Positions 1 to 64,000 of a DNA stretch of 64,000 bases are shown here, piece after piece (position 1 is the first letter of the stretch; each line of letters begins with the position of its first letter). Source of the stretch: an uncultured Verrucomicrobiota bacterium (GTDB taxonomy: Bacteria; Verrucomicrobiota; Verrucomicrobiia; Opitutales; Seribacteraceae); assembly GCA_902569115.1 (NCBI GenBank), contig CACFTI010000003.1, positions 40,406 through 104,405 of the forward strand. The letters run 5' to 3'. The position numbers and the translations under genes were made by a program. A model generated the notes under the pieces. It was not told the origin of the DNA and did not search any database. It saw only the letters and a program-made list of their open reading frames with translations.

Positions 1-72
1 ATCAAATGCAACTGATCCAACAACGAGGAGTGGTGCGGATTCAGGAGAGTCGGATGCGATTTTATCTACCAT
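1..72 (-). CDS. PfkB-family carbohydrate kinase, N-terminal fragment (runs off the left edge)
   Basis: Manual translation from ATG at 72: MVDKIASDSPESAPLLVVGSVAFD. LLVVGSVAFD is the typical PfkB N-terminal motif. Not in the ORF track. Confidence 0.75.
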   Translation of the reverse strand, partial: MVDKIASDSPESAPLLVVGSVAFD

Positions 73-78
73 TTTCTA

Positions 79-107
79 AGCCTATCTTAGGATAAAGACG
101 GGTTCAA
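79..107 (-). promoter_or_regulatory. sigma70-like promoter, probably leaderless, of the pfkB-like gene
   Basis: TTGAAC-17 bp-TAGGCT-6 bp-ATG on the minus strand. Confidence 0.5.
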
Positions 108-149
108 GATGCAACCTTTATTCAAAAAATAATATTCATGAAAATCGAT

Positions 150-854
150 TTAAAATTTACCCCAGATTTTTTCCATTAAAGCATAGGTTTTTGGGTCATG
201 CTCTTTCAATTCAGCACGCACAAAAGGGTAAAAGTCATTTACGCCAACATAGGATTCAGTCATTTCGGCGAAAAATTCTTTATGATTGGTGCGTGCGTAA
301 TGCTTGGTTTTTCCACCCCGAAATAACAGCACTTTTTCATAGAGCTTTTCCTTTTCCGTTCTTTGATATGCTGCCAGGATTTCTTTATGCTCAAAACCGA
401 GGATCTGATCGTGATAGGCGTGTGCTAATTCGTGAAGGATGACATAGGGATGCTTTTGCCATGTGCTTCGCTTGAGGAGATTCTCGGCTCGCGGGATATG
501 AACTCTTTTCTCAAGCGTCGGGTCGTACCCATTGCTGATTAACCAACCTTTGCTTGGATGGTATTGCATATTGGTTAGTTTGTGCTGTTTGTCTACGCGG
601 ATGGGGAGGGTTTGAAGAACTTTTACCCGATCCTCGGTCAAAAGAAATTTGATTCTTTGAAAATGATTGGAAAGGGCCTTTCTGATTTCACGAAAAAATG
701 TGGCGTCGGATGATTCTGCAATCTCTGGATCCCATTCAATTTTCCACCCTTCCAGTGAAGAAATGATTGGTTCATGAAATTTTTTTTCCCCCAATAAATT
801 AAGACCAAATAAAAATGGAATGATGAAAAGTATAAATTTCCAAGTACAGGTCAT
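150..854 (-). CDS. Secreted zincin metallopeptidase
   Basis: Signal-peptide-like N-terminus, HELAHAYH (HExxH) motif, downstream EFFAE third ligand. Confidence 0.75.
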   Translation of the reverse strand: MTCTWKFILFIIPFLFGLNLLGEKKFHEPIISSLEGWKIEWDPEIAESSDATFFREIRKALSNHFQRIKFLLTEDRVKVLQTLPIRVDKQHKLTNMQYHPSKGWLISNGYDPTLEKRVHIPRAENLLKRSTWQKHPYVILHELAHAYHDQILGFEHKEILAAYQRTEKEKLYEKVLLFRGGKTKHYARTNHKEFFAEMTESYVGVNDFYPFVRAELKEHDPKTYALMEKIWGKF

Positions 855-1252
855 ATCGTTTCAACTGTAGAAATTGGAAAAGTGCTGGCAAGGACAACTT
901 GATCGTCAATTTCTATAAGAATGGAGTAATTACCAGGCTCTTCAAATTTCAGGCGATGTATGTCATTGATAAGGTTAATCCGGTGTTGAGGACCTGGAGA
1001 TTCAAATTCTCGTTTGATTATGGTTCTTGGCTCTTCATCAGACATGGGGATACCAATGGAAATTTTTAAATGATGTTTTCCCTGGGTCAGGTCGGAGAAA
1101 GAAAGAAACCAAATCATTCTTGGGTGAACCACTGGAAATTCTTTTGCGCGTAAGTTCGAGAAGATACCTAAAAGAGTATGCTTGCCAGTTGCGGGGTCGA
1201 CATAGACCGAATCACAGGTAATCCAGGCAAGAACTTGGGGCTTGGTTGACAT
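851..1252 (-). CDS. Conserved hypothetical protein (DUF6941-like beta-sandwich)
   Basis: 133 aa with CD..VDP.TGK..LLGIF N-terminus and F..PG.Y.I.I.ID C-terminus; 4-bp overlap with the next gene. Confidence 0.6.
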   Translation of the reverse strand: MSTKPQVLAWITCDSVYVDPATGKHTLLGIFSNLRAKEFPVVHPRMIWFLSFSDLTQGKHHLKISIGIPMSDEEPRTIIKREFESPGPQHRINLINDIHRLKFEEPGNYSILIEIDDQVVLASTFPISTVETI

Positions 1253-1278
1253 AGTGGAATAAAGAAAGATTTAAATAA

Positions 1279-3387
1279 TTACTTCAGTCCGCTGCGGATT
1301 AGAAGTGGTTCAACCTCAGGGTCACGACCCATGAAGTCGCGATAAAGTTGATCGGGGGGAACAGAGTTTCCTTTACTAAGTATTTTTTCGCGGAAATCGA
1401 TTCCGGTTTCTTTATTCATGATTCCTTCTTTTTTAAAGCGTGTAAAGGCGTCGGCATCCAAAACTTCAGCCCATTTGTAGGAGTAGTAAGCCGCAGCGTA
1501 TCCAACTGGGCTACTAAATAAATGACTGAAGCGCAGGGCAATGGTGCGAGGAGTGGTTTTGCGTTTTGGTAAATACCCCTTAAGCGTTTCCTGAAGCGAA
1601 GATTCGAGTGAGTCAAATTCTTGCCTGGCTAATTTCCGATGGATGTGGAGGTCTAACTTCGCGAAAGCCAATTGGCGCATCATCGTATTGCCTGCCATAA
1701 AATTGCGGGCTCGGAGCATTTTTTGAAAAAGGTCTTCCGGGATGGTTTCGTTCGTTTCATGATGCCTTGCGAAAAGATCAAGACTTTCTCTTTCCCAGCA
1801 CCAGTTCTCCATGATTTGCGAAGGAAGTTCCACAAAGTCCCACGGAACATTAACACCGTTGAGACTGCGGTGGGGGACATTGCCACAGAGATGATGAAGT
1901 AGGTGGCCAAATTCATGAAAAACCGTCTCCACTTCATAGTGCGTGAGGAGGGCAGGCTTGGTGGGGGTGGGAGCCGTTAGGTTTCCGCAAATCAGTCCAA
2001 GATGAGGTTCGCGGTCACCATTATCGGTGGGCTCCCCGGTTTTGAAATAATTCATCCATGCACCGGCTCTTTTGCTGGAACGAGGGTGCCAATCAGCATA
2101 AAATGAGCCTAAGTGTTTTCCACTATGACTATCAACTAGGTCGTAAAAGCGGACTTCCTCATGCCATACCGATTGGGGAGTCGCACCAGTGCTTAATCCA
2201 TTATCAATCGTTTTCCCCTTGTAATGAGTTGGTTGTTCCTTGATTGTGAGCCCAAAAATTTGGGTCGCCAATTCAAACATTCCTTTCAGCACTGATTGAA
2301 TAGGAAAATAGGGACGCAAATCCTCATCATCAAAATCATATCTTTCTTTTTTTAACTTTTCGGACCAGAAGCCAACCTCCCAGGGTTGCAGTCCGCCTAC
2401 AGGCGTTCCAGTTTTTTCAGCTTTAAATTCTTCGAGTTCCTTATTTTCCTGCTGAAAGAAAGGAACAGTCTTATCCCTAAGCTCGGAAACAAATTTATCT
2501 GCTTTGGCTCCATTTTTGGCCATTCTTCTTGCGAGTACGGCATCTGCAAAATTATCTTTTCCTAATATCTCCGCTTTTTCCTGCCTTAGCTTGATAATCT
2601 GACGGATGAGAGGTTCATTTGCGTAGGGGGCATTTACGCAAAGGTTATTGCTGGCCGACCAAACTTCTTTGCGGATTTCGTCATCTTCTAAATATTGCAG
2701 AACTGGAAGCATGGAAGGAGCATGAAGGGTGAAGACCCATGCGTCTTGGCCTTCTTCCTCGCCAAGTTTTTCAATTGCAGTTTGTCTGGCTGCTTCTCGG
2801 GCAGTCTCTGGTAGCCCTTTTAATTTATCTTCTTCTCGGATGGTTAGTTTCCATTCATTGGTGGCGTCCAACACTTGTTCTGAAAATTTCTGGGTCACTT
2901 GGGCGAGTTGCTGGGAGATCTCTTCAAGTCGTTGTCTTTTCTCATTTGGTAGGTCAGCTCCGGCTTCTTTGAAGTCAAGGAGGGTTTCCTCTAAAAGACG
3001 CAGGTCTATAGGATTGAGCGAAAATGATTCGTTTTTTTCATCAAAAAGTTGGAGAGCTTTCCATAACTCTGCATCGAGTGAAATTTTAGCACCAAAGGCA
3101 CTTACAGCGGGTAGCATTTCATTATGAACCTCTCGTAATTCATCTGAATTACAAACGGAGTCCAAGTGTGTGACGAGTCCCCAGGCGTAGTACAATTCAT
3201 AGCTGGCATTTTCCAGTGCCTTTACGGTATTGTGGAAGTTAATTTCTTCAGGTTTGAGATCGCGGATTTGCTGAAGATTCGCTTCGGATTTTTCTAGTGC
3301 AAGCGTGATATCTTCGCGGATATGCTCAGGAGTAAGGTTTTCCCAGGCAGGGTTTCCAATAAGAGATAAAAAAGGATGAGATGACAT
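1279..3387 (-). CDS. prlC: Oligopeptidase A (M3 metallopeptidase)
   Basis: 702 aa; FHEFGH, WDFVELPSQIMENW, GYAAAYYSYKWAEVL and KRAGAWM motifs. Confidence 0.93.
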   Translation of the reverse strand: MSSHPFLSLIGNPAWENLTPEHIREDITLALEKSEANLQQIRDLKPEEINFHNTVKALENASYELYYAWGLVTHLDSVCNSDELREVHNEMLPAVSAFGAKISLDAELWKALQLFDEKNESFSLNPIDLRLLEETLLDFKEAGADLPNEKRQRLEEISQQLAQVTQKFSEQVLDATNEWKLTIREEDKLKGLPETAREAARQTAIEKLGEEEGQDAWVFTLHAPSMLPVLQYLEDDEIRKEVWSASNNLCVNAPYANEPLIRQIIKLRQEKAEILGKDNFADAVLARRMAKNGAKADKFVSELRDKTVPFFQQENKELEEFKAEKTGTPVGGLQPWEVGFWSEKLKKERYDFDDEDLRPYFPIQSVLKGMFELATQIFGLTIKEQPTHYKGKTIDNGLSTGATPQSVWHEEVRFYDLVDSHSGKHLGSFYADWHPRSSKRAGAWMNYFKTGEPTDNGDREPHLGLICGNLTAPTPTKPALLTHYEVETVFHEFGHLLHHLCGNVPHRSLNGVNVPWDFVELPSQIMENWCWERESLDLFARHHETNETIPEDLFQKMLRARNFMAGNTMMRQLAFAKLDLHIHRKLARQEFDSLESSLQETLKGYLPKRKTTPRTIALRFSHLFSSPVGYAAAYYSYKWAEVLDADAFTRFKKEGIMNKETGIDFREKILSKGNSVPPDQLYRDFMGRDPEVEPLLIRSGLK

Positions 3388-3394
3388 GAGATAA

Positions 3395-4567
3395 TTAGTT
3401 TATGCAAAATTCCATTATCCGCACTGCGTTACCGTGAGATGATGGTTTGGCATGAATGGTAATAGTATGCGTACCGGGTTCGAGGTCATGGGCAAACATA
3501 ACTGTTCTGGGGTAGTGTAAATTTCGACTGTAGTTGTGATATAGTTCGGCTTCTTTTGGTGGCCTATCGTCAATTTGAAATTTGATTTTGCCGGCATCAG
3601 GACCGGCGAGCACGAATGCTCCGATTGCCCGCCCCTTGAATTTGAATTGAAGTGGTGCCGCCTCAAAATCAGTATGAAGAAGAGGTGCGTTCAAATATCT
3701 TTTTCTTTTACTCCCCTTTAAATTTGTCCAATTGGGTTCAGAATATTTCCAGCCGTCAGTAAGTTTGACTTTTTTGGGACTGAGGAATCGGCCAAATTCA
3801 TAGTTGAAAGGGGACAATGGGCTTGAGGGAAGAGGGTGGGGTTTAGCAACGGTGGGCGAAGGCCCACTCCACGCAAGATTGAGGAGATGTTCGTGCATGT
3901 CGGCACATAAACGGTTGCCCGGAGTTTTTGGGTGGGTGCCACCAAACTGTCCCCAGGTGAACTTTCCCTTTTTTATTTGTGTGGATAACTCCCTTGCGAG
4001 ATGAATTCTTGAGATCTGATACTTCTCTAAAACTTGCTCATGTGAGGACATGGAAAGAGGTTTTCTTCCTTTATCCAGTTCAGCGAGCATTTTTGGATTA
4101 ACGAAGTAAGTCACGACTATGTCGGTTTGAGGGAACTTTGTTCTTAGTTGACGAATGATTCCCTCCATGCCGCGTATGCAGGCGTCTCGGGAATGAGCCG
4201 CATCCTGGTCATCATTGACCGCAAACTCTAGAAAAAAAAGATCGATCGGTCCTTTCGAGATAACATCCCTTGGTAATCGAAAAGCTCCGGTGGTGGAACA
4301 GGTGGAAGAGATACCGGCATTAATAAAAGTAAATTCAGTTTGGGGGTATTTTTCCTTCAGGAAATTCATAACCATGGGTCTGTAGCCATCCATCTCGGTG
4401 ATAGAACCACCCATGAAAGCAACCGTTGCTGCGTTATTGGTTTCCATTGCAAGGCGTGAATGATCAAAGAAACCCCGAATAGTTATATTTTCTTTTTCAA
4501 AACCTTTGAGGCAGGAAAAGTGTAACAAAAATATAACTTTCGTATATGCTAAGAAGCGGGCATTCAT
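3395..4567 (-). CDS. SGNH/GDSL hydrolase (probable carbohydrate esterase) with C-terminal beta domain
   Basis: FMGGSIT block I, NAGISS block II, EFAVND block III, THP block V; signal peptide. Confidence 0.8.
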   Translation of the reverse strand: MNARFLAYTKVIFLLHFSCLKGFEKENITIRGFFDHSRLAMETNNAATVAFMGGSITEMDGYRPMVMNFLKEKYPQTEFTFINAGISSTCSTTGAFRLPRDVISKGPIDLFFLEFAVNDDQDAAHSRDACIRGMEGIIRQLRTKFPQTDIVVTYFVNPKMLAELDKGRKPLSMSSHEQVLEKYQISRIHLARELSTQIKKGKFTWGQFGGTHPKTPGNRLCADMHEHLLNLAWSGPSPTVAKPHPLPSSPLSPFNYEFGRFLSPKKVKLTDGWKYSEPNWTNLKGSKRKRYLNAPLLHTDFEAAPLQFKFKGRAIGAFVLAGPDAGKIKFQIDDRPPKEAELYHNYSRNLHYPRTVMFAHDLEPGTHTITIHAKPSSHGNAVRIMEFCIN

Positions 4568-5202
4568 GAGTTTGTATTAGCGAGTAAAAGAGATGCTTTG
4601 GCAAGCTCAGTAATCTTTTTTGCGTCCTTGTTGTTAATGTGGGTTTGAGGGGTTATCCAACTGCCGCCAACGATTTGAACTTCTGGGAGAACAAGGTACT
4701 GGGAGACATTTTCTTTTCCAATTCCACCAGTTGGTAAGCAGGTGATTTCAGCGTTTTGGAAGGGTGCGAGTAAAGATTTGAGGTAAGGGACGCCTCCTGC
4801 TGGTTCAATGGGGAAAATTTTAGGATGAAGACAACCTGCCTCAATTGATTTCAATAATTCGGAAGGACTAAGGATTCCAGGATAGAAAGGAATTTTTAAT
4901 TTCTGACTCATGTCCCAAAGACTATCGCTCCATGCAGGTGATACAGTAAAGTCCATACCTGCATCAAATGCCCACTGCATCTGATCCTTGGATAAAATTG
5001 AACCCGTGCCCAAAATGAAATTCGGGAATTTCTTTCTTACTTCCAGCAAGGCTTTCTTAGCAGTTTCCGTTCTAAGGGTAATTTCCATAAGGCAAAGGTC
5101 TGCTTCGAGAAAAGCTTCTGCAATGACCAATGCCTCCTCTGCCGTTGCCTGGTTAATAATTGGTAGAACAGGATAATTGTTAAACAACTGATGGTGTTTC
5201 AT
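4564..5202 (-). CDS. eda: KDPG/KHG aldolase
   Basis: EITLRT, VSP, PG..SPSE, KIFP and PTGGI, GGSW motifs; 212 aa. Confidence 0.9.
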   Translation of the reverse strand: MKHHQLFNNYPVLPIINQATAEEALVIAEAFLEADLCLMEITLRTETAKKALLEVRKKFPNFILGTGSILSKDQMQWAFDAGMDFTVSPAWSDSLWDMSQKLKIPFYPGILSPSELLKSIEAGCLHPKIFPIEPAGGVPYLKSLLAPFQNAEITCLPTGGIGKENVSQYLVLPEVQIVGGSWITPQTHINNKDAKKITELAKASLLLANTNS

Positions 5203-5300
5203 ATTTTGATTTCTATTGTCAGATATCAGTCTTGAGAAAAATTGATCTATCCTCGTTCTTCTCGTTTGACGAATTTAATATTTTATCATCCCTAGAGAAA

Positions 5301-6662
5301 GTGTCATTTCCCACCGATATTAAAATTATAGATTTTTCACTGGAATTTATTCCAGTTAAAACCCGGATGCCTCTTAAGTTCGGAACAGAAATTTTGTCCT
5401 CCGTTACTTGTGCACGTGTCAAGGTGACCGTACATAATAAACTTGGTGAGCAGTCCCATGGATGGGGCGAAACTCCTCTAAGCGTTCAATGGGTATGGCC
5501 ATCTAATACCGAGTATTCTATTCGCTATGATAGCCTCCTTGAGTTTTGTGAATTTATTAAAATTCGTTGGGAAAGCTTTGATTCTTTCGGGCATTGCATT
5601 GAAATAGGGCATGAATTGATAATGAAGGATCTGCCCCAAGCCTTAAAGCAGTTCAACCTTGGCAAAAAAGTAGATAGTGAGCCGATGCCTTGGCTGGCCG
5701 CACTTGTTTGCGCATCTCCTTTTGATATAGCCATTCACGATGCGTTTGGAATGGTTAATAATGTCCCCATCTATCATGCTTACGGGAAAGAGTTTTTATC
5801 CTCTGATCTTGCAAGTTTTCTCGATCCTGCCGAGGATTCAGAAGTCCAGTTTAATGGCAGGCATCCTTCTGATTTTCTTGAACTTAATCCACCTTCTGAA
5901 ATTCCAGTATGGCATTTAGTAGGCGGACTTGACGCTCTGGAGCAGGAAGATCTGACAGGAGGTGAACCCAATGACGGCTATCCCGTATATCTCAGGGAAT
6001 GGATCGAGCGAGATGGGCTAAATTGTCTCAAGATTAAATTACGTGGTAATGATGCTGAATGGGATTATGAGAGACTGGTAAGAATTGGCACGATTTCACA
6101 GGAATTGGGAGTCCAGTATCTCACGACAGATTTTAATTGTACGGTAACTGACCCGGCTTATGTGAATGAGATTCTCGACCGTCTCGAGTTAGAAGAGCCG
6201 GAGACTTTTCGACGCATTCTTTATGTAGAGCAGCCTTTTCCTTATGATCTGGAAAAGAATCGTATTGCCGTTCATTCAGTAGCTGAGCGTAAGCCCCTCT
6301 TTATGGATGAAAGTGCTCACGACTGGAAGCATGTATGTCTGGGCAGAGAGCTTGGTTGGACGGGGGTGGCACTGAAAACCTGTAAGACTCAGACTGGTGC
6401 ATTGCTTTCTTTGTGCTGGGCAAGAGCCCATGGAATGGATTTGATGGTTCAAGATTTAACCAACCCGATGCTAGCCCAGATTCCCCATGTTCTACTGGGA
6501 GCACATGCGGGAACCATTATGGGGGTTGAAAGTAACGGTATGCAATTTTATCCCAATGCTTCGCTTAAAGAAGCAAAGCTTCATCCAGGTGTTTACCAAA
6601 GAAACCGTGGAATGCTCGACATCTCTACGATTAAAGGGAACGGCTTCGGGTATGGGATATAA
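5301..6662 (+). CDS. Enolase-superfamily protein (mandelate racemase/dehydratase-like)
   Basis: GWGE N-domain, DIAIHD, KIK motif, metal ligands TDFN / EQP / MDE. Start placed at GTG 5301; the ORF track extends to 5232. Confidence 0.8.
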   Translation: MSFPTDIKIIDFSLEFIPVKTRMPLKFGTEILSSVTCARVKVTVHNKLGEQSHGWGETPLSVQWVWPSNTEYSIRYDSLLEFCEFIKIRWESFDSFGHCIEIGHELIMKDLPQALKQFNLGKKVDSEPMPWLAALVCASPFDIAIHDAFGMVNNVPIYHAYGKEFLSSDLASFLDPAEDSEVQFNGRHPSDFLELNPPSEIPVWHLVGGLDALEQEDLTGGEPNDGYPVYLREWIERDGLNCLKIKLRGNDAEWDYERLVRIGTISQELGVQYLTTDFNCTVTDPAYVNEILDRLELEEPETFRRILYVEQPFPYDLEKNRIAVHSVAERKPLFMDESAHDWKHVCLGRELGWTGVALKTCKTQTGALLSLCWARAHGMDLMVQDLTNPMLAQIPHVLLGAHAGTIMGVESNGMQFYPNASLKEAKLHPGVYQRNRGMLDISTIKGNGFGYGI

Positions 6663-6682
6663 TTTTTTCGGAAAAAAGATTT

Positions 6683-7105
6683 TCAGGAGTCTTTGTTGAG
6701 CTGCATCTGGGCGTAGGCTTTGATCTTTTCGCGGACGCCGGTGAGTCCGTTTCTGCGATTGGGTGATAAGTGCTGGGTGATGCCCACCTCGGAGAGGAAT
6801 TCGGGCTCCAGCCGGACAATATCTTCGGGACTCTCATCACTGTATAAGTCGCATAGGAGGGTGGCGGTGCCTTTAGTGATAGATGCTTCGGAATCTGCCT
6901 GAAAATGACACTTACCATCGGCAAAACTAGGAAATACCCAAAGTTGGGAGACGCATCCTTTAATCAGGAATGTTTCGATTTTATACTCCTCGTTAAGTCC
7001 GGGATTATCCTTCGCCCGGTCGATCACATAGGTAAGTCGTTCGAGATGGTCTTCAAAGGGGATAAGTTCTTCGATCAATTGGTCTCGCTTATCTTCAATG
7101 CTCAT
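6683..7105 (-). CDS. sufE: SufE-family sulfur acceptor
   Basis: IKGCVSQLW, ADSEASITKG and LSPNRRNGL motifs; probable start MSIEDK at 7105. Confidence 0.9.
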   Translation of the reverse strand: MSIEDKRDQLIEELIPFEDHLERLTYVIDRAKDNPGLNEEYKIETFLIKGCVSQLWVFPSFADGKCHFQADSEASITKGTATLLCDLYSDESPEDIVRLEPEFLSEVGITQHLSPNRRNGLTGVREKIKAYAQMQLNKDS

Positions 7106-7571
7106 TAGAATTACCTTTTGAGTTGCCGGAAAAGGAGATGGGTAGCTCAGAGTAGCTATTGGATCCGACCGAGACTTCTTTGAGAATTCCTTGAATCGGT
7201 AAAAGGTCACGAATGGATTCAGGGGATTGAAATCGGGAGGTGTCGCCCACCGTTTCACCGGTGGCTGAATCCTCGACAGCTTCAAGGCGCAGCGATGAGC
7301 GATTGGTATCTGGAAATATAATCTCAATCTGGGTTTGTTTTATTCTGACAAAATTTTCCGCATGTGCATCGAGAACATACAGATTGAGATTACCGTTTTC
7401 ATTCAGAAAAAGCTCAAAGTTGAAACCTGAACCGTGCGGACCGAGTTCATACAATTCACCCCCATGTGGAGCAGTATGTACATGGTGACCACCCCCACCG
7501 GATGGAACTTGGTCCGAGCATCCCACAAACAATAAGCAGGTTAAAAGACAGATAGATTGAATGGTTTTCAT
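7095..7571 (-). CDS. His-rich putative metal-binding lipoprotein
   Basis: Lipobox LFVGC; HHVHTAPHGGELYELG motif; overlaps the sufE start by 11 bp. Confidence 0.7.
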   Translation of the reverse strand: MKTIQSICLLTCLLFVGCSDQVPSGGGGHHVHTAPHGGELYELGPHGSGFNFELFLNENGNLNLYVLDAHAENFVRIKQTQIEIIFPDTNRSSLRLEAVEDSATGETVGDTSRFQSPESIRDLLPIQGILKEVSVGSNSYSELPISFSGNSKGNSNEH

Positions 7572-7583
7572 TTTAAAATATAG

Positions 7584-7612
7584 ACTTTATCTGCGGTGAC
7601 CCATTCTAGCAA
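7584..7612 (-). promoter_or_regulatory. sigma70-like promoter for lipoprotein-sufE
   Basis: TTGCTA-17 bp-TAAAGT, 12 bp upstream of the ATG. Confidence 0.45.
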
Positions 7613-7734
7613 GCGTAAGGGAATACTTGTATCCTCGGAAAGAAGTTAGCTGTAAGTTTAATTTCAGGATGGTCAACCAGCATTAGAATTTCTAAGTTTC
7701 ATTATTTCACCCTAATTAATCCCTCAGCCCATAT

Positions 7735-9615
7735 ATGAAATCCAAGAAGAATCTTCTTTTCCTTTCGTTATTCACACTGGTTCTCGGTTTATCCGGGTGC
7801 TTTCTTACAGACACTGCTCATGCTACCAAAAATAAAACGATTAAAGGTAACCAAGCGATAGCGAAACAAGTCAAGGGTGGTAAACCTTATTCCGATAAGC
7901 CAAATATTGTGATTGTGATCACGGATGACCAGGGCTACGGCGATTTGGGATGTACAGGAAATCCGGTCATCAAGACTCCGCACACCGATAAATTAGCCAA
8001 TGAATCGGTCTGGCTGACCGATTATCATGTGGCCCCCACCTGCTCACCAACGCGGGCGGCTCTCATGTCTGGGCACTGGACTAACCGTACCGGCGTATGG
8101 CATACGATTATGGGTCGTTCCATGTTGCGGGCGAATGAGGGGACACTGGGCCAATTTTTCAAGGAAAACGGATACGAGACCGGAATGTTTGGTAAGTGGC
8201 ACCTCGGAGACAACTTCCCCTACCGTCCGGAAGATCGAGGGTTTACCGAAGTATACCGTCATGGGGGCGGGGGAGTGGGGCAAACTCCTGATGTATGGGA
8301 TAATGCCTATTTTGATGGTGGTTATTTCCACAACGGAAAGATCGTTGATGCGAAGGGGTTTTGTACGGATGTCTTTTTCCGGGAGGGTAACCGTTTCATA
8401 CGCGAGAGTGTGAAAAAGAAGAAGCCATTTCTCGCTTATATATCGACAAATGCACCTCATGGACCGTTTCACTGTCCTCAGAAGTATCTTGATATGTATA
8501 AAGGCCAGTCGGGTAGAATCGCATCTTTTTTTGGAATGATCACTAATATTGATGACAATGTTGGTAAAACCCGGAAATTACTCAAGGATTTGGGAGTTCA
8601 TGATAATACGATCTTTATCTTCACCACTGATAACGGCACCGCCAGTGGTCGACAAATTTTCAATGCCGGAATGCGCGGCCAAAAAGGAAGTGAATACGAT
8701 GGGGGGCATCGGGTGCCATTCTTCATGCATTGGCCTAATGGCGGAATGAATAAATTAAAAAAAGTGGATACCCTGTGTCACGCGGTGGATGTCGCACCGA
8801 CTCTGCTTGACCTAACGGGTGGTAAAAAACCAAAGGGCTATAAGTTTGATGGGGTTTCCATTCGAAAGGTGTTGGAAGCCGATGGGGATGTGAACTGGCC
8901 TGACCGAATGCTAATAACTGATTCTCAACGGGTGAAAGATCCCATCAAGTGGAGGAAATCATCCGTGATGAGTCAGGGTTGGAGATTGGTGAATCAGAAA
9001 GAACTCTACAACATCAATAAAGACCCCGGACAGACCAAGAATGTAGCTAGTCAGAATCCTGATCAAGTTGCCAAAATGCAGGCGTTTTACGATCAATGGT
9101 GGGACGAACTGGAGCCAACTTTTGCGGAAACTACTGAACTCCATGTCGGGCATAAGGATCACCCGGTGGTAAGTTTGACCAGTCACGATTGGATCGGAGG
9201 CCCCACTCCCTGGAATCAGGGTCATAACCGCAGTAAGTATCCGTTGAAGAAGGGGAAAAGTGCCAAGCATGAAGGGCATTGGGCGTTAAAGGTTTTGAAA
9301 ACCGGAACTTATCAGATAGAAGTGATGCGTTGGCCGTTGGAATCTGGTAAAGCCATCAATGAGGAATTGATTGCCGGTGCCGATGTTCCCGGAGAGAGTA
9401 AAGCATTCCGGGCCCAAGTTGGACAAGCAATCGGTGCTAAATCTGCAACATTGCGTCTGAATGGTAAAAACCTAGAGACTAAATCTGTCAATGCAGGGGA
9501 CAAAAAAGTAGTCTTCGAGACCAAGCTAACCAAAGGTAAGCATAAGTTGTCTCCCTTTTTCAAAGTCCCGGAAGGAGAGCTTGGCTGTTATTACGCTGTA
9601 ATTAAAAGTAAGTAA
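7735..9615 (+). CDS. Arylsulfatase-family (S1) sulfatase, lipoprotein
   Basis: LSGC lipobox, TDDQGYGD, CSPTR formylglycine motif, GKWHLG. Confidence 0.93.
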   Translation: MKSKKNLLFLSLFTLVLGLSGCFLTDTAHATKNKTIKGNQAIAKQVKGGKPYSDKPNIVIVITDDQGYGDLGCTGNPVIKTPHTDKLANESVWLTDYHVAPTCSPTRAALMSGHWTNRTGVWHTIMGRSMLRANEGTLGQFFKENGYETGMFGKWHLGDNFPYRPEDRGFTEVYRHGGGGVGQTPDVWDNAYFDGGYFHNGKIVDAKGFCTDVFFREGNRFIRESVKKKKPFLAYISTNAPHGPFHCPQKYLDMYKGQSGRIASFFGMITNIDDNVGKTRKLLKDLGVHDNTIFIFTTDNGTASGRQIFNAGMRGQKGSEYDGGHRVPFFMHWPNGGMNKLKKVDTLCHAVDVAPTLLDLTGGKKPKGYKFDGVSIRKVLEADGDVNWPDRMLITDSQRVKDPIKWRKSSVMSQGWRLVNQKELYNINKDPGQTKNVASQNPDQVAKMQAFYDQWWDELEPTFAETTELHVGHKDHPVVSLTSHDWIGGPTPWNQGHNRSKYPLKKGKSAKHEGHWALKVLKTGTYQIEVMRWPLESGKAINEELIAGADVPGESKAFRAQVGQAIGAKSATLRLNGKNLETKSVNAGDKKVVFETKLTKGKHKLSPFFKVPEGELGCYYAVIKSK

Positions 9616-9619
9616 TTTT

Positions 9620-11404
9620 ATGCCAAACAAAGCTTTTGTTTATCTTAGTCTCCTTTTAGCTCTTGGTTTACAAGCCAAGACCAATGTTGTCGTCTTCCTG
9701 ACTGATGACCAGGGGTGGGGGGATTTGAGCCTTCATGGAAATACCAACCTGTCGACCCCCAATATTGACTCCCTTGGGAAAGAGGGAGCGAGCTTTGACC
9801 GCTTCTTTGTCTGTCCAGTCTGTTCGCCCACGCGGGCTGAATTCCTGACGGGTAGATACCATGTCCGGAGTGGGGTATACAGTACATCCGCAGGTGGAGA
9901 GCGAATGGACTTAGATGAGACCACAATTGCGGATCTTTTCAAAAGAGCGGGATATTCTACAGGTGCATTCGGTAAATGGCACAATGGTATGCAGTATCCT
10001 TACCATCCTCTTGGCCGAGGGTTTGATTATTTCTACGGATTCTGTTCCGGGCATTGGGGGCATTACTATGATGCCTTGATGGAAAGAAATGGTGAATTGG
10101 TCAAAGGGAAGGGATTTTGTGTCGACGATTTCACAACCGAAGCGATCAATTTCATCGATCGTGCGGTCAAAGATGAAAAACCCTTCTTCGCCTATGTTCC
10201 TTACAACACTCCTCACAGTCCGATGCAGGTGCCGGATCGTTGGTGGAATAAATTCAAGGATAAGAACCTGGAAGATATGATGAGGCACCGAAATCCAAGT
10301 AAGGAGGATAGACTTCACTTGCTGGCGGCTTTGGCGATGTGTGAAAATATTGACTGGAATGTGGGTAGGTTGCTGAAGAAATTGGAACAACTAAAAGTGG
10401 CTGATGATACCATCGTTCTCTTTTTCAATGATAATGGACCTAATGGGAACCGTTGGAATGGTGATATGGAGGGAAGAAAGGGATCTACCGAAGAGGGGGG
10501 GACCCGTTCACCTCTGTTGATTCGTTGGCCAGCGGGCATCAAGCCCGGCACGGAAGTTAGACAGATCGCATCGGTTCTGGATTTACTCCCCACTCTTACG
10601 GAAATGGCAGGTGTCGTTGAGAAACCTGAAAAGAAATTGGATGGAAGAAGCCTGGTTTCATTACTTAATAAATCTGAGCCTAACGAACTAGATTCCAAGA
10701 AGTCCTTGAAAACACGCACATTGATTTCCAGTTGGAAAGGTAAGGTTGGTGCGAGAGATCAGCGTTTTCGTCTTGATTACAAGGGACGACTTTTCGATAT
10801 GGAAAACGACCCTGGTCAACGCGTGGAGGTAACCAAGAAGTTTCCCAAGATTTACCAACGGTTAACCCAATCAGTAAATAAATACAATAAAGAGGTATTG
10901 AGTGAATTGGGAACGGATGAAAGACCTTTTGTAATTGGACACCCCGAAGTCTCCTGGACACAGATCCCTGCTCGGGATGCCGTGCCTACCGGAGAAATTA
11001 AAAGATCAAATAAGTTTCCTAATTGCAGTTATTTCCTAAATTGGAAAAACGAAGAGGATTATATCTCATGGGATGTGGAAGTTGCTCAGGCAGGACTCTA
11101 TGAAGTTGAACTTTGGTATGCCTGCCCGGAGAAAGATTTAGGAGCAGAAGTCGAACTATCCTTCTTGGGTAACACTTTAACTTCTCGAATTTCTCGTGAA
11201 GTGAATCCGCCCTTGCTTACTGGTTATGACAGAAAACAAAGGACGGAGGGTTATGTGAAATATTTTGAACCCATGAAAATGGGTAAAATCCAATTGAAAC
11301 AGGGGAAAGGCGAATTGAAACTACAGGCAAAGAAGATACCTGGTGATCAGGCTCTCGAATTTCGTCTTTTAATGATCAATAGGATTAAAAAGAAGAAGAG
11401 TTAA
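9620..11404 (+). CDS. Arylsulfatase-family (S1) sulfatase with C-terminal beta-sandwich
   Basis: TDDQGWGD, CSPTR, GKWHNG; signal peptide. Confidence 0.93.
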   Translation: MPNKAFVYLSLLLALGLQAKTNVVVFLTDDQGWGDLSLHGNTNLSTPNIDSLGKEGASFDRFFVCPVCSPTRAEFLTGRYHVRSGVYSTSAGGERMDLDETTIADLFKRAGYSTGAFGKWHNGMQYPYHPLGRGFDYFYGFCSGHWGHYYDALMERNGELVKGKGFCVDDFTTEAINFIDRAVKDEKPFFAYVPYNTPHSPMQVPDRWWNKFKDKNLEDMMRHRNPSKEDRLHLLAALAMCENIDWNVGRLLKKLEQLKVADDTIVLFFNDNGPNGNRWNGDMEGRKGSTEEGGTRSPLLIRWPAGIKPGTEVRQIASVLDLLPTLTEMAGVVEKPEKKLDGRSLVSLLNKSEPNELDSKKSLKTRTLISSWKGKVGARDQRFRLDYKGRLFDMENDPGQRVEVTKKFPKIYQRLTQSVNKYNKEVLSELGTDERPFVIGHPEVSWTQIPARDAVPTGEIKRSNKFPNCSYFLNWKNEEDYISWDVEVAQAGLYEVELWYACPEKDLGAEVELSFLGNTLTSRISREVNPPLLTGYDRKQRTEGYVKYFEPMKMGKIQLKQGKGELKLQAKKIPGDQALEFRLLMINRIKKKKS

Positions 11405-12450
11405 GCAGCCTGCTTAAAATCTTCTTCCAAGGCCAATTGACGCTTTAATTCCCTAAAGCCAATCATCTTACTATTATCCTCGTCCCATAAACGGAACTTC
11501 AGTGACTTTAGACTGCTTAGCAGGTTAAGTTCAGGAGCAACCTGAAAAAAGGGATCAGACTTGTGACAACGTTCCAAATTATAATTTGGAATCATTGCAT
11601 TGAGATGGTGAATATGATGAAAGCCAATGTTTCCAGAGAACCATTGCATGATTCGCGGGAGTTTGTAGTAGCTACTACCTTCCATAGCGGCAGCAGTGAA
11701 GTCCCAGTCTTCTCCCTGTGCCCAATATGTATCTTCAAATTGGTGCTGAACATAGAAAAGCCAAATACCGCATGTGCCAGCTACGGCCATCATGGTAACT
11801 TGTATGATGATGAATGGAATAACCCCAAATATTGAACTCATGGATACGCACCAAATCAGCAGGGCAAAATTCATTATGTGAACAGAACGGCGTTCCCTCG
11901 GTTTACATTTCTTTGAAGGAAAGCGTTCAAGAACCATAAACAGGAAGAGTGGGGCAAAGACAAAAAGGATAAAAGGATTACGGACTAGGCGGTAATTAAA
12001 ACGAGTCATGCGGGAAGAGGTAAGGTATTCACGAACGGTTAGCGTCCAAATGTCACCAATCCCGCGACGGTCCAAATCTCCGTTGGTCGCGTGGTGCATC
12101 GCATGTTCCCAACGCCAGTGGTGATAGGGAGTGAAAACAGACATTCCAGAAATGAAACCAAGGATATTATTGGCCTTCTTGGACTTAAAAAAAGATCCGT
12201 GCCCACAATCATGGAAAATAATAAAGGAACGGACGAGGAATAATCCTGCCAGCACGGAGAGTCCTATGGTCAACCACCATGAAATTCCCATTGTAAAGAA
12301 CAAAGCTATCCAAATAGCCACGATTGAACCAAGCGTGTTTACAATCTGCCAAATAGCACGCCCTAAATCCGGTTTTTGATATTCAGCAACCAGTTCTTTC
12401 CATTCCGCCACGGATTTCATGGTGCTGTTTTGTGAATTTGTATTTTCCAT
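11401..12450 (-). CDS. Membrane fatty-acid (acyl-lipid) desaturase, Bacillus Des-like
   Basis: Three His boxes HDCGH, HAMHH, HHIHH; transmembrane segments. Confidence 0.9.
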   Translation of the reverse strand: MENTNSQNSTMKSVAEWKELVAEYQKPDLGRAIWQIVNTLGSIVAIWIALFFTMGISWWLTIGLSVLAGLFLVRSFIIFHDCGHGSFFKSKKANNILGFISGMSVFTPYHHWRWEHAMHHATNGDLDRRGIGDIWTLTVREYLTSSRMTRFNYRLVRNPFILFVFAPLFLFMVLERFPSKKCKPRERRSVHIMNFALLIWCVSMSSIFGVIPFIIIQVTMMAVAGTCGIWLFYVQHQFEDTYWAQGEDWDFTAAAMEGSSYYKLPRIMQWFSGNIGFHHIHHLNAMIPNYNLERCHKSDPFFQVAPELNLLSSLKSLKFRLWDEDNSKMIGFRELKRQLALEEDFKQAA

Positions 12451-12511
12451 CCTGTCTTCAATGACATCAGTTTACAGGGCAATTAGCAAGCGCGTAGATG
12501 AGCTTTCAAAA

Positions 12512-13219
12512 TTAGTCATTCTCGATGAATTTTCCAGTTTTAATAAAATGGAGGGCGTTTTCCTGGGCGGGTTTATGGTTCATTAGAAAGGGGTGAGGAG
12601 AATGAACGATCAGGAAATCTTTCATTCCTTCGACCCGGGTCCGGGGTATCGCAACCTTGCCGTCATCTTTTCCTGGTATCATGGATGAAAGAATAGGATT
12701 GATTGAACGATCTCCCGCAATCACCCCAAGTTCAAAAGAAACAGGGCCAAGCTTGTTTGGAATGCTATTGGCATGTGTCGATAGTTGCAGGGAGGCAGGA
12801 CCGTTGAGTAATTGAAAAACTTTCATCTTTCCTAGCTTATCGACGATTTCACTGCCTTGGTTGGGTGGTCCCAGCATGACGACCCTACCAAGATCCGGAA
12901 GGGGATTGGTTGCCTGAATTTGACGAAGGATGATACCTCCCATCGAATGAGTCACGAAATGATACCTTGAGGGCTTTTGGTCTTCTGAAATCGTGATGAT
13001 TTGTTGCCTCACCTTTTGGGCCAATTTCGGAATGGTAAAGTGGCGGGACGGGTAATCCAGGTTACTTACCGAGAAATTATGATCTGAAAGAAATTTCTCC
13101 ATACTTCTCATCGAAGAGGAAGTTCGAGCCAATCCGTGGAGAAGAAATATATTTTCCGACGAGTAGCTTATTACAGTGGAAAAGATAAAGAAATTACTGA
13201 GAAGAAAATATCTTTTCAA
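12512..13219 (-). CDS. Secreted alpha/beta hydrolase (lipase/esterase)
   Basis: LLHGL oxyanion motif, THSMGG nucleophile elbow, DDGKV, H; probable TTG start at 13219. Confidence 0.82.
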   Translation of the reverse strand: MKRYFLLSNFFIFSTVISYSSENIFLLHGLARTSSSMRSMEKFLSDHNFSVSNLDYPSRHFTIPKLAQKVRQQIITISEDQKPSRYHFVTHSMGGIILRQIQATNPLPDLGRVVMLGPPNQGSEIVDKLGKMKVFQLLNGPASLQLSTHANSIPNKLGPVSFELGVIAGDRSINPILSSMIPGKDDGKVAIPRTRVEGMKDFLIVHSPHPFLMNHKPAQENALHFIKTGKFIEND

Positions 13220-13221
13220 AT

Positions 13222-14283
13222 TCAGGACTGAAGCAGACGGACCGGTGCCTCGTTTTTGAGGTCCAATAGAATGGCAATGTTTAAGAAGGTAATTTCCCCC
13301 ATGGTCCGGCATTGGGAAAAGCGGTCGTCCTGATGGAATTTCTCAAGATCTGATTTGAGAGAGCTCAATTGCTCATCGCTGGATATGCGATCTTCACACA
13401 TGGATTCCCGTAGTCGGTTGATCCGGGTGGGGGCGACATTAAACCTTCTTTTAATAAGAGTTCTTTCTTCGCGCTGGTATTGATGGCTTGTTTCGAGGTT
13501 AATCAGGCGACTGCAAAGATTAACCACCGGTAAATTATTCTTGAAGAACTGTGGTAAGTAGAAAGATTTTCTGCCTTCATACGATTGCTGATCGAAATCG
13601 ATCGCCCGTACCCGGTACTGGTTATGTTCAAAATCCGGGGTCATTTCCACGACATAATTATAGGCACGCATATCGCCTAGGAGCCGAACGAAGCAACGTT
13701 CATTAAACTTTATGAATTCTTTAGCCAAGCGGACTTCGTTGAGATCTTCCCGTTCGAGATAGTTTTCGATAAAATCATCACCGGGCACGCCAATGATGTG
13801 TTCCTCCACCAGGGTGTCCTGATCGACATGGAAGTTGATCTCGTTGGGAGAGAGTAATTGTTCCAATTCTAGTCCGTAAATTCGGGAGGCATCCGCTTTT
13901 TTGACATAAAAATAATCGTGATTGTCGTTGTAGTGGTTTACTATACGGATACGGAAGGGCTTGGTGTTGCCAAAGGTACAATAGTCGACGCGGTCGACAT
14001 AGAGATTATCCATGATCTTTTGATCACCGCCTGATCGAAGGAGGACATAAATCTGTTTGAGTCCTTCGAAGATTTCCTTTCCGTAATGTTGATCATACAC
14101 CATGGTTTGCCACAGTGTGTCCTCATTTTTATCATTCATCAGTGGGTAGGAATCCACGCTTTGCAAAAGGTTTTCGTACTGTACGGGAAGAGATATTTCG
14201 CGTTTGTACTGGCCAAGATAATTACGAAGTCTACCACTTACGGGGTAGAATTTTTTCTTTTGTTGGAGATTTTTGACAATCAT
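13222..14283 (-). CDS. Conserved hypothetical protein with HipA/PI3K-like kinase motifs
   Basis: YFYVK, GLELE, LLGDMRAYN and AIDFD in kinase order. Confidence 0.6.
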   Translation of the reverse strand: MIVKNLQQKKKFYPVSGRLRNYLGQYKREISLPVQYENLLQSVDSYPLMNDKNEDTLWQTMVYDQHYGKEIFEGLKQIYVLLRSGGDQKIMDNLYVDRVDYCTFGNTKPFRIRIVNHYNDNHDYFYVKKADASRIYGLELEQLLSPNEINFHVDQDTLVEEHIIGVPGDDFIENYLEREDLNEVRLAKEFIKFNERCFVRLLGDMRAYNYVVEMTPDFEHNQYRVRAIDFDQQSYEGRKSFYLPQFFKNNLPVVNLCSRLINLETSHQYQREERTLIKRRFNVAPTRINRLRESMCEDRISSDEQLSSLKSDLEKFHQDDRFSQCRTMGEITFLNIAILLDLKNEAPVRLLQS

Positions 14284-14303
14284 CAAGAAGGCAGGATAAT
14301 CCT

Positions 14304-14332
14304 ATCGTAGGAGGAATGAATATCTCGGACAA
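14304..14332 (-). promoter_or_regulatory. sigma70-like promoter for the kinase-like gene
   Basis: TTGTCC-17 bp-TACGAT. Confidence 0.45.
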
Positions 14333-14346
14333 GAGTAAAGCCCGGA

Positions 14347-16908
14347 TTACTCTCCCCGCAATAATTCCAGGGGTTTTTCCTGAAGCACTTTGCGTGTGGC
14401 CACCTCGGCAGTGATGCAGGCGAGAAGTGTAACCCCAGTAATCATGATGACAGGGAGTTGCCAGTGAAAGCTCCAGACCCGGTCGAAGATATAATGGGAA
14501 AGAACAAAGCTGGCTCCTGAACTTAAGGTAACCCCAAGCACGGCAGAGAAAAAACCAAGGGCCCCAAACTCAAGGCGGACTAAGTTCTTAAGGTCTGAAA
14601 AGGAAGCACCCAATATCTTCTGCAGGTTGATTTCCTGTCTTTGCCGGCGGGCTTTTTCCCTGGAGATGGTGTGCAGGATAATCAGACCGACAATAATCGA
14701 GAGAATCGCCATGACTTGTAATGCCCATGTCATCTGACTCACAACCTCGAGGATTTTTCTCCCCGTCCGTTCCACATCGAGGATGGAAATGGTGGGGAAT
14801 TGTTGAACAAGCAAATCTTGAATAGCCTGCTTTTCTTCGATGGATAAGTTTTCAATTGTTCCAATAAAAGTCTTGGGAGCCTGTTCCAGCACACCTGGTT
14901 GCATTTGTACAAAAAAGTTTGGTTGGAAGCTAGTCCAGCGAACCCGTCGGATATTAACGACTTCGGCATTCACCTGAACACCGCTGACTTCAATGGTAAT
15001 TTGGTCACCCAAATCGATGCCCAAAGATTCCGCATACTTTTGCTCAACCGAAATTTCTGCAGGCTTACTTCCATTTGCATCATAGGAGGTGTTCACCATT
15101 CTCCCTCTTAGGATTTCCTCACTTTCACGCAGCTCTCCTCGATAGCTGAGATTGAAGGTGCGGTTGCGAAACGCATTTCTTCGTTGTTCATCAGGATTAT
15201 CGAATTCGCGATCCATCCTGTCCATTGATTCAAAGGGAACACCCTTGACGGAGAGTAAACGGGCTCGGATCCACGGCGTAACATTTTCCATGGGGCGCCC
15301 CTGAAATTGTAGGGCTTGGGTGAGAGGGGCGAGGTGTTCCTCCTGTATATCAAAGAGAAAGAGTTGGGGAAGCTTGCTTTCGGGATCTTGTAGGTTAATT
15401 TCAGATTCCAAGCTATACTGGAATTGGGGAATGAGATTAAGCAACAATACCCCGAGACCAAGTGCAAGCAGACTGGTAATAGAGCTGTTGCGGTTACGGG
15501 AAAGAGAACGGCTGGCTAGACGCAGGGGAAGAGGAGATTTACGAAAAGCTCGTTCGATGACCACAAGGGCGAAAGAACCAAGGATGTAAACGACCACTCC
15601 GCTGACCGTAAAAGTAATGAAGAATAAATTTCCCAGTTTCCAGGAATCTGCCTGAGTTATGCAAAGAGTCCAGAACCCGAACAAACCAGGGATAAGCCAA
15701 GGAATAGTATTAATTGCGGAGCTTTTTGCGGAATGCATGGATTCACGGAAAAGTTCAGCCGGTTTGAGCTGACGGATTTTTCGTAGGCTGGGAAGGGCTA
15801 AAAGAATACCCGAAAGGATCGCGACGCAGATGGTAAGTATAATACTGGGGAGGGTGAGGCCGGCGTTTACTTGAAAGGGAAGGAAATCATCGAGTAAATT
15901 TTCAGCGAGGGGGAGTGCAATAAAGCAGATGAGAACCGGAGGAATCACGGCAAGTATTCCGAGGATGGATATCTGCAAAACATAAGTAAACAAGGCGAGC
16001 CGGGGTGATGCACCCAGGCTGATTAGGATCGCCAGATCCTTAATTTTTCTGGTCAGGAATCCATGGAATAAGTAGCCACTCCCAAGGCAGGCTAGGAAGA
16101 GGGCGACCAAGGAGACAAGGGCCAGGAAATCGGAAAGATAGCGAAGTAGACGACCAGCCCGATGACCTGCCCTTTGATGAGAGTAGATTCGTATATCAGG
16201 GGAGTTGATCGTTTTCCCAACTTTTTCGGCAAGACTCTGGGCATTGATTCCGTCGGGCAGTTGATAGAGCTGATTGCGAAAAGCGGTGTTTCCCTCCTGA
16301 AGTAAGGCGGTTTCTTCCAGGAAATTGTGACTGATAAATACTTTAGGGGCAAACTCAGCGGGTTGAAATTGCAAGCCAGCATCTTCCTTCACAATATCAG
16401 AAATACGGAATTTGTTCTTTCCCAGAGTAATCTGATCCCCCAGGTCTAGGTCGAGCTGAGTGCGCAGTTCAGGGTAAATCCATGCGATAGGCTTTTGATG
16501 AAGCAGTAGGTCATTAAATTCTGTCACTTTTCCTCTTAGGTTTAGATCAAATGATCCATGAAAGGGAAAGCCTGGTGCCATCGCCACGACCTTGACTAAA
16601 CGACTGCGTCCTGACGGTCCTGCAACCATTGAGAAGAAGTCGACCGCTTCAACGGAAAGAGTTTCCGGGGGTAAGAGGTTTTTCGCTTTTTTCAGCTCCT
16701 CCGCAGAGAATTCTCTGCGGGTCCGGAGTGCCAAATCGGCTCCCAGTAGTTTCTGGGATTCAAGGGAAACTTGTTGGTTTACTGATCGTTTGAACGAATC
16801 AATGGTTATAAAACCAAGCAGACCCAATGAAAGATTAACTAGGTAAAAGATGCAGAAAGCACGATTGTTTCGAATTTCCCGCCACGCATGCTTGAAAGCG
16901 AAATTCAT
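14347..16908 (-). CDS. ybbP: ABC transporter permease, YbbP-like (two FtsX domains)
   Basis: LLGADL, FLFDIQ, RRVRWTSFQPNFF motifs; start MNFAFK at 16908 with ATGA overlap. Confidence 0.85.
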   Translation of the reverse strand: MNFAFKHAWREIRNNRAFCIFYLVNLSLGLLGFITIDSFKRSVNQQVSLESQKLLGADLALRTRREFSAEELKKAKNLLPPETLSVEAVDFFSMVAGPSGRSRLVKVVAMAPGFPFHGSFDLNLRGKVTEFNDLLLHQKPIAWIYPELRTQLDLDLGDQITLGKNKFRISDIVKEDAGLQFQPAEFAPKVFISHNFLEETALLQEGNTAFRNQLYQLPDGINAQSLAEKVGKTINSPDIRIYSHQRAGHRAGRLLRYLSDFLALVSLVALFLACLGSGYLFHGFLTRKIKDLAILISLGASPRLALFTYVLQISILGILAVIPPVLICFIALPLAENLLDDFLPFQVNAGLTLPSIILTICVAILSGILLALPSLRKIRQLKPAELFRESMHSAKSSAINTIPWLIPGLFGFWTLCITQADSWKLGNLFFITFTVSGVVVYILGSFALVVIERAFRKSPLPLRLASRSLSRNRNSSITSLLALGLGVLLLNLIPQFQYSLESEINLQDPESKLPQLFLFDIQEEHLAPLTQALQFQGRPMENVTPWIRARLLSVKGVPFESMDRMDREFDNPDEQRRNAFRNRTFNLSYRGELRESEEILRGRMVNTSYDANGSKPAEISVEQKYAESLGIDLGDQITIEVSGVQVNAEVVNIRRVRWTSFQPNFFVQMQPGVLEQAPKTFIGTIENLSIEEKQAIQDLLVQQFPTISILDVERTGRKILEVVSQMTWALQVMAILSIIVGLIILHTISREKARRQRQEINLQKILGASFSDLKNLVRLEFGALGFFSAVLGVTLSSGASFVLSHYIFDRVWSFHWQLPVIMITGVTLLACITAEVATRKVLQEKPLELLRGE

Positions 16909-17585
16909 GTTTTGTGAGCAAAAAGCCTTCCTTCGCGCAAGTGCAGGCAACGGTCACATAATGTAGAAAGTTCCTGGTTATGGGTTACCAGGATGAGTGT
17001 TTGGTCCTGCTCTTTGCAAAGTGTGAACAGTAATTCCATTACTTCTTTTCCGGTTTTTCCATCGAGGTTGCCGGAAGGTTCATCCGCCAGGATTAAGCTG
17101 GGTTTGGTGACAATCGCCCGTGCGATGGCCACCCGCTGGCACTCGCCTCCTGAAAGTTCAGAGGGCAAATGCGAAAGGCGGTGAGATAAGCCAACCTGCT
17201 CGAGAGCTTTTCTTGCCTGTGTTTCCGCTTCTTTCTGACGCTGTAGCTCAAGGGGTAAGGAAACATTTTCCAATGCGGTCAGATTACTCATGAGGTGATA
17301 TTGTTGGAAGACAATACCCAAGTTTTTGGAACGGAAGCGTGCAAGTTTTTCCTGATCCATCTTGGTGAGATCAGTATCATCGATGGAAATTTGTCCAAAG
17401 TCGGGTTGGTCGAGCCCGGCTATCAGCGAAAGAAAAGTGGACTTGCCACTGCCACTTTGGCCAAGAATGGCAACGGTTTCTCCTTTTTTAACTTGGAGGC
17501 TTAGTTGATAGAGCACTTCTACCTTCTTCCCCCCCTGGTTGTAAGTTTTACTAATTTTTTGAATGGATGCGATGTGGGTCATCAA
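16905..17585 (-). CDS. ybbA: ABC transporter ATP-binding protein, YbbA-like
   Basis: GQSGSGKST Walker A, LSGGECQR signature, ILADEP Walker B. Confidence 0.9.
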
Positions 17586-18247
17586 TTTTTGGGTAAATGA
17601 GTGTTGAGGCTTTTAAATACAGTTTCGGAAATTTTTTGATGGCCCGCCGGGTTGGGGTGAATGCGGTCAGGTAAATTCATGGATGGGTTTCCTCCAACTC
17701 CTTCTAAGAGGAACGGCAAGAGGGGAACCTTGTTCTTTGTTGCCAAGTCCTGAAATAATTGGGCAAATTTGCGAGTATATTCAATGCCATAGTTGGGAGG
17801 AATTTTCATCCCGGCAAGTAGGGTGGGTATCCCTTTACTTTTTGCTTTTTCGATTATTCTTTCGAGGTTTTTTTGGGTCTCTTCAACAGGGACTCCCCGA
17901 AGACCGTCATTTCCACCAAGGGCGACAATCAAGAAATCAGGGGAAGATTTTAATAGCCAATCAATTCTGGAAACTCCTCCGCTAGTAGTTGCTCCGCTGA
18001 TTCCTGCATTGATCACCTCAAAGGTGGTGTTATGGTCATGAGCGAGTTTCTGATTGAGATTTTCTTCAAGGAGGGTGGGGTATGCCTGATGTTCCGAGAC
18101 CCCATATCCTTCAGTCAGGGAGTCCCCCAGGATGATGATTCGAAAAACATTCTTCTGGATTACTTTGTTTGGAGTGTTTGATACCGAGTTTTGTTCGGGT
18201 TCGGATGAGCAACCTGCGAACAAAAGCGTAAGGAGTAGGAATTTCAT
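17582..18247 (-). CDS. tesA: Arylesterase/acyl-CoA thioesterase I (GDSL), lipoprotein
   Basis: GDSLT, NAGISG, GGNDGLRG, DRIHPN; start MKFLLLTLLFAGC at 18247. Confidence 0.88.
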   Translation of the reverse strand: MKFLLLTLLFAGCSSEPEQNSVSNTPNKVIQKNVFRIIILGDSLTEGYGVSEHQAYPTLLEENLNQKLAHDHNTTFEVINAGISGATTSGGVSRIDWLLKSSPDFLIVALGGNDGLRGVPVEETQKNLERIIEKAKSKGIPTLLAGMKIPPNYGIEYTRKFAQLFQDLATKNKVPLLPFLLEGVGGNPSMNLPDRIHPNPAGHQKISETVFKSLNTHLPKN

Positions 18248-18352
18248 CAGGAGGTGGAAGGTGGCCACTGGAAGAGAGTTTGTCATTTTTCTGATTACCT
18301 TAAAGAATGTATGGATGAATCTTCCCATGCCAAGAACGATGATTTCCAATTG

Positions 18353-18778
18353 ATGAGTATTTTACTGGAATTCCTTCATGAGCATGCCCTGTGCATAGAT
18401 TTTGGTATGCTCATCCTGATTTGGATGGTGCAGATCATTATTTACCCAACATTCCACAAGGTCGTGAAGGAAGACTTTGTTAGCTGGCACCGAACTTATT
18501 GCAATTCGATTGGATTTTTTGTGCTTCCGGTCATGGTATGTCAGTTATTGGAAGCTTCCTCCGCCTGTTTCTTTACGGCAGAGAATTTGGCATGGGTTAA
18601 ATTACTGGCGGTATTGGGTGCATGGGTGATCACTTTTCTCATATCAGCTCCTTGTCATCGCAACTTACAGGTGGGAAAAGACACTCTTGTGATTGAGAGA
18701 CTGGTGCGAACAAACTGGTGGCGAACCGTTCTTTGGTCTATTTCGTTTGTTGTTTCATTGGTGATTTATTATTGGTGA
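18353..18778 (+). CDS. Four-TM hypothetical membrane protein
   Basis: LIWMVQ..IYP.F, W.H..Y, P.H..L, N..RT..W pattern; probable ATG at 18353. Confidence 0.7.
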
Positions 18779-18921
18779 AATTCTCGATTAAAAGTCAGAC
18801 GAAAATTTGTCCCAGGTGCGGTCGTCCTTTTTCGAATCGTAAGAAATGGGAGTCTCGGGGTATTTGGAAAGAAATCATCTACTGTTCGGACCGGTGCCGA
18901 GCTAAAAAAAAGAAATCGTGA
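18775..18921 (+). CDS. DUF2256 small Cys-rich protein
   Basis: [14 protein letters not shown]...W..I.YCSDRCR; GTG start at 18775; overlaps both neighbours by 4 bp. Confidence 0.85.
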
Positions 18922-20450
18922 AGAAGGCGGTCTGGTGGATGAAGCGGGACTTCCGTATTACCGATAACGAGTGTCTTTTTGAAGCCGCACAACATGCTGA
19001 AGCGGTTCTCCCCTTTTTTTGCTGGGAGCATGATGTTCTGAACGAGGGTGATTATTCGTCATTTCATTTACAGGCTCAATGGGAAGGGCTCACAGGAGTT
19101 TGCCAAAGTTTGAGGAGCCGTGGGGTCGAAAGCCGGGTGGTGTTCGGTGAAATCGTGGGACAGTTGGATCTACTTTTTAAGCTTTTTCCCTTTGATGTTC
19201 TTTATTCCCACCAGGAAACGGGAAACCTGGTTACTTTTAAGCGGGATCAAAATGTGCAAAAATGGTGTAGGGAACGGAATGTAAAATGGGTGGAGATGAA
19301 TCCAAGTTCAGTCATGCGTGGAGGAGATGCAGACCGCAGGCGGTTAAAACTTAGGCAAGCGGATTACAGAAAGCAGGAGCCTTTACCCATTCCGGATTTT
19401 AGTCATTTGGAACCACTTGCCCCCGGAGTTGCCAACCAGCCTCCCTCTTGGAAGGAAGTAATTACGGTCGTCCCTAAATTCAAAGGACAACCACTCAACC
19501 CAAGTTTAACCAAAGTGAATGAGAAATCTGCCCACGCGACTCTTTCCTCCTTTTTGCACGAGCGGGGAATCGGATATTCCGGGGGGATCTCTTCACCGAA
19601 TACAGCCTTTGTTCACGGCTCCAGGCTCTCGAGTCATCTTGCCTGGGGAACCATAAGCTTACGGACAGTATTTGCACATTTAGACCAACGAAGACTTGAA
19701 GTGAAGGATTGCCAGGACCGCTCCCTCTGGCTTCGCAGTTTACGGGCTTTTGAATCGCGTCTCTTTTGGCGTGATCATTTTATCCAAAGGCTTGAAGCGT
19801 TTCCGGTGATGGAAAAAAAGCCCCTGAATTCGGCTTACGCTGACTTAAAATATGAAGATGATCCTGAAATTCTGAATGCGTGGATCCAAGGGCGTACTGG
19901 CTATCCAATGGTGGATGCCTGTATGAGATGTCTACAGGATAATGGTTTTCTCAATTTTCGCATGCGTGCCATGGTGGTCAGTTTTGCATGTTATGGATTG
20001 CATCTTTCGTGGCGAACTATCCATGAGCCTTTGGCCCGTTTATTTCATGATTACGAACCGGGCATCCATTTATCCCAGCTTCAAATGCAGGCTGGGGTGA
20101 TTGGATTTAATGCCATCCGGGTTTATAGCCCAACGAAACAATTCCTTGATCATGATCCAAATGGTGTTTTCGTGCATCGCTGGGTTAAGGAACTAAAGGG
20201 GAGAACCCCTGCGGAAATTGCCCACGCGGATGAAATTCCTTTAGACGGATACATTCCTAAAGTAATAAACCTGAAGGATCGGGCTAAGGAAATGAAATCA
20301 CGCGTTTATGAAATACGCAAAAGTGCCACCGGGAAAAAAATAACCGGTGATGTTTTAAAGAAGCATGGTTCGAGGCGATCTACTGCTGCAGGGAAGAAAA
20401 AAACTAAGAAAAGTACTGAAGGTCAGATGACTTTTTTTAAGACTTTATGA
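18918..20450 (+). CDS. Cryptochrome/DNA photolyase family protein (atypical clade)
   Basis: [41 protein letters not shown]-binding motifs. Confidence 0.88.
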
Positions 20451-21445
20451 TTGGGTAGAACCTGAATATCGCAACGGAGTTTTTCCATCATTCGTAATTT
20501 CCGTAGCCATACCTCTGGGATTCCTGTCTGCATTGCAACAATAGATCCAAGAACGACTCCGCGGTGGCAGTTGTCCCCACCCGCTTTTGCATTGGCAAGA
20601 ACTGCCATGGAAAAATCATCGTGGTATTTCCAGGTAAAGTGAAGGGCCGCGACAAAAGATTCGGGCAAATAACAGGCAGTGCTGAGGGTATTACCCACAA
20701 CTTCACGATCATCCATATTTTCCCATTTTTGAAGAAGTCTCACAGAAACTCCGGGCAAGGGGAGGGTAGTCAATGTATGTCTGATCGATTCTCCATGTGC
20801 TAAACGGTGGTAGATTCTGGTTAAATCGGTTGCGGCACGGAGGGTGTATTCATGATCGTGGGTTAGTCTGATCAAAGAAAGGACGGATTCAAGTTGAGCG
20901 GAGGGATCGTTTTGATCGAGTGCTTCCATGGATGCCAGTAAGGCAGGGATTTGGCTCAGGCCGCCAATATGGTAGTCCGAAATACCGCAGGATAAAAGAG
21001 GTTTACCAGAAGCATAATTAGTAAAGAAAGAACGATGGTATTCTTCGGCATATGTATCTTGGTGCCATCCTGGGGTTAGCATTACCTCAACATATCTTTT
21101 GAGCCATGATTCAGGGTCAAAAGTACCGTTTAAGATAGTGGATCTGTAGAGTTCGGCAGCCAACTGAAGATTAAGTGTATTTTCGCCTGCTTCCAAAAAC
21201 TGGTGGTAATGTATTCCTCTTTGCCCCCAATATTTTGCTTGGTTACCAAGAATATCTGCTTTCGGAGATTTCGGGGTGTAATTACTTCGCCATAAGATGC
21301 TGTCCGGGTGGAAGTTCTTTGGTTTGCAGTAACCGGAAAAATCGCCGTAATCCTGGTCTAGTGATTCGCGATTGTAATACCAATGGACTGGCATTGCCAC
21401 CGCATCTGCGACTAAGGATCCTAAAAATGCATTTTGTAGACTCAT
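20423..21445 (-). CDS. ADP-ribosylglycohydrolase family protein (SelJ/J1-crystallin-like branch)
   Basis: GSLVADAVAMPVHWYY, LTH, NAKAGGDNCHRG. Confidence 0.8.
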   Translation of the reverse strand: MSLQNAFLGSLVADAVAMPVHWYYNRESLDQDYGDFSGYCKPKNFHPDSILWRSNYTPKSPKADILGNQAKYWGQRGIHYHQFLEAGENTLNLQLAAELYRSTILNGTFDPESWLKRYVEVMLTPGWHQDTYAEEYHRSFFTNYASGKPLLSCGISDYHIGGLSQIPALLASMEALDQNDPSAQLESVLSLIRLTHDHEYTLRAATDLTRIYHRLAHGESIRHTLTTLPLPGVSVRLLQKWENMDDREVVGNTLSTACYLPESFVAALHFTWKYHDDFSMAVLANAKAGGDNCHRGVVLGSIVAMQTGIPEVWLRKLRMMEKLRCDIQVLPNHKVLKKVI

Positions 21446-21501
21446 TGGAAAGTAATAGATAAGCTATTGGAGATTCATAAAAGAACAAATACGCTAGAGT
21501 T

Positions 21502-22419
21502 GTGCCAAACCATCAGTTTCCTTTATATTTTCATGAAATTTATTCAACCGGACTGGACCGGACGGCCCGCTTTCCAGTTGATCGTTATCAGTTACTGGCA
21601 AAAAAGCTTTCAGTCTACGATGAAAAAAAACTTCTTTCCTGGCAAACACCTAGGTTGGCGAATCAGCAGGAAATTCAGCTAGTTCATGAGAAGGATTATG
21701 TTGAAAGATTTTTTAACCATCAACTCACCGAAAAGGAAATCAGGAGGATTGGCTTAAGACCTTGGAAGGAAGCTATAGTCGAGCGGACCCTGCGTTTAAC
21801 CGGGGGTGCTTTGCAGGCCTTGGAACAAGTTCTAGTATACGGACATACAATGGCGGGAAACATGGCGGGAGGCACTCATCATGCCTTTCGCAAGGAGGGG
21901 GCGGGCTATTGTATCTTCAACGATTTAGCAATTTGTGCGGAACAGGCATTGCTAAACTCTACTGTAGAGAAAATTTTAATTCTCGACTTGGATGTACATC
22001 AGGGAGACGGGACGGCCAAGATTTTCGAAGGTGATGAAAGGGTTTTTACCGTTTCTCTACATGGTAAAAATAACTTTCCATTTAGAAAACAAACGAGTGA
22101 CTGGGATGTAGAATTTGATAATGATACGGGAGACGAAGAATACCTAACCGTCCTAGACGATGTGCTATCGAAACTATCCAATCAGGCTTTCGATCTGGTT
22201 TTTTTTCAGGCTGGAGTTGACGCATTGGATTCGGATGCTCTCGGCCTCTTGAATTTAAGTCGTGAGGGACTAGGGAAAAGGAATCAGCGGGTTTTTGCTT
22301 GGCGTGAGCAAATGGAACTGCCCATGGTGATTTTTATGGGTGGAGGGTACGCCAAACCGATTGATGATACCGTTGATGCATTTACTGATCTCTTTATGGA
22401 AGCTGCAAGCAGGATTTAA
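21502..22419 (+). CDS. Zn-dependent histone-deacetylase-family lysine deacylase (class IV/HDAC11-like)
   Basis: GGTHHA, GYCIFND, DLDVHQGDG, GVDAL..D, GGGY. Confidence 0.92.
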   Translation: MPNHQFPLYFHEIYSTGLDRTARFPVDRYQLLAKKLSVYDEKKLLSWQTPRLANQQEIQLVHEKDYVERFFNHQLTEKEIRRIGLRPWKEAIVERTLRLTGGALQALEQVLVYGHTMAGNMAGGTHHAFRKEGAGYCIFNDLAICAEQALLNSTVEKILILDLDVHQGDGTAKIFEGDERVFTVSLHGKNNFPFRKQTSDWDVEFDNDTGDEEYLTVLDDVLSKLSNQAFDLVFFQAGVDALDSDALGLLNLSREGLGKRNQRVFAWREQMELPMVIFMGGGYAKPIDDTVDAFTDLFMEAASRI

Positions 22420-22443
22420 ATACTGGACTGAGTCCGTTGCCCG

Positions 22444-23829
22444 CTAGCGAATAGCCCCTTTTCTTTCCTCCATAAGTTTACGGTGTCTCAAAAGTTGGGC
22501 TAAATCTTCTTTGGATTTGGATAAGTTGTTAAATTGTTTGGAGTCCGTTTTCATATTATACAGTTCCTCTGTCCCATCTTTGTACTGCATATAGCTCCAA
22601 TTTTTAGTTCTCAAGGACGTTCCCTTGGGAACGAATGAAAGGGCTGTATTTTTAATTGTTCTTTTAGGATCGTCCAGTGTGGGCACAAGGCTTTTGCCCT
22701 GAACGGAATCAGGAACCGGTAAACCTGTTAGTTCACATGCAGTCGGGAAGAGGTCGACAAGTTCGACCAGGGATGAGCTTCTTCCATGCTTATAGGTTGG
22801 TGCTCTGATTATTAAGGGAACCCGGGTCACTTCCTCTCGTAGATTTCCCTTTTGCCAAAAGTGGTGCTCGCCCAATAGGTAGCCGTGATCACTGGTGAAA
22901 ATAACCGTGGTCGTTTTATCCAATTTTAGCTCTTCAAGAGTATCCAAAATTCGACCTACCTGCTCATCCATAAAAGTGACGGTGGCTAGGTATCCCGCCC
23001 ACATTCTTTTTTGATTGTCGGGGAACTGATCGATTCCATAGTTTGCGGAGTTTGAGCGAGAAATCGCAGAGGCGGGCATGTCATTCCAGTCATTTACAGG
23101 CACGAAGGGCAGAACCATTTTTCTAAAAGGGTAGTGGTTAAAATACTGGATGGGAGCCACATTGGGGTAATGCGGTCGGATGAAACCGGTAGCTAGAAAA
23201 AACGGCTGCTTTTGCTTTTTAAACTTATGCAACAATTCAATTGATTTAGTGGCGGTCTTCCAGTCGGGTTGGTCAGAGCCATCTCCCTCGTAATCAACGG
23301 TTACAAACATGCGGTTGGGCATACGGGTGGACTCACGACCCTCTAGCTCAGTGGTAAATTTATTCAGGTTGAGGCAGGCGTAGTTACCGGGTGTGTGAGC
23401 CTCGAGTCCTGGGCTATTATATTTCTCGGACCAGCATTCAGGGATATCCTGACCATCGGTTCCGGGAATGATATCTCCTGGTACACGCATGTGAAAGATT
23501 TTCCCCACCCGGGTACTGGAGAAATTATGGTTTTGAAAATGTTCGCCCCAGGTAATTTCATTTTTCCCGAAGTATCTGCCCCTCATGAAACTTGCCCGAG
23601 ATGGTGCACAAACAGTGCCTTGGCAATAAGCATTATCGTAGATCACTCCCATTTTTGCGAGACGATCGATATTCGGGGTTTTCACAAGTGTATTTCCGTA
23701 ACACCCAAGTGCATCCGTTTTGAGGTCGTCTGAGACCACCAAGAGGATGTTGCGGGTCTTGGCAAAGAGACAGATTTGGGTTGAAAAAAGGATTATACAT
23801 AGGTTTTTGATCATTAATTTCATTGGCAA
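22444..23829 (-). CDS. Sulfatase (iduronate-2-sulfatase-like)
   Basis: SDDL, CAPSR, GKIFH, GFIRPH, SDHG. Confidence 0.9.
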   Translation of the reverse strand: MPMKLMIKNLCIILFSTQICLFAKTRNILLVVSDDLKTDALGCYGNTLVKTPNIDRLAKMGVIYDNAYCQGTVCAPSRASFMRGRYFGKNEITWGEHFQNHNFSSTRVGKIFHMRVPGDIIPGTDGQDIPECWSEKYNSPGLEAHTPGNYACLNLNKFTTELEGRESTRMPNRMFVTVDYEGDGSDQPDWKTATKSIELLHKFKKQKQPFFLATGFIRPHYPNVAPIQYFNHYPFRKMVLPFVPVNDWNDMPASAISRSNSANYGIDQFPDNQKRMWAGYLATVTFMDEQVGRILDTLEELKLDKTTTVIFTSDHGYLLGEHHFWQKGNLREEVTRVPLIIRAPTYKHGRSSSLVELVDLFPTACELTGLPVPDSVQGKSLVPTLDDPKRTIKNTALSFVPKGTSLRTKNWSYMQYKDGTEELYNMKTDSKQFNNLSKSKEDLAQLLRHRKLMEERKGAIR

Positions 23830-23844
23830 TTATTACTAGTCTCC

Positions 23845-24474
23845 TCAGGGATTTTGCTTTGGTTTTTGAAATGACTTTTTGATTTTGGAAAGCAAGGAGG
23901 AGAGAAAGAGAAAGATATGAAAACAGGTTGGTAGGGCAGCAGATACCCCCATGATCACTCCGAAGTATATATTCTTGGCGTTTTCTCTGCCCATCGGGTC
24001 TTGTATCGCTTGGACTGCCCGACTGGTATATTTGGCTCCACGGGAAGTGAGTTGTTCGGGTGCATCCTCCCAGATACTGATGAGCCAACCTCCAAATGTG
24101 AATACAAAAAGCACCCAGAAAGTTGCCACTACCGCAATGATTAAATCCAGCGAAAGATGGAATACATATTCAGAGGTCTTGCGGGCAGCTAAGGCACGCC
24201 TAATGATCCAAATCGTTACGAAAAAGGAAAGACTATCAAAAAGAGCCCCGAAAAAACCTACCGGGATTTGCAGTTTTATATAATGAGTGGCTTCATGGGT
24301 TTGCATGTAGTAGGGAAACGCCGTGTAGATCGCCCACCAATAGCATGCAATGTTAAGAATGATAAAAAAAACAAAAAGCAGAGGAAAGAATAACCAAGTT
24401 GAGATCTTCTTCCTTTCATATCGATCCAAAATAGTGTGAAGAGAATCCCGCCATATCGCGACGATTTCAGTCAT
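23845..24474 (-). CDS. Hypothetical membrane protein (about 4 TM)
   Basis: 209-aa ORF with hydrophobic segments, co-directional between the oxidoreductase and the sulfatase. Confidence 0.7.
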   Translation of the reverse strand: MTEIVAIWRDSLHTILDRYERKKISTWLFFPLLFVFFIILNIACYWWAIYTAFPYYMQTHEATHYIKLQIPVGFFGALFDSLSFFVTIWIIRRALAARKTSEYVFHLSLDLIIAVVATFWVLFVFTFGGWLISIWEDAPEQLTSRGAKYTSRAVQAIQDPMGRENAKNIYFGVIMGVSAALPTCFHIFLFLSSLLSKIKKSFQKPKQNP

Positions 24475-24492
24475 AGTGTCTGCTCGCTCTGA

Positions 24493-25455
24493 CTAATAGA
24501 CTATTTCGATGTGTCTGCTTTCAGCCACTGATGTCTCACAGGCTTCGATCATCTTCATACAGGTAATGGCATCATCTAGGGTTGATAAAGGTTGTTCGCC
24601 CCGACCAACTACTGATTCCAGGAAATGTTTTCCAGTTTCTCGAATAGTGTAGGGGTAGGCTGAGTATGTTTGAGAATGAACCACTGCGGGAGTGTTTTCG
24701 ACCCAGTCGCGGTAACTGTAGCGGGTCGCTCCTTTGGTTCCGATCAATTTAATCATAAAAGTCCATGGGTCGCCGGCATGATCATCCGATGCAAAACTCG
24801 CACAGAGATGGGAGAGTGCCTGATTTTTCATTTTCATGGTAACCATAGCAATGTTCTCCTGGGGAACTGAACCATCGTTGATTGTCGATTTCATGCAGGA
24901 TACCATTTCTGGTTGGCCTACCAAATAAAGAGAGCAATAGGCATGGTGTGTCAGGATTTGCCGAATCACTCCCGGATACCTAGCCGCCACTTCTTCAGGG
25001 TGGTGGATATTATACAAAACATACAGGGAAACCAAATCTCCCAGTTTTCCTGACTCTATCATTTCCTTAGCTCTGAGCACGGATGGCTCGTAAATATAAT
25101 TATGGACCGGGGCAACCTGTACCGAATTTTTCTCTGCAGCACTCTTAAGATCTTCTATTTCACCCATAGTAACGGCTGTTGGCTTTTCCACCAGTACATG
25201 CTTTCCTGCCTCTATCGCCTGTTTGGCATAAAGATGATGGGTTTCCATATTGGTGAGTACATAAACAACATCCACTGCCTCAATCAATTCCTCAGGGGAT
25301 TGAAAAACCTTACAGCCAAAAAGGCGGGCTTTTTCCTCTGCTTTGGCGGGTGTGCGATTCCAGATACCGGTAAGTTCAGCCCCCTGTGCCTGGGTTACGC
25401 CCTCACCGTGTAGATAAGCAATATCCCCTGCTCCAATAAATCCAACTTTTATCAT
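24493..25455 (-). CDS. Gfo/Idh/MocA oxidoreductase
   Basis: GFIGAG Rossmann motif, GKHVLVEKP. Confidence 0.88.
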   Translation of the reverse strand: MIKVGFIGAGDIAYLHGEGVTQAQGAELTGIWNRTPAKAEEKARLFGCKVFQSPEELIEAVDVVYVLTNMETHHLYAKQAIEAGKHVLVEKPTAVTMGEIEDLKSAAEKNSVQVAPVHNYIYEPSVLRAKEMIESGKLGDLVSLYVLYNIHHPEEVAARYPGVIRQILTHHAYCSLYLVGQPEMVSCMKSTINDGSVPQENIAMVTMKMKNQALSHLCASFASDDHAGDPWTFMIKLIGTKGATRYSYRDWVENTPAVVHSQTYSAYPYTIRETGKHFLESVVGRGEQPLSTLDDAITCMKMIEACETSVAESRHIEIVY

Positions 25456-25558
25456 CAGTACTTTATCTCTTTGGATCCGATTTTTTTCAAGTGAAAGTGC
25501 TTTAGATGTGTTTTGAGCTTTTCAGTTTTCTGATTCTTGCCATGGTTCATTAAGAGAT

Positions 25559-27823
25559 ATGCCTCCATCAAAAATTATTAAAAAGATACGTCCCTGGCAT
25601 GTTTTGTTGGGTTCTTTTTTTAGTGTAGTAATCCTAGTGGCATTAATTTGGCAACTTTCGCCTACAATGCTGGATTGGGGGATTCGATATTTAGCGGCTG
25701 AAGCAGAAACTGAGGATTTCGATATGAATATAGAAAGAATCGATCCATGGGGTGTGAGTATAGAAGACATTCTGATCAGTACGCAGGAAGCTGAATTGTC
25801 TGTGGGAAGCCTTTTACTTCTGTTTAGTCCAAGTGGTCTCACTGCAGGGGGAATCGATTCCTTCACTTTACGCGATATAAGCTTAGAGCTGGATGGTAAG
25901 AGGGTGCTGGATCAGTTACTTGATGATCAGAGTCAGGAAGTTGATGATGAGGATATTCTTTGGTTGGAAAAATTAGGAGAATATCTCTCTGATCCTAAGT
26001 TAAAAACATTTCGGGTGTTTAATGCAGAGACTTCTTGGGCATGGCCTGAGTTTTCTCTACCTTTAGAGTTTACAATAAAAGGTGATTACAGTGAAGGCTC
26101 TGCAAGCACTACTGTTGATGGAGAATTTTCTAGGTTTCCTTTCCTTTCTGAAATACATTTCTGGCAGGAAGAAGAAAATACTTATGGAGAGATGGAAATA
26201 AAATTTCCTGATTTGAATAAAAGCGAAGAACTGAAGGCACCTTTGAAGAGATTTACTGGCATGGACTTAGGTGAAGATCTTAAAATTAATTCCGGTGATC
26301 TCGTCATGCAGGGTATCGGTCGAGTTGAGGGGAACAACTTGCTTGATCTTTTTATGGAGTTTAATGGAAGTGCGATTGCTGGGGAGATTCTTGGTTTTCC
26401 TTTTGAAATAAGTAGATTTATTTCCTTTGTGACACCGAGGAAAACGGGAATGTTCTCCACACGAACTTATGCTAATTTGAGTGTTGAAAATTATTTTGAA
26501 GCAAGAGGTTTGGCCTTGGGAGTCGAGGTGGATGAAGAAAAATTACTTTTACGCTCATCTATTCAGGAAGTAGATGCAACTGATGCCATGGCCAAAACTA
26601 AAATTATTGGACTTAGTCTTCCTGTCATTGACTTGAATCTTTCTACTTTTGAATCGCAGGCTTTGAATCGACCGCAAGATATTTTTTTTGATTCTTTGCA
26701 GTTGGAGGAGTACGGCGTAAATTTAGTGAATGGAAGGGTAAATCTTTTTGTTGATCCTGATTTGGATTTGTTTCGTGTGCAGGTTTTACCGCTGAACGCA
26801 ATTCTCACTGACATGGATATACGCCTCTTTGGTTTATCTTTTAATGGTCTAGGTGATTTATCCGATCCATGGAATGGGGGAATGAATCAAGTGATTTCTT
26901 GCGACCAAGCATTACTTGGTGAAGATTCGATGGTTGAAAACCTTTCCCTAACCTTTAGACCTTCCGGAACTACAAGAATAATTCTCGATAGCTTAACCGC
27001 TAAGTTAAAAGGTGTTTTTACTGATATAAATCCTGCAAATTGTACAGTTTCCTTTTCGGATGAAAGTCAAGGAGGTTGCAGAATCGATTTTAATGGAACC
27101 GATATTCGTTTGGGTAGAGATAGCGTTGTTCTGGAAGGATTAACCGGTTCAATTTCAGTCGATTCTTTTGATCCATTACTAACTGCTTCGAGAAATAGTT
27201 TTAGCTTTCGGAAATTAAGGAATGATCAAATTACCCTGGAAGATGGTAATTTTTCTATTTCAGTTAATGAAGAGGGCGAGTTTGTGCTCTCAGATTTTTA
27301 TGTCAGTGTTTTTGGCGGGAGACTTGAGGTTGAATTAGCCAAATGGCAGATGTATTCAGACTTACTAAAGGTAGAGACAAAAATGACAGAAGTATCGGGG
27401 CAGCAATTAGTTGATTTTTTTGATAATTTGGAAATCCAAATTGATGGAAATTTCTCAGGTATGGTTTCCTTTTCAAATTACGATGGAGCCTGGGATTTCG
27501 GAACTGGGTTTCTTCAACTCAATCCTTCCGCAAACGCAAATATAAAGTTTAAAAAAGGCGATTTAATTTACGGAGGAGTCGATTCAACAGACCCACAAGC
27601 CAAAAATCTTCGACTCACTTCTTGGGCATTGGAGGACTTGCAGGTCAATGGCATGGGAATTAATTTCAAAGTACTCGAAAATGAGCGGCAAATTATCATG
27701 AATATAAATGGTGCACGGGAGACAAAGGATCAACGAGTCGATCTTGATTACAAGCCACGATTTCTGGGCGGTTTGCAAGACTTGCTTAAATGGAGAGAAA
27801 ATCTCAACCTTCCCAGGAATTAA
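25559..27823 (+). CDS. ydbH: YdbH-like AsmA-family intermembrane lipid transport protein
   Basis: N-terminal TM anchor, long beta-rich body, C-terminal VFGG...G.FSG...G.L...AL..L pattern; synteny with ynbE and ydbL. Confidence 0.72.
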   Translation: MPPSKIIKKIRPWHVLLGSFFSVVILVALIWQLSPTMLDWGIRYLAAEAETEDFDMNIERIDPWGVSIEDILISTQEAELSVGSLLLLFSPSGLTAGGIDSFTLRDISLELDGKRVLDQLLDDQSQEVDDEDILWLEKLGEYLSDPKLKTFRVFNAETSWAWPEFSLPLEFTIKGDYSEGSASTTVDGEFSRFPFLSEIHFWQEEENTYGEMEIKFPDLNKSEELKAPLKRFTGMDLGEDLKINSGDLVMQGIGRVEGNNLLDLFMEFNGSAIAGEILGFPFEISRFISFVTPRKTGMFSTRTYANLSVENYFEARGLALGVEVDEEKLLLRSSIQEVDATDAMAKTKIIGLSLPVIDLNLSTFESQALNRPQDIFFDSLQLEEYGVNLVNGRVNLFVDPDLDLFRVQVLPLNAILTDMDIRLFGLSFNGLGDLSDPWNGGMNQVISCDQALLGEDSMVENLSLTFRPSGTTRIILDSLTAKLKGVFTDINPANCTVSFSDESQGGCRIDFNGTDIRLGRDSVVLEGLTGSISVDSFDPLLTASRNSFSFRKLRNDQITLEDGNFSISVNEEGEFVLSDFYVSVFGGRLEVELAKWQMYSDLLKVETKMTEVSGQQLVDFFDNLEIQIDGNFSGMVSFSNYDGAWDFGTGFLQLNPSANANIKFKKGDLIYGGVDSTDPQAKNLRLTSWALEDLQVNGMGINFKVLENERQIIMNINGARETKDQRVDLDYKPRFLGGLQDLLKWRENLNLPRN

Positions 27824-27861
27824 CGATAAGAGAAAAAATCATTATTATTATTAAAACCAGT

Positions 27862-27891
27862 TTGCAGAGGAATAGGATTTAGGCTTATCGT
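27862..27891 (+). promoter_or_regulatory. sigma70-like internal promoter, probably leaderless, for ynbE-ydbL
   Basis: TTGCAG-18 bp-TATCGT-6 bp-ATG. Confidence 0.45.
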
Positions 27892-27897
27892 ATCTCT

Positions 27898-28059
27898 ATG
27901 ATAAGAATTTCACACACCGCATTATCTTTGTTGGTCACTTTTTCTTTTTTCTCCTGTACCGCAGTGAAGACTGAGCATCACATAACCTTGGATCACAACA
28001 TCACCATAAAAATTGAAAAGGAAGTGAATGACTTCTTGGATGATTTGTATGACGATTAA
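27898..28059 (+). CDS. ynbE: YnbE-like small lipoprotein, 53 aa (not in ORF track)
   Basis: MIRISHTALSLLVTFSFFSC-TAVKTEHHITLDHNITIKIEKEVNDFLDDLYDD; lipobox-like Cys; HNITIKIEKEVNDFL resembles the YnbE C-terminus; lies between ydbH and ydbL. Confidence 0.8.
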   Translation: MIRISHTALSLLVTFSFFSCTAVKTEHHITLDHNITIKIEKEVNDFLDDLYDD

Positions 28060-28087
28060 GAATCCTCAACAACCGAATAATCTTTAT

Positions 28088-28459
28088 ATGAAATCTTACA
28101 ATTACCTAAAACCTATACTTTTTGGCCTACTTTATCTGGGAATCGGTAACATTTGTCTTGCTGACTACGCTACAAATATGAAGGAAAGACTTTCCTCCCT
28201 TGTCGAGGCTAAGGATCAGGGTCTTGTGGGAGAGGGCACGGATGGTTTTGTCTATGTGCGTAACAGTGATTCTGAAAAAGTAAAAAAAATGGTATCTGAT
28301 GAAAACGAAGACCGTAAATTGCTTTTCAAATCGATGTCATTAAAAACAGGAGGAACTGTGGACGATGTTGCTAAAAAATTCTCAATGGCTATCGTGAAAA
28401 AAAGTAAGAAAGGACATTGGTTTCGTAAATCATCCGGTGAGTGGATGCAGCGTAAGTAG
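28088..28459 (+). CDS. ydbL: YdbL / DUF1318 periplasmic protein
   Basis: K.QGLVGEGTDG, ENEDR, G.W.R...GEW motifs; signal peptide from ATG 28088. Confidence 0.85.
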   Translation: MKSYNYLKPILFGLLYLGIGNICLADYATNMKERLSSLVEAKDQGLVGEGTDGFVYVRNSDSEKVKKMVSDENEDRKLLFKSMSLKTGGTVDDVAKKFSMAIVKKSKKGHWFRKSSGEWMQRK

Positions 28460-28557
28460 TTTTTGAATAATTCAGATTTTGGGAGTTACGCGTGTGCTTT
28501 GCTCACGAAATTATATTGAACTCTCGATGTTACGATACTCGCTGGAAATATAGTTAA

Positions 28558-28875
28558 ATGGAAGAAATTATTGAGAGAATTCTGAGCCATCCTCTGTTGA
28601 TCGTCTGCTTGAGTTTGATTTGCCTGCTGCTCCTTTTTTCGATTCTGAAAGGATTACTCAAGCTAGCTTTTTGTGCGTTAATTTCAGCAGGTTTGTTCAT
28701 CGGCTATCTTCATTTCTTTCAAGACGAGTACCCATTACCTGCAATTGATGTCGAGAAGTTGGACGGAATAAAAGAGGAAATACTTAAGTATATACCAAAA
28801 GATTTAAATTCGAGTTTGGACCTTAACCTTTCCCTCCCAGACAAGAATTCTACATTAGCTCCTCGTTTGCCTTAG
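28558..28875 (+). CDS. Small two-TM hypothetical membrane protein
   Basis: 105-aa ORF with two hydrophobic helices, in an operon-like position. Confidence 0.65.
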   Translation: MEEIIERILSHPLLIVCLSLICLLLLFSILKGLLKLAFCALISAGLFIGYLHFFQDEYPLPAIDVEKLDGIKEEILKYIPKDLNSSLDLNLSLPDKNSTLAPRLP

Positions 28876-28900
28876 CCTAGGGTATTTGGGGCACAAAATC

Positions 28901-30502
28901 ATGAAATCAGCCTGGCCCTTATTTCTTGCATGGAAACAACTTTTCCCCTCTCAGAAAAAAGTTTCCTTTTTTTCTTTATTAGCCATCGTGGGGGTCGCTT
29001 TGGGTGTTAATGTAATGATCGTGGTGGTTGCATTTATGCAGGGTTTTCAGCAAAAATTCAGATCTGATATAATTGATGCCCAGGGACACGCTCGTGCTGT
29101 GCCACTGAAGAAGCAGGTAGATTGGAAGAAGGATACTAAGAAAATATCTTTGCAACCTGAAGTTGAGAAAGTTTCCCCATACATTCAGGGACATCTGCTT
29201 TTGCAAAACAGGGACTATCATGCAGTTCCTTTTTCCATGGGAATTGATCCTAGTCAGTCTGATGGAGTGTTGCCGCTTAATCAATTTCTTCAAAAGGGTT
29301 TTATCCCCATACAGGGGTATGAATCGAGGGATGTCACGCCAGTTCCCACAACTGATTTACTTGATGACGATGTGGTTTTCATTACTCAGCAAGTTGCCAA
29401 CCGTTTGGGAGTTCGGTCAGCGACCGCTTTACTTTTTGATGACCAGAATGATTCGAGTGAAAAAGGTAGAGTTCTTGTTGAACAGCTCGATCCTTATGTC
29501 GAAAGCGATGAATGGAAGATCGAATTTATTGATGAAGATAAGTATAACATTCGAAACCAGCAGGGTTCGATTGATATAAATTGTACTTTTAACCAACCAT
29601 TAGAGGATCTTGGTTGGGGGTATCCAAAGTTCAAGCTAGTCGAGGGGAACAAACCTTTCTCAAAGGGAGATCAGTTCAAGTTTCAAATCTTTCGTTCTTC
29701 TACTATTGAGATCTATTCTCCGAGTATGATTGAAAAAGCAAAATCAGATGAAATGTCTCCCCCGCGGGAAGTTCGTGTAGGTGGCATTTTTCAAGTTCCC
29801 TGGCAGGGGTTTCACACAGATGCACTAATTGGAACAGATCGATTTATGGAAGACATGAGAGGCGAGGAAAATGCATGTGATGGCTTCTTTATTAAGTTTC
29901 AAACTGACTATTTACATGATGAAAATAAGCTTGGCGAGTTGTGTGCTAGATTGGAGGGAGAACTCGAGGGTGACTGGAGTATCATACCCTGGTTTATTGA
30001 AAATGCCTGGTTTTTTGACCTCTTAAAATTCGAAGAATATTTAATGGTATTGATTATGATTCCCATAGGGTTGGTGGCGGCTTTTGCTATTGCTATTGCT
30101 CTAATGACCACAGTCTTGCGAAAAATTCGAGAGATAGGTCTCCTGATTGCGATGGGAGGAACCCGTTTTTCGGTTGGAATGATTTTTTGTATGCAGGGCT
30201 TTATCATTGGTTCACTTGGGGCGTTCATTGGTTGCGGAATGGCTCTGACTTTTATCCGTTACAGGGATTCGCTGATGAGTTTTATTGTAACTCGGATTGC
30301 GGGAGAGGACGGTCAGGCAGGCGTAACACAGTTCTATGATTTTTATAGCTTAGAGGTTTCCTATCCCTGGGAGTCAGAGCAGAGTATGATAACATTTCTT
30401 ACCTTTATCTTTTTTGCCATTGGTGTATCAACGCTTGCAGGTCTTTTGCCTGCTTGGCGTGCATCCAGAATGAACCCAGCGGAGGCTTTGCGTAGTGAGT
30501 GA
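28901..30502 (+). CDS. lolE: Lipoprotein-releasing ABC permease LolC/E with inserted domain
   Basis: GVALGV...V.AFMQGF, K.REIG.L.AMG, LPAWRASRMNPAEALR; next to lolD. Confidence 0.85.
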   Translation: MKSAWPLFLAWKQLFPSQKKVSFFSLLAIVGVALGVNVMIVVVAFMQGFQQKFRSDIIDAQGHARAVPLKKQVDWKKDTKKISLQPEVEKVSPYIQGHLLLQNRDYHAVPFSMGIDPSQSDGVLPLNQFLQKGFIPIQGYESRDVTPVPTTDLLDDDVVFITQQVANRLGVRSATALLFDDQNDSSEKGRVLVEQLDPYVESDEWKIEFIDEDKYNIRNQQGSIDINCTFNQPLEDLGWGYPKFKLVEGNKPFSKGDQFKFQIFRSSTIEIYSPSMIEKAKSDEMSPPREVRVGGIFQVPWQGFHTDALIGTDRFMEDMRGEENACDGFFIKFQTDYLHDENKLGELCARLEGELEGDWSIIPWFIENAWFFDLLKFEEYLMVLIMIPIGLVAAFAIAIALMTTVLRKIREIGLLIAMGGTRFSVGMIFCMQGFIIGSLGAFIGCGMALTFIRYRDSLMSFIVTRIAGEDGQAGVTQFYDFYSLEVSYPWESEQSMITFLTFIFFAIGVSTLAGLLPAWRASRMNPAEALRSE

Positions 30503-31202
30503 ACAAACGAAGAAGGAGAATGTTGTTTTGCATGCGAAGAGCTTATCTAAGAGCTATTCAATTGTGGATGCTCCCGACCTAAAAGTCCTAAATCAAGTAA
30601 ACATAACATTGCACGAATCCTCATCCCTGAGCATTCGTGGAGACTCTGGTTGCGGCAAGTCCACTTTGCTTAACTTGCTTGCTCGTTTGGAGCCTGCGGA
30701 TGAAGGCACAATATTTTGGGGAGAGAAAAGAATTGCCGCAGCTTCGAAGCCTCTGGCTGTGGAGGCATCATGGCGGGCCAAGCATGTAGGAGTCGTTTAC
30801 CAATCATATTATTTGATTCCAGAACTTAATGTTTTGGAAAATGTGCTTATGAGTGTCCGCTTATCTGGACTGTCAATTGCAGAATACGAGCCTAGAGCGA
30901 AAGAGCTTTTGGATCAAATGGGTGTGGAGAGTAAAAGTAAGCAAATTCCTTCTAAATTATCTGGAGGTGAAAGACAGCGAGTGGCTATTGCACGTGCCCT
31001 GGTTAACCGGCCAAAGGTTATTTTGGCCGATGAACCGACAGGTAATTTAGACGAGAGGACTGGAGCTGAGATAATGAAACTACTTTTGAATGCCTCTGCC
31101 AAAGAAAAAACCAGTTTGATTTTGGTAACCCATAACCCAAGCTTCGCTCGGGCAACAGATGAAACCTCCATACTTAAGGATGGTAAGTTGATTTATGAAT
31201 AG
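30495..31202 (+). CDS. lolD: Lipoprotein-releasing ABC ATP-binding protein
   Basis: [32 protein letters not shown]. Confidence 0.85.
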
Positions 31203-31214
31203 AATTTTTAAGAA

Positions 31215-32150
31215 GTGAAACCTGATTCAAAAGAAAAAATTGCTTGCGGGGTGGCAGGGGTAGGCTATCTCGGTCAGCATCATGCTAGAATTTATCATGA
31301 GTTGTACTCAAGCGATCTCGTTGGTTTTTATGAACCTTCCGATGATGCTGCACAAAAGATAAAAGATACTTATGGTTGCAAAAGATTTGAAAGCTTGGCT
31401 GAACTTGGTCGAGCTTGTGATGCAGTCAGTGTAGTCTGCCCAACGGATCAACATGCAGATGTGGCGATCCCACTACTCGTACAGGGTTGCCATTTGTTGG
31501 TAGAAAAACCCCTTTGCACTTCGAGCACGGAAGCGGAGAAAATTCTTCGAACTGCAAAGGAAAACCATGGGATAGTTCAAGTCGGCCATATTGAGCACTA
31601 TAACCCGGTTATGGACTACTTGGAAAAAGCGGTTGTAGCACCAAAGTATCTTACCGTTGATCGACTTGCTCCATTTCAGCCTAGAGGGACTGAGGTCGGA
31701 GTGGTATTGGATCTCATGATTCATGACATTGGTATTGCCTTAGCCTTGGTGTCATCTCCCTTACAGTCGGTTGAAGCTATTGGGGTGAGAGTGCTCTCCT
31801 CTACGGAAGATATTGCGAATGCACGGCTTGTTTTTGAAAATGGATGCGTTGCTAATCTTAACGCCAGTCGTGTTAGTGAGAAAAAAGCCCGTGAAATTAG
31901 GGTCTTTCAGGATAGTGGATACCTTTCACTCGATTTCATGAATCAGAAAGGGCATTTCATTCAGAAAGAGGGAATGTCGCTCAAGAGAAATGAAGTGCCA
32001 GTGGAAAAAGGAGAACCCTTGGCTTTGGAAATCGAATCATTCTTGGATTGTGTTATTAAGGCAAAGACGCCCAAAACCGACGGATCATTCGGTAAGTCTG
32101 CGCTGGAGGTTGCTCTAAGTGTAACGCAAAAAATCGAATCTGGTTGGTAA
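31215..32150 (+). CDS. Gfo/Idh/MocA dehydrogenase, GnnA-like (UDP-GlcNAc 3-dehydrogenase)
   Basis: GVGYLGQHHAR, VEKP, VGHIE..NP, VVLDLMIHDI, ASRVS; immediately upstream of lpxB. Confidence 0.75.
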   Translation: MKPDSKEKIACGVAGVGYLGQHHARIYHELYSSDLVGFYEPSDDAAQKIKDTYGCKRFESLAELGRACDAVSVVCPTDQHADVAIPLLVQGCHLLVEKPLCTSSTEAEKILRTAKENHGIVQVGHIEHYNPVMDYLEKAVVAPKYLTVDRLAPFQPRGTEVGVVLDLMIHDIGIALALVSSPLQSVEAIGVRVLSSTEDIANARLVFENGCVANLNASRVSEKKAREIRVFQDSGYLSLDFMNQKGHFIQKEGMSLKRNEVPVEKGEPLALEIESFLDCVIKAKTPKTDGSFGKSALEVALSVTQKIESGW

Positions 32151-32172
32151 ATGAAATATAAGAAAGGTTATT

Positions 32173-33333
32173 TTGTTTAATCCATTTAGACCCAAGCAAG
32201 TGGATCTTCTGGTTATCGCCGGTGAAGCTTCCGGGGATGAACACGCAGCAGTTCTCGTGGGGAATTTGAAAAAAAAATTTCCCAATTTAAAAGTAGCGGC
32301 TCTCGGAGGTAAAAATTTAAAAGAGAGTGGTGCCGATTTTCTTTTTGATTTGGTGGATCATGCTGTAGTTGGAGTTTTTGAAGTTTTGAAGAACTATGGG
32401 TTTTTCAAAAAATTATTTTTTTGCACATTGGATTGGATCAGTGATTTTCGCCCCAAAGCTATTCTTCTTATTGATTACCCCGGATTTAACCTGAGACTGG
32501 CTGAAGTACTCAGGAAAAAGGGACTGTCAAAAAAGGGTGGGGGAGAAATTCAGGTTCTTCAGTATGTGAGTCCACAGCTTTGGGCGTGGAAGCCAAAAAG
32601 AAGATTCAAGATGGCCAAGGTGTTGGATTCCCTTGCCGTCATTTTCCCTTTTGAAGTGAATTGCTATGCAGATGTTAGCTTACCTGTATCATATGTTGGA
32701 CATCCTTTTGTTAGCGGTGATTACCGATCACCTGTTAGATACGATGAAAAGGGGCCATTACTTTTGTTGCCTGGTAGTCGAGTTCAGCCAATTCAAAGAA
32801 TTTTTCCTTGTTTTCTGGATGCTTCGGAAAAGCTAATTCAGTCTTACCCCAACTTGAAAATTGAGGTGCCGGTTCCCAATCTTCAGATAAAAGATTGTGT
32901 AGAGCAAATTCTTGCCAAAAGACCACTTCTACAGGATCGGATATTGGTGCGAGTAAACCTTAACGATTTGAAGGCTCGCGTAGCATTAATGAGTTCGGGG
33001 ACGATGTCTTTTGCTTTTGCTCTTGCTGGTATACCAGGCGTGATCGCCTATAAAGCACATATTTTAACCTACCTGTTGGGTAAGATACTGATCAAAGTCC
33101 CTTTTCTAGGGATGGCAAACTTGCTCTTGCCGGATGCACCGCCTTACAAAGAGTTAATCCAACTGGAGGCTCATGGCGAGTCGTTGTCACTGGCTATCGA
33201 GCAAATACTGATCAATCAAAGTGAAAGTCAAAAAGTATTTCAACAGGCATCTATGCGTTTGCAGGAGACCCTGAAGGGTGGTCAGGAACTAGAAGCAGTG
33301 GATTGGCTGACCGATGTACTCGGTATGGCATGA
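32173..33333 (+). CDS. lpxB: Lipid-A-disaccharide synthase
   Basis: AGEASGD, IDYPGFN, YVSPQLWAW, FPFE, VGHP, LPGSR, SSGT. Confidence 0.95.
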   Translation: MFNPFRPKQVDLLVIAGEASGDEHAAVLVGNLKKKFPNLKVAALGGKNLKESGADFLFDLVDHAVVGVFEVLKNYGFFKKLFFCTLDWISDFRPKAILLIDYPGFNLRLAEVLRKKGLSKKGGGEIQVLQYVSPQLWAWKPKRRFKMAKVLDSLAVIFPFEVNCYADVSLPVSYVGHPFVSGDYRSPVRYDEKGPLLLLPGSRVQPIQRIFPCFLDASEKLIQSYPNLKIEVPVPNLQIKDCVEQILAKRPLLQDRILVRVNLNDLKARVALMSSGTMSFAFALAGIPGVIAYKAHILTYLLGKILIKVPFLGMANLLLPDAPPYKELIQLEAHGESLSLAIEQILINQSESQKVFQQASMRLQETLKGGQELEAVDWLTDVLGMA

Positions 33334-34385
33334 TGGGTCATTTGTTCCCAAATTCGAACAGCCTTTTTACTTAGCACATTACGACACCTTTCGACCTCGG
33401 CCATTCTTGATTTGAGGTTCTCGTTGGCAATCAAAGAGACATCATCCATGTTGTACAGGAAAACATTATCCACTTTGGCAACCGATTCATCGATATTCCG
33501 GGGAACTGATGCATCGATCAAAAAAAGCGGTTTGGACGGTCTTTTTTTCATAGCCAGCCTAACCGCACTTGCTGAAATAAGAGACCTTCCGCTTGCTGTG
33601 GAGGTTAGAATAACATCAAAATGGTGTAGTGATTCCTGATATTTTGAAAAAGAGAGAGCGAACCCACCAAATTTTTCAGCTAACTCATCTGGTTTCCTTC
33701 TGCTAAGAGGGCACCAGTCAAAGGTTCTACCTGTAACGGTGATTGCTTGAGACCCTCTCGATCTAAACGCTTCCATTGCAGATTCAGCTACTTCGCCAGC
33801 TCCAATTACGAGTAGGCGTGAGTTGGAAACTTTGCCAAAAATTCGGCGAGCCAGCTCGCACAGAACATTACCTAGGTTAACTTGGCCTTTGGATATACCT
33901 GTGTTGGTTCGTGCCCATTTCGCTGCCTGAAATCCTTTTTGAAATAGACGATTTAGCATCTTTCCGGATACATTACGGTCGCAGGCATCTTCGTAGGCCT
34001 TTTTTACCTGTCCTAATATCTCAGTTTCTCCAACCATTTGAGAATCAATACCCGAAGTTACCTCGAAAAGATGACGAACTACTTTCTCTCCGGAGTGTCG
34101 ATAGGAGTGTTTGCTTAGAAAGTCCGGGTCAATTTCTCGGAAATCGCTCAGATATTTGTGTAAAAGATCGGGGGAAAATCCGTTGCTTGAAGCACCGTAA
34201 ATCTCCGTGCGGTTGCATGTATTTAAAAGCAAGCATTCTTCTAAGCCCGGCAGGGCAGATAGTCCGCTATAAAATTCATCAATTTTGTCCTGGGGTAAGC
34301 TTATTTTTTCGCGCACCGCCAGATCGGCAATGTGATGAGAGCTTCCTAATACATGAAGCGACTTTGAGTATTCGTTACTGCCCAT
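33282..34385 (-). CDS. hemA: Glutamyl-tRNA reductase (short form)
   Basis: TCNRTEIY, SGIDSQMVGETEILGQVK, GAGE, IDASVPRNI. Confidence 0.93.
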   Translation of the reverse strand: MGSNEYSKSLHVLGSSHHIADLAVREKISLPQDKIDEFYSGLSALPGLEECLLLNTCNRTEIYGASSNGFSPDLLHKYLSDFREIDPDFLSKHSYRHSGEKVVRHLFEVTSGIDSQMVGETEILGQVKKAYEDACDRNVSGKMLNRLFQKGFQAAKWARTNTGISKGQVNLGNVLCELARRIFGKVSNSRLLVIGAGEVAESAMEAFRSRGSQAITVTGRTFDWCPLSRRKPDELAEKFGGFALSFSKYQESLHHFDVILTSTASGRSLISASAVRLAMKKRPSKPLFLIDASVPRNIDESVAKVDNVFLYNMDDVSLIANENLKSRMAEVERCRNVLSKKAVRIWEQMTHHAIPSTSVSQSTASSS

Positions 34386-35244
34386 TTCGAGGTTGAACGG
34401 GTATCGAAGAGATGTTGGCGTTTCTATCCTTCGAATTCACGAATCCCATACTTACAATTGCTACAATAAAAAGACTGATTGCTGATTTGGCGAATTTGGA
34501 TCCAAAAAGTCTATTGCTGTATCTTAGAAAAAAAAGAATACAGTAACCTGCCCACAGAAGAAGGGTGATAAATAATTTAAAGGAAGTTACATATTCAGGG
34601 TGGTGTACCCAGTGCATTCCTCCGACAACAATTGAAAGAGTCAAAAAGAGAGTACCCACAAGAAGTAGCCTAAATGCGGAATGATCAAGGTCGTGGATTG
34701 GAGGAAGAAATGTTCCCCAAATTCCTGATTTTTTGGAAAGAAGCGATTTCCTTTGAATTAGATACATACCACTCACGATTGCAAGGAGGGCGAAGATCCC
34801 ATAACTGAAAATTGCAATCGACGCGTGTAATTCAATCCATGGGTCAGAGAAAAGGCGTTGGTAGGTTGACTCCATCCAATATGGATGATCCCACTGCCCA
34901 TTAATCAGGGAAATAATGCCAAATACGCCTGCCATCCCGGAACAAAGGGATCCCAGTAAATTAAGTTTCCAAAGGAGTCGCAGAATAAGGAAGGTTAGGA
35001 TGAGGGACCAAGTGATGAACTGTATCCTTTCAAGGTTGTTACCCAAAGGACACCCGCTGATTTCCAAACCTCTAAGGTAGAGACCCCGAGTCTGTAGGAA
35101 AAAACCGAAGACAATAGCAAGAAGGGTTGCCTGTTTGCAGAAACTATTTTTTGAAAAAAAAGTGCTGGCAAATCCAAAACCGACTGCAAAAACATAGAAA
35201 ATCGATGCAATCCACAGTAAATCTCTTGCTTCGTTAAAATTCAT
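34375..35244 (-). CDS. ccsA: Cytochrome c assembly protein CcsA/HemX-like
   Basis: About 8 TM segments, WIELHA, YLIQ...L..K, typical position upstream of hemA. Confidence 0.75.
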   Translation of the reverse strand: MNFNEARDLLWIASIFYVFAVGFGFASTFFSKNSFCKQATLLAIVFGFFLQTRGLYLRGLEISGCPLGNNLERIQFITWSLILTFLILRLLWKLNLLGSLCSGMAGVFGIISLINGQWDHPYWMESTYQRLFSDPWIELHASIAIFSYGIFALLAIVSGMYLIQRKSLLSKKSGIWGTFLPPIHDLDHSAFRLLLVGTLFLTLSIVVGGMHWVHHPEYVTSFKLFITLLLWAGYCILFFLRYSNRLFGSKFAKSAISLFIVAIVSMGFVNSKDRNANISSIPVQPRNGQ

Positions 35245-35285
35245 AATGATCGGCTGTCAGGCATGAATTCCTAAATAAAAGCCAA

Positions 35286-36395
35286 TTAATCTTGATAATA
35301 AACGGGATCGGACGAAAAGAATTCTCTCATTGCGGCACAGTCTTTTCCGACGCAATTTTCACAACAAGGACGAATGCAGGACTCGTAACTCTCGGTCATA
35401 TGCTCATGGACTAGCTTGGAGCAAAGTTGGATGAAAGCGTTTTCAAGATTGAAGCAGTCTGCCCGACTAAAAAGTTTCCCCGCGTCTTCAACATATTCCC
35501 GGAATTCGATATCGATTTCATCAAGGGTTTCAATGTGATCGGTAGTGAATGCAATCGGGACAATCAAAATTGCTTTTTCTTCCGTCTTTTCTATCACTTC
35601 TGGAGTACTCGGTGACAGCCATTTTGTTCTTTTGGGACCCACTTTACTTTGCCATCCAAGGGCATGGTTGTGTCTTAGCCCGATCTCTTTGAGTTTTCTT
35701 TCGATATTTTCAATGGAGCCTTGAATCTCCTGATTATATCGGTCTCCTTTCTCTAGGCAGTAAGCTTCCGGCAGACTGTGTGCCGAATAAAGAATGAGCA
35801 CTTCTTGATCTTTTAAACTATGGGTATTGGTGAATTCACGAAACTTCTTTTCAATCAGCTTAGCCCATAATTCGGTGTAATCCTGACGATCCCACCAACG
35901 ATCAATCACAGAAATTTTGTTTTTTAATTCGGAATTATCTTTAAGCCAACGGTATGCATCACAAAGACTCGAACCGCTAGTTGAGCAACTATGCTGAGGA
36001 TAATGAGAAAACAAAATAATTCTTTCCGCATCCTGAAATCTTTTTAATTCATCACCAGTACGGGGGACTGCATAGCGGAATCCGGGCACGCAAGCATGAG
36101 GCGCCGTTTGCGGGCTTTGTTCATCCAATGCAGCGGCAATTTGTTCACCCTGTTTTTCCATGATTTTGCGAGTTGGAGAGTACTGACCAAGCTCTTCATA
36201 CCTTTGTTGAATAAAAGGAGTCCTTCTCCAAGCAATAAAATTGCCTAGGATCTTTTGTACAGGAAGTTTGAGCAATTCTCTGTCTTGGAAAAGTTCCTTA
36301 AGGTATGGGTGCACCTCATCAGCAGATTCGGGTCCTCCCATATTCAAAAGTAAAATTGCTGTTTTAACTGTTTTCGGTGTGGGATCTGAAATCAT
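35286..36395 (-). CDS. hemH: Protoporphyrin ferrochelatase, eukaryote-like with C-terminal [2Fe-2S] motif
   Basis: LLNMGGP, YPQHSCSTSGSS, SAHSLP, WQSKVGP, PIAFTTDHIETL.E, C-terminal CENCVGKDC. Confidence 0.93.
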   Translation of the reverse strand: MISDPTPKTVKTAILLLNMGGPESADEVHPYLKELFQDRELLKLPVQKILGNFIAWRRTPFIQQRYEELGQYSPTRKIMEKQGEQIAAALDEQSPQTAPHACVPGFRYAVPRTGDELKRFQDAERIILFSHYPQHSCSTSGSSLCDAYRWLKDNSELKNKISVIDRWWDRQDYTELWAKLIEKKFREFTNTHSLKDQEVLILYSAHSLPEAYCLEKGDRYNQEIQGSIENIERKLKEIGLRHNHALGWQSKVGPKRTKWLSPSTPEVIEKTEEKAILIVPIAFTTDHIETLDEIDIEFREYVEDAGKLFSRADCFNLENAFIQLCSKLVHEHMTESYESCIRPCCENCVGKDCAAMREFFSSDPVYYQD

Positions 36396-36477
36396 GGTTA
36401 GTTATTCAACGGGAAAGTTTATAAAACCTCTAATATCCTAATGTACGATTACATATAGTCAAAGAGAGATATGATCT

Positions 36478-37818
36478 TTAGAGGACCATGCAATTCGGCA
36501 GAGGTGCTCCGTTTATATGTGAACCAAGAATCTGGAGCCCCTTGTTTTGAATACTTAAAGTTGATGCAGCCTTTATTCTCGCGTCCATTGTAGAATCTGG
36601 AATGGGAATCGATTTTGGCCATAATTTAATATGTTCAAATGTCGGTTTCCCTTCAATACCAAGAAGCGTCTGGTTTTCTTTGTAAGCATATTTCAAAATC
36701 TTATTCTCTGGAAGATTGCACAATTCGGGATTTCTTTCTCCACCAACAAAAGTTGTGAGAAGAGCATAGTTTTTCGGAGCTCGATTCTGAAATAAAGTAC
36801 TGGAAAAAAGTGTGCCAAGAATTTTCCGTTTTTCTTTTTCTGGCACAAGAAAACCAAATCCATCCAATGGATGCTGGATTTGTTGTCTTTTGAAACCTTG
36901 AAAGCAAAGGGCGAGGGGAGGGTGGAAAGTTTGTGTAAGTGTCTTAAATAGATGTGCTGCTTTGATGCCGACCCACTCTATATTTAATAGTGCATGGCTC
37001 GGTAGTGTGCTTATCACCTCATCGAAAAGCTCTTCCTTTATTTTACCATCTTGAGTTTCTCCTTGAACGCTCCATTTACCATTATTCTTAATTTCAATTT
37101 TTTTAATTTCACATCCGAGAACAGGAGAAGTTTGCAGTTTTTCTGCTAATCTTTTGGGCAATTCCTGCATTCCTTCTTTGAAAGATACCAGGCGAGAATG
37201 CGAAAGTTTTTCTGATGGTTGAATCCCTCCCCGTATCATTCCCCAAAAAATCGAACCAAATTTACGCTCGGTCTCGTATAAGCTGGGAAATGCATGTTTC
37301 AAAATTAAGCTTTCAGGGCGAGAGGCATAAACACCCCCGATAAAAGGGTTAGCGCCATAATCAAGTGCCTGCTTTCCTAATCTTCTTTTGACAAAACTGG
37401 CCATAGTCTCATCAGAAGAGTTGTCTTTTTTACGGGGAATAAAGGGTTCAAGACAGAGCCTTATCTTACCAAGAGGACTAAGAAAAGAGGATGAGAGAAA
37501 TGAAAGTGGACCTTGGGGTAGAGAGATTACTTGGTTTTTTTTGACAATAAATCTCTTTGAACATTCCTGATTTGCATCTAAAGCATGTTCCAAGATTTTG
37601 TGTTTTTTAAGGAAATCTTCTGTTTTTTTCGTACGAATACTCAAAGTATTTGCACCATAATCCAAAAGATAGCCTTCAGATTTTATGGACTGTAATACAC
37701 CACCTACTTGTAAGTCTTTTTCAAAAACTGATACCTGATTACCTTTACTTTCTTGAGACAAGGCAAGCGACAGGCCAGACAGTCCGGCACCCAAGATGCA
37801 TACTTTTTTTCTACTCAT
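36478..37818 (-). CDS. hemY: Protoporphyrinogen oxidase (HemY type)
   Basis: GAGLSGL, VGG..S, GVYA, GFGFLVP, LGTLFSS..F..RAP. Confidence 0.9.
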   Translation of the reverse strand: MSRKKVCILGAGLSGLSLALSQESKGNQVSVFEKDLQVGGVLQSIKSEGYLLDYGANTLSIRTKKTEDFLKKHKILEHALDANQECSKRFIVKKNQVISLPQGPLSFLSSSFLSPLGKIRLCLEPFIPRKKDNSSDETMASFVKRRLGKQALDYGANPFIGGVYASRPESLILKHAFPSLYETERKFGSIFWGMIRGGIQPSEKLSHSRLVSFKEGMQELPKRLAEKLQTSPVLGCEIKKIEIKNNGKWSVQGETQDGKIKEELFDEVISTLPSHALLNIEWVGIKAAHLFKTLTQTFHPPLALCFQGFKRQQIQHPLDGFGFLVPEKEKRKILGTLFSSTLFQNRAPKNYALLTTFVGGERNPELCNLPENKILKYAYKENQTLLGIEGKPTFEHIKLWPKSIPIPDSTMDARIKAASTLSIQNKGLQILGSHINGAPLPNCMVL

Positions 37819-37877
37819 TGAGCTTAGGATTTATCTTTATGCTTGAGCAATTGGATGAGTTGGGTTGAAAGGATCAT

Positions 37878-38099
37878 ATGATCGATATAATCACGGAATC
37901 TTTGCGTACGATTGTTTCTTCAGGAAAGGATGGTCAAGGAGATTTGATTTCAGCCCTAAAGCAGTTGGATGACATACTTGAGGAAAAGGAGGCTGATTTG
38001 GATGCAAGGCTTCGTCATTTCCTTCAAAATAGAAGTTATGAAAAAGCCTTACTTTGGATCGAGGGGGGAACTCCGGAAAAAGGGATTTGCCAGAAGTGA
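37878..38099 (+). CDS. Small conserved hypothetical protein
   Basis: 73 aa with RLRHFLQNRSYEKAL; GTGA overlap with yciH. Confidence 0.65.
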   Translation: MIDIITESLRTIVSSGKDGQGDLISALKQLDDILEEKEADLDARLRHFLQNRSYEKALLWIEGGTPEKGICQK

Positions 38100-38503
38100 G
38101 TAGGAAAAAAGAAAGATTGCCCACTGAGCCCGTTACAGAATTTGGTTCCAATCCCTTTGGGGCCTTGGATTCAGAAGGTCTCGATTCGCTACCCACCAAG
38201 CCTTCTTCTGATGCATTACCTCGAGTAAAGGTTGCCTCTACAGAAAAGTTAGGCAGTGGAGAGCGCCTAGAGGTAAGGCGCGAAAAAAGCGGACGCGGGG
38301 GCAAGACGGTAACCACAGTCCGAGGTTTTCCATCAAGGATTACGCAAGATGACTTCAAACGAATGCTCAAAGGATTAAAGTCTAGACTCGGTACTGGAGG
38401 GGGGTGGCGTGATAACCAAATGGAAATTCAAGGTGACCAGCGAGAAGTTATCTGCGAATGGTTAACAGCCTTGGGATTTAGACCGGTCTTGGCAGGAGGT
38501 TGA
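38096..38503 (+). CDS. yciH: Translation initiation factor SUI1/YciH family
   Basis: RREKSGRGGKTVT, LK..LGTGG, IQGD; GTG start at 38096. Confidence 0.9.
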   Translation: MSRKKERLPTEPVTEFGSNPFGALDSEGLDSLPTKPSSDALPRVKVASTEKLGSGERLEVRREKSGRGGKTVTTVRGFPSRITQDDFKRMLKGLKSRLGTGGGWRDNQMEIQGDQREVICEWLTALGFRPVLAGG

Positions 38504-38510
38504 GGGCTAT

Positions 38511-38807
38511 TTAAGAAGTAGCCTGCTTTTCCTCTTCGGAGTTAACTTTTTCAGTTTCCTTATCGGAAGATGCTTTTTGATCAAAATCATGATCTTCTAT
38601 GGGCTCTTGGCTCATTACATCCTGAATATCTTGTTCCCACTCGTTTTTGGCTTTGCGGAATTCATTAACTCCTTTACCCAGTGAACGAAAAAGTTCAGGA
38701 ACTTTCTTGGCACCAAAAAGGAGAAGAACAATCAGGAAAATCAGAATTATCTCACCACCACCGAAATTTCCGATGAATGCCAAAGTGATTGGAGTGTTTG
38801 TAATCAT
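38511..38807 (-). CDS. tatA: Twin-arginine translocase TatA/E
   Basis: GGGEII....LLLFGAKKVPELFRSLGKGVNEFRK. Confidence 0.93.
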   Translation of the reverse strand: MITNTPITLAFIGNFGGGEIILIFLIVLLLFGAKKVPELFRSLGKGVNEFRKAKNEWEQDIQDVMSQEPIEDHDFDQKASSDKETEKVNSEEEKQATS

Positions 38808-38813
38808 AATAAA

Positions 38814-38842
38814 ATTCTACTTCAGCGACTATTTCTAAGCAA
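38814..38842 (-). promoter_or_regulatory. sigma70-like promoter, probably leaderless, of tatA
   Basis: TTGCTT-17 bp-TAGAAT-6 bp-ATG. Confidence 0.6.
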
Positions 38843-38880
38843 CTTTTTTGTCAAACTCTTCAAAGAATAAGTACGGGAGC

Positions 38881-40848
38881 TTACAGACCCAATTGTCGAA
38901 GAGCTTCAGGTTTTGGTTTATTTACAGAACTCTGATCGGCCTCAAAGAACCCATGCAATTGTCTTATTCGAGTCGGATGCCGCATCTTACGAAGTGCTTT
39001 GGCTTCAATCTGACGAATTCGTTCCCGAGTTACCTTGAATTGACGACCCACTTCTTCAAGAGTACGGCTGTATCCATCTTTTAATCCAAACCGTAGGGAT
39101 AGCACATTCCTTTCCCTCTCGGTGAGTGAGTCAAGGACATCAATAATTTTTTCCCGCAGTAAAGAATAAGCCGTCATGTCGTAGGGGTTTTCAGCACCTT
39201 TGTCCTCTATGAAATCACCAAAATTAGTGTCATCACTGTCACCCACTGGGCTTTGCAGAGAAATTGGCTGTTGTGCCATTTTCATTATGCTCTGGACTTT
39301 ATCCAAAGGTAATTTCATTTCTCTTGCAACTTCATCGGGAGTGGGTTCGTGACCAAGTTCCTGAAGGAGTTGCTTTTGAACCTGCATGACCTTGTTTAGG
39401 GTCTCGATCATATGGACAGGAATACGAATGGTTCGTGCCTGATCGGCAATGGATCGAGTGATTGCTTGTCGTATCCACCAAGTGGCATAGGTGGAAAACT
39501 TATAGCCTCTACGATATTCAAATTTTTCAACGGCTTTCATGAGCCCCATGTTTCCTTCTTGAATCAAATCAAGAAAAGAAAGACCACGGTTGGTGTATTT
39601 TTTTGCGATTGATATGACAAGACGAAGATTAGCCTCAACCATTTCAGTCTTTGCCTGATGGGCAAGCCTCATGTTTTTTCGCAAATCTTTTATGAGTGTC
39701 ACGAGTTCCTCTGGATCCATCCGAAATTTGGAACGGGCGACCTTTAAATCATTTTTAACTTGCTCTAATTTTACTCCTTTTCTCTTGAGTTTTGCTAAAT
39801 CTTTTTTGGAAAGTTCTAGATTATGCAAGTTTCTGGCAATGGCTTTTAATTCTGGATTTGTCTGATTAAGAAAATCTTCAAAGACTTTCAATTTAAGACA
39901 ACATTTCTTGAAAATCGGGGCCAATTCGCTTTCGTATTTAAGAAACCGAGTGGTTGACCTTTTTCTTTGGGTTGCATCGGATGCGTTTTCGATCGATATC
40001 CAAGCTTTTTTAATTTTCTGATTCAGGTCTTCTAGTGCAATTACCTGTTTGTTGAGCGATCTGAAATAAGCTTCTCTACTGTCAATTTTCTTATCCAAAA
40101 CAACGCGGTCAAAGCGTTCTTCTCTTTCGAGGAGTTTTTTACAGATTTCTAGCTGAAAATCATTGGTTAACGATACTGAGTAAATTATTTTAAGGGCAGC
40201 AGTTTCAGCAGATTCTATTCTTTTGGAAATATCAACTTCTTCTTCTCTCGATAGGAGGGGTACCTTTCCCATTTGCTTTAGATACATCCGGACAGGATCG
40301 TCAAGCATGTCGCTTTGATTAGTTTTTGCAGTTTCTTCCTCAGATTCCTCTTTGTTTTTCTTAAACTTCTCAACATCCTTTGAGTCCATTAGTTTAATCT
40401 CAAGGTTGTTGAAAATTGAGATTACATTCTGGAGTTCTTCTGGTTTGTCCGCAATTTTTGGTAGAGATTTATCTACATCTTTGTAGGTGAGGAAGCCTTG
40501 TTCACTCGATAGATGAATGAGTTCCCGTACTTTTTCTGTAACTTCATCATCCAAAGCATGTGGTTCAGCATCATTACTCACTTTGCTCGCTGCTATTTTA
40601 GATGAAGAGACTTTGGTATTGGTTTTTTTCGCAGGCGATGCAGTGCTTTTTTTGGCTGCCGTTATTTTGGGTTTAGGAGACTTGGAGGTGGTTTTGCTGA
40701 CTGATTTAGTTGAACCACTCTTGGCACTGGCGGCTTTTCGGGCAGTAGCTTTCGGTGCAGGCGTTTTCTTGGTTGGCTTTGGGGCACTTTTGGTCGCCTT
40801 GGGGCTTTTGGCTTTTGTAGCAATAGGTTTCTTTTTGGTGGTAGGCAT
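38881..40848 (-). CDS. rpoD: Primary sigma factor sigma70
   Basis: [48 protein letters not shown]; directly downstream of dnaG. Confidence 0.97.
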
Positions 40849-40849
40849 T

Positions 40850-42700
40850 TTAATATGAGGACTCTAGCTCAGTTTCTAAAATTTGTGGGGGATTTGTTTG
40901 AGAGGATCTTATTTCTTTTAATTTAATTCGTAATTCTGACGAGTTACTGGACTCATCCTGCATGGCATGGAGAAGCTTTTTTTCTGTTTTCCGAGAACTT
41001 CTTTTAACGAAAGCAGAAATGCATTGGTTAGCCAGATCAACGAGATCGGTCTCGTCATCCGAATTTTGGTAGAGAAGATTTTGGAAAAGGAATCGTTCTT
41101 GATCGTCTTCCAGGAGCTCTTCCATCTCAGAAACATTGAGCGGACCGTCTGCAGCAATTTCAGCGAGTAGTTTAGCGAGTATGTGCCCAGCAACGACCTT
41201 TGTGTCAAGCCACGAAGGTTCAATAACTTGTGCAAGCGAGTTACCGAGGCGAACATCATGCAAAAGGCAATAAAGTAAGTCATCTTCCGCAGTTGTCAAT
41301 CGTTCTGTACCACTTACTGAAATCTTTTCCGTGAAGGGTGTTACTGACTTTTGTTGGTAGGCTGGTCTTCTTGTTTTAAAAAACTTTTGAAAATCAGTTT
41401 TTACTGATTGCGGAGAAATTTCAAGAACCCGGGATAATTCATTCAGATATGAATCACGCATGACCAGCGATTCCATGTCGGCAAGCGCCGGGAAAAAGAA
41501 ATCGCTTGCCCGTCGCTTTTCAAGAGGAGTGGGAGTTTTACTGAGCATTTTGCTGCAAACATAATTAATCGCTGGTTGTCCTTGTTGGATGATTTCAGAA
41601 AGGGCGTCTTTGCCATGTTTAACTAAAATCTGATCAGGGTCTGATCCTTCAGGCAAGGTTGCAAAATGAGCATCCAACCCAGTCTGAAGAAAAATGGGGA
41701 CATAAGACATTGCTGCTTTTTGACCAGCTTCATCTCCATCAAGTAGGCAAACGACTCTTCGGGGATTGGCCTTTCTCAGAAGTTCAGCTTGGCTTTGTTT
41801 GAAAGCGGTACCCTGCGGGGCGACTACAGTTTTTAATCCCTTTAGATAGCAACGTATGGCATCAAGTTGTCCTTCTACCAGAATGAAATCCTTTTGCTCA
41901 TTAATTTCTTTGTTTGCCAAGTGAAAGTTAAACAGTAGTTGTCCTTTAGAAAAAATTGGAGTTTCGGGTGAGTTGATATATTTTGGTGCTTTTTTATCTC
42001 CCCATTCTGGAGTAACAAGTAGCTTTCTTCCGGTGAACCCACATATCCTACCCAATTTCTCTCTGATTGGAATCATGAGTCTACCACAGAAAATAGATAC
42101 CCAGTCCTTATTACCTTTCCTTGCATAAAATAATCCGGATTTTTCGAGAAGCACTTCCGGGAAACCCTTTTGGCTAAGATAGTTTCCAAGTGCGAATCGG
42201 CCGACAGGAGCAAACCCCACTCCAAATTCTGCAGCATCGTCTTCTGAAAATCCTCTTTCCTTAACCCAATATTCTAAAGCTTTTCGATTATCGGTTTCAT
42301 CTTTTTTAAATTGTTCTCGGAACCAGTTTTTGGTGACTTCATGAATCTCGAAGAGTCCTTTTCTCAGAGACTGACTCCCCGATTGGTGTTGGGATGAACC
42401 TTCTTGGAAACGGAGAGGAATGTTGAATTCACGAGACAGGTATTCAATTGCCTCATAAAACTCCAAGTTTTCCATTTTCTGAATAAATGTTATGCCATCC
42501 CCTTTTTCTCCAGAACTAAAACAATTAAAAAAACCTTTTTGAGGATGAACATAAAAAGAGGGCGTTTTTTCTTGATTGAAAGGACTTAGCCCCACCCAAC
42601 TTGATCCACTTTTCTTTAATTGCACATAGCGACTGACAAGATCATAGAGGTCAATCCTGTCCTTTAAATCAGAGACAAAACCATCTGCTAGTCTAGGCAT
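40850..42700 (-). CDS. dnaG: DNA primase
   Basis: [36 protein letters not shown]. Confidence 0.95.
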
Positions 42701-42706
42701 CTGGGC

Positions 42707-44224
42707 TCAGGGTTCTCCCAGTTTTAGCAATTCTAATTTTGCACGTTTGTGTATGGCACTACTCTCCGATGAAAGATCCATGACCTGACGGTATAAAATC
42801 CCCGCTGTTACGGGCATTCTCTCAATTAGGTGATATCTTCTGGCGAGTTCCCAAACCAAATCAATTGTATTGGGGAACTGCTCGCGTGCACTCTCAAGTT
42901 CTTCCAGATATCTTTTCGGATCGAGTGTTTCCCTGGCAACCCGTAGATAATCCATTCTAATATCAATGTTTTCCTGATCATGTCTCAAAGCCTCGAGAAT
43001 GGTCATTTCAGCTTCCTTCGTTTCTCCTAGTTGATAGTGTGCCTGTGAACAAAGTCTCCATGCTTGAGCGTCTTTGGGATTATTTTTAATTGCAGATCTA
43101 GCAAATTGAATAGTTTCATTATATTGGCGGTTTAAAAATGACTGTCTCGCAAGCCCAAGATTATCTTGATCTTGAGTGTTAGGATTTGGTTGGGGCGCAA
43201 ATGCGGATGCTAAGCTTGTGATTTGATCATTTTCGATTGTTTCATCTGAACTAGTAAGCAGGGCACTGGGTGGTATTTTTGATAAGGCTATGACCGGCTC
43301 ATTAACGGGAGCAACCGGCGTTAGCAGGAAAGCCGCCAGTTCTGTGATGTTGAGACCTTCAGTTTGAACGCCTCTGCTAATAAAATCCGCCAATCTTCTT
43401 TGCTTAAGAATTACGGCAGCTTCTTTGTCGAGATCAGTTTCTTCGATAGTGCCTGGATGACTTTTCTCAATGGCAAGAATCAATGACTCTGCCTTTTGGT
43501 TCTCTTTTTCCATCAATCTTATTCGAAGAAGACCAAGGAGAGGCTCCGGTTGTACGCCCTCTATTTTACGTGAAGCTTCTTGGTACCAAAATTCTGCCTG
43601 TTGAGTGAGTTTCTTGGAATAAAAAAGATCAGCCATCATGATACAGTCATCATAAGTTGACTTCTCAGAGCCTTTGGAAAAGGCATTCAATGCCTCCGTA
43701 TCTTTTCCATTCAAAGCATAAAGCCGTGCGATTCTAAGCCAAATTTCCTCATCTCCTGAATTATCGGATAAATAGCTGTTATATCTGGAGATTGCAGACT
43801 TAAAGTCGCCTGCATATTCATAAGCAAGTCCGGATTCTCGGTATACAGAACTACTACTTTTGATGGAATTAACTTGATCGAAGCGAAAAGCCGCGAGTTC
43901 GAATTGTTTTGATTCAAAGAGTGCTCTGGCTAATTGGAGGAGTACTTCAGGCGTATTCGGATAAGTTTGATTAAGTTGTCTCAAGAGTCGGATAGCCTCG
44001 TCTGAGTTTCCTTCGATTCGTTTTTCAATAGCTTTGGCCAGATCAGGGCTTTCTGTTGTGGGAATCGCTGGGGGCTTTTGGGTATTGGTCTCTTTTTCAA
44101 CTTCCTTTGAGCAATGTATACAAAATAGAAGTCCGGTCCACAGAAGCGCTTTTGAAGAACGGCAAAGAGTTGCAAAGAATAGCTTTTGGAGATTAGGTGG
44201 AGTTTTCTGAAGAAATGCTGACAA
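42707..44224 (-). CDS. Tetratricopeptide-repeat protein, probable lipoprotein (start uncertain)
   Basis: Multiple TPR-like helical repeats; LLFCIHC lipobox-like segment; nearest upstream start is TTG at 44224. Confidence 0.75.
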   Translation of the reverse strand: MSAFLQKTPPNLQKLFFATLCRSSKALLWTGLLFCIHCSKEVEKETNTQKPPAIPTTESPDLAKAIEKRIEGNSDEAIRLLRQLNQTYPNTPEVLLQLARALFESKQFELAAFRFDQVNSIKSSSSVYRESGLAYEYAGDFKSAISRYNSYLSDNSGDEEIWLRIARLYALNGKDTEALNAFSKGSEKSTYDDCIMMADLFYSKKLTQQAEFWYQEASRKIEGVQPEPLLGLLRIRLMEKENQKAESLILAIEKSHPGTIEETDLDKEAAVILKQRRLADFISRGVQTEGLNITELAAFLLTPVAPVNEPVIALSKIPPSALLTSSDETIENDQITSLASAFAPQPNPNTQDQDNLGLARQSFLNRQYNETIQFARSAIKNNPKDAQAWRLCSQAHYQLGETKEAEMTILEALRHDQENIDIRMDYLRVARETLDPKRYLEELESAREQFPNTIDLVWELARRYHLIERMPVTAGILYRQVMDLSSESSAIHKRAKLELLKLGEP

Positions 44225-45243
44225 ACTTGGCCATACCCCTGATGCTTTTAATTTCGAATCCCAAAGATTCTGATGTCGGTGTTGATGTAAATTCGTCAAT
44301 TGATGATGTGGGTATAAATGAGGTGTTCTTGGCTGCCGTTGATAACAATGGGAAATCTTATCATTGGGACAAGATCCTTCCTCTATTTGAAAGAGAAAAT
44401 GCACTTGATATCAAGCCCACTTTTTATCCAGAGATATCAATTAAGGTCGAAACCCACTTTGCTCCCGGAATTTGTACTTCTGTAAATCTTGTCAGGGAGC
44501 TTGTGGTTTGGCTTCGGAGCAAGGGGTACTCCAAAGATAAAATTACTATATTTGATCATAAACGTCAGGGGTTAGTGGCGGCAGGATTTTTAACAGAAGA
44601 TCCAAATGATCACTTTTTTGAAGGTGTGAGGGTTTTCGATTCATCCACAAAAGAATACTTTCAGAGTGATTGGTTTCACGAAAGTCCCCTGCCTCCAACT
44701 TCTTTCGATCGGGCGAAATTTGTCTTAAAATTTCCGAATAATCTATTTCTTCGAACTCAGGAAGAAAGAAGGAGTTACCTTCCTGCAAAAGTTTTGGGCG
44801 ATGTATTTTGGATAAATTTGGCTGTTCCGATGGATGATCCTTTTTTGGGAATTGATGGAGCTTCCGCAAATATGACATTAGGTGCCATGTCAAATTATGG
44901 AAGATTTTCAAACAAGACCACTCTGTCTGCTGCAACTGTTACTGAAGTGTTGGCTATACCGGAAATCTGGGAAAAGAAACTTTTTTCAATATTGGACTTT
45001 TCCACATTTCAGGTTGCGAACGGGCAGCGGTATGACTCTTTCTATGCGTCAAATCAAAATGCGATTTTCATTGGTAGAAATCCCTTTGTATTGGATTACT
45101 ACGCCTGGAAAATTATCAATAAAGAACGCAAACTGAAGCATGGTTTACAAGAGCGCTTCATTGCCGATTCTTTGCTATTTAAATACGCCAAGGAACTCGG
45201 GCTTGGGGATACAGCTAAATTCAATGCCAAAAGAATCAGGTAG
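44215..45243 (+). CDS. DUF362-like domain protein
   Basis: ISIK..T, LV.ELV..L...G, INLAVP, NMTLGA.SN, LDYYAW pattern; start uncertain. Confidence 0.6.
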   Translation: MLTNLAIPLMLLISNPKDSDVGVDVNSSIDDVGINEVFLAAVDNNGKSYHWDKILPLFERENALDIKPTFYPEISIKVETHFAPGICTSVNLVRELVVWLRSKGYSKDKITIFDHKRQGLVAAGFLTEDPNDHFFEGVRVFDSSTKEYFQSDWFHESPLPPTSFDRAKFVLKFPNNLFLRTQEERRSYLPAKVLGDVFWINLAVPMDDPFLGIDGASANMTLGAMSNYGRFSNKTTLSAATVTEVLAIPEIWEKKLFSILDFSTFQVANGQRYDSFYASNQNAIFIGRNPFVLDYYAWKIINKERKLKHGLQERFIADSLLFKYAKELGLGDTAKFNAKRIR

Positions 45244-45250
45244 AGCAAAG

Positions 45251-46516
45251 ATGAAAGAATTTAAGATTTTATCATTCTTTTGTATTCTTATTTTATCCTC
45301 ACTTTTCAATGACTTAAATGGGACTGGCTGGCCAAATTGGTTGGGCCCAAATTATAATGGTGCAATTGAAGAAAAAAATACAATTAATGAGAGTGCTCAA
45401 ATCGAATTGGAAGCAAAATGGGAAGTGCCTGTCGGGGCAGGGTGGTCATCTCCGATTATTTCTAACCAAAAAGTTTTCCTTCATGACCGAACCGGAAATA
45501 AAGAGAATTTGACTGCCTATCACTTGGATTCAGGTAAACAGGTTTGGCAAACATCTTTTGATTCTCAGTTTAGGGATGATTTTGGGATGGAAAACGGTCC
45601 GCGATCAACCCCCTCTGTTTACAAGGACACGATCCTTATTCATAGTCCAGATGGCCTTGTTCATGCATTGGTCGTGAGAACTGGTGAGACCATATGGTCA
45701 AGGGATTTATCAAGCGATTTGAATTCTGCTAAAGGTTTTTTTGGAAGATGTTCCTCCCCTTTAATCCTCGATAAAAAAGTCATTTTTGATGTAGGCGGTA
45801 GTGGCGTAGGTTTGGTTGCCCTCTCAGTTGAAACAGGGGAGACGCTATGGAAAAGCAAAGCTTATGGGAATGACTACGCATCTGTAGTGCCTTTGGAGGT
45901 TGGGTCTTCCCAATTAGTTGCAGCATTTATGCGTGAAGGATTGGTTGTAGTGGATTCGGTTAATGGAAAAGAGGTGTTTTTTGATAGTTTTCAATCTCCG
46001 ATTAATGCGTCGGTAAATGCCGCAAGTCCCTTGATACTCAAAAACGGGATATTTTTGTCATCCTGCTATGAAGTGGGAGCTGGTTTCTGGAGTTTTCTTA
46101 AAACGGGTAAAAGGGGTGAAGTAGGTTTTAAACCTGTCTGGAAAAATCGTGGTAGAATGGATTGTCATTATTCTACTCCTGTTGCTTACGGTAACTATTT
46201 ATTTGGGTTCCATGGCAGGCAGGAGCGTGGGGCGAATTTACGTTGTATAAAGTTATCAGATGGTAAGTTGGAATGGAGTGATGATTCAGTCGCAATGGGA
46301 CACTTAATTCGTGTTGGCGAACGAATTTTATGCATTTCTGAAAACGGTGAGTTTGTAGTTTTTTCAGCTTCCAATGATTCATTTAAACCGATTTTGCGCC
46401 AACAGGTCTTAGGTTCAGGACGTGCCCACTTTGCATATTCCAATGGCAATATTATAGCACGAGATAAGCGCAGAATGAGATGCTTGGATATGGTTTCTGC
46501 TAGGGTAGGGAAATAA
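45251..46516 (+). CDS. PQQ-binding-like beta-propeller protein (PVC type)
   Basis: WPNWLGP, GWSSP, GPRSTP, repeated G...W docking motifs. Confidence 0.85.
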   Translation: MKEFKILSFFCILILSSLFNDLNGTGWPNWLGPNYNGAIEEKNTINESAQIELEAKWEVPVGAGWSSPIISNQKVFLHDRTGNKENLTAYHLDSGKQVWQTSFDSQFRDDFGMENGPRSTPSVYKDTILIHSPDGLVHALVVRTGETIWSRDLSSDLNSAKGFFGRCSSPLILDKKVIFDVGGSGVGLVALSVETGETLWKSKAYGNDYASVVPLEVGSSQLVAAFMREGLVVVDSVNGKEVFFDSFQSPINASVNAASPLILKNGIFLSSCYEVGAGFWSFLKTGKRGEVGFKPVWKNRGRMDCHYSTPVAYGNYLFGFHGRQERGANLRCIKLSDGKLEWSDDSVAMGHLIRVGERILCISENGEFVVFSASNDSFKPILRQQVLGSGRAHFAYSNGNIIARDKRRMRCLDMVSARVGK

Positions 46517-46558
46517 GCGAAAGCATCTGGGTTCCTAAATAAATGCCTTTTGCATCAA

Positions 46559-48001
46559 TTATTTTTTAGATGCAAATTGGGGGAAGGTAACCGTTAGGTC
46601 CAAAGAATCTTCCATGCTTTTTTGTAGTTCGAGTAAGCGTGGAAATAATTTTGATATTATAGCTTTTCCTTTTTTTGATGTGGCTATGTCATTCGTTTCA
46701 AGAGGATCGCTATCAATGTCATACGCACGAATAGTGGGGACATTCGGGTAAACTAGGATCTTTTCATTTCCCACTGTGATTGATCTTTGTGCGTCTAAAT
46801 ATGCTCCATAAATTTCTTTATAAGGAGGTTTGGGTTTCTTGCTAATCACCAAAGGCATTATGTCGTTAAATTGGACATGTTTTGGCTTTTCCACTCCTGC
46901 AATTGCAAGCGTGCTTGGCATGACATCCTGAAGATAGATTGGTGCTGAAATCTTTTTGTTTTTTGGGACTCCCGGACCACACACTATGAACGGCACCCTC
47001 GTGCTATGTTCGTACAAATTTTGTTTGCCCAATAGTCCATGATGGCCCACTCCCAATCCGTGGTCAGCGGTAAAAAAGATGTAGGTATCTTTTTCCATGC
47101 CGGAAGATTTAAGCCCATCGAGGATTCGTCCGATTTGTTCATCCATATGGGTTATAATCGCATAATACTCCTGACGGTTAACTTTGATTGAATGCTTAGT
47201 TCTGGGCATTGGAGCCAACCATTCATCTCGAAGTTTGTGAGGGCATTTGATCTCGTCTTTATAGGGATATTCAGGTAGAAAACTCTTAGGGATTTGAATT
47301 CGTTTTAACGGATATCGATCTATGAATTCTTTGGGGGCTTGTCTTGGGTCATGGGGGGCATTAAATGCGACATAAGCAAAAAATGGAGCCTTTTTTTGAT
47401 GTTTTTTTGCTTCTTCAAAAAAGAACAAAGCGTCCTCTGCAATCACTTCGCTCCAGTGTTTCCCTCCCTTCCAAAAGCCTTCGAATTTTCGATCGTAGGG
47501 ACTCCACGGGTCAGGTTTGTTCGGAAGGGGGCGATTATATCCCTCGGGGGTTTGGTTTGGCATCCCTCCTCTAACATTGCGAACCAAGTCAAAACTTTCT
47601 TCCGCCTTTGCTCGTACATGCCATTTGCCTGTCATGTAAGTTTCGTATCCAGCTTTCTTCATGTATTCAGACCACCAACGCCCTGCAATTCTCTCTTCCT
47701 CTGCTTTTTTAGAAGCTTTTTCTGCTTCCCAGAGAAACCTGCCAGTATTCAGCATATGTCTACTTGCAACGCAGACAGCACCACTCCACGAACCCATATT
47801 GTAAGCTCGGGTAAAACTAGTTCCGGAACTCATCAGGCGATCGAGGTGTGGTGTATCAATGTCAGTAAGTCCGAGTTCGCGAATCGTTTCGTAACATTGA
47901 TCATCTGCAAAGATGAAAAGTATGTTTGGCTTCACAGGCTTTGCCAAAAGAAGGCAAACATATGGTACGAAAGAAAAATACAACAAATTAATTAACCTCA
48001 T
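46559..48001 (-). CDS. Sulfatase (choline-sulfatase-like)
   Basis: FADDQ, CVASR, GKWH, APHDP, ADHG; signal peptide from ATG 48001. Confidence 0.9.
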   Translation of the reverse strand: MRLINLLYFSFVPYVCLLLAKPVKPNILFIFADDQCYETIRELGLTDIDTPHLDRLMSSGTSFTRAYNMGSWSGAVCVASRHMLNTGRFLWEAEKASKKAEEERIAGRWWSEYMKKAGYETYMTGKWHVRAKAEESFDLVRNVRGGMPNQTPEGYNRPLPNKPDPWSPYDRKFEGFWKGGKHWSEVIAEDALFFFEEAKKHQKKAPFFAYVAFNAPHDPRQAPKEFIDRYPLKRIQIPKSFLPEYPYKDEIKCPHKLRDEWLAPMPRTKHSIKVNRQEYYAIITHMDEQIGRILDGLKSSGMEKDTYIFFTADHGLGVGHHGLLGKQNLYEHSTRVPFIVCGPGVPKNKKISAPIYLQDVMPSTLAIAGVEKPKHVQFNDIMPLVISKKPKPPYKEIYGAYLDAQRSITVGNEKILVYPNVPTIRAYDIDSDPLETNDIATSKKGKAIISKLFPRLLELQKSMEDSLDLTVTFPQFASKK

Positions 48002-48085
48002 AGAAATGAACCGTTTATAGTTTTCGCTGAAAAACAACGAAAATTTAAATCCTAACGAAAGAAAGTTTATCGACCAGAGTTAAAA

Positions 48086-48754
48086 TTACTTCCTGCAATC
48101 ACTCATCACCCGAAGCCAAATTTCTCGAAGATCATGCATCCGCATGATAGTTTCTTCATGATAGTTTTTAATTTTCTTGGGGTTATGATGCGTAAAAAGG
48201 CGATTAATTCTCATCGACTCATTAAGGGCTGAATGCGCTTTTTTGAAGTGACAAACTGCTAAGAGGAAATCTCCCAAATCTAGAGAGTTGGCTGCCATGA
48301 TACAGTGTTTCTCAGCATCGGCTAAGCTCACACTATATCCCCATACCAAATCAACGGAATTGTTTTCATTGTTCTTTCGCATCAACTGTTCCCATGATGC
48401 ACGCAAATAAGAAAAAAGTGCGTTGGAGGTTATGTAAATGGGATGACGATGGATTGTGTATGGATCCATACTGTTAATTTCTTCCATCTCCATGGGTTTT
48501 ACCATAGGTAGATCATTCTCATCAAAATCTATTTCATCAGCGGATGACCAATCGTCTCTTTGCCAGCCCATTAGACTGGCTGCAGCATCGAGGCGATCAT
48601 CTTGATGCTTAACTTGATTATATGAAGTAATAAATCGAGCAACTTCTTTATCTGAATTCCGAAGGAAAGCCTGCCAATCAGATTCATTCCATGCGAGGTC
48701 ACCCCCATCATCCCAATCGCCTTCGTTGCTGCCTTCGAATTCGTACTGACTCAT
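48086..48754 (-). CDS. Conserved hypothetical protein with acidic N-terminus
   Basis: 222-aa ORF with WNE.DW..FL, helical; no recognisable family. Confidence 0.7.
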   Translation of the reverse strand: MSQYEFEGSNEGDWDDGGDLAWNESDWQAFLRNSDKEVARFITSYNQVKHQDDRLDAAASLMGWQRDDWSSADEIDFDENDLPMVKPMEMEEINSMDPYTIHRHPIYITSNALFSYLRASWEQLMRKNNENNSVDLVWGYSVSLADAEKHCIMAANSLDLGDFLLAVCHFKKAHSALNESMRINRLFTHHNPKKIKNYHEETIMRMHDLREIWLRVMSDCRK

Positions 48755-48863
48755 ATAATGATTACAAAGTTGAAACAGATTCTATGAACTTGCATATGTT
48801 ATCATGTCCCGATCTTAAAAGGTCAAATTATTTATGTAAAAACTTATTTCGAAATTAAAAAGA

Positions 48864-49130
48864 ATGAGGAGAAAAATTAATTACAAAGGGAGGGTACAAG
48901 GAGTCGGTTTTAGATGGAATACTGAAAAGGCAGTGCATAGTTTTGATGTGACCGGTTATGTAAAAAATCTGCCTAATGGTTCAGTCGAGTTGTTACTGGA
49001 AGGAAATAGCGGAGAGGTATTGAAAGCAGAGATGGCAGTAGAGGAAAGAATGCGAGGGTATTGGACAGAAAAAGAAAGTGATGTATTGCCAGGTGATGAT
49101 CATTGGCAAGAATTTAAAATCCACTATTGA
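48864..49130 (+). CDS. acyP: Acylphosphatase
   Basis: GRVQGVGFR, GYVKNLPNGSVE. Confidence 0.95.
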   Translation: MRRKINYKGRVQGVGFRWNTEKAVHSFDVTGYVKNLPNGSVELLLEGNSGEVLKAEMAVEERMRGYWTEKESDVLPGDDHWQEFKIHY

Positions 49131-50323
49131 GGTAAGCACCTCTTTAAACTGAGTAGGGCCATGGCTGTTCCATATTGCTGATGATAATCGTAAAATGGGA
49201 AGTCCCACCAAGAGCCGTCTTTTTCCTGTAATGGTACTAGAATCTTTGCCAAGGACTTTTGGTACATGGGTTGATCTGCCGGAGAGAGGTTTTCCACGCA
49301 AAAAGCAGCATAAAGATGTCCATAGTAAAAGAAATATCCAGCCACAGCGAACCATGATTCGTGAGGAACGGGTCTTTTGCGTGCAACATCGAGCCATCCA
49401 TTACGCTTGATAAGCCTATCGAGGCAAAGTTTATGAATATCATTCGTGACTGAATCCTCGCCCCAAATTTGCAATGCATAATTACACGCATGGGATCTGC
49501 CCAGGCTACCAGCGGGTCGATTGATCCCTGACCTTGGTCTGTACTTTAAGTATTCCCCATATAGATAGCTGTGATCAGGAAGTCTTTGGCGTTTGATCGC
49601 ACTTAACGCCCGGGAGACTAACTTATCAGGTACCTCTACCCCGGAGGATTGTGCATCTTTCAGAGCAACCAATCCGGTTGCATTTACAAATGAAATGGAG
49701 GAACCGGATGGCTGTTTCGTCTGGGCATTAAAATCATAGTATCCCCAACCACCATCAATCGATTCGTAGGTTTGAAGCATTTTGATTTGCTGAACCATTA
49801 CTTCTCTAATCTTCTCCTTATATTGTTTACTGGAAGATAATTCGTGCATGCGGTGTAGTGCCTGCAACCCATAAGAATGAGACCAGACATTGTAGAGTGC
49901 CATCGGACTGGCTCTTCTTAATTGGGGTAATTTATCGAGAAGATATTTTTCGGCTTTCTTAATACATTTAGAATAATTTTTGTCACTGTCTTTGATTTCG
50001 AGTAAGGCAGAAAGCGAAAGTGCGGTTACTGCCAGGCGAAATGCCCTATGGGAACCGGGGACAGGGGCGAAAATATTTAGGCCTTTGGTTTGCCGTGCTG
50101 AACCCCAAGAACCGTCTGGGTTTTGTCTTTCTAAAAGAAAATTACAGCCTTTATCCAAGCTGCCTTGAATCTCGGAAGGAGAAAAATTTAGGCGGGATGA
50201 TTGAGCACTCTTGTTGCTGTCAGAGCCATTTAAGGCAGTAAAAGAAAATGAGACTAAAATAAATCCTGCAAAGTGCAGAAAGAGAAAAAATCTTCTTGGG
50301 CGAAAATGTTTTAAAGGTTTCAA
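49124..50323 (-). CDS. Secreted prenyltransferase/squalene-oxidase-repeat (alpha/alpha barrel) protein
   Basis: QNPDGSW, DGGWGY and QEKDGSW QW-repeats; signal peptide; no DXDD motif. Confidence 0.75.
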   Translation of the reverse strand: MKPLKHFRPRRFFLFLHFAGFILVSFSFTALNGSDSNKSAQSSRLNFSPSEIQGSLDKGCNFLLERQNPDGSWGSARQTKGLNIFAPVPGSHRAFRLAVTALSLSALLEIKDSDKNYSKCIKKAEKYLLDKLPQLRRASPMALYNVWSHSYGLQALHRMHELSSSKQYKEKIREVMVQQIKMLQTYESIDGGWGYYDFNAQTKQPSGSSISFVNATGLVALKDAQSSGVEVPDKLVSRALSAIKRQRLPDHSYLYGEYLKYRPRSGINRPAGSLGRSHACNYALQIWGEDSVTNDIHKLCLDRLIKRNGWLDVARKRPVPHESWFAVAGYFFYYGHLYAAFCVENLSPADQPMYQKSLAKILVPLQEKDGSWWDFPFYDYHQQYGTAMALLSLKRCLPQ

Positions 50324-51852
50324 CTTTCTGGTTTGTCCTTAAGAACCTTCATACTCATTCGAATTCCTGAAAGGATCTCCACTGCATCTCCAGATTTTTT
50401 ACCAATTTCAATTGTTTTCTTTTGATGCTTTCCCGTTTTGTTAAGGAAGTAAATATATTTAGAATCTGGATCATCGCTCTCGGAATGAATGACAGAGGAG
50501 GGGAGTGTAATCGCCTCTTTACGATAATAGGTTACGCATTCTAGAGAGCATGCCGATCCTGGCACTGGAGGAAGAAACCCTTTGGGGATTATAATATCAG
50601 CCGTCAGGTCATAAATTCCTGGTTGTACGGGAGTTTTACTTATAGATTTGATCGAGCTTTGTATTTTACTTTCATCTGCTGATATCAGTGTAAGCTTAGC
50701 TTCATTACCAATTTTAACTTGATGGAAGTTTTTTTCAGGAAGATTGAGCCTAGCACGAATCCTTTTGCTTGGAGAAATGGTGACAAAATCTTCATTTGGC
50801 TTTAAGATACCACCCTTTCTGAGTTTTGATTTGAGTAAGTTGGCACCGCTCCACTTGCCGCGGTCAAAAGTTCCCCAAAATAGAATACCGTGCACAGGAC
50901 TTTTAATTGGGTGCATGGCTTTAATGTCTTTTTCTATTTTAGTTTTTTTGATAGCAAATTGTTTTCTCTCTTCCGTCATTTTTCTTCCCTCTAACTTTTT
51001 TCTATTCAGTTCAGCAGGTTTTATTTTTCGTAGAGTTTGCAGAGATAATCTTTCCCGATCAAAATTTGAGTCAGTTGCCTTTTTACCTCGGGGAAGCTGA
51101 AACTTTAAGGCCTCTTCGTTTCTAATTTTAGCTGCTTCATAGGAGAATTTTGCTCGTTCGTATTGATACTGAGCTCGTTGCAGAATAATTTCTTCCGTCT
51201 CTTCAGTAAGATCGTCAGCCTCGTACATTTTCTTTAGCTGATTCAACTCTTCGGCAGCGTAGGCTAGGTATTGCTCTGATGACTTTAAACTCATGGCAGC
51301 AGATTTCTTGTCGAAAGGAAGGTAGATACTATTGTATCGATTATAGTCTTCTTTCACGTACTTTTCGAAGCGATCCATTTCTTCTTTTTCTAATGGAGCG
51401 AGTTCTTCGGCCAGTTTGATTTCGGCTAATAGAATTTCTTTATTAATGTCTAGGATATTTAAATCGTGAGAAAGGAATTGCAGGTGATTACGAATTTTTT
51501 CCATATCTAGCTCCAAGATCATTTCCCCTTTTTTTACCTCTTTGCCGTGAGTGGGAGGTGTGCTTACCCGTAGATCAGTCCAGTTTTGGGTATTAATTGA
51601 AATTGGGATTGCATCCGGATCTTCAATGAAGCCATTTAGCGTGATTGTATTTCGAATGGTCTTTTTAGTTGGGGAAATTGTATGTGGCTGTTCCTTTACT
51701 GAGTTGTGCCTTACGGAACGATCCTCTTGAGCTGAATTTTTATTCGGGAGAGTTTTATTTTGTTGCGACGAATTTGATTCCGAGAAAGCGAATGAAATTC
51801 CTAAATTCAAAATCCAAAAATAGCGAAGGAAGAGCGATATTTTTTTGTTCAT
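50320..51852 (-). CDS. HlyD/membrane-fusion-protein-like periplasmic adaptor with long coiled coil
   Basis: G.EVKKGEMI lipoyl half-motif, long helical hairpin, IKSPVHG, C-terminal G......VEILSGI. Confidence 0.75.
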   Translation of the reverse strand: MNKKISLFLRYFWILNLGISFAFSESNSSQQNKTLPNKNSAQEDRSVRHNSVKEQPHTISPTKKTIRNTITLNGFIEDPDAIPISINTQNWTDLRVSTPPTHGKEVKKGEMILELDMEKIRNHLQFLSHDLNILDINKEILLAEIKLAEELAPLEKEEMDRFEKYVKEDYNRYNSIYLPFDKKSAAMSLKSSEQYLAYAAEELNQLKKMYEADDLTEETEEIILQRAQYQYERAKFSYEAAKIRNEEALKFQLPRGKKATDSNFDRERLSLQTLRKIKPAELNRKKLEGRKMTEERKQFAIKKTKIEKDIKAMHPIKSPVHGILFWGTFDRGKWSGANLLKSKLRKGGILKPNEDFVTISPSKRIRARLNLPEKNFHQVKIGNEAKLTLISADESKIQSSIKSISKTPVQPGIYDLTADIIIPKGFLPPVPGSACSLECVTYYRKEAITLPSSVIHSESDDPDSKYIYFLNKTGKHQKKTIEIGKKSGDAVEILSGIRMSMKVLKDKPES

Positions 51853-51945
51853 AACTATATATTATCTGATTAATAAAGAAAGGGTAGCAAGACTAAAGAA
51901 ATTGTTATCTTCTATGATGCACGACTATCATTTGTGCATGTTTAC

Positions 51946-51975
51946 AAAAAAAAAGTGACCCGAGTGGGTCACTTT
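51946..51975 (-). terminator. Rho-independent terminator of the 51996-52739 gene
   Basis: AAAGTGACCC-gagt-GGGTCACTTT perfect hairpin followed by 9 U on the minus strand, 20 bp after the stop. Confidence 0.85.
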
Positions 51976-51995
51976 AAAATTCTTTATGATTGAAG

Positions 51996-52739
51996 TTAGT
52001 CGATTTGATCAATTTCAAGAGGAAATTTTAACTGCCCCCCATTGCGGGCTATCATTCTGAGTAATGCTTTCGTTCCTTTCTCTACAAGAAAATCAGGTTC
52101 AACTCCCAATTTTATAGCAGTCTCCTCTAAACCCTCAACTGGGACTGGTTGAGTGTTTTTGGTAATCATTGATTGCTGAATTATATCTGGTTCTTCATCC
52201 GGAATTCTGGATGCGGTTGTTTCTTCTTCGATTTCGATTCGGCTAGTTGGAGTAGTCATGGTCTGAGTTGTTGTTGAAATTTCTTTACTTGCAGTTTCAA
52301 TAGACGATGCTTGGAGAGAGGCCAAAATATCAGGTGATTCTTCTTTGGAAAGAGTCTCAGAACTCAACACTTCGTCTTCCGTAAATTCTTCACCATGAGA
52401 ACGGTTTAGTTTTCTGCCTAACTCTTCAAGGTATTGTTCCTGTTCGAGACTGGCTAACCTTTCCTGAGCAATTTCGAGTTTCTCGTTAACCGCAGAAATA
52501 TCTTCCTCCAAGTTATGAACAGGTGTGTCAACAAGTTCGGAAGAAACTTTCAATCCATCTTCTAATGCAGAGATTCGTTGGTCTAAAGCGTCCTTTTGAG
52601 CATTCACTTCTTCAATTAAGGAACCAGTCTCTTCCCTTTTACGGGCAATTTTTAGTTTTCCATCCAACTCCTCTTTCTGCTTAGACAATTCTTCAATCGC
52701 CCACTGAAGGGAATTAACTTTTTCAGATTTAGCACTCAT
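51996..52739 (-). CDS. Acidic coiled-coil hypothetical protein with Thr/Ser-rich linker
   Basis: Heptad-rich N-terminal half, STTTQTMTTPTS linker, small helical C-terminal domain. Confidence 0.75.
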   Translation of the reverse strand: MSAKSEKVNSLQWAIEELSKQKEELDGKLKIARKREETGSLIEEVNAQKDALDQRISALEDGLKVSSELVDTPVHNLEEDISAVNEKLEIAQERLASLEQEQYLEELGRKLNRSHGEEFTEDEVLSSETLSKEESPDILASLQASSIETASKEISTTTQTMTTPTSRIEIEEETTASRIPDEEPDIIQQSMITKNTQPVPVEGLEETAIKLGVEPDFLVEKGTKALLRMIARNGGQLKFPLEIDQID

Positions 52740-52745
52740 TGTCTT

Positions 52746-52774
52746 AAACTAATAAGAATAATAAGGTATTACAA
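52746..52774 (-). promoter_or_regulatory. sigma70-like promoter, probably leaderless
   Basis: TTGTAA-17 bp-TAGTTT-6 bp-ATG. Confidence 0.55.
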
Positions 52775-52815
52775 TTGAATTTTGAATGTTGTATAGGGAG
52801 AAGAAAAAAGAAAAG

Positions 52816-53985
52816 TTACGCATACGAGTAAAGAGCATTCCTTAATGGTCTGCATGTAATTATAGGTTTTGGGGTAAAAAAGTACCTCTTCTGTGCCAAT
52901 GCGTAATTTTTTAAAGCGTCCTGATAATCAGGTCTCTCTCTTGTTATAAGCTCAAGAATTTTACAAGCTCTAGTGTGATCTCCTTGCAGTATATAGCTTG
53001 TTGCAATGTTATTTTGTGCAGGTAAAGAGTAGTTGCTCGATGGAATTATCATTTCGAATGATTCGATTGCATCATTAAGCTTAAGTTCTTTTAAAAATAA
53101 CAACCCTTTGAAAAAGTAGTGGTCAAAAAAGTTGGGGTATTCAGATTCCAGCCTATCGATTGTTTTTTTCAATATTTGCAAATTATTCATGCGATATAAG
53201 ATGCTCAAAAAGGAAACTTCGTTATCATGGCGACTTAACTTACGCTGAAAAATTGTTTTTCGAATGAATTCTAGTTTATATTTTTTAAGAATTCTCTTTT
53301 CGTCATTCAAAAACCCGTCAATCGTCTTAGAAGTGTTATTTGCGTGTCTGCGTATATAAGTCAGTGGTTTTTTGTGATAAGAAAATGTTCCGTGTTTTCC
53401 TATCCTCAACCATAGGTCCCAATCTTGAGAGAATTTGAGACTCTCATCGTAAAGACCTGTTTGCTCAAATACGCTTTTTTTAACGACAGTTCCGGAGTTA
53501 GATAATATGCGGTTGCGCACAAACTGATACCCTAAGAATTCCTCAGGTTGGATTTCCTTGTAGGAAGTTTCGGCGGTTATTTCGCCCTTTTCATCCACAA
53601 TGAAATAGGAAGTATGGAAACCCGCAATTTCTTTACCCTTATACTGGCATAAATGGTTGCTTGTCTCATCGATGAAGGATGGGGCCAAATAGTCGTCTTG
53701 ATCCAAAAATAAAACATAGTCACCCGAGGACTCTTCAATTCCAAGGTTCCTGCACTGGGAAGAACCTTTGTTGCAAGGGTTTCTCAACAACTTGACTTTC
53801 TCGTTTGAATCGGCCAGCTTTTGAACTTTTTGCAGGCCTCGATCCGTACTTTTGTCATCGATTATAATAATTTCATCGATTGGTTGGGTTTGGCTTAGCA
53901 GGCTTTCAAGGGCTTGACTGATGAACTGCTCGCCATTGAAGAGGGGGACTATTGCCGAAACCTTAAATTGTTTGTCAACTGACAC
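52816..53985 (-). CDS. GT2 glycosyltransferase with C-terminal TPR
   Basis: IVPLFN, IDDKSTD, RNLG, FLDQDD, QDWDLW; helical repeats at the C-terminus; GTG start at 53985 probable. Confidence 0.88.
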   Translation of the reverse strand: MSVDKQFKVSAIVPLFNGEQFISQALESLLSQTQPIDEIIIIDDKSTDRGLQKVQKLADSNEKVKLLRNPCNKGSSQCRNLGIEESSGDYVLFLDQDDYLAPSFIDETSNHLCQYKGKEIAGFHTSYFIVDEKGEITAETSYKEIQPEEFLGYQFVRNRILSNSGTVVKKSVFEQTGLYDESLKFSQDWDLWLRIGKHGTFSYHKKPLTYIRRHANNTSKTIDGFLNDEKRILKKYKLEFIRKTIFQRKLSRHDNEVSFLSILYRMNNLQILKKTIDRLESEYPNFFDHYFFKGLLFLKELKLNDAIESFEMIIPSSNYSLPAQNNIATSYILQGDHTRACKILELITRERPDYQDALKNYALAQKRYFFTPKPIITCRPLRNALYSYA

Positions 53986-55501
53986 TGCCTGGGAACCAGA
54001 TGTTCTCCGGTTCAAGGAATTCTTTTAAATTCGAATTGATTGAGCTCCAATGTGCTTTGCCCGTCATCACGATCACTACGGAGTTTCTTAGGTCTGAACA
54101 TTCAAGGGATGAGAGTTTCAGAGTCGGCACTGTTTGGAAGTTGGATGAATCTTCGTTTTGGTCAATGAATCCGGTGACCTGTATTCCTTTGCAATGGAGT
54201 TGATTCATAAAGATCCGTCCTCTTGTTCCTGCTCCGTAGATAAAGATTTTTCCATGAGCCTGCTGATGATCGAGTCTTTTCCACTGTTGGGAGGAAAGTT
54301 TTCCGAGATAAGATTCCCAAAGCGCGGAGACCGAGATCTCGTAGCCTTGATAAGGCGAATGGGTATCGAAGGATTCATAATCTTGGAAGATATCGGTAGT
54401 GGAGAAAGACATTTCATCTTCCCTTTTGACTGATAGGGGCGGAGCGGTCAGGATGAGCTTTGGTTCGTAGACTTGCCCGAGTAGGAAACCATTCATCTCT
54501 TTGAGGTTTTTGTTAACGATGTCATCGCTGTGTATCGTTTCCACTTGGCTCAGGTACTCAGTGGCCTCCTTCGGTTTTCCTTGGGAAAATAGAGCTATGG
54601 CCAAGTTGTTGGCTGCTCCCCAACTGTATTTTTTTGCCAAGCTTCTTTTGAAGAATAGCACGGATTTATCCGGATCACTCTCAGGTTCTCCTCCTTTCCA
54701 TTGAGGGAAAAAGCAGAGGAATCTGTTCCCAAGGTCATGGTAAACATGGGCTTGCTCAGACGAGTCCTCAATGGGCACATCTTTCATAGAGTAAAGCCCG
54801 AGGATTTGCTCTTCCTTTAGCCAATGCTCTTTGATCTGGGTGATTTCCCTGAACATGGTGGAGTCAGTAAGGGTTTGGGTCTCGCAGCCCCAGTAAACCG
54901 TACCGAAGGCTTCCTTAACATAGATGGCCTTTCCAGCCGTAGCGGCTCGCAGACCAAAATCATAATCCGCGGCTTTTTTTAGGTTCTCGTTGAAATAACC
55001 TATTGTGGAATGCAGACTGGCTTTCCACATCGGTTGGTAGCCGAAGAGGTTGTATAGCATGAGCGAAGGTGCGAAAAACTCTCTGTTTGGGAAATCCCTT
55101 TTTTGAAACTGCTCCTCACACGGACCGGTCATTCGGGAATCACCGTAGGCAATCACGGCTTCGTCATCGGCATCAAGTGCGTTGGCCAGTTTCTCGAGGG
55201 AGTCGACATCATGCCGGTCATCCGTATTGGCATTGGTCAGATATCTTCCTTTGGCAATTCGGATTCCACGATTCCATGCTTGGTAAATTGATTCGCGTTC
55301 TTCTGTTCTGAGGTACTCGATTTGAGTTTTTTCTTTTTGGAAATCCGAGACGATTTCCCCCTCGTTTTCCAATGAACCACTATCGATAACCACGATCTCA
55401 AGCTCACCCTTTTCATAGAGGGTTTGGTTCAGCAAATCCTCCAGGCACCCACGAATGAGGTTGGCCGCGTTATAGGTGGAAATGATGGCACTAACCCTCA
55501 T
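53975..55501 (-). CDS. GT2 glycosyltransferase + TPR + C-terminal Rossmann-like domain
   Basis: IISTYN, IDSGS, AWNRG, ANTDD, ADYDF; NNLAIAL TPR; IYGAG..G and GFID. Confidence 0.88.
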   Translation of the reverse strand: MRVSAIISTYNAANLIRGCLEDLLNQTLYEKGELEIVVIDSGSLENEGEIVSDFQKEKTQIEYLRTEERESIYQAWNRGIRIAKGRYLTNANTDDRHDVDSLEKLANALDADDEAVIAYGDSRMTGPCEEQFQKRDFPNREFFAPSLMLYNLFGYQPMWKASLHSTIGYFNENLKKAADYDFGLRAATAGKAIYVKEAFGTVYWGCETQTLTDSTMFREITQIKEHWLKEEQILGLYSMKDVPIEDSSEQAHVYHDLGNRFLCFFPQWKGGEPESDPDKSVLFFKRSLAKKYSWGAANNLAIALFSQGKPKEATEYLSQVETIHSDDIVNKNLKEMNGFLLGQVYEPKLILTAPPLSVKREDEMSFSTTDIFQDYESFDTHSPYQGYEISVSALWESYLGKLSSQQWKRLDHQQAHGKIFIYGAGTRGRIFMNQLHCKGIQVTGFIDQNEDSSNFQTVPTLKLSSLECSDLRNSVVIVMTGKAHWSSINSNLKEFLEPENIWFPGSVS

Positions 55502-55530
55502 TTTTCAAGGCTCGAGTTTCCATGGTCGTG

Positions 55531-56322
55531 TCATTCATGCTGTTGGCCGGGTGGTGCATCTGGCAAGGTATAGGCCAATGATTTATTCATGAATAGTGCG
55601 TTTCCGTGATTGCGGACACGGTTTTCTTGAGCCGAGAAACCCAAGAAATAAAAACGATCGTTTAGGAGTTCCTGAATATCCCTCAGATTTTTTGCACCCT
55701 TGTAAAACTCTATTGTGCTCGCTTCTGTGTACAGCAACTTGAGCGACCTCAGGAGCTTGTCGTTTAGCGATGAGATGATCCGGTATTCCGCGCCTTGTAC
55801 ATCGATGAAAAGCAAATCCGGTGCTCTCAGGTTGAATTCGTGTATGACCGTTTCAAGTTTTCGGCAATCGACCTTTACAGTTTCCGTTTTTTCAACCCAC
55901 GGATAGACTTCCTTGTGTTTTTCCAATTCGAGAAGAGAACTCGATTCAAGATTGTTGGTGATATGGAAATCAGCGATGCCTTCATGGTCGGTGATGGCAT
56001 ATGGAAACACCCGTACATAATCCAAATTCGCAGTGGCTTTTTCAAGGTGTTCAACCAGCTTGGGAATGGGTTCGAATAGGTAGATTTGTTCGATCTTTGG
56101 GAAGAGATCGAGGAGTAGTTCATGTTCCTGGAATTTATTGGCCCCAACAGCGTATATCACACGGATCTGCTCAGCGGCTTTTGGACTTCTGAGCGGAATC
56201 TCTTTTAGCAAATCGTCTACAGTCTCAATCCGTTGTTCGGCAGTCCACCATATTGCGGGTGAGAAATTGCTTGCTGATGCTGATGTTTCGCCATTGGGGC
56301 GTGCATTTTTCTTTTTTTTCAA
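55531..56322 (-). CDS. FkbM-family SAM-dependent methyltransferase
   Basis: VGAN, LFEP, SSSLL, IDVQGAE, LYTE. Confidence 0.88.
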   Translation of the reverse strand: MKKKKNARPNGETSASASNFSPAIWWTAEQRIETVDDLLKEIPLRSPKAAEQIRVIYAVGANKFQEHELLLDLFPKIEQIYLFEPIPKLVEHLEKATANLDYVRVFPYAITDHEGIADFHITNNLESSSLLELEKHKEVYPWVEKTETVKVDCRKLETVIHEFNLRAPDLLFIDVQGAEYRIISSLNDKLLRSLKLLYTEASTIEFYKGAKNLRDIQELLNDRFYFLGFSAQENRVRNHGNALFMNKSLAYTLPDAPPGQQHE

Positions 56323-56491
56323 TCCTAGTCTTTGTTAGGGGGAGAAATCTTTGTGGAGCTTCTGATGCACTTCAAGCTCGCTCCCGCCAATGTGGCTTTT
56401 TCGGTCATTTGGCGGCTATTGCCGAGCGTGAAGGAAACTCTCGTATCTCGAGGGTAATGGGAAACGGGAGGGTGGGTGAGTCAAGTCAGAT

Positions 56492-57595
56492 TCAACCGTA
56501 GAAATCTCGGATGCATTTGACCACCTCTTCCTGATCTTCCCTTGAAATAAAGGGGTGCATCGGCAGGGAGAGAATCTCGGATTGTCTCTTGTGGGCCACT
56601 GGGAAATCCGAAGGAGAGTGACCGAGGTAACCATAAGCCTCCAAGAAGGGGAGGGCACTGGGATAATTGATTACGGTTCCAACTCCCTTGCCCTGCAGAT
56701 ACTCCTTGAGTTGGTCCCGCTGCGGAACCCTAACTACGTAGAGGTGATAAACGTGTTTGTTCCAACTGTTTTCCCTCGGTGTGATGACGCAATCAAGTTC
56801 CTCGAGTAACTCGTCGTAGATTCTAGCGGCGGAACGCCTCATTTCCGTCCATTGGTCAATTTTACTAAGCTTGACGTTGAGGACGGCTGCTTGGATGCCG
56901 TCCATCCTTGAGTTGATTCCCTCGATTTTGTGGTTTCCCTTTCCTCCGTGCCGCGCAAAGAGTTTCATGAAGTCCGCCAAGTCACCCCGCCCGGTCACGA
57001 TGCATCCGGCGTCACCCATGGCACCGAGGTTCTTTCCTGGGTAAAAAGAGAAGGTTGCCGCATCGCCGAAGGTTCCAACCATCCGTTCCTTGTAAGTTGC
57101 GAAATGAGCTTGGGCACAGTCCTCGAGTACCCAGAGGTTCCGAGCCTTTGCGAATTCCATAAGAGCGTCCATATCGACGGCCTGACCATAGAGGTGCACG
57201 GGGACGATCCCCTTGGTCCGTTCTGTGACCAAACCTTCAAGTAAGGAGACATCGAGGAGGAAGTCCTCGGGGTCGACATCGCAAAAGACGACTCGGGCGC
57301 CGGTCTGGGTGATCGTTTCCGAGGTGGAGATCCATGAGTGGGCAGTAGTGATCACCTCGTCACCCGGACCCGCTCCGAGGGCTTTGAGTGAGACATAGAG
57401 AGCGTCTGTTCCATTCGCGCAGGAGACACATTCGCCAGCCTCGTTCTTCTTTGCGAAATTTTTCTCGAAAGCATCGACATGCGGACCGCGAACGAAGCTT
57501 GATTCGGCAATTACCTTCGCAACGGCTGTGTCAATTTCGTCCCGCAAGGCCAAGTACTGAGCATTAAGATCAACGAAGGGAATCATGTTAGGCAT
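56492..57595 (-). CDS. DegT/DnrJ/EryC1/StrS nucleotide-sugar aminotransferase
   Basis: NGTDAL, PVHLYGQ, EDCAQAH, SFYPGKNLGAMGDAG, NSRMD. Confidence 0.93.
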   Translation of the reverse strand: MPNMIPFVDLNAQYLALRDEIDTAVAKVIAESSFVRGPHVDAFEKNFAKKNEAGECVSCANGTDALYVSLKALGAGPGDEVITTAHSWISTSETITQTGARVVFCDVDPEDFLLDVSLLEGLVTERTKGIVPVHLYGQAVDMDALMEFAKARNLWVLEDCAQAHFATYKERMVGTFGDAATFSFYPGKNLGAMGDAGCIVTGRGDLADFMKLFARHGGKGNHKIEGINSRMDGIQAAVLNVKLSKIDQWTEMRRSAARIYDELLEELDCVITPRENSWNKHVYHLYVVRVPQRDQLKEYLQGKGVGTVINYPSALPFLEAYGYLGHSPSDFPVAHKRQSEILSLPMHPFISREDQEEVVKCIRDFYG

Positions 57596-58343
57596 CCTCC
57601 ACTAAAAAACTGATTTTCTTATTTCCAACTTTCATGAAGGGCGGAGGGAATGATGGCATTGCAGTTGCCCGTATGTGCCTGATTATTTTTTCATTGCTCC
57701 AGTTAGCCTCAATTTTCTTTATGATGTCGATTTCGCTTCGGTAGTGGATTTCTCTTCGGGTGGCACTCATTTGAATTTGCTCGACGGGCACCAACTTGCC
57801 AGAGACCAAGGATGGAAGCGACTCCTTGAACAGGGCGAAGGACTCTTTGAAGGTTAGATCGTAGAGCTCCTCCACAAAGCAGTCCTTGGGGATTTCAAAT
57901 CTTCTCTGAGCCAATATGGGGCCGTCATCAATTCCCTTCCTCATTTCGTGAAGAGTGGTTCCGAATTCCTCGTCTTGGTTGAGGATCGCGAAAGAAAATT
58001 GATTGCATCCGCGATATTCTGGAAGCGGGGCCATGTGAAGATTTACATTCATCTCCTTGGCTTTAAGCAGATGCTTCTCACTCAAGATCTTATGGTACTG
58101 AATCGAGAGGAGTATGTCTATGTCGTCAAGGTCGAGCAGATCGTCCAAGTCATCCAAAAAGGGTATGCCGGCAAGTGACGCAAGACTAGTAAAGGTTTCA
58201 TTGGAACCGGACTCCAAGATTCTGTTATTCGAGAGGACGCATGCAATTTCACATCCTAATAACGGTCCCTTTTCAATCAGGTGTTTCAGGCATAGGAGCC
58301 CAATTTGCTTGCTTCCCAGGAATGCTATTTTCTTCTTTGGCAC
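57588..58343 (-). CDS. Nucleotide-sugar N-formyltransferase
   Basis: NLHMAPLPEYRG, GTTLH, IDDGPI; GTG start at 58343. Confidence 0.85.
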   Translation of the reverse strand: MPKKKIAFLGSKQIGLLCLKHLIEKGPLLGCEIACVLSNNRILESGSNETFTSLASLAGIPFLDDLDDLLDLDDIDILLSIQYHKILSEKHLLKAKEMNVNLHMAPLPEYRGCNQFSFAILNQDEEFGTTLHEMRKGIDDGPILAQRRFEIPKDCFVEELYDLTFKESFALFKESLPSLVSGKLVPVEQIQMSATRREIHYRSEIDIIKKIEANWSNEKIIRHIRATAMPSFPPPFMKVGNKKISFLVEDA

Positions 58344-59335
58344 TAAAAGGATGATGCTCTCTCCAAGATACCTATGACCTTTAAGCTGTGAGAAGGACCA
58401 GACAAAGGTTCCTTTCCCTCGCGGATGCAATCAAGAAAGTGTTCAGCTTCCCGTCTCAAGGGTTCGCGGTAGTCGATCTTTGGAATCCAAACATCCCCTG
58501 ATCGATATCGAAAAGAAAGTTGGGGGGAGGAGTCGAAGTCCATGTCCTCGCCCAAGTTGGAAAATTTATCGATTCCCTTGTCGTAGACTGTGATCTTGTC
58601 TGCAGCCACATCATCATAAACGATCATCTTCTTGGATCCCACTATTACGAGCTTTCTTGTTTTCAGGGGATCGAGCCAGCTTACATGAATGTTGGCGAGG
58701 GTTTTACCATAACGAAGATTGAGGAAGACCACATCATCAATGCCATCTTGCACGAAATCCATGCCAAAGGAATTGACTGCGACGGGAGTTGGTTCTCCGA
58801 GAAGAAATTGAATGATACTAACATCATGAGGGGCAAAATTCCACAAAGCGTCGACATCAGCCCGGATTCTTCCCAGATTTAGCCTTTGGGAGTATAAATA
58901 CCTTATTTCTCCGAGGCTTCCGGCATCTATTTCTTTCTTGATGAACAAAACTGCATCGTTGTAAAGGAAAGTGTGTCCGGACATCAGGGTTAAACCCATA
59001 GTTCTAGCAATGTCAGAGAGTTCTTGAACTTCCGTAAGTTTTGTTGCCATCGGTTTTTCGACGAGAACGTGTTTGCCGGACAAGAGAGCTTGTCTCGCTT
59101 GCTCGAAATGGAGGTTTGCAGGCGTCGCGATGACAATGGCATCAATCTCAGGATTTTCCGTTATTTCTTCGAAACTTGAATCGGTGGTCACATCAGGAAA
59201 GGAGCTTTTCACGAAAGCACGGCGTTCCTCCGAGGGTTCCGCAACTGCAGTAAGTTCGCATTCCTCGATAGAATTGAAGTTGCGAATCAAGTTGGGACCC
59301 CAATATCCGCAACCGATCTGAGCGATTTTAATCAT
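58343..59335 (-). CDS. Gfo/Idh/MocA nucleotide-sugar dehydrogenase
   Basis: IGCGYWGPNLIRN, HVLVEKP, GHTFLY, APHD, VSWLDP.K.R. Confidence 0.9.
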   Translation of the reverse strand: MIKIAQIGCGYWGPNLIRNFNSIEECELTAVAEPSEERRAFVKSSFPDVTTDSSFEEITENPEIDAIVIATPANLHFEQARQALLSGKHVLVEKPMATKLTEVQELSDIARTMGLTLMSGHTFLYNDAVLFIKKEIDAGSLGEIRYLYSQRLNLGRIRADVDALWNFAPHDVSIIQFLLGEPTPVAVNSFGMDFVQDGIDDVVFLNLRYGKTLANIHVSWLDPLKTRKLVIVGSKKMIVYDDVAADKITVYDKGIDKFSNLGEDMDFDSSPQLSFRYRSGDVWIPKIDYREPLRREAEHFLDCIREGKEPLSGPSHSLKVIGILERASSF

Positions 59336-59475
59336 TCGAATCAGATTCGATTTAGGAATTTATTGTTGGTTGCGAATTGCAAGAGAAATTAAACTGAAAA
59401 TCTATTGGTATATTTGGGATAACTTTAAGTTTTAGTAGTAGGGTACACCAAAAAATAATCAAGAAAAACTAGTGC

Positions 59476-60633
59476 TTACAGATTTCCCCAAAACTTCTTC
59501 ATAGAGGAAACATGCTCGGATATATTGCTTCGTGGATGCTTTTTCCGTGATTTGATTTTGGACAACCCATTGAAAAGAGAGGTAAGAGATTCCTCGTCTC
59601 GAGCCTCGTACCGTAATACTATGTCTTTAAACTCTTCGAACTTGAGGAAGTGTTTGCTGAAGTCCTCTCCTTTGTCGGGAACGATTATTGGAATACCCGA
59701 AAAAACTGATTCGTAAACAGTACGCCCCAAGGCCAGATGCTCTTCGCCTCTAATGACATAGTCGGACGCATTGTAGACCTTGTTGATTTCCTTGGTTTCA
59801 CCGAAGTATATGATTCTTCCATCCTCCCGGGATCGCCTCTTGATGAATGTCATTGCATCTGCAGATGCTAAACCGACCAAGAGGAGTCTTAGATTTTTGT
59901 TGGATGATTTTATCACTGAATTGATTATGAAATCGTAACCCTTGATTGCGTCCAGCCTGCCGATGAAGGAAATCGTAATGCATGTCTTGGCATTATAGGG
60001 CAGAGAGGGAGGCTTGGCCGTTTCAACATTCCTCATGTCAAAAGGATTGAGGATCACGGACTTTTTCACACCCGTACTTGGGGGAGAGAAACCTAAGGTT
60101 GAATAATCGATGAATACCGCTCCTCTTAGAAGATTGAAAGAGTTTACGAATTTCCTTGAGGGACTTCTAACAATCTCTTCCCGTACATGCATGGAGACTG
60201 GAATGTTTGGGCCAAGTTTGGCGTAAATGTGTAAGACCGTGGAGCTCAAATGTATAATGTCGTAGTCGTTGCAAAACACATAGAATTTAAGCCAAGCCAA
60301 ATCAACTAACGAAAGGAACTTGGTTATGCTATCGTATACGCTTTTTCTTTTGGTAATATGATTGCTCACCGTATTGCACCACCAGTCTCTAAACATGGAT
60401 ATATGTATTATCTTCCTGATTTTACCTCTGAAGTCTTTTTTTAGTTTATCTTCATCTTGAAGATCGAAAAACTTTTTTCGTTTCACCACCTCATGAGTTC
60501 TCATGAGTCTTTTGGGTACGACTATGTCGATGACATAATCGTCGAGGTTGGAAAATAAGCTGACACTGCTTTTGTAGGCACCATAAAAGCTGATGTGATG
60601 ATGATATATAAAAAGTATTTTTTTATGATCCAT
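59476..60633 (-). CDS. GT4-like (GT-B) glycosyltransferase
   Basis: YGA..S, HVRE, FIGR....KG, E..ALGRTVYE (EX7E-like); ATG at 60633. Confidence 0.8.
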   Translation of the reverse strand: MDHKKILFIYHHHISFYGAYKSSVSLFSNLDDYVIDIVVPKRLMRTHEVVKRKKFFDLQDEDKLKKDFRGKIRKIIHISMFRDWWCNTVSNHITKRKSVYDSITKFLSLVDLAWLKFYVFCNDYDIIHLSSTVLHIYAKLGPNIPVSMHVREEIVRSPSRKFVNSFNLLRGAVFIDYSTLGFSPPSTGVKKSVILNPFDMRNVETAKPPSLPYNAKTCITISFIGRLDAIKGYDFIINSVIKSSNKNLRLLLVGLASADAMTFIKRRSREDGRIIYFGETKEINKVYNASDYVIRGEEHLALGRTVYESVFSGIPIIVPDKGEDFSKHFLKFEEFKDIVLRYEARDEESLTSLFNGLSKIKSRKKHPRSNISEHVSSMKKFWGNL

Positions 60634-60646
60634 AAATGAATCGATC

Positions 60647-62125
60647 TTAGTTCTTGAAGATTTCCTCCAAGGCGTTTCTCGGGAAATGACTAGAGGTCTC
60701 GATGTGGTTTCGCGTTGCAGGGACGAAACCTTGCCTAAGTGCTTGGTCAATGCTTGAAGACAGACTTTGCTCGCTCATTGAGAGAACGAAATGGCCTTCG
60801 GATATTTCTTTTTGGTAGAAGCTAGTAGCTCTTTGGTCGAAGAAGATGGTCGGGACCTCGAAGATGCTCGCTTCGCGGCAGGTCGTGGACCAACCCGTCA
60901 GGTGAAGATCCACCTTGGAGAGGAGGAATGGCATGGGCAGGGAATGAGGAGACATGGCAATGCAGTGGCCAAGGCCTTTAGCGTTTAGGTCTGCATTGGC
61001 TTTCTCAGTTGTAAAGTCCGACGAGTAAGGATGAAGCCGAAACAACCATCCCCAATCGTCCATTTCCCCAAGGCAATCAAACACGAATTCGGGAATCAGC
61101 TTCCAGTCATGACCACAAGTCACCAAGCCAATTTTGCCTCCAGATTCGGACTTGTCCGGAAGGCATTGATCAAACTCTTCCTCATACTTTTTGCACAGGA
61201 CTTCGGGAGTGATTTCTCTGAACTTCTTGAGGGATGGATTACCTCCCAAGACGGTGATCTTTTCACCCCTAAGCTCTGCGAGGCAAGAATTGTCCTCGAC
61301 GTCGCTTTGGGCTTCCTTGCCCCAAACCCAGAAGAGGTCGGGCAGGATCGGCGAACCACTGAGCTTTGGGTTGATCCAATGAGAATACATGCCGTGATGT
61401 GGTCCTTGGGTTCCGTGGGCCATGTCAATCACCTTGATTTTCCTCTTTCTGGCGGCGTATGTGAGCGCCATATGAATCGGATTGTAGAAATTATCCAAAA
61501 ATAAGAATTTTGGACGAACGGAATCCAGAAGCAGGTTCCAGGCATTGATGTGACTGAAGAAGGTCTTAACCATGGAAAGACCGACATATTCTTTTTTAAG
61601 AAGCTTATTGGCAATATCCCGCATGAACTCCAAGGTTTCCCAAATTTCGTCAAAATGAGGGAATCGATTGGTGTCGGACTCGTTGTTTTCCAATGTGAAT
61701 TCGATGGAGATGGGATCGTTTTCCAAGCCTGAGAATGTAGAGCGATGCCCGTCCTCGTGGATGTGGAAGTATTGGAAATCATGGTTGTTTTCATGGAGGT
61801 GACGAATGATCTCACCAAACCTGATGTCATAAAGTCGATCGTTCTTGGTCCTCCATTTGAAGTTGGCGAACTGGGAAAGAATAAAGATCGAGGCATTCGG
61901 GCAGCTTGAAATTCCTGATTCGCGGGCACCGAGCAAACGAGCCGAATGATCTCTGTATGAACTTGAAGCGGCTTGCTTGGGGGTAATGCCGTGCTGAAGG
62001 TTCCAGAAAAGTTCCAACCGGATCAAGGGCCAAAAGACAAAATGAGCGGGATCAATTCCACAGTTTTTTATTACCTCTTCTTCAACTGACAAAATTTGAT
62101 TCAAAATGTCCTTTAACTTAGACAT
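60647..62125 (-). CDS. Putative GT-B transferase (nonulosonate/sialyl-transferase-like)
   Basis: DMAHG, FWVWG, GNP, FRLHP and STT..EA motifs; located in a nonulosonic-acid cluster. Confidence 0.55.
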   Translation of the reverse strand: MSKLKDILNQILSVEEEVIKNCGIDPAHFVFWPLIRLELFWNLQHGITPKQAASSSYRDHSARLLGARESGISSCPNASIFILSQFANFKWRTKNDRLYDIRFGEIIRHLHENNHDFQYFHIHEDGHRSTFSGLENDPISIEFTLENNESDTNRFPHFDEIWETLEFMRDIANKLLKKEYVGLSMVKTFFSHINAWNLLLDSVRPKFLFLDNFYNPIHMALTYAARKRKIKVIDMAHGTQGPHHGMYSHWINPKLSGSPILPDLFWVWGKEAQSDVEDNSCLAELRGEKITVLGGNPSLKKFREITPEVLCKKYEEEFDQCLPDKSESGGKIGLVTCGHDWKLIPEFVFDCLGEMDDWGWLFRLHPYSSDFTTEKANADLNAKGLGHCIAMSPHSLPMPFLLSKVDLHLTGWSTTCREASIFEVPTIFFDQRATSFYQKEISEGHFVLSMSEQSLSSSIDQALRQGFVPATRNHIETSSHFPRNALEEIFKN

Positions 62126-62142
62126 TGCCTTTTGAAGAACTG

Positions 62143-63210
62143 CTAGGATTGCAGAAAATCATTGTACAGCGACATTTGGCCTACGTCTTGCCACGAATCA
62201 AAATTAATGGGGAAGACTCCTACCTTTTGGGAATCCTTGATGAGACCTTCGATCAGTTCAGTCGCATGGAATTCGCTGTCAGATGGAATTATGTCGAAAA
62301 CCGTCGGCTCGAAGATATACAAGCCCGAGTTGATGAGAATTTCTTGACTTGGTTTTTCCGTAATCTTGGCCAAGCTTCCGTCCTCGGCAAGTTCACAGGT
62401 GCCGTATGGTATGACGTGGTTTTTGGCGGATGCCGTGATGGTGGCCGCGTGTTGACCCTTTAGGTGATGCTGTTCCAAGTCATGCAAGTTCGCCGAGACT
62501 AGGATGTCGCAGTTCGTGACGAAGAAAGAACCCTTGATTTGATCTTTAGCCAAGGCAATCGAACCGATTGTTCCGAGGGGTTTTTCCTCCTCTAGGAAAC
62601 CCACGTTGTAGGTGGGATTCAACTCATCGAAATAGGCCTTGATCAACTTGGCCTTGTAGTTGACGGAAATCAGGAAGTCCCTGCAACCAAAGTCAGTGAA
62701 CTGCTTGATGATTCTTTCGATAAGGGTGGTTTCATGCCCGATGGGAACCAATGGTTTGGGCAGGAAATTGGTGAGCGGTTTCAGTCGCGATCCTTTTCCC
62801 CCTGCCATGATGACAACGGGCATGTGCGACAAGGATTCCTTGTTAGTCTGAGACAAACCAAGTCTTTGCCAGGTGACGAAGTCCGCAACGCATCCTTGGT
62901 CGTCGAGCACTGGAAGGAGCGCGAGTTTTTTCTCCCTCAGGATTTCCTTTGCCGTCTCAGGAGTGAAAGAACCTTGTGTCAGAACAGTTGGTTCTTTGCA
63001 GTAAATGGAAGAGATTGCCTCTGAAACCCCCATGCCTGAGAGAATGGCTCTTCTTATGTCGCCATCTGTCAATGTCCCCAGGAATCTGCAAGTTTCATCC
63101 GTCACCAAAAGGCATTTCTCAGCCGTTTTGTCCAAGGTGCTCATGGCTTCGCGGATTGATTCTAAAGGAGAAATGCTGATCGTCTTCATGTTAGGGCAAT
63201 TGGCTTCCAT
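62143..63210 (-). CDS. CBS-domain nucleotidyltransferase (PtmE/LegX-like)
   Basis: LTDGDIRRAIL CBS pair, MAGGKGSRLKPLT..PKPL, PLGT.G, NCD, W.DVG. Confidence 0.9.
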   Translation of the reverse strand: MEANCPNMKTISISPLESIREAMSTLDKTAEKCLLVTDETCRFLGTLTDGDIRRAILSGMGVSEAISSIYCKEPTVLTQGSFTPETAKEILREKKLALLPVLDDQGCVADFVTWQRLGLSQTNKESLSHMPVVIMAGGKGSRLKPLTNFLPKPLVPIGHETTLIERIIKQFTDFGCRDFLISVNYKAKLIKAYFDELNPTYNVGFLEEEKPLGTIGSIALAKDQIKGSFFVTNCDILVSANLHDLEQHHLKGQHAATITASAKNHVIPYGTCELAEDGSLAKITEKPSQEILINSGLYIFEPTVFDIIPSDSEFHATELIEGLIKDSQKVGVFPINFDSWQDVGQMSLYNDFLQS

Positions 63211-63263
63211 TTCGGAATGAGTTGTGTGTTGATGCGCGTGCCTTTGTTTTCTCTGCCATTTGC

Positions 63264-64000
63264 CTAGGAGAGGTCACGCGGGAAGTCATGGAATTGCTTC
63301 TTAAGAATCCCTGAGAGGTCAATTTGCTCAATTTTTTTGATGATGAGGTCACTTGCTCCACCTTTGTCATAGGGGTTTGTAACCGTCTCCAGTTTTTTTT
63401 GGAAGAGTGGTGAGTAAATTTCTTCGATCGCATTTCTGATCGAGTCCTTGTCACCAGAGCAGTCGATCACGCTTTCCGCCTGCACCCTGCCTTTTTGTCG
63501 GTCTCCTATATTGATCGTGGCCTTCTTGAAGGAAGGTGCCTCGAGCAGACCGCTTGATGAATTTCCAACTACGGCATCAACATGCTGCATGCACGAGAGA
63601 TAAAGTAATTGGCCGAGCGAGGAAAAGGCTACTGCATCGGCATGATCAGCAACGAATTCTTTGATCAATTCGCCCATCCTGCGATTGCCCGTATCCGCAT
63701 TCGGCATTGTGAAAATCAAGCCAGTGTCGCTCAGGGCCCTTAGTGCATCCAACATTTCCTGCATTTGCGACAAGGCCGAATCTTCGTCCAGTGTAACCGG
63801 GTGAAAAGTGACGAGAAGGTTTTTGGCTCCCAACTTAAATCCAATAGCATCCTCAAGATCTTCCTTGGTCAAAAGTTTGATTCGATTAATGTTGTCGATG
63901 CCAAGCCCCCCGACGCAGTGCACTTTGCCCGGGGATTCACCGAGTTGTATGACGCGTTCGCGGTATTCTTCGACTGCGACAAAGTGAATGTGAGACATTT
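63264..64000 (-). CDS. neuC: Hydrolysing UDP/GDP-N-acetylhexosamine 2-epimerase (NeuC/LegG), 5' truncated by the window edge
   Basis: SHIHF, QLGE.P, LVTFHPVT, PNAD, GNSSSGLLEAP, NIGDRQ.GR. Confidence 0.92.
   Translation of the reverse strand, partial: MSHIHFVAVEEYRERVIQLGESPGKVHCVGGLGIDNINRIKLLTKEDLEDAIGFKLGAKNLLVTFHPVTLDEDSALSQMQEMLDALRALSDTGLIFTMPNADTGNRRMGELIKEFVADHADAVAFSSLGQLLYLSCMQHVDAVVGNSSSGLLEAPSFKKATINIGDRQKGRVQAESVIDCSGDKDSIRNAIEEIYSPLFQKKLETVTNPYDKGGASDLIIKKIEQIDLSGILKKQFHDFPRDLS

Follow-up and report, generated by a model that had tools for sequence, protein, structure and literature searches.

The locus described here raises the question of how a marine bacterium came to carry a ferrochelatase of the animal/fungal type in the middle of a bacterial haem operon. 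The window (the whole stretch of DNA analysed, 64,000 nucleotides) belongs to a metagenome-assembled genome (MAG) of a marine member of the Opitutales, assigned to Ca. Seribacteraceae and 70% complete. An initial annotation had recognized the gene and proposed either its transfer from a eukaryote with in situ replacement of the resident gene, or its descent within a bacterial clade near that from which the mitochondrial enzyme arose. Of the explanations considered below, transfer of the gene from a eukaryote to a bacterium is, in our judgement, the likely one.

The hemH gene is an intact, ATG-initiated open reading frame of 369 codons, exactly coextensive with the annotated interval (Table 1), and every peptide quoted in the annotation is present in its translation. 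The protein matches PF00762 over positions 1–316 of the 317 of the profile (E 1.7e-84, 283.9 bits, cut-off 27) and TIGR00109 with 269.6 bits (cut-off 124.6). Its HMMER alignment with human ferrochelatase (FECH; 2qd3/1hrk) is full length (E 1.9e-72, query residues 10–363 on chain residues 3–357; human residue numbers are the chain index + 64), and identity to the human and animal enzymes (1HRK, 2QD3) reaches 40–45% over the whole length. The catalytic and porphyrin-pocket residues H206, E289, H287, D286, F283 and R107-Y108 are conserved, their human counterparts being, in the same order, H263, E343, H341, D340, F337 and R164-Y165. Unlike its animal counterparts, the window gene has neither an N-terminal presequence (the protein begins about 10 residues ahead of the core) nor introns, as expected of a gene that today belongs to a bacterial genome; it also has indels specific to its lineage and lies in a bacterial hemY-hemH-ccsA-hemA operon.

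The four cysteines that bind the [2Fe-2S] cluster in the human enzyme (C196, C403, C406 and C411) align with C137, C345, C348 and C353 of the window protein, so that the pattern Cys-X~206-Cys-X2-Cys-X4-Cys, i.e. the animal-type C-terminal ligation, is retained, in agreement with the annotation. In alignment A1, conservation of the C137 column is 90% or higher, and the C-terminal motif is present in 46 of 49 proteins of the Opitutales clade (at least one of the other three is a truncated fragment) and in every one of the 15 full-length Verrucomicrobiota genome loci inspected. The protein therefore probably carries a [2Fe-2S] cluster on these four residues, as does human FECH. The best PDB match of an AF2 model (pLDDT 90.5 overall, 71–85 at residues 331–360) was human FECH 1hrk, with a TM score of 0.88–0.91 and an rmsd of 2.0 Å over about 370 alignment columns; the corresponding TM scores were 0.80 for the yeast and 0.73 for the Bacillus enzyme. 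The superposition includes the C-terminal extension, which is thus modelled to fold like that of the human enzyme.

Table 1. Haem-biosynthesis genes, predicted functional residues and gene junctions in the window.
Feature	Position	Strand	Basis
hemH/ppfC, protoporphyrin ferrochelatase, animal/fungal type	35286..36395	-	ORF, PF00762, human FECH alignment
Codon H206, predicted catalytic His (human H263), in SAHSLP	35778..35780	-	Invariant column in alignment A1 and human FECH alignment
Codon E289, predicted catalytic Glu (human E343), in DHIETL	35529..35531	-	Invariant column in alignment A1 and human FECH alignment
Codons C345-x2-C348-x4-C353, three predicted [2Fe-2S] ligands, C-terminal extension	35337..35363	-	Human C403/C406/C411
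Codon C137, fourth predicted cluster ligand, in YPQHSCSTSGSS	35985..35987	-	Human C196
hemY, protoporphyrinogen oxidase, native upstream neighbour	36478..37818	-	TIGR00562, 214.8 bits
ccsA-like membrane protein	34375..35244	-	PF01578; 53 bits, below the CcsB equivalog cut-off of 187.6
hemA, glutamyl-tRNA reductase, last gene of the cluster	33282..34385	-	TIGR01035, 291.9 bits
Spacer of 82 bp from hemY stop to hemH start, upstream junction of the putatively inserted gene	36396..36477	-	Bridging contigs
Spacer of 41 bp from hemH to the start of the ccsA-like gene, downstream junction of the putatively inserted gene	35245..35285	-	Bridging contigs

As the annotation had stated, the intron-free gene lies between hemY and ccsA-hemA; all of these genes are on the minus strand. 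The ccsA-like gene overlaps hemA by 11 bp, and the synteny of the hemA cluster is kept within Ca. Seribacteraceae. In Bacillus subtilis hemA is part of a hemAX arrangement, and by analogy with it the ccsA-like protein may be a HemX-like partner of HemA. The best PDB hit of the HemY protein was tobacco PPO2; co-transfer of hemY was rejected, as its orthologues occur throughout the order (31–38% identity across the order and 45–92% in the genus).

The window hemH is the only PF00762 gene in its genome (G000), and this type is the sole ferrochelatase also in carrier genomes of 93–96% completeness. Its dN/dS (0.02–0.05) is similar to that of hemA, and its GC content (42.2%) is close to that of the window (43.3%). 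Since it is the sole ferrochelatase gene, adjoins hemY and is under strong purifying selection, the protein should be the only ferrochelatase of the cell, with a sequence-predicted role in the insertion of Fe2+ into the protoporphyrin IX supplied by the adjacent HemY. Reads of RNA run X15 fell on hemY/ORF159 only and none on hemH.

The distribution of this type among bacteria is very narrow. Among 301 Opitutales genomes, carriers were found in only two genera, g1 (8 of 10 genomes) and g19 (4 of 5), both of Ca. Seribacteraceae; the type was found neither in genus g18 of the same family nor in any of 283 genomes from 40 other Opitutales families. The type is also present in a distant lineage labelled Akkermansiaceae, where the gene context differs; neither 185,579 species genomes nor 1.84 billion protein representatives yielded a further bacterial carrier. 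The native HemH of other Opitutales catalyses the same reaction, and in other families occupies the same operon position (by hemY or ccsA-hemA), but it is of an unrelated type with 22–29% identity to the window protein, and an internal insertion (HC..CC..C..C), not a C-terminal motif, supplies its cluster cysteines. This insertion of 22–34 residues is missing from the window protein, whose identity to the native enzymes L018–L020 is 24–29%. Insertion motifs were present in four of four Verrucomicrobia ferrochelatases in a previous study, which described this type in Opitutaceae and Puniceicoccaceae, and are also known from Myxococcus xanthus and Bacteroidetes (PMC8529089). Finally, the members of Ca. 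Seribacteraceae that do not carry the animal-type gene have hemY-ccsA-hemA with an empty spacer of 136–250 bp, and an unlinked, cluster-less hemH.

Outside the bacterial type, the only close relatives of the window protein are eukaryotic, namely four marine sequences from Tara Oceans data, P0050 (58% identity) and P0051–P0053 (51–56%). P0050 is a transcript with a 3' UTR of 340 nt and a poly(A) tail, while P0051 and P0052 carry presequences of the mitochondrial type. The genomic copies, on Tara contigs, have as neighbours genes for ubiquitin, p25-alpha and myosin VIIa (the last with 59% identity to vertebrate MYO7A); a stretch of 1.25 kb, missing from the transcript-derived contigs, interrupts them. 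Presequences, poly(A) tails, interruptions and eukaryotic neighbours thus distinguish the eukaryotic genes from the bacterial ones, whereas the cysteine motif and three indels, exclusive to these two groups, are common to both: an insertion of 2 aa in WQSKVGP-KR-TKWL, an insertion of 1 aa in SLPEAYC and a deletion of 3 aa following PEVIE. No named organism turned up in the eukaryotic clade when P0051 was used as the query. A contaminant entry labelled 'Acipenser' (P0420) proved to be an ordinary vertebrate FECH with duplicated exons.

Maximum-likelihood (ML) analysis united the bacterial type and P0050–P0053 in a joint clade (support 100/100), which was placed inside a 40-row clade with opisthokonts (100/98) and, more broadly, inside a 53-row eukaryote clade (99/95). 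The protein does not nest in verrucomicrobial HemH, and the ferrochelatases of Gemmatimonadota, Chloroflexota, Trueperaceae and Myxococcota branched outside the eukaryote clade. Within the joint clade, P0050 was sister to the bacterial sequences (100/95) and the eukaryotic sequences were paraphyletic around them. An AU test rejected the separation of eukaryotes from all bacteria (delta lnL 186, p 5e-5), and with it a split between the bacterial type and P0050–P0053, but it rejected neither a position of the joint clade outside the named eukaryotes (delta lnL 19.5, p 0.19) nor the eukaryotic relatives forming one clade (p 0.5), so the nesting rests on bootstrap and aLRT values. When analysed alone, the eukaryotic relatives were placed beside opisthokonts (aLRT 94) within the eukaryote clade (97), which agrees with the linked metazoan-type myosin; the bacterial sequences alone were placed at the base of the family, on a stem of 2.46. 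The stem of the joint clade is also very long (1.3–1.6 substitutions per site). Only three signature columns separate eukaryotes from bacteria; they split 1:1:1 and are uninformative.

Taken together with the narrow bacterial distribution, the eukaryotic kin and the ML nesting best support a transfer from a eukaryote, as the initial annotation had suggested; its proposal of replacement in situ did not hold, because the empty spacer and the unlinked hemH of non-carrier relatives indicate that the gene was inserted and that the resident copy was lost. According to the scenario we favour, an ancestor within Ca. Seribacteraceae would have taken the gene from a rapidly evolving marine eukaryote that was probably an opisthokont, as a copy lacking the presequence and the interruptions. 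It would have inserted into the native hemY-ccsA-hemA operon, with hemY on one side and the ccsA-like gene on the other, and so come to be co-transcribed with the haem genes, after which the resident, unlinked and cluster-less hemH would have been lost. Later inheritance was under strong purifying selection, probably with recombination within Ca. Seribacteraceae and with one further passage to the distant Akkermansiaceae-labelled marine lineage. We hold the fuller picture with somewhat less assurance than the transfer itself; it nonetheless seems reasonably probable that the donor was a marine opisthokont, which may have been a small animal of the plankton with a compact genome, and that the recipients were free-living, sulfated-glycan-degrading Verrucomicrobia in which the native enzyme was displaced and from which the gene was passed on.

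The opposite direction has also to be considered, in which the gene represents a very divergent bacterial branch with the C-terminal cluster, and passed from Verrucomicrobia to marine eukaryotes, where it gained a presequence and new interruptions. Such an event has a precedent in nematodes, which acquired a bacterial-type ferrochelatase (PMC3596385), and it would be consistent with the AU result for the joint clade outside the named eukaryotes and with the basal position of the bacterial sequences when analysed alone. A test for shared introns did not confirm vertical descent of the eukaryotic gene: the two intron positions common to Capitella and Basidiobolus are absent from it, and GT-AG ends are lacking in both of its interruptions, which would also fit a late entry into that eukaryote. 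We nevertheless regard this direction as unlikely. The bacterial carriers amount to two genera of one family and one secondary recipient, their kin use other types of HemH, and the large-scale searches revealed no other bacterial carrier; the eukaryotic sequences, in turn, are paraphyletic around the bacterial clade, fall beside opisthokonts on their own, and are more divergent among themselves (53–61% identity) than the bacterial members (at least 63%).

Alternatively, Verrucomicrobia and marine eukaryotes might each have obtained the gene from a third source, a lineage or vector as yet unsampled, for instance a virus, an endosymbiont or a protist group. The long, unbroken stem of the joint clade, which implies a long unsampled history, and the fact that no named sequence falls in that clade would accord with this view. 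However, a scan of IMG/VR viral contigs with alignment A1 revealed no relative and no viral vector, and in JGI/ENA metagenome contigs P0050 alone found nothing, while the alignment of the eukaryotic relatives found about 72 Seribacteraceae-type loci, 6 of the Akkermansiaceae type and one eukaryotic transcript, and nothing closer to P0050. As it also needs more events than a single transfer, we consider a third source quite improbable.

Even less can be said for a vertically inherited gene of a verrucomicrobial lineage near the source of the mitochondrial enzyme, the second reading of the initial annotation. The native haem operon, the host-like GC content and the purifying selection are what such a gene would show, but the type is far too narrowly distributed (it was found neither in the 283 genomes of the 40 other families nor in g18), the slot is empty in sister lineages, which use HemH of other types, other bacterial phyla adjoin the eukaryotes in the tree, and the AU test rejects eukaryotes against all bacteria, all of which makes vertical descent very improbable.

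Independent metagenome contigs run across the upstream junction (X2 record 7 and X4 record 12) and across the downstream one (X2 record 5, X6 record 17 and, again, X4 record 12). Despite the incompleteness of the source MAG, a chimera in which assembly or binning mis-joined a eukaryotic fragment to a bacterial contig is hardly credible, since contigs of three independent studies bridge both junctions, the same arrangement recurs in 19 genomes of the genus, in a record labelled AG-892-I21 and in about 72 metagenome contigs, and the divergence of the copies follows the host lineages.

Gene transfer is far less frequent from eukaryotes to bacteria than in the opposite direction, and where it occurs it mostly concerns effectors of intracellular bacteria. 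The candidate presented here is a core enzyme, essential and encoded by a single copy, of abundant free-living members of the marine plankton, and no published report of it was found. If eukaryote-to-bacterium transfer is correct, this is a rare replacement of an essential housekeeping enzyme by a eukaryotic one, and it points to a physical association of Verrucomicrobia with the donor. The xenologous displacement can be read stepwise from existing genomes, because the displaced predecessor is clear, the insertion site is defined and there is a second, onward transfer. Among known cases, that of nematodes likewise involves inter-domain movement of a ferrochelatase, though from a bacterium to an animal, where here the direction is likely the opposite, and the tubulin genes of the verrucomicrobium Prosthecobacter (PMC1845146) are likewise eukaryote-like genes in Verrucomicrobia. 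The present case concerns an essential single-copy metabolic gene in free-living plankton, which would have displaced a native gene.

The locus also offers a naturally 'bacterialised' animal-type ferrochelatase, predicted to carry a [2Fe-2S] cluster and to act without mitochondrial partners. In sister species, the same genetic background houses an enzyme that either has no cluster or is of the insertion type, which amounts to a natural experiment on the role of the cluster.

C-terminal-cluster ferrochelatases have been characterised in Caulobacter crescentus and Mycobacterium tuberculosis (PMC8529089). The segments and the cysteine spacing that the initial annotation took to be typical of eukaryotes are in fact also found in Gemmatimonadota, Trueperaceae, Chloroflexota and Myxococcota, whose enzymes have the C-terminal CxxCxxxxC and share 38–42% identity with the window protein, but are without the indels of its lineage. 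These bacterial genes, often located in hemN-hemH-hemY operons, are in the trees the bacterial ones nearest to eukaryotic FECH and bear on the origin of the mitochondrial enzyme.

The hemH/FECH gene of the window is a real and, judged from its sequence, probably functional animal-type ferrochelatase, as the initial annotation had proposed. Its product (P0001) matched the whole Pfam Ferrochelatase profile (E 1.7e-84), scored above the TIGR00109 (hemH) cut-off and, among all PDB sequences, was most similar to human FECH (E 1.9e-72, query residues 10-363), followed by the yeast enzyme (6e-59) and then Bacillus-type enzymes (approximately 1e-17). Alignment to human FECH confirmed the four predicted cluster cysteines and their spacing (C137, C345, C348 and C353 correspond to human C196, C403, C406 and C411), and alignments showed that the catalytic His and Glu and the pocket residues are kept. 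The best structural match of an AlphaFold2 model (pLDDT 90.5) was likewise human FECH (TM 0.88-0.91, rmsd 2.0 Å). In close pairs the dN/dS of the gene was 0.02-0.05, similar to hemA, values that are approximate since dS is near saturation. It is the only PF00762 gene in the genome, and genus genomes of 93-96% completeness gave a single match each to this query, which also picks up ordinary HemH.

Coordinates of the genes and loci discussed
Feature	Position	Strand	Description
hemA	33282-34385	minus	367 aa; covers positions 2-329 of the 416-position TIGR01035 model
ccsA-like	34375-35244	minus	53 bits against a CcsB equivalog cut-off of 187.6; 11-bp overlap with hemA
hemH/FECH	35286-36395	minus	single ORF, 369 aa, start ATG
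hemY	36478-37818	minus	best solved relative tobacco mitochondrial PPO2, E 3e-66
ORF159	37891-38370	minus	between tatA and hemY; position conserved in family, 37-47% identity
Interruptions of eukaryotic FECH	L023:2188-3442 and ~3797-4043		Tara contig; also L025, L026
Third-type HemH loci	L016 = G021:C7:4022-5047; L017 = G024:C26
Bacterial C-terminal-motif loci	L066-L117		genome contigs; often hemN-hemH-hemY operons

The minus-strand gene order is rpoD, tatA, ORF159, hemY, hemH, ccsA-like and hemA, with lpxB converging on this cluster from the plus strand, which agrees with the initial placement of hemH between hemY and ccsA-hemA. The window belongs to a 2.38-Mb MAG (completeness 70%), and an assembly artefact was not borne out: the hemY-hemH and hemH-ccsA junctions are each bridged by contigs of independent marine metagenomes (2014, 2021 and 2025), at least 70% of the stretch is present in 14 runs from at least 9 studies, and the hemY-FECH-ccsA-hemA-lpxB arrangement recurs in 19 genus genomes, in a record labelled AG-892-I21 and in approximately 72 metagenome contigs. 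The GC content of the gene is 42.2% (window 43.3%). Close homologues are labelled Opitutae/Opitutales, with Ca. Seribacter sulfatis and Ca. Chordibacter forsetii among the named relatives; Wilkie & Orellana 2025 (cited in PMC12714770) describe these as marine degraders of sulfated glycans.

An animal best match alone is not evidence of eukaryotic origin, because several bacterial phyla share the Cys motif. Ferrochelatases that have 38-42% identity to the window protein and also carry the CxxCxxxxC tail are present in MAGs of Gemmatimonadota, Trueperaceae, Chloroflexota and Myxococcota, and the motif is thus not specific to eukaryotes; P0173, P0125 and P0287 lie on bacterial contigs, in operons of the order hemN-hemH-hemY. 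In the ML tree, these motif-bearing phyla, rather than Alphaproteobacteria, are the bacteria nearest the eukaryotic clade.

Searches of two protein collections (5.8 and 1.84 billion sequences) revealed, after the family's own clade, only the marine proteins P0050 (58% identity) and P0051-53 (51-56%), then ordinary eukaryotes at approximately 40%. These sister genes are eukaryotic. The P0050 contig has a 340-nt non-coding 3' end with a stretch of poly(A), and its gene is not followed by ccsA; P0051 and P0052 carry basic, hydroxylated N-terminal extensions typical of mitochondrial presequences. Genomic copies of P0051 occur on Tara Oceans contigs of up to 52 kb beside genes for p25-alpha, a ubiquitin-like protein and a MyTH4-FERM myosin, the best named matches of the last being metazoan myosin VIIa (50-59%). 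Only the bacterial and P0050-53 proteins have in common a 2-residue insertion after WQSKVGP, a 1-residue insertion in SLPEAY and a 3-residue deletion. No named organism falls within the clade of these eukaryotic relatives.

In a 92-row tree (IQ-TREE, LG+C20+F+G4 with PMSF; ultrafast bootstrap/SH-aLRT), the bacterial FECH clade (100/99) was joined first by P0050 (100/95) and then by the remaining eukaryotic relatives (100/100, with a stem 1.3 substitutions per site long). The resulting joint clade lay within a 40-row clade that also holds animals, fungi, Creolimax, Fonticula and aphelids (100/98), itself within a 53-row eukaryote clade (99/95), outside which the motif-bearing bacterial phyla fell. 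AU tests rejected a division of proven eukaryotes from all bacteria (delta lnL 186, p 5e-5), and rejected neither the eukaryotic relatives as a single clade (p 0.5) nor the joint clade outside named eukaryotes (delta lnL 19.5, p 0.19). Without their eukaryotic relatives, the bacterial sequences moved to the base of the family (stem 2.46), as expected of a long branch; without the bacterial ones, the eukaryotic relatives stood beside opisthokonts (aLRT 94), inside eukaryotes (aLRT 97).

The gene probably passed from a eukaryote to a bacterium, mainly because this opisthokont placement agrees with the metazoan-type myosin neighbour, so that the eukaryotic genes would be native and the bacterial ones derived. 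The first of the two origins initially suggested is favoured by the eukaryotic sisters and the ML nesting, while the AU test did not reject a position outside named eukaryotes. Passage from a bacterium into the eukaryote is unlikely, albeit consistent with the structure of the eukaryotic gene, which lacks the two intron positions common to Capitella and Basidiobolus. The genomic P0051 ORF is split by 1,255 bp (containing a same-strand p25-alpha (TPPP) ORF) and by approximately 250 bp, both absent from transcript-derived contigs; both interruptions start with GCGA, are flanked by 3-nt repeats (ACA, TAT) and lack GT-AG ends, whereas the neighbouring myosin has canonical GTAAGT...TAG introns. This pattern fits a compact genome with intron turnover, but would also be expected if that eukaryote had acquired the gene late. 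A third source for both lineages is very improbable, and no viral relative was found in IMG/VR.

The window hemH is probably a xenologue in its host. Ferrochelatases of other families of the order are 22-29% identical to it and carry an internal Cys-rich insertion, reported in 4/4 Verrucomicrobia sampled by Weerth, Medlock and Dailey (PMC8529089); in more distant families the insertion-type gene adjoins hemY or ccsA-hemA. In an even draw from the order (301 genomes, 41 families, 121 genera), the window type was present only in the window's family, in genera g1 (8/10) and g19 (4/5), and was not found in genus g18 (0/3) or the 283 genomes of the remaining 40 families. All 28 loci above 60% identity among 185,579 species genomes were labelled Verrucomicrobiota. 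Four FECH-less family members (G007, G021 and G024, which trees of hemA and of hemY unite in a clade, and separately G017) have hemY-ccsA-hemA with a spacer of only 136-250 bp. A third HemH kind (372 aa, no insertion, no Cys motif, sharing 31-35% identity with the insertion type and 22% with the window enzyme) lies at another locus, unlinked to hemA, in G021, G024, G302 and g18; Ca. Seribacteraceae therefore hold two alternative HemH types, neither the usual one of the order. Since FECH-less relatives such as G021 and G024 combine an empty spacer with HemH elsewhere, the simplest history would be that the new gene was inserted at the hemY|ccsA junction and the unlinked resident hemH was then lost, i.e. 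functional displacement and not the strict in situ replacement proposed at first. G007, G017 (84% complete) and G257 (90% complete) yielded no ferrochelatase, whatever the type, which could reflect loss or an unassembled gene; the slot is assembled and empty in G007 and G017.

This FECH type also occurs, at 72-75% identity, in MAGs with the labels Akkermansiaceae, Oceaniferula or Verrucomicrobiales. There it is the sole ferrochelatase and is flanked by ruvA and a gene for an M14-like peptidase, with ispG and genes for pyruvate dehydrogenase nearby; the RpoD of these MAGs is only 54-55% identical to that of the window (a same-genus genome: RpoD 79%, FECH 68%). These identities indicate a second transfer of the gene, from one Verrucomicrobiota lineage to a distant one. 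Within the genus of the window, two genomes (G019:C35, locus L136, and G004:C177), compared with positions 33282-37818, share hemY, hemA and lpxB at 87-95% and hemH and ccsA at only 62-64%, a mosaic suggesting that species exchanged the hemH-ccsA segment by homologous recombination, or else that the bin is chimeric.

In full-text literature searches, neither a eukaryote-type ferrochelatase in Verrucomicrobia nor a transfer of ferrochelatase from a eukaryote to a bacterium was found to have been described. The closest published works are the motif survey cited above (PMC8529089) and the nematode ferrochelatase transfer (PMC3596385), which ran in the opposite direction. Both the enzyme kind and inter-domain transfer are already known; this case in Verrucomicrobia appears new and unusually well resolved.

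Among the neighbouring genes, hemY is native to the order despite its tobacco relative (Myxococcus, 1e-44, and human, 3e-20, rank behind), since orthologues occur throughout the order at 31-38% identity. The ccsA-like gene may encode a HemX-like regulator of glutamyl-tRNA reductase, not a cytochrome c synthase, and ORF159 had no Pfam or NCBIfam match. The C-terminal dimerisation region of HemA appears shortened; in several relatives the hemA match contains an in-frame TGA close to its 3' end.
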